From the NCBI GenBank assembly GCA_964291315.2, contig OZ219753.1, positions 320,001 to 384,000 of the forward strand: a DNA stretch of 64,000 bases, given 5' to 3'. The DNA is from Candidatus Poribacteria bacterium. GTDB taxonomy: Bacteria > Poribacteria > WGA-4E > WGA-3G. This document shows positions 1 through 64,000 of this stretch, in pieces. Position 1 is the first letter of the stretch; each line of letters opens with the position of its first letter. The notes beneath the pieces are model-generated. The model was given only the letters and a program-made list of their open reading frames with translations. It made no database searches and had not been told where the DNA came from. Made by a program: the position numbers and the translations under genes.

Positions 1-424
1 CTTCAATGATAATATCTTCGGAATCAGGCCGCTTTTCGTTTAGGACAACAATATCAGCTTTTAGATTGGTACGTCCTCTTTTAATAGCATATTCAACCCG
101 TAACCGATTTTTAGGATAGCCGTATTGATTTTCAAGTTTCCTCACATAAAGTTGGCGTATAAGTTCCTCGGGTAGCAGGACAAATCTCTTATTTCTGATA
201 GGGCAGTAAATCAAATACTTTCTTTTTTTTGTTTCATAATTAGTTTCAGGTTCCGTGAATAAATCTATTTGACTAACAGCTGCTATATTTGTTCCTTTTT
301 GAAGAAAAACATCCTTACTCAAAGATTGAATTTCAAAATCGGTGAACAAAGAACAGCTATGATTGCTATCTTTCAATATGTCTGCAATAACTTGATTGAT
401 ATTTAATCTGGCTTTTTTACTCAC
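1..424 (-). CDS. Type I restriction enzyme HsdR N-terminal-like (HSDR_N_2) nuclease domain protein; the 3' part runs off the window
   Basis: Not in the ORF track; translated by hand from GTG at 424 with RBS GAGGA upstream: ...YCPIRNKRFVLLPEELIRQLYVRKLENQYGYPKNRLRVEYAIKRGRTNLKADIVVLNEKRPDSEDIIIE. The PEExxRQ and ADIVV...IIE(xK) PD-(D/E)XK pattern is typical of this domain. Confidence 0.8.
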   Translation of the reverse strand, partial: MSKKARLNINQVIADILKDSNHSCSLFTDFEIQSLSKDVFLQKGTNIAAVSQIDLFTEPETNYETKKRKYLIYCPIRNKRFVLLPEELIRQLYVRKLENQYGYPKNRLRVEYAIKRGRTNLKADIVVLNEKRPDSEDIIIE

Positions 425-856
425 TATGATTTCCTCTTTTAATTTTATTAAGCACGTATAGATTATCGCCAAAGTCTTGTTGATTGCTCCAGAGAAAGTC
501 TGATCTCATAAAATTACCTTTCTTTCCCATTTCGGAGTATGTGTGTTATAATATACTAATCCATCTTTTGGTTCAAGTCTAAATCCTATTCTAATGCACA
601 GGTAGATAGATATTGCTTAGTATTCAATCTTAGACCAATTGCAAGAAACCATTTTTGGAGTAGAATTTTCGTGCCGCGAAACACTGTGCTGAATGTCATT
701 TTGAAATTTGCTTTTCAAAACAAGTTGTAATTTCTCGTTTTTTTTGCTAAACTATTTGAACCAGTCTGGGTAAGACGGTGAAGCGTAACGCACACTCCGC
801 CCCTACTCTCCCACCTGTCTAGGGGATAAATAGATTGGAGATATGGAATGCCGAGA

Positions 857-1116
857 TGGATATATCGGAAGAACTTAAAGCACGGGACGAGCGCATCGAA
901 AGATTGGAACGCGCCCTTTTATTAATTCTGAGTCTAAACATCGGGAATCATCTTGATAAGTCTTCTAAGAATTGTTTCAGCCACATCCAGTCTTTTGCTG
1001 TAGAACAGTTAGAAGCCCTGGTTGCAGAGGCCGGTTGCACAGAAAAAGTGATCGAAGACTTGCTTGCTGCGTGTGAGAAACGTTTCCGTATTGAATTGGA
1101 TGTATTACGTCACTAA
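857..1116 (+). CDS. Hypothetical helical protein (~86 aa); start uncertain (ORF track gives 835)
   Basis: ORF with a coiled-coil-like N-terminus (EELKARDERIERLERAL); no recognisable family. Confidence 0.5.
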
Positions 1117-1217
1117 CCTAATAAATTTGAGGGTTTTCGATTAGGATTCGAGTATAAATCTTTAAGCGACTTCAGCCTTTAAATTCGAACTTACGTCAAT
1201 TTTTAAGAGGAAAAATA

Positions 1218-2102
1218 ATGTTTAGATATTTTTTAGTCGCACTTGTTTTAGTGTTAGTTGTAGGTGCATTGACGATTGATGCGTCGATAGAAAAAGCAAT
1301 TTTACTGAAGGCACACGGTTTAAATGATGATGCAAAGCGCGAACTCATCAACTTTATTTTTTACAAGGATTCGGAAAGAAGAGACAAGCCTCGCGCGTAT
1401 TATTTACTTGGATCAATTGCCCTTGATGAGAATAAGATCCGAGCTGCTACAAAGACTTGGAGTTATATCATTGAAAAGTATCCAGATTCCGACGAGGCAC
1501 TGATAGTAAAAGAGAGAATAGACGAGTTATCCAAGGGGACTTTATCCGTTTATACAGAAAGCGTTGAAACAGCTGATTATTCCGTTGCCAAATTGTATTT
1601 GAAAAACGCAGATTTCTGGTCGAAAGATAAAGATGACAGTTGGATGATTGATTCAAGTTGGATCCCTAAAGTCGAATTCGCCTTAAAGTGGTATGATAAG
1701 GTTATCTCCGAATTTCCAAAAAGTGAAGAAGCACGCGTCGCCTATATAGGGAAGGTACGTACCTTACTGGGTTGGAAAGAATATGACGGTGACACTTACG
1801 GTATAGAGGCAAATTTTTCCAAATATATCGGAAAACTTGTCGACACTTTTCGTGATTTTGAGAGAGATTTTCCAAACGATGTTACCCTTCAGAATTGTAG
1901 GTTTCAGATCGGACAAGCCTATTTTGTTCGATCGATCATAATAGGGATAAAAAAACGTTCAGAGTCGAAAAAGTATCTTGAACAAGCAAGGCAGTGGTTT
2001 GACGAAGTTATAGCGAATTCTATAGAGAATGATTCCTTCTATCGTCAGATCTCTGAAGAGAGAAATAAGTATATCAATACTCGGATTGGTACAATGAAGT
2101 AA
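1218..2102 (+). CDS. Exported TPR protein (BamD/YfiO/CpoB-like repeats)
   Basis: RBS GAGGA, hydrophobic signal peptide, repeated TPR-like helices ending 'IIEKYPDS', 'VISEFPKS', 'FERDFPND'. Confidence 0.75.
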   Translation: MFRYFLVALVLVLVVGALTIDASIEKAILLKAHGLNDDAKRELINFIFYKDSERRDKPRAYYLLGSIALDENKIRAATKTWSYIIEKYPDSDEALIVKERIDELSKGTLSVYTESVETADYSVAKLYLKNADFWSKDKDDSWMIDSSWIPKVEFALKWYDKVISEFPKSEEARVAYIGKVRTLLGWKEYDGDTYGIEANFSKYIGKLVDTFRDFERDFPNDVTLQNCRFQIGQAYFVRSIIIGIKKRSESKKYLEQARQWFDEVIANSIENDSFYRQISEERNKYINTRIGTMK

Positions 2103-2232
2103 AATTTTTCAGCCCACGGAGTTACCGATGTTTTTTTACTCTAAATCTTTTTTCAAACTCACGTTATCAATTAGCCAGATTACTTTACTACTCTTCAATA
2201 ACGAGATTTCCGCAGAGATCCAATATAAAAAC

Positions 2233-3246
2233 ATGCAAACTCACGTCTATCTCTCTATAGCTGGAGAAAACAGAATCGCCATTTACGCATTCGACGCTTC
2301 CAACGGTAGCATCGAATTTCAAGAAAATATTACCGTTAGCGGTTCTCCCGGACCTCTAACTCTTTCACCGTGCCGCAACTATCTCTATGCCGGGCTTCGG
2401 TCAAGTCGAGAAATCGCGAGCTTCCGTGTTCATAAAGAGACGAAACACCTGATACACCTCCGAACAATCCAACTCGATGCAGATACATGCTATATTGCAA
2501 CCGACAAGACTGGGAATTTCCTGCTCTCTGCCTATTACGCCGCCGGCAAAGTCACCGTTCATACCATCGGTGACGATGGAACTGTGCAGGGTGAACCGCT
2601 TCAAACTGTTGAAACCGACATACATGCACACGCTATCGAAACAGATGCTTCAAACCGATACGCCTTCGTCCCGCATACTGTCCCGCGAAATGCTATCTAT
2701 CAATTTCATTTCGACGAACAGACAGGCACGCTCACCGAGAATCTAATGGGCAATCTCAATCCGGATGCTCCTATCGGCCCACGACATTTCTGTTTTCATC
2801 CGAGTGAGCCGATCTGCTACTTCTCAAATGAGCAAGGTTCTAGTGTTTCTAGCTATATGCTCGATGAAAAAGAACATCCAGGAAACTTAATGATTTTGCA
2901 ACGAGACCTCTTTACCCTTCCCGAAGATTTTGTGGAAGATAATACTTGTGCCCAAATCCACATCGATCCACAAGGGATGTTTCTCTATGTTTCCAACCGC
3001 GGGCATGACAGCATCGCAGCATTCACAATTGACGCGGATAGCGGGAAATTAAGCGCTATTGGACATCAGACCACCGAACCTACACCGCGCGTCTTCAATA
3101 TTGACGCAACAGGAAATTTCCTCTTTGTCGGCGGACAAGGTTCAGGGAGACTCGCCACCTATCGCATCAACCGAGAAACCGGGGAATTATCGCCACTCGT
3201 TGCCTACGAGGTCGGCAAAAACCCCATGTGGATACTTTTTATCTAA
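2233..3246 (+). CDS. pgl: Lactonase family 7-bladed beta-propeller (6-phosphogluconolactonase, cycloisomerase-2 type)
   Basis: Motifs HAH, GPRHFCFHP, LYVSNRGHDSIA, PRVFNID. ATG 2233 preferred over the ORF-track start 2128. Confidence 0.85.
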   Translation: MQTHVYLSIAGENRIAIYAFDASNGSIEFQENITVSGSPGPLTLSPCRNYLYAGLRSSREIASFRVHKETKHLIHLRTIQLDADTCYIATDKTGNFLLSAYYAAGKVTVHTIGDDGTVQGEPLQTVETDIHAHAIETDASNRYAFVPHTVPRNAIYQFHFDEQTGTLTENLMGNLNPDAPIGPRHFCFHPSEPICYFSNEQGSSVSSYMLDEKEHPGNLMILQRDLFTLPEDFVEDNTCAQIHIDPQGMFLYVSNRGHDSIAAFTIDADSGKLSAIGHQTTEPTPRVFNIDATGNFLFVGGQGSGRLATYRINRETGELSPLVAYEVGKNPMWILFI

Positions 3247-3893
3247 TGGAACAGCACGGAATTTTCATTACATTCGAAGGGGTGGAAGGTTCAGGCAAAA
3301 CAACACAAGCGGAGCGACTTGCAGATGCCTTGGGACCAAACGTTTTACTCACCCGGGAACCCGGCGGCACGTCTATTGCCGAACGCATACGCGACCTCTT
3401 CCTAACCTCCGACGGCATCATACCGATGACAGAAGTGTTGATGATCGCAGCTGCACGCGCACAACATGTGGCCGAACGCATACGCCCTGCATTAGAAGCA
3501 CATCAAATTGTCATCTGCGACAGGTTTATTGATGCAACGCTCGCTTATCAAGGTTACCGCGGCGGCATCGCCCTTGATTTTATCTATCAACTCAATCGAA
3601 CCGTTATAGGCGATGTGTTTCCTGACCTCACCTTCCTACTTGATCTATCACCAGAGATCGGTTTACAGCGTCAACAGAAAGATAGAGCACACTGTGACCG
3701 ACTCCACAGAGAACCCGTGGAATCTCATCAGAAAGTTCGCGAGGGGTACTTGCTCACCGCAAAAACAGACCCGCACCGTGTCAAAATCATAGATGCAACA
3801 CTATCTCCAGATGCCGTTCACACCGCCATCTTGACGGAATATCGAAAATACTGCTTAAAGAAAGAAGAACTGCCTATTCACAAAGAAAAATGA
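3246..3893 (+). CDS. tmk: Thymidylate kinase
   Basis: FITFEGVEGSGKTTQ P-loop, TREPGGT, CDRF..ATLAYQG; ATG overlaps the pgl stop (TAATG). Confidence 0.95.
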   Translation: MEQHGIFITFEGVEGSGKTTQAERLADALGPNVLLTREPGGTSIAERIRDLFLTSDGIIPMTEVLMIAAARAQHVAERIRPALEAHQIVICDRFIDATLAYQGYRGGIALDFIYQLNRTVIGDVFPDLTFLLDLSPEIGLQRQQKDRAHCDRLHREPVESHQKVREGYLLTAKTDPHRVKIIDATLSPDAVHTAILTEYRKYCLKKEELPIHKEK

Positions 3894-4849
3894 AAAATTC
3901 AATCTTTGGAAATCAACAAATTCTCGACCAGCTCCAGCGAACTGTCGAATCAGAACGCATCGCCGGAGCGTACCTTTTCGTTGGGCCAAAAGGGGTCGGC
4001 AAGGAGACAGTCGCGAGCTATTTCACAAAACTGATCTTCTGCCAGAAAAACGCGCACCCACCTACAGTCTGTGGAACATGTCTCGCCTGTCGCAAGGTGG
4101 ATTCCGGAAACCATCCAGATCTCGAGTACATCCGACCTGAAGGAAGCATATTAAAAATAGGGCAAATTCGGGAGCTCCAAAAACGGATCATCTATGAACC
4201 ACTTGAAGCACGTCGAAAGGTCTACATCTTGACCGATGTGGATCGGATGAATGCCGAGGCAGAAAATTGCCTGCTCAAGACACTTGAGGAACCGCCTGCC
4301 TCTTCTGTTTTGATTCTGATTACATTCAATATCCAAGCTCTGCTTCCAACAACGCGTTCTCGATGCCAAATTCTCCAATTTCACCCGATGCCGACGCAGG
4401 AATTAGCAGCAGTTTTAATGGATAGTTTTTCAGTTACACCGGAGCAGGCGACAACACTTGCAGTCGCCGCGGGCGGTGCAATCGGAAAAGCTATCAATCA
4501 GCTTGAAAAGGGAAGCGCGCTTACCGAAGAAGTCCCTGAAATTCTCAAGGAGGCGGACTTATTAGCTGCTTTCAGAATCGCTGAGAATTTCAGAGATAAC
4601 CCTGAAACCTTAGATAGTCTGGTCACATGGTATCGCGATCTACTCTTTTTGCAACAAGGGGCCCCAATTGAATTAATAACACACGTTCATTCCCTTGAAG
4701 AACTCCAAATCCTTGCTCCCCGATATTCTCGTCTATCTATTCAACAAGCCATTCAAACCGTCTTTAACACCAAATTCCTCCTTGAAAATACGAATACGAA
4801 CGCCACTTTGGCGCTGGAGGTGATGTGTTTGAAATTACTCAAACTGTAG
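3890..4849 (+). CDS. holB: DNA polymerase III delta' subunit
   Basis: AYLFVGPKGVGK, zinc Cys cluster CGTCLAC, HPD, NCLLKTLEEPP, TRSRCQ; canonical tmk-holB order with ATGA overlap. Confidence 0.95.
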   Translation: MKNSIFGNQQILDQLQRTVESERIAGAYLFVGPKGVGKETVASYFTKLIFCQKNAHPPTVCGTCLACRKVDSGNHPDLEYIRPEGSILKIGQIRELQKRIIYEPLEARRKVYILTDVDRMNAEAENCLLKTLEEPPASSVLILITFNIQALLPTTRSRCQILQFHPMPTQELAAVLMDSFSVTPEQATTLAVAAGGAIGKAINQLEKGSALTEEVPEILKEADLLAAFRIAENFRDNPETLDSLVTWYRDLLFLQQGAPIELITHVHSLEELQILAPRYSRLSIQQAIQTVFNTKFLLENTNTNATLALEVMCLKLLKL

Positions 4850-4884
4850 AAAGAACTAAATAGCTTTGTACCCGTGAGATCATA

Positions 4885-4913
4885 TTGACAAGCCTGCTTT
4901 CTTATGATATAAT
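4885..4913 (+). promoter_or_regulatory. Sigma70-type promoter of metG
   Basis: TTGACA-17 bp-TATAAT with TG extended -10. Confidence 0.85.
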
Positions 4914-4966
4914 TTTCCGGTAAATTAATTCAATGCAGCCTAAACGGAACCCTAAAAAGGAACACA

Positions 4967-6862
4967 ATGAGTGCATTTTACGTCACCACTCCTATCTACT
5001 ATGTAAACGGCCGACCGCATGCTGGACACGCCTATACCAACATCGCTTCTGATGTTTTGGCGCGTTATCACCGTCTCAAAGGTAATAAAGTTTTTTTTCT
5101 CACCGGCATTGATGAGCACGGGTCAAATGTACATAAAGCCGCTGAGGATGCAGGTCTTGATCCGCAAGCTTATTGTGATAAGATAGCTCCTACATTTGTG
5201 AAGCTTTGGGATCGACTAAATATCTCACACGATATTTTCCTACGCACGACGAGCGGTCTGCACAAACGGGGCGTGGCGAAATTTTTCTCAGCACTCCATG
5301 CAAGCGGTGATATCTATAAAGGTGCTTACGAGGGGCACTACTGTGTCTCATGTGAGCAGTTTTTCCCAGAAAAAGAACTTACAGACGAAAAAATCTGTCC
5401 GATACATAAGTTACCGCTCCAATGGTTAGAAGAAGAGAACTACTTTTTCCGACTTTCCAAGTACCAAGGACGTTTGCTTGCCCATTTCCACGCAAATCCG
5501 GATTTCGTCTACCCTATAGCTCGACGCAATGAACTCTTGAACTTTATGGAATCCGGATTAGAAGATATAAGCATATCACGCGCCTCTGTCTCCTGGGGTA
5601 TTTCTTTACCGTTTGATCCCGGGCACGTCATCTATGTCTGGGTTGAAGCGTTGACGAACTATATAACGGCGCTCGATTATGAAAACGAAAGCGATCGGTA
5701 CCATGCCTTTTGGCCCGCCGATGTTCACATGATGGCGAAGGACATTACCCGTTTTCACGCCATCCTTTGGCCCGCAATGCTCATGGCTGCTGATCTGCCT
5801 CTTCCGAAGCAGATTGTTGCACACGGTTGGCTGACAAAGGACGGTGAGGCCCTGAGCAAAACGCGGGGGATCGTCATTGATATGGAGGGCGACATTGTGA
5901 CTTATGGGGTTGATGCCTTCCGTTATTATCTTCTACGCGAGTTTAGTTTCGGAAACGACGGCGACTACCGTCCTGCTCGCTTACATGCACGCTACAACTC
6001 CGATCTTGCCAACGATCTCGGAAATCTACTTAACCGCGTCCTCGGGCTACTGAACAAAAACTTTGAAGGAGTCCCTGCACCGACAACGCCAGGTGAGTTT
6101 GACGAGGACATCAAAGCAATGGCACCGACTACGAGTGCCCGGTTAGATGAACACATAAAGAGGTTCGCATTTGATGCAGCCTTGGAGACCATCTGGGAAT
6201 TTGTCCGCCGCATTAACCGGTATGTCCAGCAGACTCAAGTTTGGACGCTCGTGAAGCCTGAAACGAAGCCGAGAATGGGAACTATCCTTTACAATAGTTT
6301 AGAGGCACTTCGGATCATTTCTGCCCTGATTTCACCCTTTATTCCCGAAACGGCTGAGAAAATTCAGAAGCAGATCGGTTTAACTGAATTGGATACTGCC
6401 ACGGCGTGGGGAGGTTTACTGGTCGGAAGAAAGGTCAGCATAGGGCAGCCTATCTTCCCGCGCATCCATACCAAAGATCAGAAACCTCCACAACTGCAAA
6501 CCGAGACGAAACCACAGGAGAAGCCGAAAGGGCGAGCTGCCAATTCAGTTTCTTTTGCTGATTTCCAGAAGCTTGATCTGCGAATTGCCCGTATCCTTGC
6601 TGCTGAACCGATTGACGGGGCGGATCGACTCCTCAAGCTGCAAGTTGACCTCGGCACTGAAAAACGACAGATCGTTGCTGGAATTGCTGAGCATTACACT
6701 ACAGAAGCATTGGTCGGAAAACAGGTAATAATTGTTGCAAATTTAGAACCCGCAACCATTCGAGGTGTCGAATCGCAAGGTATGGTTCTAGCAGGAAGTG
6801 GCGACTCCATAGTTCTAGCAACCCTTGAAAAAGAGATGTCTCTCGGTACGCAAGTAAGGTAG
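4967..6862 (+). CDS. metG: Methionyl-tRNA synthetase with C-terminal tRNA-binding domain
   Basis: YVTTPIYYVNGRPHAGH (HIGH-like), LSKT (KMSKS-like), C-terminal Trbp111-like domain (RQIVAGIA...GVESQGMVL). Confidence 0.97.
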   Translation: MSAFYVTTPIYYVNGRPHAGHAYTNIASDVLARYHRLKGNKVFFLTGIDEHGSNVHKAAEDAGLDPQAYCDKIAPTFVKLWDRLNISHDIFLRTTSGLHKRGVAKFFSALHASGDIYKGAYEGHYCVSCEQFFPEKELTDEKICPIHKLPLQWLEEENYFFRLSKYQGRLLAHFHANPDFVYPIARRNELLNFMESGLEDISISRASVSWGISLPFDPGHVIYVWVEALTNYITALDYENESDRYHAFWPADVHMMAKDITRFHAILWPAMLMAADLPLPKQIVAHGWLTKDGEALSKTRGIVIDMEGDIVTYGVDAFRYYLLREFSFGNDGDYRPARLHARYNSDLANDLGNLLNRVLGLLNKNFEGVPAPTTPGEFDEDIKAMAPTTSARLDEHIKRFAFDAALETIWEFVRRINRYVQQTQVWTLVKPETKPRMGTILYNSLEALRIISALISPFIPETAEKIQKQIGLTELDTATAWGGLLVGRKVSIGQPIFPRIHTKDQKPPQLQTETKPQEKPKGRAANSVSFADFQKLDLRIARILAAEPIDGADRLLKLQVDLGTEKRQIVAGIAEHYTTEALVGKQVIIVANLEPATIRGVESQGMVLAGSGDSIVLATLEKEMSLGTQVR

Positions 6863-6888
6863 GAGCGCACATTGTTTGCCTGGATAAG

Positions 6889-9800
6889 ATGCGAAATATA
6901 GAAAATACCCTTAAAATCCGTATCGAAGAAGATGCGACAAGCACTTTTATTGTTATTGTGCCCACCGATTCTGTGCGTTTGCATCGTCAACGTGAGTTAG
7001 TTGATTATCACCCCAATCAAGCAGTTGCCAATCTACGCGTCTATACACTTGCTAGTTTCATTCAAAGACTATATGACCAGGTCCAACCACCAAGACTGAA
7101 CATTTCCCAAGGAATCCAAAACCTTTGGCTGCATGAAATTGCAAATCCTCCGGCGAACACCCTTGATTCTCACCGCCATGATACGTTCCAGCCCAACCAG
7201 AACATCCCCGTCCCGGATAGCACCATCTCGCTCGTCGCAGATACAATTAACCGTCTTAAGGAGTACGGCGAGGACACATTAAATAGTGGAAACGGTGAGT
7301 CACAGAATCCAACTGAGGATGGTTTTATTCGTATTTATAAGGATTATGAGACTAAACTCAAAGACCGTTGGATCGATGAACAAGGCAAGCGTCTTTACCT
7401 CGCTAATGCTAAAAATTTTGGGTCGCTTATGATCGGCGCGTTTCCAAGAGCTGATCTTGTTGTTGTTGAAGGGTTTACTACGCTTTCTAAAGCCGATACC
7501 AAAATCTTGACTCACGTTGCCGAGATGTCGCAGATAGAGATGTGGTTCCGTACCGACTGGCTTGAAGGAAATGAGGGGCTATATAAAAATATCACCGATC
7601 TCATCTCTCAATTTAAGAACGCAGGTGCCTATATTGATCCAGACTACCAGCGCGAACCTGACCGACATCAACACTATGCCAATAACCTGTTCCGAATGGA
7701 TAATTCTTGCGTAACCCCGATTGAGGCTCCTCACATTCAAGTATTGAAACCGGCTGATCGTTCTGAAGAAGTGATGCAGATTGCTCATCTGATCCAAAAA
7801 CACGTCTCAGATGGGAGCAGCAAGTTAAGTAAGATTTGTGTTGCCTGTTACAATATAGGGTTGTACCAAGACCGGATCGCTGAGATTTTCCCTGCTTATA
7901 GGATTCCTTATTCGCTTGGATCAGGTACTCCGTTAACAAAGTCAGAGGTTGTCAAATCAATCTTTTTATGCATTTCGTCGGATCAGCCTCTACTGAACGA
8001 CATATATTTCCCTGAGGTGAAGCCTGCATCAAACACACGTCAGTTTCACCCAGTAGAGTTTCAAGAATACATTGAGGGCCTGGTGAAAAGCGCGGAAGTT
8101 ATCCAGCGTATCCTAAACCCGATGTTTGGCAGGGACCTTGAAGTCGTTGAAGCTGAGGTCGAGGCATATTGCCAATTCAACAGGATTCTTAGAGAGCTGT
8201 GCAGTGTTTTGATGTCAGAAGGCGTTAGGTCAGATTTCTTGCGTAATTATATTGATAAACTCCGTCGTGTTGCCAAACATACAAGCTATCGAAACACTAC
8301 TAGAAAAAAAGGGGAAACCGTCAGGATCGTCCAACTCAGTGACCTGGGAAGCCAGAAATTTGATATCGTTTTCTTAGGGGACTTTGTAGAAGGCAATTTT
8401 CCTGAAAATTATCGTCCCGACCCGCTGCTTCCAAACCACTCTTATCGAACCGAGGATGTGCATCTATACAACAACAGATTTATGTTCTATGGAGCACTCA
8501 AAGCTTTTCGAAAGCGCTTGTACCTCTTGGCACCACAGCGTGAACGCGAAGCCGAACTAATTCCGTCACCATTTCTCCAACAACTGAGGGCAGTCGCTGA
8601 TGTTAAGACGTTGGAACTCAAGCAGCCTGAACAAGGAAGTGTTCCAGGTTTTCTTAGCGCCTACGGTAGGCATATATGGACAGCAGATACCCCCGCCGAT
8701 ACCCAATTCTCCGATGGATTAAACCACATGCAACCCCTAATAGCACACGTCGTTAACGTCGAAAAAAGCCGCGAGGAAACACATCAGCATTTGGCTTATG
8801 AAGGCGTATTGGCAGAAGGCTCACTTTCTACCGAAAGCCGAGAACGTCTAAAAAAACGGCAACACGATAAATATTCTATCACAGATTTGGAAACTTACGC
8901 CAAGTGCCCGTTTCAGTACTTTACTCGTACAGTGTTGAATCTTCATATAGAAGATGACGAGGAAGGAGATGAATTATCCAGTATTGAAAAAGGACTGCTA
9001 CTTCACAAGGTCCTTTTTATATTCTACAACAACCTTCGCCATCAAGAAGCTCTACCCCTTCCACAATATGCGGAGGATGAGTTTGAAAAAGCGAAGCTGC
9101 AATTATATGAAGTTCTATTGAGCATCTCTGGAGAAGAAAAAGATCATAAAAGGCTGACTGAAAATCCTATAGGCGAGGATAACCTTTTTTGGCTGACAGA
9201 TATAGCCAAACTGCAGGTCGCCCTGCGCAAATGGATTGAAGCGGAACGGGCCTGTGAGTTGCCGCTTACCCCAAGTTACTTTGAAGTCAACTTCGGGCAG
9301 TCAGGCGATCCAAAAGACTCGCTAATCAGTCAAGTCGAACCCATTCGAATCGGCAATGTAGGCATGCGGGGCAAAATTGACCGAATTGATGCCAACAACC
9401 GCACCTTTAATGTTATTGACTATAAAACTGGGCGCTCCACGATTAGAATGTCAGAAATTCTTAACGGGCGAAGCCTTCAACTCCCCATTTACCTTCAAGC
9501 AGCCGAAAAGCTGCTAAAAAAACTGAACAAAACTGAACTAAAACCAGCAGCCGGCCTGTATCATAAAATTAGATTAGACCAATGCGCCGTCGAACTTGGT
9601 ATCGGTAAGAAGTCCTTGAACGAAGTCGCCTTTGAAGGATACAAAAATAAAGAATGGAAAAAAATTCGTTCTAACAACGGGCAGTTGTTAGAAGACCTCT
9701 CCTTCGCCCAAATACTGGAACGCGTCAAAGGCTACGTCCAACAATATGTTAATAATATTTCCGAAGGCAACTTTCCACTCATCACCCGCGTGAAAACCTT

Positions 9801-9978
9801 TCCACCACCTGAGGAAGGCGGCAGCGTAGACATTGATGAATACGGGTTCGTTGATTCTGAAGAACACGGCGATAAACCGTTGACCCCACACAACAAAACA
9901 CAACCCTGTAATTATTGTAACTACAAGCGGATTTGCCGCGTCGGGGCAATATCTGAAAGCAATCAATTAAACGATTAA
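6889..9978 (+). CDS. AddB/RexB-like PD-(D/E)XK nuclease with 4Fe-4S Cys ligands
   Basis: YAKCPFQYF, RGKIDRID...IDYKTG, SLQLPIY, C-terminal CNYCNYKRIC; degenerate helicase-like N-terminal half. Confidence 0.85.
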   Translation: MRNIENTLKIRIEEDATSTFIVIVPTDSVRLHRQRELVDYHPNQAVANLRVYTLASFIQRLYDQVQPPRLNISQGIQNLWLHEIANPPANTLDSHRHDTFQPNQNIPVPDSTISLVADTINRLKEYGEDTLNSGNGESQNPTEDGFIRIYKDYETKLKDRWIDEQGKRLYLANAKNFGSLMIGAFPRADLVVVEGFTTLSKADTKILTHVAEMSQIEMWFRTDWLEGNEGLYKNITDLISQFKNAGAYIDPDYQREPDRHQHYANNLFRMDNSCVTPIEAPHIQVLKPADRSEEVMQIAHLIQKHVSDGSSKLSKICVACYNIGLYQDRIAEIFPAYRIPYSLGSGTPLTKSEVVKSIFLCISSDQPLLNDIYFPEVKPASNTRQFHPVEFQEYIEGLVKSAEVIQRILNPMFGRDLEVVEAEVEAYCQFNRILRELCSVLMSEGVRSDFLRNYIDKLRRVAKHTSYRNTTRKKGETVRIVQLSDLGSQKFDIVFLGDFVEGNFPENYRPDPLLPNHSYRTEDVHLYNNRFMFYGALKAFRKRLYLLAPQREREAELIPSPFLQQLRAVADVKTLELKQPEQGSVPGFLSAYGRHIWTADTPADTQFSDGLNHMQPLIAHVVNVEKSREETHQHLAYEGVLAEGSLSTESRERLKKRQHDKYSITDLETYAKCPFQYFTRTVLNLHIEDDEEGDELSSIEKGLLLHKVLFIFYNNLRHQEALPLPQYAEDEFEKAKLQLYEVLLSISGEEKDHKRLTENPIGEDNLFWLTDIAKLQVALRKWIEAERACELPLTPSYFEVNFGQSGDPKDSLISQVEPIRIGNVGMRGKIDRIDANNRTFNVIDYKTGRSTIRMSEILNGRSLQLPIYLQAAEKLLKKLNKTELKPAAGLYHKIRLDQCAVELGIGKKSLNEVAFEGYKNKEWKKIRSNNGQLLEDLSFAQILERVKGYVQQYVNNISEGNFPLITRVKTFPPPEEGGSVDIDEYGFVDSEEHGDKPLTPHNKTQPCNYCNYKRICRVGAISESNQLND

Positions 9979-10030
9979 CTTCCTGCTATTCACTCCCGAC
10001 TAGTAAGTGTGACATCATTTTCATTTTAAC

Positions 10031-10059
10031 TTGACAAACTCGATATTTTATTATATACT
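10031..10059 (+). promoter_or_regulatory. Sigma70-type promoter
   Basis: TTGACA-17 bp-TATACT upstream of the leader ORF and the FGE-repeat gene. Confidence 0.75.
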
Positions 10060-10109
10060 ATTAATCAATACTATTAATAAAGTATGAAAATGAGGGAAGG
10101 AAGTAATCC

Positions 10110-10244
10110 ATGAAAGTTTTAGACACTTATACTTCTGTTGGGATGTCGAGAGGATTTAGCGGAACTTACCTACCGCGTTGCCCTGCGTATCGGCTAAGTC
10201 CTGTTGTCGGGTTATTTTTTAATAAGCATCACCCCCCCCTTTAA
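10110..10244 (+). CDS. 44-aa leader ORF ending in a C8 tract
   Basis: Purine-rich RBS-like GAGGGAAGGAAG, ATG 10110, MKVLDTYTSVGMSRGFSGTYLPRCPAYRLSPVVGLFFNKHHPPL*; C8 at 10232-10239. Confidence 0.5.
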   Translation: MKVLDTYTSVGMSRGFSGTYLPRCPAYRLSPVVGLFFNKHHPPL

Positions 10245-10306
10245 CTTCACAAACAATAAGTAATAAACATACGTCTGTGTATCTTCACAGAGAAAGGAAG
10301 AGTAAA

Positions 10307-13300
10307 ATGAAACGGACTGTGTTGGCTCTGTCTACACTCGCCGCATTCCTGTTTGCGAGCGTCTCGTTCGCAGCGGCAGAATGGCAGACGAACCTTGTAA
10401 CAAATAAGACACAAGAAGAAATATATGTAATCAGTGCCACGTGGAAGGCGGCGGATACCAAGAAAGGCATCCCCGCAGGTTTCTGGACGCGTGGCTCCTA
10501 TCGTATCAAGCCCGGGAAAGCCAAAGTATTTTATTCGTGGTCAACGAACAACATTTATTTTCGTATTTCAAACGCTGCGGGTGCGCTAAAATCGAATAGG
10601 AACGCGACGACGTTCCCGTTTTGGGTGCATCCGGATCGCTCTTTCCGTGTTGTCTCGGAGAGCGTTGATTCGTCAGTGACGTTGGATCAACTGCTGTATT
10701 CGGATCGCTCGGGCAATCAGTTGGTGCACTCGGATGGGTTTACAAGCTATTTGGGTGGCAGTTCCGTGGTAGTGACATCTGATTGGGTATCGCTGGATGC
10801 GGTTCCGACGGCTCCAGCTAATGATGAGCTGGGCGATGGAGAGAGTGGAAACGCTGGTGAGACCGATGCTGTTCCTGAATGGATAGCGAGCTCGATAACA
10901 AATGCGACGGAAGCAGACCTGTATGTGGTCTCCTCCACGTGGAAGCTGGAGAAATCGAAGAAGGGGTGGCCTGAAGGGTTTCGGACGCGCGGGACGTATC
11001 GTATCAAGCCTGGTAAGTCGAGAAAGTTTTATTCGTGGTCAGATAACGCTATCTATTTTCGTATTTCAAACGCTGCGGGAGCGCTAAAATCGGAGGTGAG
11101 CACGGAGACGTTTGGGTTCTGGTTGCATCCGCGTCGTTCGTTTCGTTTGGTGTCGGATGCGATAGGTGCGGCAGTAGAGCAGTCGGATTTGATCTACTCG
11201 AATCGTTCGGTGTCGAATTTAGAGCGTTCGGATGGTTTCATGACATATGAGAGCGGTTCTGAAGTGGTAGTGACATCTGATTGGGTGTCAGTATCTGCTG
11301 TAGATGCTGTGAATGCTGGAGAGGATGGCACTCCAACGTCTCTCGAAACGCCAGCGGCTCCTGCGGGCATGGTATTAATCCCTGCTGGCACCTTCCAGAT
11401 GGGCAGTCCCGGCAACATGGGCGATATGAATGAACGCCCTATGCACACAGTGTCCTTAGATGGGTTTTATATGGATGCACACGAAGTGACAAACGCAGAA
11501 TATGCTGCGTTCCTCAATGCTATCGGCAAACACGCAGATGCTGGCCATACCTATATGGCTATCGGTACCAGTTATGACAACTATGGATGCATTGCGTTAG
11601 TAGATGGCTCGTATCGTGTGAAGTCGGGGTATGAGAATTATCCTGTCAGTTATGTGACTTGGTATGGTGCGATGGCATATGCTGTTTGGGCGGGCAAGCG
11701 TTTGCCGACCGAGGCGGAGTGGGAATATGCTGCGCGCGGCGGGTTATCTGGCAAGCTATACCCCTGGGGCGACACGATTGATAGCACGCAGGCGAACTAC
11801 AACTATGATGGAAGACGCATCAATAATGTCGGTAGTCTGACAGCCGTTGGCAGTTATGCGGCGAATGGTTATGGTCTGTATGATATGGCGGGTAATGTCT
11901 GGGAGTGGTGTCTGGATGAGTATGATATTGGGTTCTATGCGGAATCTGCTGCCCGGAACCCGTTGTCGGGTGGGTCTAGTATTCAGGGGCTAGTAGCTAA
12001 CTATACAGAAACTAGTTCTGATGAGTTCAACGTCTTGCGTGGCGGCTCTTTGATCAATACACGTCTGGGCGTGCGGGTCGCGACGCGCGGCTTCAGTAGG
12101 GTATCGGACCCTTACTTCTACAATGGTTTCCGTTGTGTGCGTTCTGTCTCTACGGTTCCTGCGAATACTGAGACTCCGACGCCTCCACCGCCTCCGAAAC
12201 CTGCAACGCCGCCGAAAACCTCTGGCGTTCCTGCGGGCATGGCGCTGATCCCCGCCGGTACCTTCCAGATGGGCAGCACCACCGGCGATGCGGATGAAAG
12301 CCCGGTTCACGCTGTGTCTTTAGATGCATTTTACATGGATACCCACGAAGTGACAAACGCAGAATATGCGGCATTCCTCAATGCGAAGGGCAAACACGCT
12401 GAGGCAGGCAAGAATTGGGTGAATCTCGCAGATACTCTCATAGGCATCGCGTTAGTAGACGGCGCGTATCGTGCGAAGTCGGGGTATGCGAATCTTCCTG
12501 TCGTTAAGGTCTCTTGGTATGGTGCGATGGCTTATGCTGCGTGGGCGGGCAAACGGTTACCAAGCGAGGCGGAGTGGGAATACGCTGCACGCGGTGGGCT
12601 AGCAGGCAAGCAATATCCGTGGGGCGACACTATAGACGCAACCCAGGCGAACTATGGTAGGAACACTGGCGGTCTGACAGCCGTTGGCAGTTATGCTGCG
12701 AACGGATATGGTCTGTATGACATGACTGGGAATGTATTTGAGTGGTGTCTGGATGGCTATAACGAGGGTTTCTATGCGATTTCGCCTGTGCATAACCCTT
12801 TGACGGGTGCTGATAGTGAGACGATAGATGCATATGTGGACGTCAGCTCTGCTCGTGTGTTGCGCGGCGGCTCGTATCTGTATTCGGCGCAGCTTGCCCG
12901 TGTATCGAATCGTGACTATAGTTTCCCGATGAGTATGGGCAATGATCTCGGTTTCCGTTGTGTGCGTTCTGTGTCTACGCCCTCTGCAAATGCTGAGATA
13001 CCGACGCCGCTGAAACCTGCAACGCCGCCGAAAACCTCCGTTGTTCCTGCGGGCATGGCGCTGATTCCTGCTGGCACCTTCCAGATGGGCAGCACCACCG
13101 GCCGTCTAGATGAACGCCCGATTCACACAGTGTCTTTAGATGCGTTTTATATGGACACACATGAAGTGACAAACGCAGAATATGCGGCGTTCCTCAATGC
13201 GAAGGGCAAACACACCGATGCTGGCCAGACCTATTTGGATATCGGGAGCAATGGTGTGCGCATTGCGTTAGTAGATGGCTCGTATCGTGTGAAGTCGGGG

Positions 13301-13810
13301 TATGAGAATCACCCTGTTGTTCAGGTCTTTTGGTATGGTGCGATGGCGTATGCGGAGTGGGCAGGTAAGCGGCTCCCCACCGAGGCGGAGTGGGAGTATG
13401 CTGCGCGCGGTGGGCTCTCCGGTAAGAAATATCCGTGGGGCGACACGATAGACAGCACGCGTGCGAACTACACTTGGAATGTTAGAAGCACAACAAAGGT
13501 AGGAATCTATGCGGCGAACGGTTATGGTCTGTATGATATGGCGGGGAATGTCCAGGAGTGGTGTCTGGATGTGTATGATCCGGACTTCTATGCGAAATCT
13601 GCAGCTCAGAACCCGTTGTCGGGTGCGTCCAGTATTCAGTGGTTGTTAGATAACTATACAACAGAAACTGGGGATTCTGCCCGCGTCTTGCGTGGCGGCG
13701 ACTGGCTCAGTCCAGCGGAGTGGGTGCGGGTCGCCTTGCGCACCTACATTAGGGCACCGTTCACTGACAACATCGTCGGTTTCCGTTGTGTGAAGCCTGT
13801 TTCTCCTTGA
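10307..13810 (+). CDS. Secreted protein: signal peptide, two N-terminal repeat domains and three FGE-sulfatase/SUMF1 (C-type lectin fold) domains
   Basis: RBS AAGGAAG, MKRTVLAL signal; three copies of F.MG...EVTNAEY...RLP(T/S)EAEWEYAARGG...N.YGLYDM.GNV.EW...RGG...GFRC, joined by Pro-rich linkers. The FGE catalytic Cys pair is absent. Confidence 0.9.
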   Translation: MKRTVLALSTLAAFLFASVSFAAAEWQTNLVTNKTQEEIYVISATWKAADTKKGIPAGFWTRGSYRIKPGKAKVFYSWSTNNIYFRISNAAGALKSNRNATTFPFWVHPDRSFRVVSESVDSSVTLDQLLYSDRSGNQLVHSDGFTSYLGGSSVVVTSDWVSLDAVPTAPANDELGDGESGNAGETDAVPEWIASSITNATEADLYVVSSTWKLEKSKKGWPEGFRTRGTYRIKPGKSRKFYSWSDNAIYFRISNAAGALKSEVSTETFGFWLHPRRSFRLVSDAIGAAVEQSDLIYSNRSVSNLERSDGFMTYESGSEVVVTSDWVSVSAVDAVNAGEDGTPTSLETPAAPAGMVLIPAGTFQMGSPGNMGDMNERPMHTVSLDGFYMDAHEVTNAEYAAFLNAIGKHADAGHTYMAIGTSYDNYGCIALVDGSYRVKSGYENYPVSYVTWYGAMAYAVWAGKRLPTEAEWEYAARGGLSGKLYPWGDTIDSTQANYNYDGRRINNVGSLTAVGSYAANGYGLYDMAGNVWEWCLDEYDIGFYAESAARNPLSGGSSIQGLVANYTETSSDEFNVLRGGSLINTRLGVRVATRGFSRVSDPYFYNGFRCVRSVSTVPANTETPTPPPPPKPATPPKTSGVPAGMALIPAGTFQMGSTTGDADESPVHAVSLDAFYMDTHEVTNAEYAAFLNAKGKHAEAGKNWVNLADTLIGIALVDGAYRAKSGYANLPVVKVSWYGAMAYAAWAGKRLPSEAEWEYAARGGLAGKQYPWGDTIDATQANYGRNTGGLTAVGSYAANGYGLYDMTGNVFEWCLDGYNEGFYAISPVHNPLTGADSETIDAYVDVSSARVLRGGSYLYSAQLARVSNRDYSFPMSMGNDLGFRCVRSVSTPSANAEIPTPLKPATPPKTSVVPAGMALIPAGTFQMGSTTGRLDERPIHTVSLDAFYMDTHEVTNAEYAAFLNAKGKHTDAGQTYLDIGSNGVRIALVDGSYRVKSGYENHPVVQVFWYGAMAYAEWAGKRLPTEAEWEYAARGGLSGKKYPWGDTIDSTRANYTWNVRSTTKVGIYAANGYGLYDMAGNVQEWCLDVYDPDFYAKSAAQNPLSGASSIQWLLDNYTTETGDSARVLRGGDWLSPAEWVRVALRTYIRAPFTDNIVGFRCVKPVSP
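10380..11295 (+). repeat. Two intragenic copies (~420 bp) of an N-terminal domain
   Basis: Copies at ~10380-10800 and ~10878-11295 share e.g. TATTTTCGTATTTCAAACGCTGCGGG and GTGGTAGTGACATCTGATTGGGT. Confidence 0.85.
11360..13810 (+). repeat. Three intragenic FGE-domain repeats (~760-800 bp each)
   Basis: Copies at ~11360-12150, ~12230-12975 and ~13046-13810 share long nucleotide blocks (GAAGTGACAAACGCAGAATATGC, GGTTTCCGTTGTGTG). Confidence 0.9.
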
Positions 13811-13875
13811 AACTTTATTGCCGAATGCGTTTTATCTTGAGATAAATCGCTGAAAGGCGTTGAAGATACAAATTA

Positions 13876-13930
13876 GGGCGTGATAGCGGTTAGGCTTTTG
13901 CTGACAGCTTTCACGCCCATTTTTATTTAT
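13876..13930 (+). terminator. Intrinsic terminator after the FGE-repeat gene
   Basis: GGGCGTGA...TCACGCCC stem followed by ATTTTTATTT. Confidence 0.65.
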
Positions 13931-14352
13931 TGCTGACTCGTTCTCTGTAGGGCAGAAACGTTGATTTCCGACGATCTCATAGATGCGAAGTGTGCTATAA
14001 TAGGCATCTAGGCGAAAAGACTGAATGCGTATGCATGCCTATCAAAAAAACTTGCACACTTCCAGGAAATCTGCTATACTTTCTTATATCTGAAGCATGT
14101 TGTTCGCACACTCTTAGCGCCCAACTTGCAAGCACATCTAAAATAACGTGAGTTTGAAAAAGATTGAGCAGACTCTTTTGTCGCAGAACGTGTTCGCTTC
14201 CTCTGCAAGAGACTTGTAGCATAGACTGTCAGTCTGTGCCTCTGCAACATGTGCAGCAAAAACGGTTTGGTTTTGCGAGGCCCTCTTTGTCCTAAAGATG
14301 AACTCAATAATTATCAAGCTCGCGTTAAAATAACAGAGGAGATTACTTTTAA

Positions 14353-14958
14353 ATGGCACACACATTACCCGCGCTCCCTTATGCTCATGATGCCCTGGAG
14401 CCTTATATCGACGCACAAACAATGGAAATCCATCACGGCAAGCACCATCAGGCTTATATCAATAACTTGAATGCCGCGTTGGAAGGACTCGGAGCGGTTG
14501 CTGATATGGATGTTAACGAGTTGCTCGCTAACCTCGATCAGGTACCCGAAGATAAACGGCAGGCCGTCATCAACAACGGCGGCGGACACGCCAATCATTC
14601 GCTCTTTTGGTCCATTATGACCCCTAACGGCGGTGAACCCGGCGGAGAAATCTCAGCTGCAATCACCTCAGCTTTCGGATCAATGGAAGCCGCAAAAGAA
14701 CAATTTGTTACCGCAGCAACCACACGTTTCGGTTCCGGATGGGCATGGCTCGCCCTCGCTGAAAACGGCTTAACTATCTACTCCACGGCGAATCAGGACA
14801 GTCCTATCATGCAAGGACACATACCGTTGCTGGGCATCGATGTCTGGGAACACGCGTACTATCTGAATTATCAAAACCGACGTCCCGATTATATTGAGGC
14901 ATGGATAAACGTTATTAACTGGACACGAGTTAATGAACTCTATGTGGCAAACGCCTAG
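14353..14958 (+). CDS. sodA: Superoxide dismutase, probably Mn-type
   Basis: [41 protein letters not shown]. Confidence 0.95.
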
Positions 14959-14984
14959 TTGGTGTAGCCGATTTCGTTTTTCAG

Positions 14985-15021
14985 TCGTGGTAGGAGTGAA
15001 GATCTTTCACCCCTACTACGA
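14985..15021. terminator. Stem-loop after sodA
   Basis: TCGTGGTAGGAGTGAA...TTCACCCCTACTACGA imperfect inverted repeat; no strong downstream U-run. Confidence 0.5.
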
Positions 15022-15166
15022 ACTAACTCAATCTGTTATGATATCCAAGGAGAACGCCTCTCGAAATAAGTTTAATCGGATACATTAGGAGACTACAGTC
15101 GTTCTCCACTACACAGATATCTTCATTTTTTAAATTACGATCACGTAAAATAAGGAGATCTCAACA

Positions 15167-15958
15167 ATGATACGGCTATTTTCTTGCATCGCGCTTATCT
15201 GTTTGACCTTCACTGTTCATGCACTTGCACAAGACGTTGCTGTCTTTTATGACGAAGCCGTCGAAAATGGAGGCGGCCTAGCTGTACCGAACCCGCAACA
15301 ATTGGCAGAAATGATGGTTGAAGAACTTGAGGCGAAAAAAATTACCGCCGAAATTGTTGATAGCGACGGGTTGGTAGAATATATGGAGGCCAACCCGAAA
15401 GGTATCTATATCATTACGCAAGGGAATACACCCGGTACAATATTTAAGCAAGATGGAAAGAAGGACCTCGTTTATACATGGTTAAGAGATGGAGGTATCG
15501 GTGGATTCATTGGCGATTATCCTTTCTACTATTATTGGGATAAAGGCGCACGTGTTACGGCTGCCGGCGCAGGACAACAGAGCGTCTTCGGCGCCACTGT
15601 TACAAATGCTACAGTCACCGCTGTTACACCCACTGACCTCGGCAAAGAGTATATCCCTTCTCTCAAAAAATGGAATTCAAATCGACCCTCGGGACTCGCT
15701 GTTTTGGAGGCAAACGACTTCGAATATGAAAGCTACGCCGACGACGGAACCAATGCCGACCCGATTGCATACCGCACAGAAGACATGGAGGGGTGGTTTA
15801 TCAACTTCCATACCTCATGTTGCGGCACAGCTATACCGCCCAATGACCAAATCGCCACGGAATACGCTGAACTCATTTCAAACCGATTTGCAACGGCACA
15901 AGCTGTCGACCCAACCGGGAAAATTAGCGTCGTATGGGGTAAACTGAAAACCCGGTGA
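15167..15958 (+). CDS. Secreted hypothetical protein with C-terminal AVDPTGKISVVWGKLK tail
   Basis: RBS AAGGAG, signal peptide ending ALA-Q, conserved-looking C-terminal tail. Confidence 0.8.
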   Translation: MIRLFSCIALICLTFTVHALAQDVAVFYDEAVENGGGLAVPNPQQLAEMMVEELEAKKITAEIVDSDGLVEYMEANPKGIYIITQGNTPGTIFKQDGKKDLVYTWLRDGGIGGFIGDYPFYYYWDKGARVTAAGAGQQSVFGATVTNATVTAVTPTDLGKEYIPSLKKWNSNRPSGLAVLEANDFEYESYADDGTNADPIAYRTEDMEGWFINFHTSCCGTAIPPNDQIATEYAELISNRFATAQAVDPTGKISVVWGKLKTR

Positions 15959-16027
15959 TAGCTTCTACGCTGTCCATACTCTCAACCTTTATGTGGAGGT
16001 TATAGCACATTTCGCTCTCAGTTTTAT

Positions 16028-16063
16028 TTATGTAAGTCCTAAAAATTTTTAGGGCTTACATAA
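16028..16063. repeat. Near-perfect 36-bp palindrome (terminator or operator)
   Basis: TTATGTAAGTCCTAAAAA/TTTTTAGGGCTTACATAA with one mismatch. Confidence 0.6.
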
Positions 16064-16227
16064 TTTTGATAGAAATAGAAGGCTCTGGATCTAATCAGAG
16101 AGCAAACTCTGTTTGAGTTCATGTACTCCTAAATCTCGTCATATCCACACCTGCTCCCGCTTTCATCGAAAATATCTATAGGGCGAAGCCCCTGTTTCCC
16201 AAATTTATAGTCAACCTCAATTTCTGT

Positions 16228-16256
16228 TTGACATTTTCCTTTAAATGTGTTATAAT
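16228..16256 (+). promoter_or_regulatory. Sigma70-type promoter of the ilv operon leader
   Basis: Perfect TTGACA-17 bp-TATAAT. Confidence 0.85.
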
Positions 16257-16317
16257 TAAAATGTATAGTATAAAGATAACTCTTTTTACATAATCAAACA
16301 ATAGATAGATTAACCCA

Positions 16318-16633
16318 AAAGCGTTGAAGGGGAAGAGTAAGTCGTCAAAACTTGCGAGAGAAGGAGATTCACAGGCTGAAAGGTCTCCCCAAGTTCCTAC
16401 GGTTGAAAGTCACCCCGGAGCTGCTCGTCTGAACGGTCTATGCATTGCGTTGGCTCAGTAGGATTAGCCGGTATGATGCCCGTTATCGCGTCCCAAAGAG
16501 TGCTCTTTCTCATTCTGAGCCGGCTTTACAAGCCTCTCATACTTTGAATTAAAATGAGAAAGAGAATTGGAGTGGTACCACGGTAAGGTCAGTGTCCTTC
16601 TCGTCTCCAAAGTTGGAACGAGAGGGTTTTTTT
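16318..16633 (+). ncRNA. T-box riboswitch (transcription antitermination), probable Val (GUC) specifier
   Basis: Stem I with GAGAGA and GCTGAAA boxes; specifier loop GAAA-GTC-A-CCCC (GTC 16409-16411); AGTA and CCGTTA stem II motifs; T-box AATTGGAGTGGTACCACGG (16565-16583); terminator CCTTCTCGT...ACGAGAGGG followed by a T-run. Confidence 0.92.
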
Positions 16634-16701
16634 TAATTTTAATGGCCTCTGTAGGCCCGCGGTTACGATCCTCAACACTACAACTTATAAGGAAAATTGG
16701 C

Positions 16702-18378
16702 GTGGAACTTTCAGGAGCACGAATCCTTGTTGACAGTCTCAAACGAGAAGGTGTCGAATATATTTTTGGGGTGAACGGTGGTGCGGCGATGCCGATTTTC
16801 GATGCCTTATACGGTGAGACAGAAATCGAATTAATTCCGATGCGGCATGAACAAGGCGCATCACACGCCGCTGATGGCTATGCCCGCGCCACCGGAGATG
16901 TGGGTGTTGTACTCGCAACCTCCGGCCCCGGGGCAACCAACCTTGTCACTGGCATCGCAACAGCCTATATGGATTCAATCCCTATGGTTGCGATCACTGG
17001 ACAAGTGTTCACCCACTATATCGGCAGCGATGCTTTCCAGGAATGCGACGTTATCGGGGTGACCCGACCTATTTGTAAGCACAGTTACCTCATTAAAAGC
17101 AGCGATGAAGTTGCAGATGTTGTCGCCGAGGCGTTTCACCTTGCGAAGACCGGAAAACCGGGACCAGTCGTCATTGACATCGCCAAAGATGCACAGATAC
17201 ATGAAACCCTGTTTCAGTATCCGAAAACAGTTGACATCCGAGGCTACAAGCCACAAGTGGATGGTGATCCGGCGCAAATCGCAAAAGCGGCGGATCTGAT
17301 TAAAAAAGCTAAGCGTCCCATTCTTTATGCCGGGGGCGGTGTAGTTCTTGCCAACGCTTGTGAGGAATTGCGAAGGTTCACCCTTCACACACAGATTCCC
17401 ATTACGGTTACGCTGATGGGACTTGGGGCATTTCCTGAGACGCATCCATTGGCGATGGAGATGCCTGGAATGCACGGTTCTTGTTGTGCAAATTACGCCT
17501 TCACCGATGCTGACCTTGTTGTGGCTATTGGTGCTAGGTTTGACGACCGTGTTACCGGTGATCTCAGTAAATTCGCACCGAACGCCAAGAAAATTCACAT
17601 TGATATAGACCCTTCATGTATCGGGAAAAATGTACCAGTGGATGTCCCGATCGTTGGGGATGCGAAGAGCGTCCTAACTGAACTGGATAAACAGGTTGCT
17701 CCGACAGATATAGACCCATGGCGCGCGCAAATTCAAGAATGGAAGCAGAAGTATCCATTTGAATACGAACAAAAAAGTAATAAAGTGATGCCGCAATACG
17801 TCATTGAGCAAATCTATAAACATTATAGCGATGCAATTGTTGTTGCCGATGTTGGGCAACACCAGATGTGGGCAGCGCAATACTTCAAGTTCACCGAACC
17901 TCGGCAGTGGCTCAATTCCGGTGGACTCGGGACGATGGGATTTAGTCTTCCTGCTGCTATCGGTGCGCAACTCGGTTGTCCGGACAAAACCGTCGTCAAT
18001 ATCAACGGTGACGGATCTTATATCATGACAATCCAAGAATTGGTCCCGGCGGTTACCATGGAACTCCCGATTAAAGTATTTATCATCAACAATATGTATC
18101 TCGGAATGGTCCGGCAGTGGCAGGAACTGTTCTATGCTAAGCGTTACTCCGCTGTCGATTATCACGATAACCCTGATTTTGCTTTGCTTGCGGAATCGTT
18201 TGGCGCTACGGGACTTCGTGTTGAATACCCCGAAGATGTGGAACCCGCGTTACAAAAAGCAAAGGGCATCAACACTGGTCCTGTCGTGATTGATTTCATC
18301 GTTGACGAAGAGGAAAATGTCTTTCCTATGGTACCAGCAGGTGCGGGGCTAGGGGACGTTATCCGTGGATTATCTTAG
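16702..18378 (+). CDS. ilvB: Acetolactate synthase large subunit (biosynthetic)
   Basis: RHEQGASHAADGYAR, TSGPGATN, GTMGF, GDGS..M..QEL, LGMVRQWQ. GTG 16702 follows an AAGGA RBS; the ORF-track start lies inside the T-box. Confidence 0.95.
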   Translation: MELSGARILVDSLKREGVEYIFGVNGGAAMPIFDALYGETEIELIPMRHEQGASHAADGYARATGDVGVVLATSGPGATNLVTGIATAYMDSIPMVAITGQVFTHYIGSDAFQECDVIGVTRPICKHSYLIKSSDEVADVVAEAFHLAKTGKPGPVVIDIAKDAQIHETLFQYPKTVDIRGYKPQVDGDPAQIAKAADLIKKAKRPILYAGGGVVLANACEELRRFTLHTQIPITVTLMGLGAFPETHPLAMEMPGMHGSCCANYAFTDADLVVAIGARFDDRVTGDLSKFAPNAKKIHIDIDPSCIGKNVPVDVPIVGDAKSVLTELDKQVAPTDIDPWRAQIQEWKQKYPFEYEQKSNKVMPQYVIEQIYKHYSDAIVVADVGQHQMWAAQYFKFTEPRQWLNSGGLGTMGFSLPAAIGAQLGCPDKTVVNINGDGSYIMTIQELVPAVTMELPIKVFIINNMYLGMVRQWQELFYAKRYSAVDYHDNPDFALLAESFGATGLRVEYPEDVEPALQKAKGINTGPVVIDFIVDEEENVFPMVPAGAGLGDVIRGLS

Positions 18379-18578
18379 TTTTCGTCGATTTGGGCATGGT
18401 CTTTCTGCAAGTTGCTCATGACGGTCTAAAATAGCTAAAAACCTACGTTAGGGTTACGGCAATTTTTAACGATGAGAATATTGCAAGGGCACTGTTGATC
18501 GTCACCAAACGCTACACGCGCATTTGGCATTGATCGTTGGCACTACGAGGACAACAGATCAGAAACATATAGAAGAAA

Positions 18579-19076
18579 ATGAATTCAGAAGAACGACACA
18601 TTTTTTCCGTCTTGGTCGAAAACCGATTTGGGGTCCTAGCGCGGGTTGCGGGGCTTTTCAGTGGACGTGGTTTTAATATTGATAGTCTCAATGTCGCCGA
18701 AACACATGACAAGGGTGTTTCTCACATAACCCTTGTCACGCATGGAGATGCCCAAATTATTGATCAGATTTACCAGCATTTAAACAGACTCATTGACGTT
18801 ATCGAGGTTACCGACATTTCCACCGGCACCCATGTTGAGAGAGAACTTGTTCTTATTAAGGTTGCCACCGATGATCCTCAAAAACGCTCCGAGATTTTAC
18901 AAGTTGCGGAGGTTTTTCGAGGACGTGTTATAGATATGAACCCTGCCTCACTTGTTCTTGAAATTACCGGTGATGAAGGTAAATTGAAAGCAGCAATTGA
19001 TATTTTCAATACGTACGGTATTCTCGAATTATCGCGCACCGGCAAGATAGCGATGCTACGCGGACCTGAAAAATAG
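18579..19076 (+). CDS. ilvN: Acetolactate synthase small regulatory subunit
   Basis: SVLVENRFGVLARVAGLFSGRGFNIDSL ACT domain; ERELVLIKV. Confidence 0.95.
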   Translation: MNSEERHIFSVLVENRFGVLARVAGLFSGRGFNIDSLNVAETHDKGVSHITLVTHGDAQIIDQIYQHLNRLIDVIEVTDISTGTHVERELVLIKVATDDPQKRSEILQVAEVFRGRVIDMNPASLVLEITGDEGKLKAAIDIFNTYGILELSRTGKIAMLRGPEK

Positions 19077-19087
19077 TTTAATCGATG

Positions 19088-19190
19088 TCAGTGGTCAGTT
19101 ACCGGTTAAGCGAGTTATGTAATAGTCTATCCTACTTGGGATGTTCCAAAAATGTTGTTTTGTTACGAATAACTCTTAACTGATAACCAT
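19088..19190. repeat. Degenerate palindromic intergenic element (REP/MITE-like)
   Basis: GTTAAGCGAGTTATGTAA ... TTACGAATAACTCTTAAC arms, flanked by TCAGT/ACTGA short units. Confidence 0.45.
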
Positions 19191-19208
19191 CAAAAAGGAA
19201 CGGATTTT

Positions 19209-20201
19209 ATGGCAACAATTTATTACGATAGTGATGCCAATTTTGATTTACTAAGAGAGCGCACCGTCGCTGTTGTCGGTTACGGTGCACAAGGACGTGC
19301 GCAATCGCTAAATCTCAAAGACAGCGGTGCAAACGTCGTTGTTGGCCTATATGAGGGCAGTCGTTCAAAAGCACGTGCAGAAGCGGAAGGGTTAAACGTC
19401 AAAACTGTTGGAGAGGCCGCAGCACTAGCTGACATCGTTCAGGTACTTATACCGGACGAACGCCACGCTGCTGTCTACCGTGACCAGATTGCCCCGAATA
19501 TGCAGGCTGGGAATATGCTTCTTGTCTCACATGGGTTCAGTGTGCATTTTGGACAAATTGTTCCTGCAAGTGATATTGATGTCGCAATGATCGCCCCAAA
19601 GGGCCCCGGTTCTCTTGTTCGTGAGGTCTTTGAGGGGGGAGGCGGTGTACCTTGTCTAATTGCTATCCATCAAGACACGACGGGGCTTGCACGCGATCTT
19701 GCACTCGCTTATGCAAGAGGGATTGGTGGCACGCGCGCAGGTGTTATTGAAACGACTTTCCGCGAAGAAACCGAAACCGATCTTTTCGGTGAGCAAGCTG
19801 TCCTCTGTGGCGGCACTGCGGCACTCATCAAAGCCGCTTTTGATACCCTTGTCGAGGCCGGTTACCAACCAGAAATGGCTTACTTTGAGTGTCTTCACGA
19901 ACTCAAGCTGATCGTCGATCTCATCTATACCGGCGGATTAAGCAAAATGCGTAAGGATGTTAGCAATACCGCCGAATATGGGGACCTCACGCGTGGCCCA
20001 CGACTTATCGACGACGATGTCCGTGACACTATGCGTCAAATCTTGAAGGACGTGCAACAAGGCGTTTTCGCGCGTGAGTGGGTATTGGAGAATGAGGCGA
20101 ACCAACCCGTCCTCGGTGCACTTCGTCGACAAGAAGAGGAATCGCAAATCGAAGATGTTGGCAAAAATCTGCGCAGTATGATGAGTTGGCTTGACAAATA
20201 G
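19209..20201 (+). CDS. ilvC: Ketol-acid reductoisomerase
   Basis: [50 protein letters not shown]. Confidence 0.97.
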
Positions 20202-20252
20202 GAAATCTTTTCTTCGATCAGGCGGAGGCGATTGAATTAGGACGCAAAACTG

Positions 20253-20335
20253 ATGTACATCTCGGATGTGAACGGAGACGCCAGGTTGGATTTCGTCGCT
20301 AGCGGTCTTAGAACAGACAAGTAAAATGGTATGGC
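20253..20335 (+). pseudogene. Remnant of an FG-GAP/VCBS repeat gene
   Basis: Translates as MYISDVNGDARLDFVASGLRTDK*, with KWY following in a shifted frame; matches the DxNGDGxxDxV...V.WY repeat. Confidence 0.5.
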
Positions 20336-20520
20336 GACTAATTCTAACGGGGCTTTAGACGAACAGCGTGTTATATCAGGGCAGTGTACTACTTTCTTTA
20401 TAAGTTAAGAGAGTCTTTTCAATTGTTCAGTCTCCTTGTAACTGCGGACTGCTATATCGGTGAGATTCAGTTATCAATTTTCACGAAGAGCCTCCGGTAT
20501 GCTCAACAGATAGCTATCAG

Positions 20521-21651
20521 TTATTCTTCGATCGCTTCTACATTAGCGCGAGGCAAAGTCGTCTCTTGGCCATCTTCAAGCTCTACCCGTAACACTCGCA
20601 CCAGTGCTTCTGTCTCCAAGTTCTGGAGTTCTACTGGCAGTTCCGTGACGCGTCCCAATCGCCCGAAATATGGTTCTCGAATGATACGTACTGAGCTTCC
20701 AATCTTTAGAATTCCACCAGCAGCATCGGTGTTTGTATCGGAGATTGAGCCTGCCGCCTCTGACGCAAACGGGATTAGGATCTCTGGCCGGACAACGCCA
20801 GCACGAATCTGTGTTGCTCCATTGATAGAGGTCTTCATACCTTCTCGAGCTTTTAAGAGTGTGAATGTCTGTTCTGTCATCGCAACGCGCCCGAATCCCT
20901 CCGTGATAACCACTGTAATTCCAATATCCTCTGATCCGGTGATCGCAACACCGAGTTCATAACCGAGAAGTTCTCGGAGATCCGCGTCATCAATTCCACC
21001 AGCGATGATACCTCTCACGCCCTGCTGGATTGCGTTCTGAACCGCCTCCGTTGTGACAAGTGAACCCCCAACCAGAATATTATCTCGATGTTCTCGAAGG
21101 ATCTGTTCACTAGTCAATTCGTCGTTTGGCGATGTAGCAACAACAACCAATTTTCCTACCGTCTCGCCACCAATTCCGAAGATGCCTTGGATGTACGTAC
21201 CGTACGTCTCTACAATGACTCCTTCAGTCGGTACGGTCTCTGTTACCGTGCCATCCGTGTATGCTTTGACTTCAACGGGGATAGGTGGTTCACGAAGGAG
21301 AACCTGTCCTGTGACCTCAGAGACGGATTCGATTGTCCCGTCAATCGGTGAGCGCACCTGCGATTTGAACAATCCAAATAGCCCTTTAGTTGTAGCAATA
21401 ATCTCGTCTTTTGAAACTGTGTCGCCTACCGGTTTAAGCATGGATTCGGTGATTTCGTTTGGCGGGATGCTGAGTAGGTTGGCAACGTTTAGCAATTGAA
21501 CATTACCTGGCAGATCCGCCTTTGCAACGACATCTTCTGCTTTGACTGTTAACCCGGCCTTGACAAGTACCTCGCCTTCGAGTGGGAGCCTGCGTTCTTT
21601 TTGAATCCTTATTCCTTCAGTTACTTTCAGACCGGGGGTGTATGCATGCAC
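20521..21651 (-). CDS. Conserved hypothetical protein ('HAYTPGLKV' family) with biotin/lipoyl-like hairpins and a C-terminal KOW/SH3-like domain
   Basis: GTG start with RBS GAGG; GxxVxxxxxIA hairpins, GVAITGSE, VVITEGFG, ATQIRAGVVRPE, C-terminal VRIIREPYFG...PRANVE. Confidence 0.75.
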   Translation of the reverse strand: MHAYTPGLKVTEGIRIQKERRLPLEGEVLVKAGLTVKAEDVVAKADLPGNVQLLNVANLLSIPPNEITESMLKPVGDTVSKDEIIATTKGLFGLFKSQVRSPIDGTIESVSEVTGQVLLREPPIPVEVKAYTDGTVTETVPTEGVIVETYGTYIQGIFGIGGETVGKLVVVATSPNDELTSEQILREHRDNILVGGSLVTTEAVQNAIQQGVRGIIAGGIDDADLRELLGYELGVAITGSEDIGITVVITEGFGRVAMTEQTFTLLKAREGMKTSINGATQIRAGVVRPEILIPFASEAAGSISDTNTDAAGGILKIGSSVRIIREPYFGRLGRVTELPVELQNLETEALVRVLRVELEDGQETTLPRANVEAIEE

Positions 21652-21754
21652 TATGAATTACCTCAATTTCTGACCGGAATCTATTGCTGTGAATATGCCT
21701 CCGCGTTGATGTCGCGGCATTGAACATTCAACGATCGTAACGTGTCCACTTTCA

Positions 21755-21783
21755 ATTATACTTATCTTTCTATCTGTTGTCAA
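21755..21783 (-). promoter_or_regulatory. Sigma70-type promoter for the 20521..21651 gene
   Basis: Minus strand reads TTGACA-17 bp-TATAAT. Confidence 0.8.
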
Positions 21784-21929
21784 CTTTCTTCGTATACGTC
21801 TCTTCCTCCGAAAAGCCTACAGCTCCGCTGCAGGTTTTAGTCTCAAGATTTATTTTCATTGACAGATTTCTGTAAATGTGTTAATCTTTAACGAAATCGC
21901 GCGGGAAACTATTTTTATGCCGGTTTTTC

Positions 21930-21958
21930 TTGACAAATAATGTACATTTGTGTATAAT
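21930..21958 (+). promoter_or_regulatory. Sigma70-type promoter at the left end of the accessory island
   Basis: Perfect TTGACA-17 bp-TATAAT. Confidence 0.8.
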
Positions 21959-22032
21959 AATAATAGTATAAAGAAAGAGGTTTTGGAATTAGCAGCCTCT
22001 CAAAGATTTTCAGAAGCGCCGAAGGTAACGGA

Positions 22033-22224
22033 GTGGTTAAAATGAAGAAAGGAAAAGGTCATTTTCTTTTTGACCCTTTTTTAAATATGGAAAGTCACGC
22101 GAACAACACATCGATCCAAATAGGTGCCTCTGAAACATCTAGGTCCTTGTGCCTGAGGGTGCGTAAAGATAAGCCTCTTTGCGTGCCTATGCCGGATTAC
22201 ATCCCCCCGCTTTATTTAAGTTAA
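22033..22224 (+). CDS. Putative leader ORF (~60 aa; ATG 22042 also possible) ending just after a C6 tract
   Basis: First ORF after the consensus promoter; GGAG RBS-like sequence; C6 at 22203-22208. Confidence 0.35.
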   Translation: MVKMKKGKGHFLFDPFLNMESHANNTSIQIGASETSRSLCLRVRKDKPLCVPMPDYIPPLYLS

Positions 22225-22366
22225 GCGTTTCAGTTTATATATCTCTCCCTAAAACTGCGGTCGCGGTTTTTTTGCGCCTGCATGCGCCTTGCGCGTTGCG
22301 GGCTATTTTGTTGTCGCGTCGGGATAATAACTGTGATGGCGTTAACCCTGAAAATAAGGAGCGTGA

Positions 22367-22487
22367 AATGAATAATGTACTACCGGATCCCGGGCATGGT
22401 TTGGACATGGTCTTCTCACTCCCGTTGATTGCCGGTAGATCCGGACGACATAAAGTGAACACCTTCAAGAAAATCTATTTTTCTTGA
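22367..22487 (+). CDS. Putative 39-aa peptide MNNVLPDPGHGLDMVFSLPLIAGRSGRHKVNTFKKIYFS
   Basis: Strong RBS AAGGAG just upstream of the ATG; ends inside a terminator-like hairpin. Confidence 0.35.
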
Positions 22488-22495
22488 AGGTTTTT
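22461..22495 (+). terminator. Intrinsic terminator-like hairpin
   Basis: ACCTTCAAGAAAA/TTTTCTTGAAGGT 13-bp arms followed by Ts. Confidence 0.6.
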
Positions 22496-22733
22496 CTAAG
22501 CTTGATAGACTATTTTTTTATAGAAGAATAAATCATGAAGCCATTCTTTAGAAAGCAAGCCTTTCATAATTCCTATTACTATAGCAGGATGCACTTAATG
22601 AAGACGGCTTTTGTGAAGGTATTTCCATCAGGAGTGATATATTCTCCGCAGGTCGCCATGAAATGCGAAAATCAGGTCTTTTGGGGTTTCACCGGGAGGG
22701 CATTGCTCTCTTTTAGGTAGTTTTGGAGCGTTT

Positions 22734-24158
22734 TTGATGTTAGGTGTGTTAATACAAAAGGAGATTCTGCTGCATCTGCTGAGCGTGCGTTTTTTATCCC
22801 TTCTTCTGATGTGTGCGTTGCTGATACCGCTCGGCTTCCATGTGAATTACCGGCGTTATCTCCAACGCCAAGTCGACTATCAAGAAGCCGTCAAAAACGC
22901 AGACAGTGATAACCCGGCAGAGAACCAGTGGGAATGGCGGCTCATAAACCCGAATCTTGAGGTTGAGCGGTTGATTTTACAGCCGTCTCCTTTAAGTGTG
23001 TTTGCTCGGGGTTTAGAGTCGGTGTTGCCGAGTTCTCTTGGGATGACGCGCAACGGGATGCGCTGGAACGCAGCGTCGCTCTCAACTGCGCCGATTGCGT
23101 TTCTCTTCGGTCATCTCGACTATCTCTTTGTTGTGAGCACGGTTTTTAGCCTGCTGGCACTCTTATTCACCTTTGATGCGGTTGCGGGTGAGCGTGAAGC
23201 GGGGACGCTCCGTATCACGCTCGCAAACGCACTGCCGCGTGCTATTTTTTTATGGAGTAAGATCCTGGGCGGCTACGTTGTGTTCAGCGTGCCCTTCCTC
23301 CTCTCCATTTTGATCGGGTGGCTCTTGTTGGTCTGGCAGGGTTTCCCTTTGGGTCAGCCGGATGTCTTCCTCCGATGCCTCTGCCTGGTTGGGGTGTCGC
23401 TGCTTTACACGTTTGTTTTTTTTGCGATGGGCACCTGGCTCTCTATCTATTTTGAGAGTTCGAAGACCGCGCTCATTGTTGTGTTTACGGTCTGGGTTTT
23501 CACAGTTCTGATCCTACCGCGTGCGGGGTTTCTGGCGGCTCGCATTGTTTCCCCTGCTGCGACAGCGGAGCAGGTTTACCGGCAAAAGGCTCATCTCCGA
23601 GCAGAATTGCGCGCCGACCTCGACGTAGAAGAAAATAAAATTATGTCTAAAGTCATTGAGGAAGAGCGTCTTGGAACATCAGGGGCGATTATTATATCTG
23701 GGCAGTTAGCCGAGAAAATAGATGAGCGAATGGCCCCCTTAGAAGAGTCTTTGCGTTTAGTCTTCCGTGATCGTGCGGCAGAGATAGACGGGCGGTATCA
23801 ACGTGACATCAAACGCCAAGAGGCGATCGGTATGCACATGTCGCGGATCACCCCGATCGCCTCCTTCATTTATCTGTCAACCGGTCTGGCGCAGACGGGA
23901 CAGGTCAAACGAGATCGCTACTTTCAAACGGGGGATCGCTACTATAAAGCCCTGGATGCGGAAACATTCAGCAAAATGTCTGAGACACGTGTCTCGAAAA
24001 CAGAAAACATTCCGCCGCCGTTGCCGCCGCCGCGGCTTGTGGATCCGCCGGTGGCGGAGGCACTCCAAGCCGCCCTCGTCGATCTGATTTTGCTCTGTCT
24101 CTTTGCCTGCGGATTGACAACCGCGGCTTTCGTCGCATTCTTCAAATCCGAGATTTGA
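22734..24158 (+). CDS. ABC-2 type transporter permease subunit
   Basis: FDAVAGEREAGTLRITLANALPRA...KILG signature, multiple TM helices, large extracytoplasmic loops. Confidence 0.88.
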   Translation: MMLGVLIQKEILLHLLSVRFLSLLLMCALLIPLGFHVNYRRYLQRQVDYQEAVKNADSDNPAENQWEWRLINPNLEVERLILQPSPLSVFARGLESVLPSSLGMTRNGMRWNAASLSTAPIAFLFGHLDYLFVVSTVFSLLALLFTFDAVAGEREAGTLRITLANALPRAIFLWSKILGGYVVFSVPFLLSILIGWLLLVWQGFPLGQPDVFLRCLCLVGVSLLYTFVFFAMGTWLSIYFESSKTALIVVFTVWVFTVLILPRAGFLAARIVSPAATAEQVYRQKAHLRAELRADLDVEENKIMSKVIEEERLGTSGAIIISGQLAEKIDERMAPLEESLRLVFRDRAAEIDGRYQRDIKRQEAIGMHMSRITPIASFIYLSTGLAQTGQVKRDRYFQTGDRYYKALDAETFSKMSETRVSKTENIPPPLPPPRLVDPPVAEALQAALVDLILLCLFACGLTTAAFVAFFKSEI

Positions 24159-24247
24159 AAAATGAGTGTACTCTATTGTATGTAAATCGTTTTTCTGTAA
24201 GTGATAGACAGAAGCATCCTGCGCCTGCCATTTTTTTTGCGTTCACT

Positions 24248-25029
24248 CTACTCTGCGTTCTTGGCACATCGAAAGCCATAGGTGGCGAGCCGGTGATGTG
24301 GCTTATCGTAGTAGAGGTAATCCGATTCAAAGTGTTTTCGCAGCGACATCCATCCGCCGCCGCGGAGGATTCTCTGGGGTCCGGGGCGTGTGCCTGTCGG
24401 AGAGACGCTGCGTCGGACGTCTGCTCCTTCGTAAGCATCATCACACCATTGCCACACGTTTCCGACGAGGTCAAACACACCGGAGGGGGACACATTCTGC
24501 TCCCGGCTCCCAATCGGGTAGGGGACTAAGCGGGTGCGGTAGTCTACCGCTTCAAAGTCAAACGCGTTTCCCCACGGGTAACGTTGGTTCTGTTCCCCTT
24601 TGCAGACGAGTGCCCACTCGGCGGCCGTCGGCAAACGGACCCCCGCCACTTCGCATAAGCCGATGCTTCATACCAACTCACCCCTGTCACAGGCAAGTTG
24701 CTTTTATTGAGATATTTCTCGTAATAGGTAGATGGCACTGTAAACGCATAAGTGTTTAGGAATGCTATACCTTCGGACGACCAATATCGCGGCTCTACAT
24801 AGCCACCGGCTTCGATAAACTGCTGATATTGTTGGTAAGTGACGAGGTTTTTGTCTATAGAGAAGGCTTTAACGCTGCGGATGTCTCCGTTGCCGAACGG
24901 GTCTACGGTGCCGGCGGGTATCTGTATCATCTCGGGGTGACTCATCTGTTGTTCCTCCGGTGTTTGTGGATATTGCTGACAAGCGAGGGCGACGCTCATC
25001 AGTAAAAGTAGTGCCGCTATTGTTTTCAC
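24248..25029 (-). pseudogene. FGE-sulfatase/SUMF1-domain lipoprotein split by a frameshift in a G5 run
   Basis: Lipobox LAC in 24544..25029; PVTGVSWYEASAYAKW continues as GVRLPTAAEW...GNVWQW...RGGGW...GFRC in 24248..24649. One extra G at 24640-24644 restores the frame. Confidence 0.8.
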
Positions 25030-26042
25030 TTTACCACTCCTTTGACCGGGACCTCAATGGTGCTTGCATCTGGATGGTCGGTCTCAAGGGTGATCGTCCC
25101 TTCGATGAGTCCTTCCGGGGCACCGGGGGCGGAAACCGTGAATAAGAGATCATGAGACAGCCGCTTTTCCGAGGCGGGTTCAGCGAATACCTCAACGTTG
25201 TCAGCCGTGATACCCAAGACCGAAAATGAGCGTGTGCCATCGGTTTTGAGTTTTAGGGTGCGCTCGACAGACTCGTTCGAAGACAGAGCGCCCAGGAACA
25301 GGTTGGCAGGCAACGCTACAATACCCCCTAATACCCTTCCTTGGAACTCAATAGACAGTTCCAAGGTATCTGAATCGGTGCCAGGGATCACTGCGGGTGC
25401 TTTAATGGTAAGTGTTAACGTCACTCGGTAAAACCCGACCTGCCGCAAAGAGAATTCCGCTTGAAACGCCCGACTCCCGCCGGGAGAAATCACCCCTTCC
25501 GGGATTCTAACAGCGAGGCTCGTGTCGCTCACCGTGTGTGCGGTTATTTCCACCGGATGCGGAAGGTTATTGGTGAGCGCTACCGTTTTGATAACGTTCT
25601 GCCCCCTTTGAAGTTCTCCAACCTGAATGTGCTTCGGAAACGTAATCGGAGGTTTAATAATCCCAGAGACTTGCAGCGGGATCATCGGTTTGTCTGGATC
25701 ATTCGTGTAGACAAAGACTTGATCAACAAAGGCGCCGGCATCTCGATGAATCTCAACCTGAATGCCCCCTGTACCCCCCGGGGGAACCGGGGCTGATGAA
25801 GCCGTTGTAGCAACGCAACCACAATTGCTCTGAATGTCCTGTATCTCTAAAGGGGCATTCCCTTTATTAGTGAAGTCAAACCGTTTGATAATCTGTGAAC
25901 CGACAATGAAAACGTTAGGGAATTCATAGGAGATACTTTCAAAAGCAATCTCCGGTTTTCTGTGAGTGTCACATCCTGCCATGAGAAGCCCCCCCATGCT
26001 GCAGCAGGCAGCAAGAAAAACTGTTAAGACCTTGAACATCAT
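25026..26042 (-). CDS. DUF1573 / Ig-like (ASPM-SPD-2-Hydin-type) domain exported protein, possible lipoprotein
   Basis: FDFTNKGNAPLEIQDIQSNCGCVAT...VPPGGTGGI, YTNDPDKP. The start ATG 26042 overlaps the upstream TGA. Confidence 0.85.
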   Translation of the reverse strand: MMFKVLTVFLAACCSMGGLLMAGCDTHRKPEIAFESISYEFPNVFIVGSQIIKRFDFTNKGNAPLEIQDIQSNCGCVATTASSAPVPPGGTGGIQVEIHRDAGAFVDQVFVYTNDPDKPMIPLQVSGIIKPPITFPKHIQVGELQRGQNVIKTVALTNNLPHPVEITAHTVSDTSLAVRIPEGVISPGGSRAFQAEFSLRQVGFYRVTLTLTIKAPAVIPGTDSDTLELSIEFQGRVLGGIVALPANLFLGALSSNESVERTLKLKTDGTRSFSVLGITADNVEVFAEPASEKRLSHDLLFTVSAPGAPEGLIEGTITLETDHPDASTIEVPVKGVVK

Positions 26043-26320
26043 TTTTTGACTCCTGACGCTATAATTCCAGCCCGTTCCGCCAAAAACCGAGCTGCCTCGG
26101 TTCCGTCTACGTCTTCCATCCACGCGACAAACCCTATAACGTCCCCGCCTGGCCAGGCACAATCCATACAGGCCCACTCATTCGCCTCGCCTGTCCGGAT
26201 ATTTTCCAACAGGTAAAAATCGTATCCATCACATTTGGGGCAGTGCGCCCTGTTCCTTTCGTTCACATAGATACCGTACTCGTTGAGAACCTCTTCCATG
26301 TCATAGACAGCTGTCACCAT
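26039..26320 (-). CDS. Primase-type (CHC2-like) zinc-finger domain; in frame with the upstream ORF across one TAG
   Basis: CPKC...W.CMDC..GGDVIGFV..MEDV...EAARFLAERAGI matches the DnaG zinc-binding-domain pattern. Confidence 0.75.
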   Translation of the reverse strand: MVTAVYDMEEVLNEYGIYVNERNRAHCPKCDGYDFYLLENIRTGEANEWACMDCAWPGGDVIGFVAWMEDVDGTEAARFLAERAGIIASGVKK

Positions 26321-26332
26321 TTTACTCAGTTT

Positions 26333-26698
26333 CTAGTATGGGATTTCTGTGGGGATATCAGAGGCAGTATCGGCTGCTCCGTCCAGTTCCTCATTGAGCG
26401 TTTCCGTTGCCAGTTCGGCTTCCAATGCGTCGAACCCTTCCGAGAAAGCCGGATCCTCTTCAGGAGATGTGTGCGCCGCGGCGAGGTGCTCGGTGTCGGC
26501 AACCGCTGATGTTTCAGACCTGTCTGAAACATCAGCGGGTTGAGCGGCCGCTCTCTTCGTGTTTTGAACCTGCTTGGGTTGATAAGGAACGGTTTTATAG
26601 ATCGTTATCACCTCGGGGGGCTTTTGTTGGGTGCGCCAAAGTGCTATCAGCCCTCCGATACACATAAGAGCGATGATGGAAATAAAGAGGGATTTCAC
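26333..26698 (-). CDS. Membrane-anchored acidic low-complexity protein (probable N-terminal half of the zinc-finger protein)
   Basis: GTG 26698 overlaps the upstream TGA; N-terminal TM helix followed by an acidic linker; ends in TAG 15 nt before the in-frame ATG 26320. Confidence 0.65.
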   Translation of the reverse strand: MKSLFISIIALMCIGGLIALWRTQQKPPEVITIYKTVPYQPKQVQNTKRAAAQPADVSDRSETSAVADTEHLAAAHTSPEEDPAFSEGFDALEAELATETLNEELDGAADTASDIPTEIPY

Positions 26699-27705
26699 TG
26701 TTTTTCTGACTCCTTGGGACCAAGATACTCGCGTATATTCCAATCAAAGAAATTCGCAGGCAGCCCCTGATTAAATGCCATGTCTAAAATGGTGATACGG
26801 GTTGTGCGGCGCATAAAACCGTCTGCCCGGTACTCTTTTGCCTCAAAAACTTTCGGATGCGCAATCCCGAGGCTTTCAAGAGAGACAAAGTCCCGATGTT
26901 CCTCAACTAACCGCAGCCAGTATCCCTCTTCATTGGCGTTGGGAGACTCACTTTTGAAAAAGTGTTCTTCCTTAAAAATCTCGGGGATGTCTGTGGGACG
27001 CACATAGGTCTTCGTCAGAACTTTCTCAAAGGGGGAATAGGTGAGGATCAAGACCGCCTCTCCATCAATGTGAGTAGACTCTATTTGCACATCGGTTTTT
27101 TCAATGTTCACCGGTGGCAGGCGGATCGGAAAACGGCTCACCAAAGGGGCCTCGCCTTCAAAAGTGTCTGTGTGCATGCCCCCGATATGCTTGGCGTTGC
27201 AATTTTGATGCGGTAGCGTATTGACAAGCTTTTGATCGGCGTTGACGACTAGATATTCTTGCCGTCCACCATCATAGTAGCGCGCAAAATCGACGGCGGG
27301 GAATAGTGCATCACTGGCAGAAGGATAGCTGTCAAAACGGCAGATTTTTTTGATCCGAAAGTTGCATTGCGGGGACTCCCGTGGCTCCCCCAGGAACCGC
27401 TGGAAAACAAGATTCTCTTCGTGAAAAAAGAAGAACGCGTCAGTATCCCTGAAAGGCCCATAAGTTTTGTATCCCTCAATGTCCTCTAAAATCAGTTTTC
27501 GCAGCCGCTGCAGTGCTTCGGGCGTGGATGTCTTCTGTGGTGCGTCGCGGTATTCCTGTCGGCTGTATTCTATGCCTTGCCTCACAAAGCTGCCTCTCTT
27601 CTCCGGAGGGGTGGGGTAAAGTTCGTACCAGAGCATCCTGATTTCAGCGTCTTCAATGAGTTTTTTAGAAAAACTGAGGATAGAAATCAACGCTTGGGCA
27701 TCCAT
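26695..27705 (-). CDS. Hypothetical protein, possibly LolA-like fold
   Basis: RBS AAGGAG before ATG 27705; C-terminal 'ITILDMAFNQGLPANFF' resembles the NxxLxxxxF ends of LolA-like proteins. Confidence 0.6.
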   Translation of the reverse strand: MDAQALISILSFSKKLIEDAEIRMLWYELYPTPPEKRGSFVRQGIEYSRQEYRDAPQKTSTPEALQRLRKLILEDIEGYKTYGPFRDTDAFFFFHEENLVFQRFLGEPRESPQCNFRIKKICRFDSYPSASDALFPAVDFARYYDGGRQEYLVVNADQKLVNTLPHQNCNAKHIGGMHTDTFEGEAPLVSRFPIRLPPVNIEKTDVQIESTHIDGEAVLILTYSPFEKVLTKTYVRPTDIPEIFKEEHFFKSESPNANEEGYWLRLVEEHRDFVSLESLGIAHPKVFEAKEYRADGFMRRTTRITILDMAFNQGLPANFFDWNIREYLGPKESEKQ

Positions 27706-28137
27706 CTGTATGGTCTCCTTTTGCTGCTCTATAAAGAATCTAACGCAACACATTTCGTGTTCTGCTCTCCCTTTGAAGCTCTGAAAGCTCAGAAAAGGCA
27801 GAATAACCCTTACATACTATTCGACATCAGCTCATCTCAAGGACATCATTAACGATACTACATAGATAACGCTTATTCAAGAGAAAATTGTTTTTTCAAA
27901 AGTCTTGCCTGTTTCTCCTCATCCGAGAATTTTTTCTACGCACCCTCTTCCGTGTTATTTAATTATATACATCTCACCGAAAAAAGTTTAGCTTTTTTTT
28001 ACCTTGCAGTTCGGGTACTGTCTTTAGGTTGGGAACAGGCAGGCGACGGGGAGCAAAGCAGAAATCGGGTCCGACGGACGATTGTTTTGTCTTTGTTGCA
28101 ACCGATATGTTGGTGTTTGGCTGTGGCTTTTCGACTT

Positions 28138-29163
28138 TTAGCGTGCTAACTTCTGCTGTAGTTTGGGGCTATCTATAACATCTCGATTAACAACATGCGA
28201 AGGGATTTGCCCGGAAGCTACACTGATGATACTCCCGCACGCGCTCTTAGCATTACCGTCAAAGCATTCATTTGTCCAACAGATACTGTGTGGTGTAACA
28301 ATGACGTTTTCCAAGGTCAGGAGCGGATCGTCGTTATTAATTGGCTCTTGTTCAAAGACATCAAGCCCGGCTCCTTGGATCCGCCGACTTTGTAGTGCTT
28401 CTGTTAGTGCTTTCTGATCAACAATAGGGCCTCGGGCGGTGTTAATCAGGTAAGCTGTCGGTTTCATCAGTCCGATAAGTCGTGCATCTACGAGTCCGCG
28501 CGTCTCTTCGTTTAGGGGGCAGCAGACACACACGAAATCCGCAGTCCGCATCAAGGTTTCCAGATCAACGACTTCTGCACCGACTTCTGCCGCTTCGGCA
28601 GCTGTAACGTATGGATCATAGGCGATGTGGTGCATCTCGAAAGGCTTTGCCAGTTTGAACACTTCTTTTCCGATGTTACCTATACCGACGAGTCCCAACG
28701 TCCTGCCGACTAATCCGGTTCCTCTGTAGTTTTGCGTATTTCTCCATCCACCGGCGCGGATAAGTCGATCTTTTATCAACAACATGTGGCTCAGCGATAA
28801 GACAAAAGCCATAATAGAGGTGGCAACGGGACGGCGAACCCCGTCTGGAGCAATTGTTAGCAGTACACCATTTTCGGTACAGGCTTCTACATCTACCTTA
28901 TCATATCCGACGCCGAATCGAGCGATAACAGCTAACCTGTCAGCGCTTGTAAACGTCTCTGCTGTGATAGCAGCTCCTAATACCAAGAGTGCATCATAAT
29001 CCTTCACTTGTGTGTCTTGTAATACTGGTGTGTCCTCAGCAATGTATTCCCACTGCAGGTTAGCTTTGCCGAAAAGCTGACCTGCGACAGCGTCTAAATC
29101 GCTTGTGCCGTCAGGCCCCAAAAAGTCACGTGTGATACCTATTCGAAACACAGTTTTGTTCAT
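28138..29163 (-). CDS. D-isomer-specific 2-hydroxyacid dehydrogenase (SerA/GhrB-like)
   Basis: RFGVGYD, GLVGIGNIG, LINTARGPIVD, GLDVFEQEP, TPH. Confidence 0.92.
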   Translation of the reverse strand: MNKTVFRIGITRDFLGPDGTSDLDAVAGQLFGKANLQWEYIAEDTPVLQDTQVKDYDALLVLGAAITAETFTSADRLAVIARFGVGYDKVDVEACTENGVLLTIAPDGVRRPVATSIMAFVLSLSHMLLIKDRLIRAGGWRNTQNYRGTGLVGRTLGLVGIGNIGKEVFKLAKPFEMHHIAYDPYVTAAEAAEVGAEVVDLETLMRTADFVCVCCPLNEETRGLVDARLIGLMKPTAYLINTARGPIVDQKALTEALQSRRIQGAGLDVFEQEPINNDDPLLTLENVIVTPHSICWTNECFDGNAKSACGSIISVASGQIPSHVVNRDVIDSPKLQQKLAR

Positions 29164-29247
29164 TTGCTATCCTTACTGTTTGTCATGGTGGGGCTATAAA
29201 CCGATAAACATTTCCCCGAGGGTATTTCGTGTCAAAGGTGTTTTTAA

Positions 29248-30840
29248 TTATCTTTCAATCCAAATTTGGCGGAAGTACTTCCACGTTAGGGGATGGAGTT
29301 TAAGGTTTTTCACCTTTTTGTTAACGGCCAGAATCTGTTGCGCGTGTGCTAAGGGTACCCATGGCATATCCTTGTGAAAAATACGTTGTGCTTCCTTGTA
29401 GAGCGAAACGCGCGTTTCTTGGTCAGTGTTTACCCTTGCCTGCTCAAGTACATCTTGCATTGCTTCGCTTCGATAGAACGCTATATTCCCAGCGGGCTTT
29501 TCGGCTGCTGACTTGCTCAAAAGATAATAGAAAAAGTTATCTGGATCACCTAAATCGGCGCTCCAACCTAACATTGCTATGTCGTGCTCTCCGTTTTTTG
29601 TTTTCTCCAGATAGGTTCCCCAGTCATAAGTTACGATTTTTGCCTCAATGCCGATGTTTCGGAGGTCAGATTGCAGTACTTCAGCAAGTGCCCGTCCATC
29701 TGGGATGTAGGGCCGCGGGACCGGGAGTGCCCAGAGGGTGGTCTCGAACCCGTCAGGATAACCTGCCTCAGCAAGAAGCTGCTTCGCTATTTCAGGATCA
29801 TAAACGTAATCTTTAATTGTGTCGTCATAGCTCCAGAGGGTGGGCGGGATCGGGTTTTTTGCCTGAATCCCCATCCCTTGGTATAGGTGTTCAATAATGG
29901 CCGTTTTGTTTATGGCGTGATTTATTGCAAGCCTTACTTTTAGGTTATCGAATGGTGGTTTGTCCATGTTCATCGCTAGATAGCCAATGCTCATACCCGG
30001 CTGCATCAGTAATTCGAGCGTTGGATCTTCTTGAATCTGCTGAAAGTCATCTGGATTTGGGAATTCCATTGCATGTAGACTTCCCTCTTGGAGCTTAATA
30101 AGTCGTACTGAATTATCAGGAATAGACTGGAAGATAATTCTATCCAACGGAGGTCTACCTGCCCAATATGAGTCATTTGCTTCAAGTACGATCTTATCGT
30201 TCCGATCCCAGCGAACGAACTTAAAAGGGCCGGTACCAACGGGATAATTCGTGAAATCCTCACCCCATTTCTTCAATGCTGTTGGACTCACAATCGAGAA
30301 TGCTGGGATTGTAAGTGTTGAGAGGAAGGGGGCATACGGCGTTTTAAGACCGATTTGAACAGTCCTTTCATTAACAGCAGCAATTGTATCTACAATTTCC
30401 GCTAGGCCGGTCTCTATCCAATAGTTGTAGGCACCGCCGACTTTGTGGAAGGGGTGTGTATTATCGTGTTGTCGGTTAAGAGAGAAGAGGACTGCTTCAG
30501 CGTTGAAAGCAGTTCCGTCATGGAAGGTCACGCCTTGGCGTAGGTGGAATGTCCATGTTAAACCATCTTCTGAGCTTTTCCAACTCGTAGCGAGTGCGGG
30601 TTCAAGTTCCGTGCTTCCGTCTTTGTATTGGACGAGTGTATCGTAAATATTTTGGCAAACCTTAAAGGATTCACCGTCTATCTCGTGTGCCGGATCAAGC
30701 CCGATAGAATCACCGCCACGTCCGAAGATTAGAGTGCCGCCTCGCTCTATATGTGAGTCAGCGAATGCTGACGCGAACACTATAAATGGTAATATTAAAA
30801 GGGTTAATAAGAAAAAATGTACAGAAAACCTGCTTTTCAT
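29248..30840 (-). CDS. Peptide ABC transporter substrate-binding protein (DppA-like, family 5)
   Basis: LEPALATSW, WTFHLRQGVTFHDGT, PVGTGPFKF, RPYIP, GW.AD.GDPDNF; ATG 30840 follows GGAGG. Confidence 0.92.
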   Translation of the reverse strand: MKSRFSVHFFLLTLLILPFIVFASAFADSHIERGGTLIFGRGGDSIGLDPAHEIDGESFKVCQNIYDTLVQYKDGSTELEPALATSWKSSEDGLTWTFHLRQGVTFHDGTAFNAEAVLFSLNRQHDNTHPFHKVGGAYNYWIETGLAEIVDTIAAVNERTVQIGLKTPYAPFLSTLTIPAFSIVSPTALKKWGEDFTNYPVGTGPFKFVRWDRNDKIVLEANDSYWAGRPPLDRIIFQSIPDNSVRLIKLQEGSLHAMEFPNPDDFQQIQEDPTLELLMQPGMSIGYLAMNMDKPPFDNLKVRLAINHAINKTAIIEHLYQGMGIQAKNPIPPTLWSYDDTIKDYVYDPEIAKQLLAEAGYPDGFETTLWALPVPRPYIPDGRALAEVLQSDLRNIGIEAKIVTYDWGTYLEKTKNGEHDIAMLGWSADLGDPDNFFYYLLSKSAAEKPAGNIAFYRSEAMQDVLEQARVNTDQETRVSLYKEAQRIFHKDMPWVPLAHAQQILAVNKKVKNLKLHPLTWKYFRQIWIER

Positions 30841-31109
30841 AGATGCCTCCGCTATTCTTAAAATGATGTATTTATCATACAAGGTTCTTCAGGAAAAGTC
30901 AAGTGTCCTTTTCTGGTCTTTTCTTATAGGAGCGATCTGCGGATAATTGCAGGTCCATTCGATTTGCGATTTGTCTAGTAAATCATAACCTAATGAAGTC
31001 CGTGTATCTTTTTTCTTAAAAAGCCGTTTTATTAATGGGTATTTTGTCTTAATACCGTAATGCAGTTGTGAATCTGACTAATTTATTAGGTGGTTTTCAT
31101 CAGGAGATT

Positions 31110-33080
31110 ATGTTGTCCGTTGATCAACTCATTCAAAATTTAACAGACACAACGCAACCGAGCGTCGTGCGTAGTAGTGCTATTGAAGGGCTTGTGACTC
31201 AAGGTGGTGCAAGAGGCGTGAAGTTCCTAATTGAGGTACTGACTGACTCTGATTCAATGGTCCGCCGAGAAGCGGCGAAAGCACTTCGGAATCTTGAGGC
31301 AACCGAGGCAATAGAGCCGCTCCTTAAAGCGTTGCAGGCAGAACCTAAAGATTTAACTGCTTGGGCGATGCTTGAAGCGATCGGTGAGTTAGGGAGTCCA
31401 AGTGTTATCCCGACCTTAGAATCGCTAAGTAGCGCTGACTCTATGCTCACGCGGATAGAGGTGAAGAAAAGTATTCGTAGGATCCGGGATCAGTATGGCA
31501 TCGAAAACATATCTAGTGTGCCGAGGGAAGAAGAAACTACTGCACGGCAAGCACACCCTACGCGCCCCTCTGAATTAAGACCGTCTCAGGATACCCCTAT
31601 TTCTGATTCGGGCTCCGTGGAAACCGAAGAAATACAAGGCGATCACAAATCACTCCTGCCCTATCCGATTAATAAGGCTAACTCACGAGCTTCTATCGCT
31701 ACCGAAGAAACAGATAAACCCGGCCGGGAACAGACAGCTGTTTCTACAGAGGACACCTTTGAAGCACCTCCGGTGGAAACAGACCAAATAACAACTGCCT
31801 TGCCCGAAGATGGAACGGAGCAGGAGAACCATACACCATTTTCTGAGGCAACAGAGGAGATTCTAAGTAATCCTGAATTTATAGAGGAGGTAGGAACAGA
31901 TACGGAGCACCCGGGATTCGATGAAGAGACTGAGATAAGTGACACAGAGCCTTTGGAACCTGATGAAGAAATAGACATACCCATCGTGAAATCCAGAGAT
32001 TCAGAAGAAGATATGGAAATAAATGATTTAGTAAAGTCAATTTCGCGATCGCCTCGTCTCGCCGGTTCATCTGTCGCGCTCCCCGTGTTGGCCCCAAATG
32101 CGTCTACTGTTCCGTATCAGCCTGAAGTAGCCCCGTCCGAAAAAGAAAACTTTTTTCTTGCTGTTTTGCATCCAGGGAAGTATCTCTCCAAGCGTTGGGT
32201 ATCTCGCACGCGTGTTTATCTTGTGTTGTGGGGCGTTCTCCTTGCTGCTACGGTCGGTTTCATACAATATCAGAGACATCGCAACGTAGAGGAGATACCG
32301 TTATCTCATATTGGTCTTTCTCACACTGAAGTCCCAGATTTGGTAAGACGCTCCTTAGCAGAAGGTGACTTTTACATTCAAGAGGGCCACTATAGACAAG
32401 CTATTAGTGCGTATCAGTTGAGTCGTGAGCTAGGAGCATTACCTATTCATTTCTATAGAAAACTCGGGTTTGCATATTTTAAGGAGGGGCAATATGCCCT
32501 GGCCTCTGAGGCATATGAGATATTTCTGGAGGAACGAGAAAAAGTATCTGCTCCTGATGTATTTACTGCTGAGGCCTCGCTTAGTGGTATGTACTCGACG
32601 ACGAATTCTGTCGAGGCGGCAATTGTACAGGATTATGAAACCTACAACATCCTCGGCACAGCCTATATGGAACTCGGACATCTACGTAACTCTCAGCGTG
32701 CTTACGAACAAGCGATACATCTGGCACCGAAATATGGTGAGGCCTATAACAACCTCGCGCGTCTCTACGTCGACGGTTATCAGCAGAAACTCTGGCTTGC
32801 TGAGACATTGGCCTATACTGCAGTCACGCTCAACCCCAATGTTGCTGCTTATCACGATACCCTCGGTTGGATTTTGTCAAAGCGTGGACGGGTGAATAAA
32901 GCCATGAAGACTTTGGAACGTTCTATTAATCTTCAAAGCGATGCTGTTGCGTCCCACTACCATCTCGCTCAGGTTGCTCTAAAAGCCGATCAAAGACAGA
33001 AGGCAATAAAATCAATTCGGAACGTGTTCAAACTCAATCCTGCCTACGTACATTTAAATACAATAAACGGACAACAATAG
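31110..33080 (+). CDS. Protein with HEAT repeats, acidic linker, a TM helix and TPR repeats
   Basis: N-terminal PBS-lyase-type HEAT repeats (VRREAAKAL), TM VYLVLWGVLLAATVGFI, C-terminal TPRs (AYNNLA, YHDTLGW, HYHLAQ); RBS AGGAG. Confidence 0.85.
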   Translation: MLSVDQLIQNLTDTTQPSVVRSSAIEGLVTQGGARGVKFLIEVLTDSDSMVRREAAKALRNLEATEAIEPLLKALQAEPKDLTAWAMLEAIGELGSPSVIPTLESLSSADSMLTRIEVKKSIRRIRDQYGIENISSVPREEETTARQAHPTRPSELRPSQDTPISDSGSVETEEIQGDHKSLLPYPINKANSRASIATEETDKPGREQTAVSTEDTFEAPPVETDQITTALPEDGTEQENHTPFSEATEEILSNPEFIEEVGTDTEHPGFDEETEISDTEPLEPDEEIDIPIVKSRDSEEDMEINDLVKSISRSPRLAGSSVALPVLAPNASTVPYQPEVAPSEKENFFLAVLHPGKYLSKRWVSRTRVYLVLWGVLLAATVGFIQYQRHRNVEEIPLSHIGLSHTEVPDLVRRSLAEGDFYIQEGHYRQAISAYQLSRELGALPIHFYRKLGFAYFKEGQYALASEAYEIFLEEREKVSAPDVFTAEASLSGMYSTTNSVEAAIVQDYETYNILGTAYMELGHLRNSQRAYEQAIHLAPKYGEAYNNLARLYVDGYQQKLWLAETLAYTAVTLNPNVAAYHDTLGWILSKRGRVNKAMKTLERSINLQSDAVASHYHLAQVALKADQRQKAIKSIRNVFKLNPAYVHLNTINGQQ

Positions 33081-33085
33081 GGAAC

Positions 33086-36000
33086 CTACCGGATGACGGA
33101 AAGTTTGCCGATACGTCGATCTGTCTCTGATTCAAGGACATAGACATAAACCCCACTACTAATTCCAGAGAGATTCCAAACCTTTCTATCTCTCTCTGTT
33201 TCCGTTCTACCGAGCGACGCTATACAATTTCCAACGGCATCGTAAATATAAATATTGGTTCTTTTTGGCAGCTGAGCAAATGTGACTTGATCACATTCCA
33301 CTGGATTCGGATAGACGACGGTTTCCGCTAATGTCGGTGCAGGAAGTAGGATTGTTAGCATTCTGGCATCATCTGCAAGTTCCGCGCCGTATGTATCCGA
33401 GAGTTGCAGTGCCTCAATCCGATAACGGTTTCCTGTGCGGAAAACGGTTGGGGAAAATGTGAGCACCACTCGATGCTGGGACCGATCTAGAATTGCTGAG
33501 GTTGGCGCTGAACTGTCCGAATGGTTTTCAGTCCCTTCTTGCTTGTATAAACGGTAGCGTCCTGGGTGTGCCGCTGAAAGCCCCATCGGTTTGTCAAATT
33601 GTAGAAGAATCTGATTTGGTGGTGAATAGTCTGCCGCATGTAATCTTGGTCGCCGCGTCGGTATAACAGAGATTGCGGCGGACTCCTTTGAAAATCTGCC
33701 GTTTGGGTCCTTCGAGACAAGTGCATACCAATAAGTTTTCCCTATGGTGAGGCCTCTATCCGTAAACGCAGTTCCTCGAATCCCTTCGCTAATCCGTTGC
33801 AACGAGTCCCGACGTTCTCCACGATAGAGGACGTGTGTTACAGACTTCTCCGAGGTTTGCCATGAAAGCGATACGGAACTTTCGTCAATAGGTTTTGCCG
33901 TAACGCCCCATGGTGCGCTAAGGGAACTTCTCGACTGCGAATTTGAAAATGCAGGGGCTTCAAAAACCGTTAAGACGTTATCGCTATTGAACAACAGGGC
34001 GTTTACCCCATTTCCATTAATGTCAGCTACGATCGGATTGAAAGTGCTTGTGGCGGGATAGTGCCAGATAGGACGATAGCTTATTCCGTCGTATTGGATA
34101 AGATAGAAGTTTGGAGAAGTGGCGATGCACAATTCGTTGTGTCCGTCGTTGTTTGCATCTGCAATAATCATTCCATTTCCGCCATAGCGTGCGTCCCGAA
34201 TGCGTTGTGTCCAGACAACGTGATAAGTATCATTTGCTGCTGAAGCGAAAACAGTTAAAAGCCAATGATGGTAGCGAATGTCTAATGAGGTATTGCCGAT
34301 TGTCGTCCCGGTCCTAGCACAGATAGCGAATTCTGGTCGGCCATCGCCGTTCATATCACCGGCGGCAAAGAGTTCTGGTACGCCTTCAGGGAGCGTATGG
34401 GTCCAGGTTTGTCTGTATTGGTTGTTTCCTATTGCTTCGTACAAGAATATTTCGCCGTCTTTATCACCTGCTAAGATATCTATCTTTCCATCGCCGTCAA
34501 AATCGCCGGTAGCGAAATTTGCGCTAAGTCCATTATTTCCTGTGGTAGGATTTTCAAGTATAGCCACATTACGATGGTTGTTATTTCCATCTGACTCATA
34601 CACAAAGATAGAATTGGTGGCATCATCACGCGCGAAAATTTCATCAGTTCCATCTGCATCTGCATCTATGATGGTTCTGCTCCAATTGCCTTGCGCTTCC
34701 CAAATCCGTTCTGTAGGAAACCTACCTTGTGCAGGCTGCTCCAACAAAAATACTGTATCCAAAGTGTTACACAGTATCTCTATGCGTCCGTCCGCGTCGG
34801 TGTCCGATACTGCTAGGGGCCATAGAGATTCAGGGAATGAAAAGAGCGACTCGAATTTACCGTTATCCTGTATCTCAAAAATCTGTGCCGAATGGTTGTC
34901 CATTTCGACTGCGATGATCTCCAATTTTTGATTGTTGTCCATATCTACCGATGAGGCAATGGCGTGCAATCCCCGTTCTGCAAGTGCAACTTGTGAAAGA
35001 TGCGAAGGATGAATCCGGGCATTCTGCATTTCAATCTCATACAACGCCCCGTTGTTGTCATCGACCCGTAGAAGTCCTGATCGATTTTCTACTAATAACC
35101 GGTACATATAATGCCCTGGGGATACACCTAAATCGGACACATCTACAATGTGGAGGAGGTTCTCTGAATCCGATCGAGCAATCCTACTAACATTTCCAAC
35201 TGTGTCGAAAATCTCTATCTCACCTATAGATACCTCATCGGTTTGCCACAGAACGACGGAGTGAATTCTGTCTCCTGCGAGCCATGTTTGCGATTCATGT
35301 CTTAATATAATAGGTGCTGTATGATTAACATCAACGACGGTTCTGTCTCTCTTGATTTCACCATTTTCTGTTTTGACACTAAGTCTTATTGTATATTGAT
35401 TCTCCGTTAAGTCGGAAGTATTCCACTTATGCAAGCAGGTGTTAAACTTCGGTTTTACTTGTACAGGCCCGAGAGGGAGCCATAAATTGGGGACTTCGCC
35501 AATTCCATATTCCAACCAGTATTCAGTGAACCCAACTCCTCCGGCACTGCCGAAAATTTCAATGTTTCTAGTGTTGTTATGTACTGTATGTTGGGTTTTC
35601 TGAGACACATCGATATCGGCAATGATGCCTTTTGAAACACTCAAGGCAGCGGATGCGTCAAGTGATCCTGCTCCAACGAGAGCGTTTATAAACAGCGGTT
35701 CTGCAGTGGTGATAAGCGTTTCCAAAATCTCCGTGTTGCTGTATTGTGGGTTTGCAGCGAGCAGCAAGCTAGCGACTCCGGAGACATGTGCGGCTGCCAT
35801 GGATGTGCCGGACCTGTTTTGGTACCCGTTGTTAATATCTGTACTCGGAATTTCTTCGCCAGGTGCGGCGAGGTCAATTCTCGCGCCGAAATTAGAATCA
35901 GTGTACAACTGTTTTTCCTGTCCAAGTCCGGCGACGGAAATAACAGTTTTAAGGGCAGCGGGGTAATAGGATCCGGGGGCTCCAGAGTTTCCTGCGGCCC

Positions 36001-36949
36001 CGATCAGCACACAACCACGATCGTAAGCATATTCTAAGGCATCTTCTATGATGAAGGCGTTTACTTTGTCGCCCCAGCTCATGTTAATCACATCTGCCCC
36101 GTTATCGGCTGCATAAACAATAGCGGCAGCGAGGTCGTCGTTCTGGAGATATTCGCCCCCTCCGAATTTAAAACCTGCTCTCAACGTCATGAGGCGAGAG
36201 TTCCATGCGATACCAGCGATTCCGATGCCATTGTTCGTTTTGGCAGCAATGATACCGGAGACATGTGTGCCGTGTCCTGTTTCGTCCTCAGGTTTGTTGT
36301 CGCGTTCCGTGAAATCGCCACTGCCCGGTAGGGTTGGAGCATCACTAAAGTCCCAGCCGTTGATGTCATCAACATAACCGTTCCCGTCGTCATCGATGCC
36401 GTTTTCAGGGATTTCACTGCTATTTCGCCAAAGTTTTGATTGAAATTCAGGGTGTCGTGTTGCTATACCGCTATCGACGACTGCCACTGTCACTTCCGGG
36501 TTCCCGTGCTCGATATTCCATGCCTCTGGCATGTTTATTAAGGTCAGATTCCACTGTTCCGCGTATCTCGGATCATTTGGTAGGGTTGCTGCGCACGGTT
36601 GATTGAGGCGATTTAACTCCACCGCCTCAATTGTAGGATGCTTGGCGTACCGTCGCTGCAAAGGTTCTAGCTCCCACTTTGCTGGGAACCGGATGAGGTA
36701 AACGTTCTGTAGGCGCGGGTGTCGTCCGGCAGGCGTAACCGGTGAAAAGATCGGAGAAACAGATACCGCCCCGAGCTGTTCACTCAATATGGTAAGCTGT
36801 TTGGTAGATGCGTCTCTATGGAGACGCACCACCAATTCACCGGGCGTATAAGCAAGCTTGGAGATAGCGCCTGAATTGCTTTGGGCGAAAGCGATTTGTG
36901 CATTTACGAACAACACGAGGATATAGAGATGGATAAGAGTTTGTTTCAT
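33086..36949 (-). CDS. S8 subtilisin-like peptidase with FG-GAP repeats, FN3/Ig domains and a T9SS-like C-terminal domain
   Basis: Catalytic triad motifs VAVVDSG, GHGTHVSG, SGTSMAA; DxDGDG repeats; C-terminal YPNP...IYIYD..G...SGVYVY. Start set at MKQTLIHL. Confidence 0.92.
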   Translation of the reverse strand: MKQTLIHLYILVLFVNAQIAFAQSNSGAISKLAYTPGELVVRLHRDASTKQLTILSEQLGAVSVSPIFSPVTPAGRHPRLQNVYLIRFPAKWELEPLQRRYAKHPTIEAVELNRLNQPCAATLPNDPRYAEQWNLTLINMPEAWNIEHGNPEVTVAVVDSGIATRHPEFQSKLWRNSSEIPENGIDDDGNGYVDDINGWDFSDAPTLPGSGDFTERDNKPEDETGHGTHVSGIIAAKTNNGIGIAGIAWNSRLMTLRAGFKFGGGEYLQNDDLAAAIVYAADNGADVINMSWGDKVNAFIIEDALEYAYDRGCVLIGAAGNSGAPGSYYPAALKTVISVAGLGQEKQLYTDSNFGARIDLAAPGEEIPSTDINNGYQNRSGTSMAAAHVSGVASLLLAANPQYSNTEILETLITTAEPLFINALVGAGSLDASAALSVSKGIIADIDVSQKTQHTVHNNTRNIEIFGSAGGVGFTEYWLEYGIGEVPNLWLPLGPVQVKPKFNTCLHKWNTSDLTENQYTIRLSVKTENGEIKRDRTVVDVNHTAPIILRHESQTWLAGDRIHSVVLWQTDEVSIGEIEIFDTVGNVSRIARSDSENLLHIVDVSDLGVSPGHYMYRLLVENRSGLLRVDDNNGALYEIEMQNARIHPSHLSQVALAERGLHAIASSVDMDNNQKLEIIAVEMDNHSAQIFEIQDNGKFESLFSFPESLWPLAVSDTDADGRIEILCNTLDTVFLLEQPAQGRFPTERIWEAQGNWSRTIIDADADGTDEIFARDDATNSIFVYESDGNNNHRNVAILENPTTGNNGLSANFATGDFDGDGKIDILAGDKDGEIFLYEAIGNNQYRQTWTHTLPEGVPELFAAGDMNGDGRPEFAICARTGTTIGNTSLDIRYHHWLLTVFASAANDTYHVVWTQRIRDARYGGNGMIIADANNDGHNELCIATSPNFYLIQYDGISYRPIWHYPATSTFNPIVADINGNGVNALLFNSDNVLTVFEAPAFSNSQSRSSLSAPWGVTAKPIDESSVSLSWQTSEKSVTHVLYRGERRDSLQRISEGIRGTAFTDRGLTIGKTYWYALVSKDPNGRFSKESAAISVIPTRRPRLHAADYSPPNQILLQFDKPMGLSAAHPGRYRLYKQEGTENHSDSSAPTSAILDRSQHRVVLTFSPTVFRTGNRYRIEALQLSDTYGAELADDARMLTILLPAPTLAETVVYPNPVECDQVTFAQLPKRTNIYIYDAVGNCIASLGRTETERDRKVWNLSGISSGVYVYVLESETDRRIGKLSVIR

Positions 36950-37532
36950 GAGTTTCGATATACTTTTGGTAGAACGGTAGCACACAGCATGGCGGTCATT
37001 TATTTTTTGTAGGACCGTTCGCAATCTAAATTTCTGAAAACTACCGTTGCCGATGACTTGTACATAATCTTGTGAATCCTGCAAATCTTGCTTCTGACAA
37101 AAACTGGGAAAATTGCTAGTGGCCGACCCCTGACTCCTGACAATCTAAAGCTGGAAGTGCATCGGCCTGACTAGGTCTACAAGGCTATTTAGCTTAAGAG
37201 ACGAGTTTGCTTATGTAAAGATTAACTATAAATGGATGCGTGAACTTATTCGAGGGAAATGTGTTTTTCCGAACGAGAAGGTCGTGCCAGAAATGAGCTT
37301 AGTCTATTCCTATGCTGAGTCTGGACATCCTTGCAGAAATTACTAGAAAACTAAGGTGCCCTAACACAGCGGATCCCTAAATTGTAATTTTCGACGTAAT
37401 GTGTTATATTATTAATTAGTGTGAAATTCAGATAGAAAAAACAATTTTTCTATTTACCTAGTATCAATATTATAATGGCGACGTTTTGGGATTACATCGT
37501 TTGCTGTCAAAAAAATTTAAGGAAGTACACAC

Positions 37533-39170
37533 ATGAAAGCATCGGAACTCACCGTTAAATGCCTCGAAAACGAAAATGTTGATTACATCTTCGGAATACC
37601 CGGCGAGGAAAATTTGGATTTGATGGATGCCCTATTGGAATCAAAGATTCAGTTCATTCAGACACGTGATGAACGCGGTGCTGCTTTCATGGCAGATGTC
37701 TATGGTCGTCTTACTGGACGTGCCGGTGTCTGTCTCGCTACTTTAGGGCCCGGTGCCATGAACCTTGTCACGGGCGTCGCTGATGCGAACATGGATAGAG
37801 CCCCGCTTGTCGCTATTACAGGGCAGGCAAGTCTCGACAGGATGCACAAAGAATCACACCAATACATGGATGTTGTGTCTGTCTTCAAGCCGATGACGAA
37901 ATGGAATACCCTCATCCATTTACCTGAAATCATACCTGAATCTATCAGTAAAGCTTTCAAGACAGCAACAGGTGAGAAACCTGGGGCAACACATATTGAT
38001 TTTCCAGAAGACGTGGCGAAAATGGAGATTAACGCCGAGCCTATCCCACATGATTTTCCGAGCGAGACGGAACCGATTATTTCTTGTTTGGAACGTGCTG
38101 CGCAATTGATTAACGAAGCCAAACAGCCTATTATCCTTGCCGGAAATGGGGTTGTTCGACAAGGCGCGTCCCGAATGCTCACCCAATTCGCGGAAATGAC
38201 GAATATCCCAGTTGCTCATACCTTTATGGGTAAAGGGAGCATTTCATGGACACACCGGCTCTCTTTGCTGAGCGTTGGTCTGCAAGCTAACGATTTCGTC
38301 TCTTGCGGGTTTGACCGTGCGGACCTTATTATTGCTATTGGTTACGATGTCGTTGAATATCCTCCACGTCTCTGGAACCCCAATCACGACAAGAAACTGG
38401 TTCATATTGACACGCAATCGAGCGAAAGCGATGCTGCTTATGTTACCGATGTCGAAATGGTAGGTAACATCCGGCAGAGCCTCAGACATTTGATGGCACA
38501 AGAAATTTACCCTAAGGATTCAGAGTATGCTTCAAATACGTTGCGGAAAATCATACTCAATCAACTTGATGAACACCGGGATGACACAGCGTTTCCGATG
38601 AAGCCGCAAAAAATTTTGAGTGATGTCCGTTCTGTGCTCGCTGAAGATGATATCCTCATTTCCGATGTGGGGGCTCACAAAATGTGGGTAGCGCGCATGT
38701 ACCCGTGTTATAAACCGAATACCTGCATCATCTCCAACGGGTTTGCCTCAATGGGCATCGCCGTGCCGGGTGCTATAGCTGCCAAACTCATCTATCCGGA
38801 ACGTAGATGTTTGGCAGTGTGTGGTGATGGCGGATTCTTGATGAATTCTCAGGAGCTCGAAACGGCTGTGCGGACCGGTGTGCCATTTGTCACGCTTATC
38901 TTTAATGATGAAGCCTATGGACTTATTGAATGGAAGCAGATGAATGGCTTTGGCAGACCAGCATATGTTGATTTCACTAACCCTGATTTTGTCAAGTACG
39001 CTGAAGCTTTCGGTGCCAAGGGCTACAGAGTTGAAAGTAGTGACGAGCTGGTTCCTATACTTAATGATGCTTTCAATCAGGAGCTTCCTTCCGTTATTGA
39101 TTGTCCTGTCGATTATACGGAAAACCTACGATTGACTAATGAACTTGGGCAGCTGACATGTCCGATCTAG
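37533..39170 (+). CDS. ThDP-dependent acetolactate-synthase-like enzyme (second paralog; resembles the cyanobacterial 2-oxoglutarate decarboxylase subfamily)
   Basis: FGIPGEENL, FMADVYGRLTG, ESHQY, DVGAHKMW, NTCIISNGFASMG, GDGGFLMNSQELETA, IDCPVDYTEN. Confidence 0.88.
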   Translation: MKASELTVKCLENENVDYIFGIPGEENLDLMDALLESKIQFIQTRDERGAAFMADVYGRLTGRAGVCLATLGPGAMNLVTGVADANMDRAPLVAITGQASLDRMHKESHQYMDVVSVFKPMTKWNTLIHLPEIIPESISKAFKTATGEKPGATHIDFPEDVAKMEINAEPIPHDFPSETEPIISCLERAAQLINEAKQPIILAGNGVVRQGASRMLTQFAEMTNIPVAHTFMGKGSISWTHRLSLLSVGLQANDFVSCGFDRADLIIAIGYDVVEYPPRLWNPNHDKKLVHIDTQSSESDAAYVTDVEMVGNIRQSLRHLMAQEIYPKDSEYASNTLRKIILNQLDEHRDDTAFPMKPQKILSDVRSVLAEDDILISDVGAHKMWVARMYPCYKPNTCIISNGFASMGIAVPGAIAAKLIYPERRCLAVCGDGGFLMNSQELETAVRTGVPFVTLIFNDEAYGLIEWKQMNGFGRPAYVDFTNPDFVKYAEAFGAKGYRVESSDELVPILNDAFNQELPSVIDCPVDYTENLRLTNELGQLTCPI

Positions 39171-39287
39171 TGTTAAGAACGCGCATTGTCCGATTTAGTT
39201 CCACTCGTGCATGGAGAATGCAATTATTTTTGTCTCTTTACGTTCCGATATACTTCGTTTTTTTTGAGGAGGGCATGCTACGAAAAA

Positions 39288-40328
39288 ATGTCAGTTTCAA
39301 CGATTGAATGGGTGGATGGCAGGGTTCGAATGATTGACCAGACGCTGTTGCCCAATGAATTCAAGCAGATTTATTGTGATGACCTTCCGTCTATCTGGGA
39401 ATCCATTAAATCGCTGCGGGTGCGAGGTGCTCCCGCTATCGGCATTGCTGGGGCTTTAGGGGCGGTCCTGGGCATTTGGAATTCCACTGCAAGAACCTAT
39501 GAGACTTTTGCAGCGGAACTCAAATCCGCTACGGATTATCTGGCAACCTCGCGACCGACGGCTGTCAATCTTTTTTGGGCTCTGAATAGAATCACGCGAA
39601 CGGCGGAAGAAAATTGCCATCTCCAGCCCTCTGAACTCAAAGAGGTTTTGCTCGCGGAGGCGTTGAAGATTATCGCAGAGGATAGAGCAATGTGTCGGGC
39701 TATCGGACAGCACGGAATGGCATTGTTAAATGAGAATGATACCGTTCTGACGCACTGCAATGCTGGGGGTTTAGCGACATCTGACTATGGAACTGCGTTG
39801 GCGGTTATGTTCAGCGCACATGAAGCGGGTAAGCAGATACAAGTTTACGCGGACGAGACACGTCCGCTCTTACAAGGTGCGCGTCTCACGACGTGGGAGC
39901 TCATGCAAGCGGGGATTGATGTAACCCTTATTTGTGACAATATGGCTGCGCAAGTCATGAAAGAAGGCAAAATTCAGTGTGTTATTGTTGGTGCGGATCG
40001 AATCGCTGCGAACGGCGATACAGCGAACAAGATCGGCACTTATAATGTTGCTGTTCTGGCAGAGGCACACGGTCTCCCTTTCTATGTCGCCGCCCCGACT
40101 TCAACGTTGGATTTTTCCCTGAAATCCGGAACAGAAATTCCTATTGAGCAACGTTCCGCGGAAGAAGTAACAGAAGGCTTCGGGAAATTAACAGCACCAA
40201 AAGGCGTGAAAGTCTACAGTCCGGCGTTTGATGTTACGCCGGCTGCACTCGTCACGGCGATCGTTACCGAAAAGGGCATAGCCCGTCCGCCTTATACAAC
40301 GAGTCTGCAGGCTCTTCGTGATACATAA
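39288..40328 (+). CDS. mtnA: Methylthioribose-1-phosphate isomerase
   Basis: VRGAPAIG, SRPTAVNL, LTHCNAGGLAT, DETRPLLQGARLTTWEL, GADRIAANGDTANKIGTY. Confidence 0.95.
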   Translation: MSVSTIEWVDGRVRMIDQTLLPNEFKQIYCDDLPSIWESIKSLRVRGAPAIGIAGALGAVLGIWNSTARTYETFAAELKSATDYLATSRPTAVNLFWALNRITRTAEENCHLQPSELKEVLLAEALKIIAEDRAMCRAIGQHGMALLNENDTVLTHCNAGGLATSDYGTALAVMFSAHEAGKQIQVYADETRPLLQGARLTTWELMQAGIDVTLICDNMAAQVMKEGKIQCVIVGADRIAANGDTANKIGTYNVAVLAEAHGLPFYVAAPTSTLDFSLKSGTEIPIEQRSAEEVTEGFGKLTAPKGVKVYSPAFDVTPAALVTAIVTEKGIARPPYTTSLQALRDT

Positions 40329-40333
40329 ACGTT

Positions 40334-41629
40334 TTATGAGGCTTTGGCAGCTGTGGCAATATTAGCCCGGGTGCCTTCGATATCAAAGCAGGCGTACTGA
40401 TTTGTATTCATAATACGGGTTGCAAATGCTATTGCTTTTTTTTCTGTGAGGTACCCCTCGGTGATTTCAGCTTCAAGAGCTCGGCGAATTTCATTTCGTG
40501 CTTGAATCGCATACGCCATTGCACTTGTAGGCCAGCCTGTGTCCCCGCCGAACGCAAACAATTTGTTCGAGGGCACGGCGTGGATACATCGCCGCAGGAA
40601 GTCACGGGAGCTGTATGGATCAATGCTCCAGGCCCAACAGAAGTCTACCCAAATGTTTCGATAATGTTTGGCGAGTGCCACTAGCTCATCGTTATAAGGA
40701 TAGGCGATATGCATCAGGACAAACTTCGCGTCAAGGTACTGCGCGAACAAGGTGCACATGTTTCCTGCGGGGATCCGTTGGACGGGCATTCGATCATTGC
40801 CTGCATAGTAACCTGTGTGGATTTTGAAGGGCAGATTGTGTACAATTGCGAGTTCAACCCCACGTGCCCAGCACCAATCCCCGAGGCAGAGTCGTGTTGC
40901 TTCATCGATTTCTGCAGATGGTTTTGTTAGTATAGTATTAAGCGCGGCGGCAGCCTCGGCATCAGTTCGTTCGATCCAGTTGAGCGTACGGTTATAAGCA
41001 TGCTGGGATTTTACGGCGATTGCGCAACCTGCATGCTTGGCAAAAATTGCTTCCATTGCACGTTTCAGGGAGGCAAGGTCGTTGACCACGATGCCTGTTT
41101 CTCGGTGAATTGCCCTTGGATCTACTTGTCCACTACAAAAGGTTGCCCATGAGAGATCATAGAGAAAAAAATCGGGCCCGGAGGTGTCTGGAGGGCACTG
41201 CCAGCTGAAATCATCTGTTTGAATGTGGTCAAGCTTCGCGATGTCGTGTAGGATGTGATAACGTTTGCCGGGCGTGTGAAGCGTCTTTAGGTTATCTGCC
41301 CGCGCGAGCGCATCGGTTGTTAGTTCATCTAGTCCATAGATATGTTTTGCGATCAGACCAACCGCTTCGCCATACCCGGTAAACTGCGTTGCTTTCCATG
41401 CTTCTTGAATACCTTCGAACCGTGATGCGATATCCTTGGAAGGGTCCATGAGGTTGCGCATTGCTTCTGGCGAGGCTCCAGCTGTTACCAAGTCAGCAGG
41501 CACGTAGTTCCCGAACAGGTCTTGCAGGATATCAGGACCATTCTCGACCCAATCGTTTTCGCGGCGCATGTGTTCGTGTGTATCAACGAGACGGATGGAT
41601 TGAATGTGGTAGGTCAGATCGGTTGCCAT
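40334..41629 (-). CDS. Amidohydrolase family protein
   Basis: DTHEH metal motif, KIHTG, LMHIAYPY, FGGD. Confidence 0.85.
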   Translation of the reverse strand: MATDLTYHIQSIRLVDTHEHMRRENDWVENGPDILQDLFGNYVPADLVTAGASPEAMRNLMDPSKDIASRFEGIQEAWKATQFTGYGEAVGLIAKHIYGLDELTTDALARADNLKTLHTPGKRYHILHDIAKLDHIQTDDFSWQCPPDTSGPDFFLYDLSWATFCSGQVDPRAIHRETGIVVNDLASLKRAMEAIFAKHAGCAIAVKSQHAYNRTLNWIERTDAEAAAALNTILTKPSAEIDEATRLCLGDWCWARGVELAIVHNLPFKIHTGYYAGNDRMPVQRIPAGNMCTLFAQYLDAKFVLMHIAYPYNDELVALAKHYRNIWVDFCWAWSIDPYSSRDFLRRCIHAVPSNKLFAFGGDTGWPTSAMAYAIQARNEIRRALEAEITEGYLTEKKAIAFATRIMNTNQYACFDIEGTRANIATAAKAS

Positions 41630-41787
41630 GTAAGTCTCCTAAGAAATTGGCGGTGAAGATAAAGGTTTTATAGATATTGGTTTTGTATAAGATGTAGCGT
41701 AACTTCTGATGCTACATCTCGGAAACGTATTCATGCACAATAAAACGGATACTGTTAGTATCTATAGTCCTATCTTTGACAAATATA

Positions 41788-41816
41788 TTGAATTATGTTT
41801 TATTATATTATATAAT
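41788..41816 (+). promoter_or_regulatory. Putative promoter of the cold-shock/Hfq-like gene
   Basis: TTGAAT-17 bp-TATAAT; another TTGACA lies at 41776. Confidence 0.6.
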
Positions 41817-41916
41817 GTTATAGTAGTATAGTAGTAGCAAATTTAATTTGTGAGTTCACTTGTTTATTAAGACGTGTAAGCTTACAAAACTTGCAACAAC
41901 AAAACAACGCTGCTTT

Positions 41917-41945
41917 ATCATAAAACAGCAGTTTCATTCTGTCAA
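41917..41945 (-). promoter_or_regulatory. Putative promoter facing the amidohydrolase gene
   Basis: Minus strand reads TTGACA-17 bp-TATGAT. Confidence 0.7.
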
Positions 41946-42068
41946 GAAAAAAGGTAAATTCAGGGTGGTTCATGTGCAAGCCTCCTTAACAAAATTGAAA
42001 TGCTCGCGTAGGAACGTAAATGGGTATCATCAGTTTCCTAAAGAAGGACAAGACCGCAGGAGCATATA

Positions 42069-43025
42069 ATGCCTACAGGACGGATTAAGTATTACAATTT
42101 CGATAAAGGTTTCGGATTTATCGCGCAAGATAGTAGTGACACTGATGTCTTTCTACACAGTTCTGCGATTAAGCAGCCTGAATATGATGAACTCCGTGTC
42201 GGACAGCGGGTGAAATACAACATTGTTGAAGGCGAGAAAGGACTGGTTGCTCAAAATGTTGAGGTATTGTTAACGCCTACTGAGCGTCGATGGTTGAGAC
42301 AAGGGAAAGCCATTATCCCGCGTGGCTATGCGGGTTTCCCTGGGCAGCACCAGGATCAATTTTTCAGGGAGCATCAGACGCCCTCCGTTGAGGGTGAAAC
42401 CTCTAAATCAAAATCGACTCGGAGTCAGCGCGATCGCGATGCGTCCATAACATCTTCAAAGCCGGCTACGGAACCACGTAGCCAACCTGCCTCGACAAGT
42501 GGTTTCGACGATGCTGTAGCGTCAACGCGGAACATCAAGGAACAAACTTCAAAGCAACTCAGCTTCGGGGACCTCTACATCCTCAAGCAGATTAATTTTG
42601 AAACCCCAATGTTTTTCGTAATGTCCAATGATGTCCAACTTCCGGCGACAGTCCTTGAGATGACGCTTTCCCGTTTGACTCTCAACAGCAATGGCATTGA
42701 AAAGCATATCGCTAAAACGGATATTAAATATTGTTATAAAGATGTTGATGCGGAACTGGTTCAGGCGGGTATTCATATCAACAAAGAGGTCAAAGCGCAG
42801 CGGATTCCGCAATTAACCGCCGATGCTGAATCTTGTGATCTTGATACCGAGGTGGTCCAGGATGCCCGAAAAAATAGATCCCTGATTGAGTTGACTCTCC
42901 GAGATGGAGAGGTTTTTCGCGGTATTATAGATTGGGTGAGTCCTTATGAAATTAAGTTGGTTTTGGAAAATGGAGCAAAGGTTGTTGTTTTTCGGCATGC
43001 TGTCTACACTCTTTCCCTGGATTAG
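42069..43025 (+). CDS. Cold-shock domain protein fused to two Hfq/Sm-like domains
   Basis: N-terminal CSD (KGFGFI, DVFLH, KGLVAQNV); disordered linker; C-terminal LTLRDGEVFRGII...YEIKL...VVFRHAV resembles Sm1/Sm2; a more degenerate Sm-like segment precedes it. Confidence 0.8.
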   Translation: MPTGRIKYYNFDKGFGFIAQDSSDTDVFLHSSAIKQPEYDELRVGQRVKYNIVEGEKGLVAQNVEVLLTPTERRWLRQGKAIIPRGYAGFPGQHQDQFFREHQTPSVEGETSKSKSTRSQRDRDASITSSKPATEPRSQPASTSGFDDAVASTRNIKEQTSKQLSFGDLYILKQINFETPMFFVMSNDVQLPATVLEMTLSRLTLNSNGIEKHIAKTDIKYCYKDVDAELVQAGIHINKEVKAQRIPQLTADAESCDLDTEVVQDARKNRSLIELTLRDGEVFRGIIDWVSPYEIKLVLENGAKVVVFRHAVYTLSLD

Positions 43026-43033
43026 GTGCTGTT

Positions 43034-43603
43034 ATGGACCCGTATCACCGACTGGTTAACGAAATTCAGAGCGATTTTCAGCGTTTGCGTGCGGAAGCCG
43101 GAGGGGGTCCGTGTCCGTCTAATTGCTTTTCCTGCTGTCAGAATACAGCGACAATGGCGATTAGTGAGGTAGAGGCGCGCGACTTGAAGGTTGGTTTGGA
43201 ACGTCTTCCTCTCCAGCTTCGCATGCATATCGGTCAGAAAGCTGAACGGACTGTCAGAGAATTGGAGGCAAACGGTTACACCGCCGAAAACATCGTTCCC
43301 GATGCTGGCATGAGAGCGATTAGCGTGGTAAAAGGGACTCCTGAAGGTGAGTGTCCGATGCTAATAGGTGGGGTCTGTGCTGTTTACGAGCGCCGTCCCG
43401 TCATCTGTCGGGTTTGGGGATATCCGATTCATAACGGTGCTGAATTGGCGTGTTGCCATAAAACGTTTATTGGACAGCGCGGCCGATACCAACCCCTGAA
43501 ATACACCCATTATTGGAATGAATGTAAAAGGCTCAGCAGCGAATTAGGTGCCCACAAAAAAACACCCAACTGCTATCTTGTCCTCCGCTTGCTTTCTGAA
43601 TAG
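43034..43603 (+). CDS. YkgJ-family cysteine-cluster (putative Fe-S/Zn) protein
   Basis: CPSNCFSCC ... CPML...CAVYERRPVICR.WG. Confidence 0.85.
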   Translation: MDPYHRLVNEIQSDFQRLRAEAGGGPCPSNCFSCCQNTATMAISEVEARDLKVGLERLPLQLRMHIGQKAERTVRELEANGYTAENIVPDAGMRAISVVKGTPEGECPMLIGGVCAVYERRPVICRVWGYPIHNGAELACCHKTFIGQRGRYQPLKYTHYWNECKRLSSELGAHKKTPNCYLVLRLLSE

Positions 43604-43691
43604 CATCGACTGTATCTCATCATTCTCTTAGTGAAGATGGAGAATGAAATGTACTATTATCCCATACGATCACAAATGAAAGGAGTCAAAA

Positions 43692-45229
43692 ATGCCCAAG
43701 CACATAACCTGCATGTTTGTTTTCATGTTGATGTCTGCATCGCTATATGCAGATTATACAGTCAAAACAATCTATTTCAAGCCAGTCGATGCACCTAAGC
43801 CAGATATCGCTCTAATCCGTTCCACATGGAGCGCGCACAAAGGTTATTCTCCGATGAAATGCAGGATCACGGATACGGGAAAAAGACATTCACGTTAGAA
43901 CGTGATGTTATTGGGAACGTTATTGTACATACTGTGCCTGGGAAACATGCTGCGAATGTCTATGAGAACGATACATCCGGATTAATGAATCAGGAACTGC
44001 CAACGCGCTTCAGCTCACGGATTGCGGGCACAAAACATGTGTTTTGTATTTTTGTAGGCGGGACCGACCGAGTAAGCGGTTCTCTCGGCTTCGGATCTGC
44101 TAATTATGATAGCAGCGATGGTTGCGGCGCTTGCAGTGGGAACGCCGTTGTACCAGCATCAGCTGATATGCGCACTGTCGCGCATGAGCTCGCCCATGCC
44201 TTCGCGCTCTGGCATAATTTGCGAGGCAAGAATGGGGGCGATTACCTCATGTGGAACGGCTATCGACTCGATGAACAGGAAGCCCGATGGCTAAACAGAC
44301 ACCCTTACTTCAATGATAACCCTCGTATGGCCCACAACCCTCCATCTGTTTTGAACGTTTATCCTATTGAAGAATTCACACTGAAAGGGGAAGATTATCT
44401 CTTATTCAAGGCAGATGTGGAAAGCAAGGCTGTACTGCATCAAGGAGTCATGATAAGGAAAACTGACAGTGTAGTCATGGGGTGGGATAAAATCTACGGC
44501 TATAAGGATACCGCTCAATTCCTTGTCAAAGAAACATATCTTCTAGAGGATTATGATGTTTGGATGCTGTTTATGGACATTGATGGCAATATCAAGCTCC
44601 ATCATATAGATCTGAGGGTTCATCCAAGAATAGACACATCCACAAGAGGTGCTGAGGACATTGATGGGAACGGTAACGCAGAGGTGGCATATCTTACAAT
44701 TGAAGCCGATCACCCAAAAGCAATTAAGCCTGTCAATAGAATGCATGAGTGGGACGGATGGGTAGCAGGGGTATGGGAGAAAGATATAGACGGCAGATAC
44801 CCCAACACACCTTTGCCATATGTCCGTTTTGCTGATAGGGATAAATGGGATCACTGGTTTTACAGTCATGCCCCCAGTCGCATCGTCTGGGACATAAGCG
44901 ACGGAGAGTATTCTAAATTTGGCTGTACCTTCCTCTTGGTACATCCATGCGCCGGGTTTGCAGCATCTATGGAAGTGACTTTTATAGCAGATGGCAGAGA
45001 GGTTTATTATTCGGGAGAATTGTATTCGCGTGACGGTACGAAAAAAAGTATTTCTTTCGAAATACCGCTAGGCACACAAAGGCTGGAAATGCGAGTGGGA
45101 GTATTAGATGATGGTGCGAAATGTGATCATTTCGTTCTCGGTGAACCGCGACTGTTTTCTGCAGCCGCAGCTCCACCACATAAGCCGAAGCGAATCACAA
45201 CTATGACTTGGGCAAGCCTAAAAAAGTAG
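43692..45229 (+). CDS. Secreted zinc metallopeptidase-like protein with an NPCBM/NEW2-like domain and a TWASLK tail; single-base frameshift near 43825
   Basis: Signal peptide in 43692..43898, body in 43826..45229 (HELAHAFALWH...M-turn YLMW; HAPSRIVWDI...FIADG...CDH); one added base joins them. Confidence 0.8.
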
Positions 45230-45263
45230 ACTGCGGTCAATTAAGAATTATCTTTACGCTATA

Positions 45264-45291
45264 GAAGTGCGAGGTTGCAAACCTCACCTTC
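45264..45291. repeat. Short hairpin between convergent genes
   Basis: GAGGTT-GCA-AACCTC core with GAAG/CTTC outer pairs. Confidence 0.4.
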
Positions 45292-45443
45292 GCCCCCGTT
45301 GCTCCTCAGGTGTCTACATGTTTCTATCATTTATCGGAAAAACCTCAATCCACATTTTCGGTAGAAACAAGAGGTCTTTAAACTTTTATTATTCAACCCA
45401 ATCTAATGTTTGCTAAATTTGCGTGATTCCCGTGGGGTTTTAG

Positions 45444-45767
45444 CTATTGCGGATTGTCTGCTCCGTTTTCGCTGAGCTCACGCAGGAATTGGAATGTGTA
45501 GATTCCAGTACGATGCCCATCGTTCCAAACCAACCTTACCGCATAACGGCCCACCAGCTGAATGTCCATCAGATGTAAATTTTCTAAAAAGTCATCGGTA
45601 GGTAAAATATGAGAAGTGTTTTTGCCGGAATGCTTTGCATCGCACTGTGCACATGGGCACTTTTGGCGGAGGAGGCGATAAGACAACTCGTTGTTGTGTG
45701 AGTCTTTCCACTGAATCCTTAAACTAGTATTGCCTCTTTCAATGTGGGTAGGTTGGAATTTCTGCAT
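45444..45767 (-). CDS. DUF971 / gamma-butyrobetaine hydroxylase-like N-terminal domain protein
   Basis: W.D.H...LRQKCPCAQC...VGRYAVRLVWNDGHRTGIYTF..L. Confidence 0.9.
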   Translation of the reverse strand: MQKFQPTHIERGNTSLRIQWKDSHNNELSYRLLRQKCPCAQCDAKHSGKNTSHILPTDDFLENLHLMDIQLVGRYAVRLVWNDGHRTGIYTFQFLRELSENGADNPQ

Positions 45768-45882
45768 AATACGTTCCAAAAAGGCAAAAAATACGGTTGC
45801 CGATTTGCGTTGCCTGAAAAGGGCGGGTTTACAGATCGACAACCGTTCGATTTCGCAATTCGAAAGTTGTGTCAACTATCGG

Positions 45883-46140
45883 TTATTCAAAGTATTCAGC
45901 ATTAATCTCTATGAAATGTTCCCATTCCTCTGGAACATCTTCTTCCATGAAGATCGCTTCAACCGGACATTCGGGTTCGCAGACACCACAATCGATGCAC
46001 TCTTCGGGGTCGATGTAAAGCTGATCAACTTCTGGGAACTCGTCTGCATCGGGTAGAGGGTGAATGCAGTCCACTGGACAGACATCAACGCACGCACTAT
46101 CTTTAACCTCAATACATGGCTCACAGATCACATAGGTCAT
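45883..46140 (-). CDS. Ferredoxin (FdxA-like, 7Fe/8Fe type), copy 1
   Basis: CEPC...CVDVCPVDC...LYIDPEECIDCGVCEPECP. Confidence 0.95.
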   Translation of the reverse strand: MTYVICEPCIEVKDSACVDVCPVDCIHPLPDADEFPEVDQLYIDPEECIDCGVCEPECPVEAIFMEEDVPEEWEHFIEINAEYFE

Positions 46141-46362
46141 GCGAGAAAACTCCTTTCCGCTTGGTTTACAATAAAAGCCTCCGCTCTATACAGGTGCACT
46201 TCGTTTGACAGACGATGCTGCTTCGCATTGGGTGGAGGTATAAGAAAAAACATTATCATATATGGTGTTTTTTACAAGTTTCGCCAGTTTTTAGATTGGT
46301 TTTCAATTTTACAAGTTTTGCTAATATCTGTTGTTTACTGATTTACGCTTAAGCTATTATAA

Positions 46363-46391
46363 ATAATACCACATCTAATTTGCTTTGTCAA
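46363..46391 (-). promoter_or_regulatory. Promoter of ferredoxin copy 1
   Basis: Minus strand TTGACA-17 bp-TATTAT. Confidence 0.7.
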
Positions 46392-46556
46392 ATTGTATTT
46401 TAACCTAAACTGCTAATGTGGGTAGGCTGGAATTTCTGCATAATACGTTCCAAAAAGGCAAAAAATACGGTTGCCGATTTGCGTTGCCTGAAAAGGGCGG
46501 GTTTACAGATCGACAACCGTTCGATTTCGCAATTCGAAAGTTGTGTCAACTATCGG

Positions 46557-46814
46557 TTATTCAAAGTATTCAGCATTAATCTCTATGAAATGTTCCCATT
46601 CCTCTGGAACATCTTCTTCCATGAAGATCGCTTCAACCGGACATTCGGGTTCGCAGACACCACAATCGATGCACTCTTCGGGGTCGATGTAAAGCTGATC
46701 AACTTCTGGGAACTCGTCTGCATCGGGTAGAGGGTGAATGCAGTCCACTGGACAGACATCAACGCACGCACTATCTTTAACCTCAATACATGGCTCACAG
46801 ATCACATAGGTCAT
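46557..46814 (-). CDS. Ferredoxin, copy 2 (identical protein)
   Basis: Same translation as 45883..46140. Confidence 0.95.
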   Translation of the reverse strand: MTYVICEPCIEVKDSACVDVCPVDCIHPLPDADEFPEVDQLYIDPEECIDCGVCEPECPVEAIFMEEDVPEEWEHFIEINAEYFE

Positions 46815-47028
46815 GCGAGAAAACTCCTTTCCGCTTGGTTTACAATAAAAGCCTCCGCTCTATACAGGTGCACTTCGTTTGACAGACGATGCTGCTTCGC
46901 ATTGGGTGGAGGTATAAGAAAAAACATTATCATATATGGTGTTTTTTACAAGTTTCGCCAGTTTTTAGATTGGTTTTCAATTTTACAAGTTTTGCTAATA
47001 TCTGTTGTTTACTGATTTGCGATTATAA

Positions 47029-47057
47029 ATAATACCACATCTAATTTACTTTGTCAA
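47029..47057 (-). promoter_or_regulatory. Promoter of ferredoxin copy 2
   Basis: Minus strand TTGACA-17 bp-TATTAT. Confidence 0.7.
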
Positions 47058-47219
47058 ATTGTATTTTAACCTAAACTGCTATTGAATAATTTCCATCGGA
47101 AGAACTTGACAAATCCAGGTTTTTTGTGATAATATGTCAAGGTCAGAAAAGTGTTTTTTGCAACCTCTCTAAATTGTCGGAAAGTACAGATTTCTTATCT
47201 CAATAACAGATGGAGTGTT

Positions 47220-49793
47220 ATGAAAAAGCCCTCGCGCAAAGTGTGGCGGTTCCCAAATTCAGATTTTGATAAGAGTGTGATATTGGCATCGGAACTCGGA
47301 ATTTCTGTATTCACTGCTCGTCTTCTCACCAATCGTGGGATAAGAACGGCTGCTGAAGCGCGGAGTTACCTCTATCCGGCCTTTGATGAATTACACGATC
47401 CTTTTAAATTTGCCGATATGGAAAAAGCCGTTGACCGGATACACAAGGCGATTGAGCGCGGCGAAAAAATCTGTGTCTATGGCGATTACGACGCTGATGG
47501 CACGACGGCAACTGCCGTGCTGCTCAATACGTTCCGTCGACTCGATGTTCCTGCCGACTATTATATTCCCAATCGGTTTGGAGACGGTTATGGGCTGACT
47601 GAGGATACTGTCGGAAAAATACATCAAGAAAAAGCGACAAAATTGCTAATAACTGTGGACTGTGGTATCAAAGACGTTGGAGCGGTCACGTTAGCGAATC
47701 GGCTTGGTATGGATGTTGTTGTCACGGACCATCATCAACCAGAAGAAGAGCAGCCCCCTGCATATGCCTTGATTTCGCCAAAGGTACCTGGGGACGAGTA
47801 CCCTTTCCCCGAGCTTGCTGGCGTGGGTTTAGCCTTTAAATTGGCGCAGGCACTAATAGATGATAGGCCCTTTCTTGAGTCCCAACTGGATCTGGTGGCG
47901 TTGGGAACGGTTGTTGACATGGCACCGCTCACTGGGGAGAATCGAATTTTGAGTCGTTTGGGATTAGCAGAGTTGAACAAACGCGAGCGGCCGGGGATCC
48001 ATGCTTTGTGCGAAGCAGCAGGGCATGGGCTTGGCCAACCGCTTGATGGTTATAGTCTCTCTTTTAAGTTAGGACCCCGGATCAATGCTGCCGGGCGGAT
48101 GGACACCGCGGATAAGGTGGTTGAACTGCTCACTACCGATTCCGATGACATTGCGACTCGGATTGCACCGCTACTCAATAAAGCGAATCAAGAACGAAAA
48201 GAATTGGAACGTGAAATTCGGGATCAGGCAATTGAGATCATTGAAAACGAAATACAAGACGATACTGTTGGGATTGTTGTTGCCAGCGACAAGTGGAGCG
48301 AAAAGGCCCAAGGCATCGTTGGAATTGTGGCTTCTCGCTTGCTGCAACTCTACTACAAACCGGTCATCGTTCTCGCCATTAACGGTAAAGAAGCTACCGG
48401 ATCCGGACGATGTATTGCGGGGATGAATCTTGCTGACGCGCTTGTTGTTTCCACAAAATTATTGGTGAAGCACGGTGGACACGCGGCGGCGGCGGGGCTG
48501 ACAATTGAGACGAAGAACATCCGTGAATTTAAAAAAGCTTTCAACGAACATGCTCGCAACTATTTGACAGCGGACGCTTTGCAACCGAAACTTGACCTTG
48601 AGTTTGAAACACATCTTCCGTTTTTGACGTTAGAGGCCGTAAAGGAGTTTGAGCAATTTGAACCTTTTGGAAATAAGAATCCCAAGTTTATTTTTGGCGT
48701 GCGACATCTCAAGATTAGTGATGGTCCTAATTTGATGGGATCTGAGCAAAACCATGTGCAGATGACCGTGACGGATGGCATGATAAAGCGGCGTGCCATT
48801 GCATGGCGAGCTGGTAGCAGACGGCTTGATTTCATAGGTTCCAACTTATCGCTCGATCTTGCCTTTTCGCCGCAAATCAACGAATGGCGTGGGCATCAGT
48901 CCGTCCAACTCACTCTTGAGGATTGGCAGATACGTCCCGAAGGTAGAGAAGTGAAGTGGGATATGTTTCCAAAACGCGATAATAGGTCTTCTGTAAAGCT
49001 TATTGACAAACGGGGTACAAATAAGAGAAAGTACCTTTTAGATTTGCTCGCGAGAGAGGAATCCTGTATAATTTATGTACAGGACGCGGATATGTTGGAT
49101 ATCCTGTTCACACGACTTTTACCAGAGAGTATTGAAGACATTGCACGCCACGCTGGAACAACATTGAAGGTAGAAGAGGAATTGTTGGACCAACTCGGAA
49201 ATGGGGAGCTCCGCTCCATCGCCTCAAGTGATACGTTTTCGAACCTTAACAGGATTCCGTTTGTCAAACATTTCGTTTTTTGCCACTTGGCACCCAGCTT
49301 TGATGCATTTCTTAAACGCTGTGAGCCTGCTTTTGCTTCGTCTGATACCTCCTATTTGCATCTCATCTATGGAGATATAGATACAGTGCAAATGCGGAAT
49401 TGGATTGCTCGAAAGTATCCAACGGACGAAGTGTTACGGAGTTTGTATAGGGATATGCGAAAGAGTATTCAATTCAAGGGTGATGCAGGGTATTCCGAAG
49501 CAGAGATTCTTGATGGCAGATTTGGTGCAAAGTTAACTGTTCAGACTGGGCTCAATATCTTTGAGGAATTGCACTATATCGAGCGGCATGGCGGCCCAGA
49601 AAACAGGAGCGTCAAACTCCTTCCGGCGAAGAAAAGCGGCTTGTCCTATTCTCCAACATATCTGAAAGGTGAGTGGGTTAAACAGACGAGTCCGTCTTTT
49701 ATTCAGTTTCAACTAAAGGGAAACCTTGAATCTATGTGGGAGTGGATAAAAAATGAGTCTCAAATCGTTAATCAATCAGATTCAAGTATATAA
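47220..49793 (+). CDS. recJ: ssDNA-specific exonuclease RecJ with a long C-terminal extension
   Basis: YGDYDADG, TVDCG, TDHH, PRINAAGR, GGHAAAAG, EPFGNKNP; ATG 47220 follows GGAG. Confidence 0.95.
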   Translation: MKKPSRKVWRFPNSDFDKSVILASELGISVFTARLLTNRGIRTAAEARSYLYPAFDELHDPFKFADMEKAVDRIHKAIERGEKICVYGDYDADGTTATAVLLNTFRRLDVPADYYIPNRFGDGYGLTEDTVGKIHQEKATKLLITVDCGIKDVGAVTLANRLGMDVVVTDHHQPEEEQPPAYALISPKVPGDEYPFPELAGVGLAFKLAQALIDDRPFLESQLDLVALGTVVDMAPLTGENRILSRLGLAELNKRERPGIHALCEAAGHGLGQPLDGYSLSFKLGPRINAAGRMDTADKVVELLTTDSDDIATRIAPLLNKANQERKELEREIRDQAIEIIENEIQDDTVGIVVASDKWSEKAQGIVGIVASRLLQLYYKPVIVLAINGKEATGSGRCIAGMNLADALVVSTKLLVKHGGHAAAAGLTIETKNIREFKKAFNEHARNYLTADALQPKLDLEFETHLPFLTLEAVKEFEQFEPFGNKNPKFIFGVRHLKISDGPNLMGSEQNHVQMTVTDGMIKRRAIAWRAGSRRLDFIGSNLSLDLAFSPQINEWRGHQSVQLTLEDWQIRPEGREVKWDMFPKRDNRSSVKLIDKRGTNKRKYLLDLLAREESCIIYVQDADMLDILFTRLLPESIEDIARHAGTTLKVEEELLDQLGNGELRSIASSDTFSNLNRIPFVKHFVFCHLAPSFDAFLKRCEPAFASSDTSYLHLIYGDIDTVQMRNWIARKYPTDEVLRSLYRDMRKSIQFKGDAGYSEAEILDGRFGAKLTVQTGLNIFEELHYIERHGGPENRSVKLLPAKKSGLSYSPTYLKGEWVKQTSPSFIQFQLKGNLESMWEWIKNESQIVNQSDSSI

Positions 49794-51953
49794 TCCAGAC
49801 GCGGAAGTTGAACTTCTAGAGCGATGCTACCGCTTTGCCGAAATGCGCATAAGGGTCAAATGCGCAAGTCTGGGGAAGACTATTTTACGCATTGCGTCAA
49901 AACTGCTGAGGTACTAGCTGAGTTGCGTCTGGATACCCATACAATCTGTGCCGGGCTTATGCACGATGTACTTGAAGATACGAGTGTTACTCGTAAAGAG
50001 ATGCAGGTTGGGTTCGGGGCTAACATCGCTAATCTCGTTGAAGGTGTTACAAAGATTGGTCAGTACAGGCCGAATGTTTCTGTCCGGCCACCTACAAGGA
50101 TAGGCACGGTTGAGGCCCGCGTCCATCGGCAACGCCAAGCGGAAACTTATCGGAAGCTCCTCTTAGCAACAGCGGAAGACATACGGGTCATACTGATTAA
50201 ACTTGCAGACCGACTCCATAACATGGAGACGTTGAAATTTCTTTCTCTCGAGAAGTCTCAGCGTATTGCAAAAGAGACATTGGAGATTTACGGTCCGATT
50301 GCGCATCGGCTGGGAATTTGGAGTATTATGAGTCGTCTTGAAGACTTGGCGTTCAAACATCTTCATCCGAATGAATATCGAAAGATAGCGGAACTTTTGA
50401 ATCAGAAGCTTGTTGAGCGTGAAGCCTATTGTGAGAAGATGGTTAAGGCGATTGGTCAGGAGCTTGAAAAGCGGGATGTTTTTGCTGATGTCCACGGGAG
50501 GACGAAGCATATTTATAGTATCTACCAAAAGATGCAACAGAAGCGGACCCCGTTCAGTGAAATCCGGGACCTAATTGGCCTCCGAATACTTGTTAAAACC
50601 GAAGCTAGTTGCTATCTTGCGCTTGGGGCCCTTCATAACAAATGGAATTACCATCCCGACAGGCTCCGGGACTGGATCGGTAGGCCTAAGAAAAATGGTT
50701 ATCAGTCAATCCATACTACGATCCTCGATGATGGTAAACCTGTTGAGGTTCAGATTCGCACGTATCAGATGCACAAAGTTGCTGAAGATGGTATCGCCGC
50801 ACATTGGAGTTACAAAGAGGGGGTGCCTATAAGCAAACAGGGACGTTCTATTTTTGCTAGTTATAAACAGATACTTGAGGGCATACAGGAAATTCGAGAT
50901 AGTCCGCACCAGTTTGTGACCTCAATGAAACTGGAACTTTTTCAAGATGAGGTATATGTCTTTTCTCCGAAGGGAGATTTGTTTACCCTACCTGCTGGTG
51001 CCACCGTAATCGATTTTGCCTATAAAATCCATACTGATGTTGGGCATACGTGTGTTGGGTCAGAGGTAAACGGGATGGTTGCTCCGATTCGACGCGTGCT
51101 TCAAAACGGAGATCAAGTTAAGATTCGGACTCAAGCGAGCGGCAAACCTAGTAGAGGTTGGCTGCGTTATGTCAAAACTGCTACGGCGCGGAGTAAGATT
51201 GAACACTGGTTCCGCGAGAAGGATAGGGCGGCTTACCTAGAATTAGGGAAGAAATTCCTCGCAGCAGAGTTGCGGGTCTCTTATCTTAACGCCCGTGATT
51301 ATCTTAATTCTCCGAAGCTCTTAGATGCTGCCAAACAACTTAAACTCAAAAGCCTGGATGAGCTTTTCGTCCGGATCGGTAAAGGCAATGAATCTGCTAC
51401 CTATGTCGTTAATTTGTTGAGGCCTAAGGTACCGGGATCTGAAACCGCGAAAGAAGTTGCTGCATCACGGAAAACCGCATCATCCCCGGCTATCCAACTT
51501 GAAAATGATCTCGATTTAGGTATGATGCGGATTATGAAGTGCTGTAATCCGATACCGGGTGATCAAGTTGTGGGTTACCTCACTCGCGGGCGTGGGGTTT
51601 CTGTGCATAGAGCTGGCTGTATCCGCATCCTTGATGAACCGGAGCGCCTTTTATCTGTTAAATGGCCCGAAAAATCTTGCTCCGAGAATGGCAACCGTCC
51701 GCCTGATATCTATCCGGTTAAAATTTTGGTCAAGTGCAGTGATCGACCGGGCATGCTCGGTGAAATCACCACGGCTATTGCACATTATAAGGTAAACATC
51801 CGCGCTGGAACTTTCCAACCGGCTACCGAACGGCTCGATGATACAGCCGCCGACTATCTTACAATAGATGTAACAGGTGCTGAGCAACTTGAGAAAGTCA
51901 TGCAGGCAATTCGTCGTTTAAAAGGTGTAGAACGCGTCGGTCGTAAATTCTAA
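49753..51953 (+). CDS. relA: Bifunctional (p)ppGpp synthetase/hydrolase RelA/SpoT; apparent single-base frameshift at 49841-49843
   Basis: ATG 49753 MSLKSLINQIQVYNP...CYRFAE joins AHKGQMRKSGE if one A is added; HD motif, KLADRLHNM, GYQSIHT, EVQIRT, TGS and ACT domains. Confidence 0.93.
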
Positions 51954-52000
51954 TCGATTTTGTGCAGTTGGTGCGCTTTTACCGATGATATTTATTTTTA

Positions 52001-52210
52001 TTAGACTGCGGGCATCTTTGATATAACCTTGCTAACTTTTCCACTCCGTATACATTTGGTACAGACACGGATGCGCTTCGTTCCTTCTTCGGTTTGAACT
52101 CGAACCCGTTGTAGATTCGGTAGCCAACGGCGTTTTGTATGCCGAATCGACTTACTGATCTGGTGTCCTGTTACTGGGCGTTTGCCGCAGAGCGTGCAGA
52201 TACGTGACAT
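52001..52210 (-). CDS. rpmB: 50S ribosomal protein L28 (Cys-containing form)
   Basis: MSRICTLCGK...TKRRWLPNLQ...RVCTKCIRSGKV. Confidence 0.95.
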   Translation of the reverse strand: MSRICTLCGKRPVTGHQISKSIRHTKRRWLPNLQRVRVQTEEGTKRIRVCTKCIRSGKVSKVISKMPAV

Positions 52211-52659
52211 CTATAGGTCTCCTCTCTTCTTTTTACTCATTGCTTTTCTTAAAGGTAGATATTAATAATAACACAGTTAGAGACAAAATGCAATTTTTTC
52301 TTTGTTCCGTGGGTGTGTAAAGTTTTTGATGCCCCTTGATGAAAACCTCTACTTTATAGCATAGATTTTTAGGTTGTGTGTAATATTTCTACCTTTTGTA
52401 AATCTTTATAATCTTGTGAGTCTTAATCCTAACAAATCATCACACAATTGGCATACCAATCATATCCTATCAGATAGGTCGGTTCGCCATAGAAACGTCT
52501 TGATTGCTGACTGCCGATCACCAATTGCTCAAAATAGATGTGACTTTTTTGCGAGAATCTGGTATACTAATATTGCTGCTCTAAGACTTACTCACCCATT
52601 TTTCAAACAGAGAAGGACAATTTCCGTTTTCTTAAGCATATCGCATTAAAACAGAGAAC

Positions 52660-53949
52660 ATGAAAATTGCTTATATTACTGCAGGGGCTGCTGGCATGTA
52701 CTGCGGCACTTGTATACACGACAACACGATAGCCACGGTTCTGAAGAAACAGGGGCACAACATTGCACTCATTCCTACCTATACCCCGACCCGAACAGAT
52801 GAGACAAACGTGAGTCTTGATAGGGTGTTTTTTGGAGGCGTTAACGTCTATCTGCAACAGAAGCTCTCTATTTTTAGGCACACCCCATGGTCATTCGACA
52901 GACTACTTGATAATCCAACACTCCTGAGTAGACTAGCGAGATTCAGTAGTTCAACGGATGCTCGGGATCTTGGTCAACTGACGGTATCTATGCTCCGGGC
53001 TGAGCAAGGAAATCAAAAAAAGGAGTTGGCGAAATTAGTTAAATGGCTTGTGGAGGAGAATAGACCCAATATCGTCTACCTCACCAATTCCATGCTGGTT
53101 GGTTTCACAAGAGAGATTAAAAAGGCATTGGATATTCCGGTTATTTGTGCCCTCCAAGGCGAGGACATTTTCCTACAAGACCTCATTGAGCCCTACAAAA
53201 CAGAGGCGTTAGCTCTTCTCAGAGAACGAGCTGCTGATGCAGACGGTTTTGTTGCACCTTGTCACTACTACGCGCAGTTCATGGCAGATACCTACCTTGG
53301 TCTATCTGTTGATAAAATTCATGTAGTTCCGCTTGGGTTAAATATGGATGGACACGGTGTACTTGTCGAAAAAGCTGAGCCTCCGCCCTTTATTATTGGC
53401 TATTTGGCGCGCATCTGCCCTGAAAAAGGGCTCCATATTTTAGTAGATGCTTTCCGTATAGTAGCAGAAGCGTTCGGTGCTAATAACGTCCGGCTGCACG
53501 TTGCCGGCTATTTGGGAAAAAGAGATGAACCGTATCTTGAGGAGCTTGTGAACCAGATTCAAGGTTGGGGATTATCAGACAGTTTTGTGTATTATGGGGA
53601 GGTGACACGCTCTGAAAAGATTGATTTTCTCAATCGTCTTCACGTCTTTTCAGTTCCCACCGTTTACCGTGAGTCTAAAGGTTTATCTATCATAGAGGCG
53701 CTTGCTAACGGGGTGCCAGTGATTCAACCTCTGCATGGGGCATTTCCAGAGATAATTAAGGCGACTGAGGGCGGGGTTCTTGTTGAAACTGAATCGCCTG
53801 AAGCAGTGGCATCAAGTATAGCGGAGCTCATTAGAGATACAGACCGGCGTGAGCGTCTCGGAAAGATAGGGAAAATCAATGTGCATCAGAAGTTTAACGA
53901 TAGAGCTGTTGCTGAGCAACTGTTGCAGGTGTTCGGAAACTATATCTAA
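52660..53949 (+). CDS. Glycosyltransferase family 4
   Basis: GYLARICPEKG, ESKGLSIIEALANGVPV; N-terminal MYCGTC. Confidence 0.9.
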   Translation: MKIAYITAGAAGMYCGTCIHDNTIATVLKKQGHNIALIPTYTPTRTDETNVSLDRVFFGGVNVYLQQKLSIFRHTPWSFDRLLDNPTLLSRLARFSSSTDARDLGQLTVSMLRAEQGNQKKELAKLVKWLVEENRPNIVYLTNSMLVGFTREIKKALDIPVICALQGEDIFLQDLIEPYKTEALALLRERAADADGFVAPCHYYAQFMADTYLGLSVDKIHVVPLGLNMDGHGVLVEKAEPPPFIIGYLARICPEKGLHILVDAFRIVAEAFGANNVRLHVAGYLGKRDEPYLEELVNQIQGWGLSDSFVYYGEVTRSEKIDFLNRLHVFSVPTVYRESKGLSIIEALANGVPVIQPLHGAFPEIIKATEGGVLVETESPEAVASSIAELIRDTDRRERLGKIGKINVHQKFNDRAVAEQLLQVFGNYI

Positions 53950-54024
53950 AACTATATCTAATAATTTGAAACTATAGGCGCGCTCTGAAAGCGGACTTGC
54001 CAAAAAATCGGAGAGGAACGAATT

Positions 54025-54501
54025 ATGGCTAAAACATGGCTAATTTTTGTTTTTGTAACCTTCTCATCGTGGGGGCTTTACGGTGTCTTTCTACATCAGG
54101 GACAGGTCGCGATGGCGGATCCTGTGCATGGACGTTACAAAGCCTTTCTCTTTGTAGGGCTTGCTTATCTTCTGGCAGCAGTCGTCGGTTCTGTCCTGAT
54201 GCTCATTCTCAATGGTTCTAATTGGGATTTTACAGGCAAAGGTATCTTTTGGTCGTTTGTGGCCGGCCTTGTTGGTGCTGTCGGTGCATTTGGGGTCTTG
54301 CTCGCTTTTGGTGCTGGTGGTAGACCTGCAGTTGTGATGTCGATTGTTTTCGCAGGTGCGCCTATTGTGAATGCTATTGTTGCGACGATAGCGCATCCGC
54401 CTGCAGGAGGATGGAGCGCTGTCCGTTGGCAATTTATCGTAGGTATCTTACTCGCTGCGCTCGGCGGGTGCTTAGTCATGCTCTATAGGCCTGCCTCATA
54501 A
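54025..54501 (+). CDS. Small 5-TM membrane protein (DMT/EamA-like)
   Basis: Five hydrophobic helices, WGLYG, VFAGAPIVN. Confidence 0.75.
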   Translation: MAKTWLIFVFVTFSSWGLYGVFLHQGQVAMADPVHGRYKAFLFVGLAYLLAAVVGSVLMLILNGSNWDFTGKGIFWSFVAGLVGAVGAFGVLLAFGAGGRPAVVMSIVFAGAPIVNAIVATIAHPPAGGWSAVRWQFIVGILLAALGGCLVMLYRPAS

Positions 54502-54643
54502 CATCTCTAGCGGAGCGCGTGATCTTGTGACGTTGCTTCTTAGGCTCAACAAACAGCGTCTGCCTCGTCTTCACTATTTTTCTCCACTTTTTACTATCCT
54601 TTTGATGCTGCATGTCTCTAATAGGCAAGAAGGGGGCACTTTC

Positions 54644-55258
54644 ATGCCTATAAGTGAAACTGGCAGTTCAATATTGCAAAACCGAGAAGTAACCGAACTA
54701 AGTGATGCTGAATTGGTTGTCGCGGCACTTGGAGGTAATACACAAGCGTTTGACGTACTAGTTAACCGCTATAGACGTGCTATGCTGACGGTTGCGCAGC
54801 GGATTGTGCGAAATCCTGCCGATGCAGAAGATGTCGTACAGGACGCGTTCTTACGTTCTTTTGAGGCGCTCCCGCAACTCTCCGATCTGAACCGGTTTGG
54901 GGCGTGGCTCCACTCGATTACCCGAAATCGTGCTTTGCGTTACTATAAAAATACTAGCCGCTATCAGCCGGAGGAAGATGTCGAGCTTCACTTAAATAGG
55001 GACTCGGATACATCACAAGCGGATCCTGCTTACATTGTGGAGCAAGAACTCACGCAGCAAGCGGTTAGAGACACTATAAAATCCCTTCCTGACGATTATC
55101 AGGAGGTTATTCAACTCTACTATTGGGCGGAGATGCCCCAGAAACGGATCGCTGAATTTTTATCTATTCCGTTGTCGACCGTAAAATGGCGGCTCTACAA
55201 AGCGAAGGAGCTTCTAAAAACACTGTTGGAAAAGCGTGGGTACGGAACAGATATGTGA
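54644..55258 (+). CDS. ECF sigma-70 factor
   Basis: DAEDVVQDAF, FGAWLHSITRN (region 2); IAEFLSIPLSTVKWRLYKA (region 4). Confidence 0.92.
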   Translation: MPISETGSSILQNREVTELSDAELVVAALGGNTQAFDVLVNRYRRAMLTVAQRIVRNPADAEDVVQDAFLRSFEALPQLSDLNRFGAWLHSITRNRALRYYKNTSRYQPEEDVELHLNRDSDTSQADPAYIVEQELTQQAVRDTIKSLPDDYQEVIQLYYWAEMPQKRIAEFLSIPLSTVKWRLYKAKELLKTLLEKRGYGTDM

Positions 55259-55293
55259 CAATCTTTCCTTTCCACCGCTAGAGAGGTGAAATT

Positions 55294-56697
55294 ATGGAAC
55301 AACCGAAACATAACGAACTGAAAGCGCTTTTTTGCATGCTTGAGCACACTGCAAAAATTGCAGAGGATGCAGCATTGACAAACACTTTTAGTAGTGGTGA
55401 AAAGCGATGCATCTCCCAATTCAATAACGTCCTCAAACGCCTGAACGCCTTGAGTGCCGTGCCTGATGCTCTTTTTGAAGAGCTGGGTGCCGATGCGTCT
55501 TTTGGTCAAATTGCGATTGCCTGCCATCAGCTTGCTGCATACCTCAACGAAGGGATGGACACTACTTCCGATTTTAAGGAATGGTTTACTAGTTTTTTCG
55601 GAAAAAGGTTCATAGAAAACCTAACAGAGGAGATATCGGATAAACCGTTCGGGGACTTGATCCGGAAAGCGGTTCCAGATTTCTTAACGGAGACCACGCT
55701 TGAAGACATAACCGGGGTATTTCCTGTCGCGCTTGGTGGAAAATTACTTCTTAACACCAGCTTCGGGGGAGTCCACGTACAGAGTGCTGAGACCGACACT
55801 GTTTCTGTATGTGTGGAACGTTCTGCCCAGTTGAAAGCGGATCGGCGCGCTGCAGAAATCCTCAAGAACTTTGATGTACAGATGACCCATGAAGTCTCTG
55901 ATGTTCGGATCGAAGCAAAATTCAGGGGATCCGAAAAACAGTGGAAAAGATCGAGAGAACGTTTGGATATTCAGTTTCGTATCGTTGTACCTCGACACTA
56001 CTCTCTTGATTTGAAAACATCCGGTGATGACATTTCTGTTATAGATATAACTGGAGACGTGAACGCCCAAGCAGCCGGGAGCGGCATCCGTTTTCAAAAT
56101 ATAACAGGACATATTGGTGTGAAAACATCAGGGGGGAATATTGACCTCAGGACGTTCAATGGTGATGCCGATCTTCAAACCAGTGGCGGTAGTATAATGC
56201 TTGAGGCAGGGACTGGTGATGTCAAGGCCCAAACCTCTGGCGGGAATCTCCAATTCTCCAATGTCACAGGGGTTGTTAATGGAAGAACTTCAGGCGGTAA
56301 TATCACGCTACGTCGCTGCAAAGGGGGGGCAGACGTAAAAACTGCTGGGGGCAATATTGAGATAGAAAACGACGGTCCCGTCTTGGCGAGAACAACAGGC
56401 GGTTCCATCCGTTGCCAACTTCAAAAGCCGTCTACAAGCCAGAGCTTGCTACTGGATTTGGAGACGATGGGCGGCGGAATGAATATCTCGCTTGTTCCGG
56501 ATATTGCGGCGACAGTCGAGGCGAAGGTGCTCGGCGGGGCAGTAACAACAGAATTACCGGTGACAGTCGAGGCAGGGCCTGTCAGACCTAATGAGTTGCG
56601 CGGAGCTATCAATGGCGGAGGCCCGCTTCTCAAACTCCGTTCGGTTGGCGGAAATATCATCCTTAAAAAGAGAGAAGAGGACACCGTCGCGGTATAG
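55294..56697 (+). CDS. DUF4097 family beta-strand repeat protein with an N-terminal helical domain
   Basis: Repeated TSGGNI units; C-terminal GAINGGGPLLKLRSVGGNI. Confidence 0.85.
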   Translation: MEQPKHNELKALFCMLEHTAKIAEDAALTNTFSSGEKRCISQFNNVLKRLNALSAVPDALFEELGADASFGQIAIACHQLAAYLNEGMDTTSDFKEWFTSFFGKRFIENLTEEISDKPFGDLIRKAVPDFLTETTLEDITGVFPVALGGKLLLNTSFGGVHVQSAETDTVSVCVERSAQLKADRRAAEILKNFDVQMTHEVSDVRIEAKFRGSEKQWKRSRERLDIQFRIVVPRHYSLDLKTSGDDISVIDITGDVNAQAAGSGIRFQNITGHIGVKTSGGNIDLRTFNGDADLQTSGGSIMLEAGTGDVKAQTSGGNLQFSNVTGVVNGRTSGGNITLRRCKGGADVKTAGGNIEIENDGPVLARTTGGSIRCQLQKPSTSQSLLLDLETMGGGMNISLVPDIAATVEAKVLGGAVTTELPVTVEAGPVRPNELRGAINGGGPLLKLRSVGGNIILKKREEDTVAV

Positions 56698-56832
56698 TGT
56701 GCCCGGAAACAACCGCTCCAAAATAGAGATAAAACGCTTCGTCTTGTTTCATCGAAACTTGCGAAACCTAATTGAGGCAGTCGCTCCCTTGGAACACCAA
56801 CAATCCGGAGCTGCTGACTGCTAACCCCTTAA

Positions 56833-56874
56833 AAAATTCTGGGGGTGGAATACATATTCCACCCCCAGAATTTT
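56833..56874. terminator. Perfect 20-bp-arm hairpin, probably a bidirectional terminator
   Basis: AAAATTCTGGGGGTGGAATA-CA-TATTCCACCCCCAGAATTTT. Confidence 0.8.
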
Positions 56875-57040
56875 GTTGATTTGTTGATAACAGCGAATTC
56901 GCCGGTCTTGCTCTCATGCCGTAGGATGTTGAACCTTGTGTTGTTTAGCTCGAGCTGCGTTATCTAGGTAATATCGACATGCCTCTAACAGTCCTGCTTT
57001 TCTTGTTGCTCTCCGTTCCGAGTTCTGCTATTATATGCGT

Positions 57041-60000
57041 ATGTCACAACTCAAACTCAAACCTACCCACAAGCCGATCCGCGACTATTATGCCACGCTG
57101 CAGGCATACGCCCAGCATAAGGCAACGCACGAAGGCGCTGTCAGCAATCCGTTCGCCTTCTTACTCGATACCTGCGCGAAGCAGGTGAAAGCGACGCTCA
57201 TCCCGCAATATCAGATGCACGCCCCCAACGGAAACCGCATCGTGATTGACGGCGCAATCTTGGATGAATATAGCCTGCCGATCGCTTATTGGGAGGCAAA
57301 AGATATAGATGACGATCTCCCTAAAGCCGTTGAGGAGAAACGCGCGGCGGGGTATCCGCTAGACAATATCCTGTTCCAGAACCCACAGCGTGCTATTTTG
57401 TATCAGAACGGAGCAGAGGTGATCGATGTAGACATTACTGCGCCGGTCTCTCTGATCGCTGCCCTGGAAAGTCTATTCGCTTATGTGCCGCCGGCACTGG
57501 AAAATTGGCAGTCGGCTGTCAACGACTTCAAAGAACATGTGCCCGCTCTCGCAGGCAAGTTGAAAGAGCTCATTAACCAGCGGCATGCAGTGGATACGGC
57601 ATTCCAAGCAGCGTTCTCCAACTTTTATGAGACCTGCCGCACGGCAATTGACCCGGCTCTCTCACAGGATGCGGTTGAGGAGATGCTGATCCAACACATC
57701 CTCACCGAACGCATCTTCCGCACGATTTTCAACCGGTCGGACTTCGCGAATCGGAACATTATCGCTGTTGAGATAGAGAATGTCAGTGCTGCACTCATGC
57801 GGCATGCGGTGAGTCGGGATGTGTTTCTGGCACCTTTAGATCGTTTCTACACCGCTATTGAGCAAGCGGCACTGCTCTGCAAAGACTTCTCACAGAAACA
57901 GAGCTTCCTCAATACGTTCTATGAGAAGTTCTTTCAAGGGTTCTCCGAAGATACAGCCGACACACACGGCATTGTCTACACGCCGCAGCCGATCGTGGAT
58001 TTCATGGTCAACAGCGTACAACACATTTTGAAAACCGAGTTTGATCGTTCGTTGTCGGATAGCGGTGTGCATATCATAGACCCGTTTGTCGGCACGGGCA
58101 ACTTCATCGTGCGGCTGATGCAGTCCCTGGATCCGATCTCCCTGGAGCGAAAATACACCGCTAATCCACCGGAACTCCACTGCAACGAGGTGATGCTTTT
58201 GCCGTATTACATTGCGAGTTTGAACATTGAGCAGGAGTATTTCCGTCGGACGGGTGTGTATCTGCCGTTTGAGGGTATCGTGCTGGCGGATACGTTCGAG
58301 CTGCTTGAGCAGGAGCAAGGTCAGCTCTTCACACGTGAGAACACGGAGCGGGTGCAGGAGCAGAAGTCGGCGGATATGTTCGTAGTGATCGGCAATCCGC
58401 CCTACAACACCGGGCAGGAGAATGAGAACGACAACAACAAGAACCGGAAGTATCTGCTCATGGACGCACGCGTTCGGGACACCTACTCCCAAGATTCAAA
58501 AGCCTCGAACAAAAACGCCCTCTCGGATCCGTATGTGAAGGCGGTCTTATGGGCATCGCAGCGGATTGGAGCAGAGGGCATCGTGGCACTTGTGACGAAC
58601 AATAGTTTTCTCGACGGCATCGCGTTTGATGGGATGCGAAAACACCTCACACAGGACTTCACTAAGATTTATCATATTAACCTGAAAGGCGATGCCCGCA
58701 CCTCGGGCGAGCGCCGCCGAAAAGAGGGCGGCAATGTCTTTGAAGATCAGATCCGGGTAGGTGTTGGTATCAGTTTCTTCATCAAAAAAGCTGGGTCGCC
58801 CGCTGCACCTGCGGAGGTTTGGCTGTATGCTGTTGAAGACTATATGAAATCTCGGGAGAAGCAGGATCTGTTGGTCGAGTTCAGCGACTATACAAATGTT
58901 CCGTTGAAGCAAGCGGTGTTAGATGCAAGGCATACCTGGCTCACGGAAGGGCTCCGTCCTGAATTTGACACCTTTGTTCCGATGGGCACAAAGGCAGCGA
59001 AGTCGAAAAAAGGAACGGCATCGGGCACGATTTTCAAAACCTACAGCAACGGCGTGAAGACTTGTCGTGATGCATGGGTCTACAATTTCAACCGAGACGC
59101 ACTCACTGAAAATATAAGTCGGATGATTGAAAATTATAACGCAGAAGTGGCGCGCTGGACACAACGGAGAAATACGGAGGTGCCCGTTGATAATTTTGTA
59201 GTCTATGACGATACAAAAATCAAGTGGAGTCGGGATTTGAAAGTGAAGTTGAAACGAGGAACAGTTACCGAATATGAGGATCACAAAGTGAGGACCTCCC
59301 TCTATCGCCCCTTTACGAAATCCAACCTCTACTTCGACCGAACTATGAACGATGTCGTATACGTGTTTCCATCTATCTGTCCCACGCCAGAGGCAGAGGC
59401 AGAAAATCGGGTCATTTGCGTCCCCGGCATCGGAAATAAGGGGCCTTTTACACCGTTGCTGACAAATCTCATTCCGTGTTCCGGATTACTCGTTGCCAAT
59501 CAGTGCTTTCCGTTCTACACCTATGACGAAGACGGCACAAACCGCCGCGAAAATATCACCGATTGGGCATTGGCACATTTCCGCTCACACTACAAAGACG
59601 ATACCATCAGCAAGTGGGACATCTTCCACTATACCTACGGGCTCCTGCATCACGCCGACTACCGCCAGAGATACGAGGCGAACCTCAAACGCGATCTGCC
59701 GCATATCCCGTTCACCGCAGACTTCTGGGCGTTCGCTACCGCAGGCGCACAACTCGCAGACCTCCACGTTAACTACGAATCTCAACCGAAATACGAAAAA
59801 CTCAGGTTGATGCAGAACCCCGAGGTGCCGCTCAACTGGCGCGTCGAAAAGATGCGGTTGTCCAAAGACAAGACACAGTTGAAATATAACGAGTTCTTGA
59901 CGTTGGAGGGCATTCCTGCCGAGGCGTTTGCGTATCGGTTAGGCACTCGTTCAGCGTTGGAGTGGGTGATAGATCAGTATCGTGTGAAGACGCACAGTCG

Positions 60001-60151
60001 GAGCGGGCTGGTTACCGATCCAAATTGTGCGGGTGCGCCGCGGTATATTGTGGATTTAGTGGCGCGCGTTATTACGGTCAGTCTAAAAACGGTGGAGATT
60101 GTTAAGAGGTTGCCTGCATTGTCTTTAACCTCTGGGGGCGGTGAGCTTTAG
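57041..60151 (+). CDS. Single-chain restriction-modification enzyme (nuclease + N6-adenine MTase + Type ISP-like C-terminal specificity domain, no helicase)
   Basis: IDG...WEAKD nuclease motif, GIVYTPQPIVDF, DPFVGTGNF (motif I), GNPPY (motif IV), SLYRPF, SALEWVIDQY. Confidence 0.9.
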   Translation: MSQLKLKPTHKPIRDYYATLQAYAQHKATHEGAVSNPFAFLLDTCAKQVKATLIPQYQMHAPNGNRIVIDGAILDEYSLPIAYWEAKDIDDDLPKAVEEKRAAGYPLDNILFQNPQRAILYQNGAEVIDVDITAPVSLIAALESLFAYVPPALENWQSAVNDFKEHVPALAGKLKELINQRHAVDTAFQAAFSNFYETCRTAIDPALSQDAVEEMLIQHILTERIFRTIFNRSDFANRNIIAVEIENVSAALMRHAVSRDVFLAPLDRFYTAIEQAALLCKDFSQKQSFLNTFYEKFFQGFSEDTADTHGIVYTPQPIVDFMVNSVQHILKTEFDRSLSDSGVHIIDPFVGTGNFIVRLMQSLDPISLERKYTANPPELHCNEVMLLPYYIASLNIEQEYFRRTGVYLPFEGIVLADTFELLEQEQGQLFTRENTERVQEQKSADMFVVIGNPPYNTGQENENDNNKNRKYLLMDARVRDTYSQDSKASNKNALSDPYVKAVLWASQRIGAEGIVALVTNNSFLDGIAFDGMRKHLTQDFTKIYHINLKGDARTSGERRRKEGGNVFEDQIRVGVGISFFIKKAGSPAAPAEVWLYAVEDYMKSREKQDLLVEFSDYTNVPLKQAVLDARHTWLTEGLRPEFDTFVPMGTKAAKSKKGTASGTIFKTYSNGVKTCRDAWVYNFNRDALTENISRMIENYNAEVARWTQRRNTEVPVDNFVVYDDTKIKWSRDLKVKLKRGTVTEYEDHKVRTSLYRPFTKSNLYFDRTMNDVVYVFPSICPTPEAEAENRVICVPGIGNKGPFTPLLTNLIPCSGLLVANQCFPFYTYDEDGTNRRENITDWALAHFRSHYKDDTISKWDIFHYTYGLLHHADYRQRYEANLKRDLPHIPFTADFWAFATAGAQLADLHVNYESQPKYEKLRLMQNPEVPLNWRVEKMRLSKDKTQLKYNEFLTLEGIPAEAFAYRLGTRSALEWVIDQYRVKTHSRSGLVTDPNCAGAPRYIVDLVARVITVSLKTVEIVKRLPALSLTSGGGEL

Positions 60152-60217
60152 CAGTATCGCAGCCCGTTAGAAAGTAGAACAGCATAGATAGATGGACAAC
60201 AGTAAGCTGAGCGCTGT

Positions 60218-60661
60218 TCACATTTCTGTCAAAATCTGGATCATTGCTTCAAGGGCGAGGATGTAACTCTGTGGACCGAAACCGCTGATGACTCCAACAG
60301 CGACCCCGGAGATATAAGAGTGATGCCGAAACGCTTCGCGGGCATAGATGTTAGAGAGGTGAATCTCGATGACCGGTAGCGAGACGGTGGCGAGGGCATC
60401 TCGAATGGCAACACTGGTGTGCGTATAGGCAGCCGGGTTTATCAGTATACCTTCTGCCCAGTCGATGTGGTCCCCAATGATGGAAACGAGTTCGCCTTCG
60501 TGATTGGATTGAAAAGTTTTGAGACTAAGCTCATACGGCGATGCTTCAGCATGCCGATCAAGCATGGTGTTGATGTCCAATAACGTCTGATGTCCGTAAA
60601 TCTCCGGTTGACGTTTGCCCAGAAGATGTAAGTTCGGTCCGTGTAGGACGAGTATGTTCAT
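60218..60661 (-). CDS. aroQ: Type II 3-dehydroquinate dehydratase
   Basis: [45 protein letters not shown]. Confidence 0.97.
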
Positions 60662-61000
60662 GTATACGTTCCTTTTTTTGTGAAAATACTGTCTTTACCG
60701 TAGAGAGTATATAATCAATTGAGAAAATTTTCAAAGGTTTTCGGAGATTAAGTTAGGAGGCGGGGTCCAGAAACCTCTCTCACAGACGTTTGCAATTTAC
60801 TGCATTTTAGGGTATAATTAAGGCCAGACTTAAATAGTAAAATTTGGATAATTGTAGAGAAAAGGATCTCACTTGCAAGCTTGAAATTGTGAAAACTTCG
60901 GACGTTTGTTCTTTTAGGGGTGGCTTGTGAGTTTCTAAAACTTGTTGTTAGAAGAAAACCCTGTAACGGCAGAATACTTGTAAAGGAATCTATCTATCTT

Positions 61001-62005
61001 ATGTCAATTAAAGTAGGTATTAACGGTTTTGGTCGCATTGGTCGGAACGCCTTTCGAGCGGCATTGCAGAATCCGACGTTAGATATAGAATTTGTTGCTA
61101 TCAACGATTTAACGAATCCGCAGACACTGGCTCACCTTCTCCAATACGATTCTGTTCATGGCATTTTGTCCGATGCTATTTCCGCGACAGCGGACAGTCT
61201 TGTCGTAAATAAAAAAGAGATACATGTTCTTGCTGAACGGGATCCCGGTAATCTTCCGTGGGGGGATCTTGGCGTGGATGTCGTTATTGAATCTACAGGT
61301 TTCTTTACTAGTCGAGAAGACGCTGAGAAACACATCACCTCCGGTGGTGCAAAAAAAGTGATTGTGTCTGCCCCTGCGAAGGGCGAGGACATCACTATAG
61401 TGATTGGTGTAAATGACGATAAATACGATAAGTCAGAACATCATCTCATTTCTAATGCCTCGTGTACGACAAACTGTCTTGCCCCGGTTGCGAAGGTATT
61501 ACACAAAGAATTTGGAATTGAGAGTGCTTTGATGACAACGATCCATGCCTATACAGGTGACCAGAGGGTTCACGACTTTCCACATTCGGATATGCGTCGG
61601 GCTCGCGCAGCAACGCTCTCAATGATTCCTACAACGACTGGTGCTGCTGTCGCAGTTGGGAAGGTTTTACCAGAATTGAACGGTAAACTTGACGGTTTTG
61701 CCATCCGGGTTCCTACGCCGAACGTCTCCGTTGTTGATCTCACTGCGGAGCTGAAGAAGAGTGCGGATGCCGAAGCGATCAACGCCGTCCTAAAAGAGGC
61801 ATCAGAAAGCAGCTTAGCAGGAATTCTCGGCTATTCTGAACTCGATCTCGTTTCATCAGATTTTAATGGAAATAAACTTTCCTCTGTTCTTGATGCTCCT
61901 TTCACTAAGGTGATCGAAAATGGGTTGATTAAAGTTCTTTCATGGTATGACAACGAATGGGGTTACTCCAACCGCCTCGTCGAATTGGCATCGCGTGTGC
62001 TTTAA
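61001..62005 (+). CDS. gap: Glyceraldehyde-3-phosphate dehydrogenase
   Basis: [31 protein letters not shown]. Confidence 0.97.
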
Positions 62006-62032
62006 TACGCGTGTCTACGGAAATAGAGGATT

Positions 62033-62788
62033 ATGCGAACACCTATCATCGCAGGAAACTGGAAATTGAACAATACGGTTTCAGAGGCGGTCAGGCTCAT
62101 AGCGGCACTGCAGCCGTTGGTTGCATCGTGTAGTGGGATTGAAATCATCGTTGCCCCGCCCTTTACCGCGCTTGCTCCGGTGAGTAAGACTATAGCGGAT
62201 AGCAACATCTGTCTCGCTGCTCAAGATGTCTATTGGGAAAACAGCGGCGCGTTTACTGGTGAAGTCTCAGCCCCTATGCTGAAAGAGGTCGGATGTGATT
62301 ACGTCATTATCGGACATTCGGAACGACGGCAGTACTTCGATGAGACCAATGAAAACGTCAATCGGAAGGTAAAGGCTGCATTAGCACACGACTTAAAACC
62401 GATTATCTGTGTCGGTGAACAGCTTGAAGAACGAGAATCTGGACAGACAGAAGCGATCATTGAGACGCATGTGAAAGCGGGCATTGCCGGTGTATCCGCA
62501 GCAGATTTGGTGTCATGTGTGATCGCTTATGAACCGGTGTGGGCAATCGGAACAGGGCAGACTGCTACACCGGATCAAGCACAAGAGGTTCACAACTTTA
62601 TCCGTGGGTTATTGACAGCAGCATATTCAGCGGAGGTCGGCTCACAGGTACGTATCCAATACGGTGGAAGTGTGAAGCCAGAAAACGCTTCGGAACTGAT
62701 GGGGCAGGCCGATGTAGACGGTGCACTTGTTGGCGGTGCAAGTCTCAAGGCAGAATCGTTTGCACAAATTGTGAGATTTGAACAATAG
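62033..62788 (+). CDS. tpiA: Triosephosphate isomerase
   Basis: AGNWK, GHSERR, AYEPVWAIGTG, YGGSV, LVGGASL. Confidence 0.97.
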   Translation: MRTPIIAGNWKLNNTVSEAVRLIAALQPLVASCSGIEIIVAPPFTALAPVSKTIADSNICLAAQDVYWENSGAFTGEVSAPMLKEVGCDYVIIGHSERRQYFDETNENVNRKVKAALAHDLKPIICVGEQLEERESGQTEAIIETHVKAGIAGVSAADLVSCVIAYEPVWAIGTGQTATPDQAQEVHNFIRGLLTAAYSAEVGSQVRIQYGGSVKPENASELMGQADVDGALVGGASLKAESFAQIVRFEQ

Positions 62789-62802
62789 GAGGAAATTGTT
62801 AA

Positions 62803-63222
62803 ATGGAAATTATCATTGGCTTTATGTTGGTTGTTTTCGTTCCGCTCTGCGTTGTATTGACGCTGACTATTTTGTTACAAGACAGCAAAGGGGAAGGCCT
62901 TTCAGCGAGCGCATTCGGCGGTGCAGAGATGCAATCTGTCCTCGGTGGACGCGGGGCAGCGACTTTCCTTAGTAAACTGACGACCTGGCTTGCTATAGGG
63001 TTCATGGTTATTTCTCTTTTCTTGATGCGTTTCTACGGAGAAGAAAAAACCGGGGCCCTCACCCCGATTGAACAAGAAACAACACAAGAAGCGACAGAAG
63101 AACCTATTGATACTATAGACGAAGAGAGCATTGAAACGCCCCCAGATGGCGCGAACGAAGACGTTGCCGATGACTCCGAAAAGACAGAAAGCGATGACGG
63201 CGCGGCAGAATCTTCGAAATAA
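62803..63222 (+). CDS. secG: Preprotein translocase subunit SecG with an acidic tail
   Basis: ILLQDSKGEGLS..FGG...FLSKLT; follows tpiA. Confidence 0.92.
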   Translation: MEIIIGFMLVVFVPLCVVLTLTILLQDSKGEGLSASAFGGAEMQSVLGGRGAATFLSKLTTWLAIGFMVISLFLMRFYGEEKTGALTPIEQETTQEATEEPIDTIDEESIETPPDGANEDVADDSEKTESDDGAAESSK

Positions 63223-63228
63223 ACCAAC

Positions 63229-63657
63229 ATGACAGACGTGCCTACCACGCTTTCATGGACAGTACATCCGATCGTTGAGAATTGGCGTAAGTCCGTTTTA
63301 TTTTTGTTTTTTCTGATATTGCTTTTGTTCGGTATCTACTTTGGTTTCCAATCTATTTATGTTGCCTTGATTTCTGCCGTTGTTCTGCTCGGATCGCTCT
63401 ACAAATACTTTCTCCCGTTTCACCACGAGTGTGAGGTCGATAGGCTTATTATCACAAGCTGCTGCTACAGACTAGAACGACCTTGGAAAACATTTCGCAG
63501 CTTTTACGTTGACGCGAACGGGATTTTACTCAGCCCGTTCGCCTGCCCAACACGCCTTGAAAATTTCCGCGGCGTTTACGTCCGATTCGGTAAACATACC
63601 CCTGAAGAAGTCGTTGATTTTATTCGCAGCAAAATTAAATCAGAACCTTCTCCGTAA
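63229..63657 (+). CDS. Hypothetical 2-TM membrane protein with a small soluble domain
   Basis: Two hydrophobic helices, then 'GILLSPF..PTRLENFRG'. Confidence 0.7.
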   Translation: MTDVPTTLSWTVHPIVENWRKSVLFLFFLILLLFGIYFGFQSIYVALISAVVLLGSLYKYFLPFHHECEVDRLIITSCCYRLERPWKTFRSFYVDANGILLSPFACPTRLENFRGVYVRFGKHTPEEVVDFIRSKIKSEPSP

Positions 63658-63721
63658 TTTTGTCAGAAGACAAGTCTCAAAGATTCGCAGAGAAAAGATC
63701 GGATGAAGTGAGAGGATCCAT

Positions 63722-64000
63722 ATGAATGTTTCTACATCGAGTCATGCGCCCAGAATTGAGACAACAGAAACCTTAAAAACCGCAGTGCTTGATGCGGTCA
63801 ATTCCGAAAGCATTACAGATATCCATACGCACCTCTTTAGTCCACCTTTCGGTGAGTTGTTATTGTGGGGTATTGATGAATTACTAACCTATCACTATCT
63901 AATCGCCGAGGTATTTCGCAAATCAGAGGGCTCGTATCAGCAGTTTTGGGCGATGCCGAAGGTAGAACAGGCAGACCTGATTTGGCAGACACTCTTCATT
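63722..64000 (+). CDS. Uronate (glucuronate) isomerase, BH0493-like amidohydrolase; 3' end outside the window
   Basis: Translated by hand: ...TDIHTHLFSPPFGELLLWGIDELLTYHYLIAEVFR...QADLIWQTLF; RBS GAGGA. Confidence 0.85.
   Translation, partial: MNVSTSSHAPRIETTETLKTAVLDAVNSESITDIHTHLFSPPFGELLLWGIDELLTYHYLIAEVFRKSEGSYQQFWAMPKVEQADLIWQTLFI

Follow-up and report, generated by a model that had tools for sequence, protein, structure and literature searches.

In bacteria, the textbook RNA chaperones Hfq and CspA normally occur as two distinct small proteins, those of the CspA type standing alone at ∼70 aa. Tandem Hfq proteins of the NF010691 type are presumably present in some Alphaproteobacteria. 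Oligomerization via the edges of strands 4 and 5 is common to all Sm proteins, and rings of unlike Sm units are otherwise known from the eukaryotic Sm/LSm proteins. Our analysis of a 64,000-nt stretch of a Candidatus Poribacteria genome (hereafter, the window; contig OZ219753.1, positions 320,001 to 384,000) revealed a single gene that encodes a cold-shock domain (CSD), a linker and two tandem domains of the Hfq/Sm fold (Table 1). An initial annotation had read this architecture from the DNA, and Pfam, AlphaFold2, Foldseek and hhalign agree on it. The survey of the architecture bears it out as well: one collinear match, running from residue 1 to at least residue 313, was found in 51 of the 61 phylum genomes sampled, three further genomes were covered by the fusion on individual loci, and the gene is near-universal and single-copy within the order. 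A locus scan with the pattern K[HLT][DNQ][IV]KYCYK, which informs on Poribacteria alone, returned 80 loci, all Poribacteria-named save two titled "uncultured bacterium." Misassembly and annotation artefact were considered as explanations and rejected, because this open frame recurs in 80 independent assemblies.

Table 1. Features of the CSD–double-Hfq locus; positions are those of the window
Feature	Position	Strand	Basis
Promoter-like site (tentative), TTGAAT, 17 nt, TATAAT	41788..41816	+	Consensus scan; leader ∼250 nt
Conserved part of the 5′ leader	42000..42065	+	Alignment of 15 leaders; RNAalifold on 13
CSD + double-Hfq gene, 318 aa, stop included	42069..43025	+	ORF list; orthologues in 80 Poribacteria loci
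Cold-shock domain, aa 3-65	42075..42263	+	PF00313; match to CspA 1mjc; five strands in full-length model
Basic, conserved tail following the CSD, aa 67-95 (LLTPTERRWLRQGKAIIPRGYAGFPGQHQ)	42267..42353	+	Alignment of 19 orthologues
Variable Ser/Thr/Gln-rich linker, predicted disordered, aa 96-160	42354..42548	+	Orthologue alignment; model; composition
Predicted Sm/Hfq-fold domain 1, aa 161-227	42549..42749	+	AlphaFold2 model; VIA; hhalign against domain 2
Structured inter-domain connector, two short predicted helices, aa 228-258	42750..42842	+	AlphaFold2 model; conserved motif
Sm/Hfq-fold domain 2, aa 259-318	42843..43022	+	Pfam (sub-threshold); profile against solved Hfq; hhalign
YkgJ-type cysteine-cluster gene, 189 aa	43034..43603	+	PF03692, E 0.0019; orthologue names; adjacency counts

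The N-terminal CSD is complete, as the initial annotation held. It matches PF00313 over residues 3 to 65 with an E-value of 3.2e-19 (69 bits against a Pfam cut-off of 27), and its closest solved structure is CspA (1mjc; E 7.7e-13). The domain contains the motifs KGFGFI (residues 13 to 18) and VFLHSS (residues 27 to 32), which we take to be RNP1-like (K-G-[FY]-G-F-I) and RNP2-like (V-F-[VL]-H), respectively, and residues G16, F17, I18, F28 and H30 are invariant among 31 sequences. Five strands are predicted for it in the full-length model. The CSD scored below all NCBIfam CspA, CspE and CspD equivalog cut-offs, the best being TIGR02381 with 68.2 bits against 115.4. The segment that follows had been described as one Ser/Thr/Gln-rich linker of ∼95 aa, a description that holds for residues 96 to 160, in which S+T+Q make up 38% and both sequence and length vary among orthologues, but not for residues 67 to 95. 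These form a basic tail with only 17% S+T+Q that is invariant at all but 3 positions in 19 Poribacteria orthologues and is retained even in orthologues at 40–48% overall identity. In the full-length model a short helix is predicted for residues 70 to 77 with moderate confidence, and residues 79 to 161 are predicted to be disordered (pLDDT < 50).

The C-terminal part was modeled with AlphaFold2 over residues 160 to 318 from a 49-row alignment, with a mean pLDDT of 94.3 and a pTM of 0.89. Two segments here, residues 167 to 223 and 262 to 315, had been assigned the Hfq layout from the sequence, and the model fits that assignment, each domain being predicted as an N-terminal helix followed by five bent strands. 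The pairing of AKTDI in the first segment with FRHAV in the second also stands: the short helical turn that joins strands 4 and 5 in the model consists of K216-T217-D218 in one domain and of R309-H310-A311 in the other. Between the domains lies a connector with the conserved motif DE.VK.Q.L, for which the model predicts helices at residues 225 to 234 and 239 to 243 (pLDDT mostly > 90, lowest 71). A Foldseek search with the modeled C-terminal segments, as suggested at the outset, returned Hfq in all 27 rows shown, the top-ranked included, with a probability of 1.00. In a wide fold search of 48,161 chains that is independent of Foldseek, Hfq took ranks 1 to 7 for the domain 1 model. No solved tandem Sm chain appeared among the matches listed in this search, none of which aligned over more than 82 residues.

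At the level of sequence, domain 2 is a homologue of Hfq. The family profile matches 37 solved Hfq sequences with E-values of 1.3e-4 or lower, the best (7.8e-8) falling on domain 2, and the same profile aligned with Escherichia coli K-12 Hfq at an hhalign probability of 90.6% (E 1.3e-6). In Pfam, domain 2 remained sub-threshold, with 24.7 bits for Hfq_1 (PF21979) and 17.3 bits for Hfq (PF17209) against a cut-off of 27 for both, and the protein fell below the Hfq equivalog TIGR02383 (19.1 versus 61.7 bits) and the cyanobacterial Hfq-related family NF047718 (24.4 versus 52). In the hhalign residue map, R267, K268 and R270 correspond to R16, R17 and R19 of E. coli Hfq, Y293 to F42, and R309-H310-A311 to K56-H57-A58, positions that we take to belong to the proximal, uridine-binding pore and to the basic rim. 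In the same map the equivalent of Q8 is an aspartate (D259) and that of the distal-face Y25 a threonine (T276), which counts against a chaperone role, as does the net charge of −2 for each domain. In orthologues from one genus (g6), the motif reads F-R-S-[SA]-V, with serine replacing the histidine of FRHA.

Domain 1 had no sequence match in any library searched. On the model, residues 161 to 227 superpose on whole Hfq chains over 60–68 residues with rmsds of 0.8–2.9 Å, the top VIA rows giving 0.8–1.1 Å; the corresponding VIA Z scores are 7.2–8.1, a range in which values below 8 can arise from a common arrangement. The domain 1 profile matched the domain 2 profile with an hhalign probability of 94.6% and an E-value of 6.5e-8, and it is thus only through domain 2 that domain 1 is tied to Hfq by sequence. 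From this profile match, domain 1 is a diverged duplicate of domain 2. Where the Sm2 motif of domain 2 is F-R-H-A-V, with Y293 at the pore position, domain 1 has A-K-T-D-I and S201, the latter where most relatives have a tyrosine, and in this clade domain 1 is without basic rim residues. Thus, half of any ring built from the protein would be poor in RNA contacts.

From the domain content, homology, conservation and gene census, we infer RNA as ligand, ring formation, a stoichiometry and chaperone activity for this protein. Specifically, our preferred reading, to which we assign a probability of about 60%, is that of a composite RNA chaperone in which the CSD melts RNA and the duplicated Hfq module sits in a ring, the two doing much of the work of Csp and Hfq proteins. 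In this mechanism the CspA-type CSD would bind and melt single-stranded RNA, and the predicted disordered linker of ∼65 residues would tether it to the double Hfq module. That module is an Hfq-type Sm domain duplicated within the chain, with domain 2 retaining putative pore and rim residues and domain 1 retaining the fold and K216 and having lost most of the others. It would oligomerize through its free strand-4 and strand-5 edges. The likeliest form would be a trimer, its six Sm domains joined into a closed ring in which "active" and "structural" units alternate and to which three CSDs are flexibly tethered, such that one particle could hold, unfold and pair RNAs. A complex prediction with three copies of residues 160 to 318 gave a score of 0.00, the mark being 0.42, in a run for which controls were not folded; this value speaks neither for nor against binding.

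The gene census of the window's genome, which is 95.2% complete, fits this composite chaperone. PF00313 matches this gene alone, and the sole PF17209 match besides this gene is a stand-alone double-Hfq paralogue of 173 aa, which passes the cut-off with 31.4 bits; a canonical short Hfq was not found in this PF17209 profile search. Together, the fusion and the 173-aa paralogue probably cover much of the general work of both the Csp and the Hfq families in this genome. Across the 61 phylum genomes, all over-cut-off Hfq matches in families f1–f4 sit in frames of at least 128 aa, and Hfq frames of canonical size (92–104 aa) are limited to two deep-branching genomes (G002 and G004).

The fold searches also bear on a second explanation, in which the double-Sm module would be a monomeric or dimeric recognition unit in a specific post-transcriptional or transcriptional regulator with defined targets, the CSD adding single-strand affinity. 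Sm-like barrels can act as nucleic acid sensors or mRNA binders: DriD, PafBC, CapW and BrxR are regulators with Sm-like WYL sensor domains, and FljA of Salmonella is an mRNA-binding repressor of ∼170–180 aa. With the domain 2 model, the search of 48,161 chains returned folds of the Sm, LSm and WYL types at Z 5–6.2, the best non-Hfq folds being WYL regulators on ssDNA (Z 5.9–6.2). However, these matches are weaker than those to Hfq and are without sequence support. A feature search of the ESM Atlas ranked clusters of Flag1_repress (PF03614), the FljA family, first with a score of 0.90, which we treat as a lead only and which is reached by chance 4–10 times per 100; one Atlas cluster mixes PF03614 (15%) with PF17209 (13%). 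Against this, PF03614 matched neither the protein nor anything else in the window's genome at E ≤ 10, and it is listed for none of the 108 scanned relatives; the profile found nothing in E. coli K-12 either. Among relatives, the module is joined to a C-terminal HTH_3 (P0124, P0127, P0132 and P0140), MarR (P0245) or ParB_N (P0239) domain, all of them DNA-binding, a layout typical of sensor-plus-HTH regulators; a sensor or DNA role fits these fusions as well as RNA chaperoning does. Given the homology of domain 2 to Hfq proper and its retained pore and rim positions, and a tandem Sm unit whose free strand edges would favor oligomers, we consider a dedicated regulator of this kind unlikely.

The double-Hfq module also occurs outside the Poribacteria. 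It is present in 128 clusters at 50% identity, either alone or joined to CSD, HTH, HEAT or GmrSD domains. In a profile homologue search with a diverse alignment, the best 120 matches listed were all close orthologues. The Pfam Hfq cut-off (PF17209) is passed by 15 of 108 scanned relatives, two Hfq stretches are seen in three of them (P0183, P0230 and P0233), and a CSD is present in 16 of the 108 cluster representatives. A protein from a Deltaproteobacteria MAG (P0225) has a CSD and the module separated by a linker of only ∼10 aa, and the GmrSD fusions are arranged differently, as Hfq-Hfq-CSD; thus, the pairing of a CSD with a double Hfq recurs, in more than one order.

The GmrSD fusions raise the further prospect that the protein chiefly binds DNA, single-stranded or duplex, as a nucleoid-associated, genome-maintenance or defence-linked factor. 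CSDs bind ssDNA besides RNA. Hfq and archaeal Sm proteins likewise bind DNA, according to a review (PMC3710371). Two type IV restriction-like GmrSD proteins (P0183 and P0230) combine two Hfq domains with a CSD, one of them (P0183) matching the PADLOC models Orf5, HEC-06 and mREase_IV, and the PADLOC model CSD_V matches the CSD of the present protein with an E-value of 7e-10. The match to the CSD is, however, the only one at this locus, with no PADLOC model matching the module or the downstream YkgJ-type protein. The neighboring genes are metabolic, encoding a TPP enzyme, an IF-2B-family protein, an amidohydrolase, a ferredoxin and RecJ, and do not form a defence island. Moreover, tblastn found no relative of the module in 72,556 plasmid and 50,697 phage records, and a near-universal, single-copy gene matches the expectation for a housekeeping function. 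A primary role on DNA appears very unlikely to us.

Upstream of the gene, the promoter-like site in Table 1 is one of 6 found in the consensus scan, against 4.4 ± 1.9 in shuffles, a number that alone is not above chance. Within the conserved part of the leader, AUGCUC (42000-42005) is complementary to GAGCAU (42060-42065) and could pair with it; GAGCAU in turn overlaps the Shine-Dalgarno sequence GGAG (42059-42062). In the leader alignment 91.8% of cells pair in this putative helix, compared to 38–56% when it is slid, and its covariation is not above that of shuffles (88/500). Rfam gave nothing credible over positions 41000 to 44200, the sole match being a chance-level miRNA, and no cspA thermoregulator was found there.

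Downstream, 8 nt (GTGCTGTT) separate the TAG stop codon of the fusion gene from the ATG of a second open frame, in agreement with the distance at which the YkgJ-family gene had been placed. The encoded protein has 11 cysteines (C27, C31, C34, C35, C107, C115, C125, C140, C141, C164 and C180). The first four are spaced C27-x3-C31-x2-C34-C35, that is, CxxxCxxCC rather than CxxCxxCC, and are followed by C107, C115 and C125. It falls below the PF03692 cut-off (19.3 bits versus 23), and five orthologues have precomputed PF03692 labels (P0286, P0294, P0295, P0317 and P0346). The names given to orthologues are "YkgJ family cysteine cluster protein" and "Fe-S-cluster containing protein," and NCBI lists one of them (P0311) as a YkgJ family protein.

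The initial annotation had coupled the two genes into one system, and a further explanation would be an obligate two-part arrangement, for example a redox- or metal-gated RNA chaperone, with each part inactive by itself. The YkgJ-type gene adjoins the fusion in 67 of the 80 Poribacteria loci, and in 49 of these 67 the intergenic gap is 7–14 nt. At ≥ 58% identity, all 62 loci have the two genes side by side in the same orientation, a count that overstates the independent support, since gene order is inherited in common among close kin. Where present in the examined loci, the YkgJ orthologue always adjoins the fusion gene, and the subfamily is restricted to Poribacteria-named records. The more distant loci weaken the idea of a system. 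Only 5 of 18 loci at 39–48% identity keep the YkgJ-type gene beside the fusion, and a genome-wide search with this query found no YkgJ orthologue in any of four tested genomes (G015, G020, G034 and G011; 94–99% complete), which belong to two genera retaining the fusion. In genus g7 the gene next downstream of the fusion lies on the opposite strand, and elsewhere the module takes many forms without a Cys-cluster domain. We regard an obligate pair as very unlikely, and the partner is optional, given that it is absent beside 13 of 18 distant loci and was not found in four genomes keeping the fusion. The YkgJ-type gene is a lineage-specific accessory, probably co-translated with the fusion, rather than an essential component. 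It is conceivable, though on the whole doubtful, that the core Poribacteria merged the Hfq and cold-shock chaperones, a duplicated and sub-functionalized chain taking the place of the canonical homo-hexameric Hfq. The outcome would be a trimeric, pseudo-hexameric double-Sm ring of alternating RNA-binding and structural units with three tethered CSDs, a particle that melts as well as anneals RNA and is subject to metal or redox tuning by a co-translated YkgJ-type protein in part of the phylum.

The architecture had been put forward as undescribed. In support of this, our literature search, which covered mostly work outside subscription journals, found no paper on a CSD–Hfq fusion or on a tandem Hfq module, and the one paper naming both Hfq and Poribacteria (PMC11607428) has FlgV as its subject and is unrelated to the fusion. 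On the other hand, precomputed Pfam labels already pair PF00313 with PF21979 on many orthologues, and the combination is to that extent on record. The module itself, with 128 clusters, many fusions and no curated family over its whole length, represents an unstudied family. If the composite chaperone reading is true, this natural, conserved fusion would show how RNA melting and annealing can be coupled in one particle. The double Hfq with its degenerate half would be a candidate bacterial case of the passage from a homomeric Sm ring to a ring of unlike units and, if so, a bacterial counterpart of the hetero-oligomeric Sm rings found in eukaryotes. The protein also offers a first point of entry to post-transcriptional control in a phylum of uncultivated sponge symbionts.

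How, then, does the protein compare with known systems? Precedents for joining an Sm/Hfq domain to a further nucleic-acid-binding domain are the zinc-finger–Hfq fusions on Thermococcus and Methanococcus plasmids and SmAP3, an Sm protein with an extra domain, as described in PMC3710371. These are of archaeal or plasmid origin and combine a single Sm domain with a C2H2 zinc finger or a novel α/β domain; the term "cold shock" is absent from the text of the review. The double-length Hfq family NF010691 (PRK14091; a 176-position model) is similar in having two Hfq-like halves in one chain, and among the relatives of our module, P0135 matches its one half (positions 23-77) and P0174 the other (positions 105-157). 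That family is, however, without a CSD, and in the present protein sequence searches do not detect the first half. The present protein reaches 13.5 bits against the NF010691 cut-off of 270, and the range with its relatives is 13.5–42 bits; scores so far below the cut-off indicate that the module is a separate lineage. Compared to the CspA family (PF00313), the protein shares a full CSD with nucleic-acid-binding motifs, but this CSD heads a 318-aa chain and is the only one found in its genome. Compared to Hfq itself (PF17209; E. coli Hfq, 1kq1, 6gwk and 4y91), both domains are predicted to share the Hfq-type Sm fold and domain 2 is homologous, whereas the present chain has two Sm domains rather than one, a degenerate domain 1, scores below the curated cut-offs, equivalents of Q8 and Y25 that are not kept, and an added CSD on a long linker.

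The fusion gene and the YkgJ-type gene lie in a Candidatus Poribacteria genome of 4.40 Mb (four contigs, 95.2% complete), with TAG and 8 nt between them, and the coordinates and residues quoted in the initial annotation match the window's ORFs exactly. As proposed there, the fusion protein begins with a complete cold-shock domain (CSD), for which the best solved-structure match is CspA (1mjc, E 7.7e-13). The Ser/Thr/Gln-rich linker of ~95 aa described after this domain holds for aa 96-160 and fails for the 29 residues before them, which form, judging from their conservation, an element distinct from the linker. This tail is still recognizable in orthologues at 40-48% overall identity, and its conservation exceeds that of either Hfq domain, also in genera that have no YkgJ gene. 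For the tail, neither a match nor a function emerged; it may be a docking peptide. The double-Hfq module, folded from 49 aligned rows of diverse relatives, was modeled with a mean pLDDT of 94.3 and a pTM of 0.89. The folded parts of a full-length model (31 rows; pLDDT 72.5, pTM 0.52) agree with the module model, and in it the CSD takes no fixed place with respect to the module.

Features of the fusion locus and of the stand-alone paralogue
Feature	Position	Strand	Description	Evidence
Leader	window 41788-42068
Fusion gene	42069..43025	+	ORF, 318 aa
Cold-shock domain	aa 3-65			PF00313, E 3.2e-19, 69 bits (cut-off 27)
Conserved tail	aa 67-95, window 42267-42353		LLTPTERRWLRQGKAIIPRGYAGFPGQHQ	near-invariant, 19 orthologues
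True linker	aa 96-160		variable in sequence and length	38% S+T+Q; pLDDT below 50
Double-Hfq module	aa 160-318		helix and five strands, twice, with a structured connector between	predicted fold
YkgJ-type gene	43034..43603	+	ORF, 189 aa
Downstream ORF	window 43826-45229		467 aa
Paralogue	L041 (fetched locus) 1156-1677 = contig C4 12842-13363 of the window's genome, outside the window		stand-alone double-Hfq, 173 aa	PF17209, 31.4-31.5 bits

Domain 2 (aa 259-318) is sub-threshold in Pfam, with 24.7 bits for PF21979 and 17.3 bits for PF17209 (cut-off 27). The family profile, compared with solved Hfq structures, matched 37 distinct sequences at E ≤ 1.3e-4, the best being T. maritima Hfq (7.8e-8), and hhalign matched domain 2 to E. 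coli K-12 Hfq at 90.6% (E 1.3e-6). This alignment pairs R267/K268/R270 with R16/R17/R19, Y293 with F42, and F308-R309-H310-A311 with Y55-K56-H57-A58, and it sets D259 opposite Q8 and T276 opposite Y25. Roles in the rim patch, the proximal uridine pocket and the distal face are assigned to these E. coli residues; as aligned, domain 2 appears to keep the pore and rim residues.

Domain 1 (aa 161-227) had no match in Pfam and NCBIfam sequence searches. By fold, the Foldseek matches listed for the module model were all Hfq (probability 1.00), in agreement with the earlier proposal that both C-terminal segments are Hfq/Sm-like. In the VIA comparison, it is domain 1, as model residues 2-68, that covers whole Hfq chains (Z 7.2-8.1, rmsd 0.8-2.9 Å, 60-68 residues), and in a second fold search of 48,161 chains, independent of Foldseek, ranks 1-7 for domain 1 were Hfq and the next row had Z 6.5. 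Z values below 8 may reflect a common arrangement. We judge the match of domain 1 to Hfq to be real, since whole chains are covered, the rmsd is low and the two halves of the module are homologous. Indeed, the profiles of the two halves align with each other (94.6%, E 6.5e-8, 52 columns), and therefore the module is an internal duplication; Pfam alone reports two Hfq stretches in three distant relatives, P0183, P0230 and P0233. In the clade of the fusion protein, domain 1 is the degenerate copy: N176 and E178 replace the basic residues, and S201 the Tyr, of most relatives. K216, which corresponds to K56, is nearly invariant.

Searched exhaustively with HMMER, aa 164-318 matched 128 clusters (50% identity) at E ≤ 1e-3 (37 of them at E ≤ 1e-10), most covering both halves. 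Pfam was run on 108 of these (65 + 43; the 20 omitted are mostly short fragments). Among the scanned relatives, stand-alone forms (about 150-230 aa) are common; 15 relatives pass the PF17209 cut-off, and 16 carry a CSD, which is N-terminal in 14. Further fusions join the module to HTH_3 (four proteins), MarR, ParB_N, HEAT, DnaJ_C, and S1+LSM; in P0233, two Hfq stretches occur together with LSM and S1, and the P0233/P0414 cluster includes a 1298-aa member. The order in P0183 and P0230, both from metagenome clusters, is GmrSD, Hfq, Hfq and, at the C-terminus, CSD; GmrSD domains are of restriction-nuclease type, and thus the same Hfq-Hfq + CSD set is reused in a defence-type enzyme. P0183 also matches the PADLOC models Orf5, HEC-06 and mREase_IV. 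No NCBIfam or PADLOC model spans the module. Named members are mostly Poribacteria, and one member of cluster P0174, annotated as 'RNA chaperone Hfq', comes from Thermodesulfovibrionia. P0225, from a Deltaproteobacteria MAG, joins a CSD to a double-Hfq through a linker just about 10 aa long; therefore, the architecture is not limited to one phylum.

In the window's genome, the fusion gene is the sole PF00313 match, and PF17209 matches it and one paralogue, a 173-aa protein with a basic, Lys/Arg-rich N-terminus that alone passes the Pfam Hfq cut-off there. Many further Poribacteria genomes have similar module-only genes. The survey of the architecture suggested in the initial annotation, made on stop-to-stop frames in 61 sampled genomes, gave one collinear match from residue 1 to at least 313 in 51 genomes, and coverage on fetched loci in three more. 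In families f1-f4, each of the 20 Hfq matches above the cut-off sits in an open frame of 128 aa or longer; canonical-size Hfq frames (92-104 aa) were found in G002 and G004 alone, which belong to the two most distant families. Hfq-domain matches also fall within open frames of 826-1332 aa (G055:C36, G019:C21, G047:C69, G024:C1, G059:C1). Several f1 genomes have a second CSD match (e.g., G030:C1:1208588-1208797 and G058:C231:5398-5595), of which PF00313 found no counterpart in the window's genome; its open frames are 184-253 aa long, which makes it another CSD fusion and not a 70-aa Csp. At G001:C44:70764-71729 the fusion-gene match is split over frames, with internal stops (3 TGA, 3 TAG, 2 TAA); decay of the gene or a fault in the assembly may account for this.

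The YkgJ-type protein scores 19.3 bits with PF03692 (cut-off 23) and contains C27-x3-C31-x2-C34-C35, then C107, C115, C125 and four more cysteines. Its 92 relatives found are all close, the named ones all from Poribacteria, some as YkgJ family or Fe-S-cluster protein. An obligate pair of fusion and YkgJ-type protein, an improbable rival reading, has adjacency in its favor: the gene follows at 8 nt here and lies downstream in 67 of 80 reference loci, with a gap of 7-14 nt in 49 of them. Adjacency is seen in 62/62 loci at 58% identity or more vs. 5/18 at 39-48%; two smaller sets, with 20/20 and 5/20, share genomes with the 80 loci. At the fusion locus of genera g6 and g7 the gene occurs in 0 of 12, the YkgJ-type protein as query found no orthologue anywhere in the four genomes tested, and in g7 the gene next to the fusion gene is on the opposite strand. 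Much of the linkage is explained by shared descent, and the distribution marks the YkgJ-type gene as a lineage-specific accessory. This weakens the two-part system proposed at the outset. Further downstream, the 467-aa ORF has a C-terminal NPCBM/NEW2 domain (E 2.5e-7) and a HELAH motif like those of zinc metalloproteases.

The leader would be about 250 nt long if the promoter-like TTGAAT-17-TATAAT is real. Its conserved block reads AAAUGCUCGCG.AGGAACG.GAAUGG, the sequence CAGGAGCAU ahead of the start codon is invariant, and AUGCUC (42000-42005) can pair with GAGCAU covering the Shine-Dalgarno sequence. Pairing is 91.8%, compared to 38-56% when slid; covariation in the helix was not above shuffles (88/500), and no Rfam family matched the leader.

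The CSD plus tandem Hfq architecture is thus real, and the interpretation first attached to it is partly supported. From sequence and predicted fold, the best-supported reading of the fusion protein is a composite RNA chaperone, in which the CSD would bind and melt single strands and the tethered Hfq-type module would hold and pair RNAs; besides the obligate pair, its rivals are a specific regulator and a DNA binder. According to the Sm review PMC3710371, Sm proteins assemble universally by strand-4 to strand-5 contact. Because the tandem unit leaves one free edge of each kind, three chains of the composite chaperone could form a ring via the module's Sm domains.

The initial annotation knew of no description of this architecture, and our literature search likewise found no paper on a CSD-Hfq fusion or this double-Hfq module. 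The fused forms listed in PMC3710371 are zinc-finger-Hfq and SmAP3, and its text nowhere contains 'cold shock'; PMC6200039 goes no further than citing some bacteria that have two separate hfq genes. A double-length Hfq model of 176 positions, NF010691, already exists in NCBIfam; the fusion protein scores 13.5 bits with it (cut-off 270). The fusion protein is an addition to the Hfq/Sm and Csp RNA-binding proteins and of real interest for RNA-chaperone specialists.
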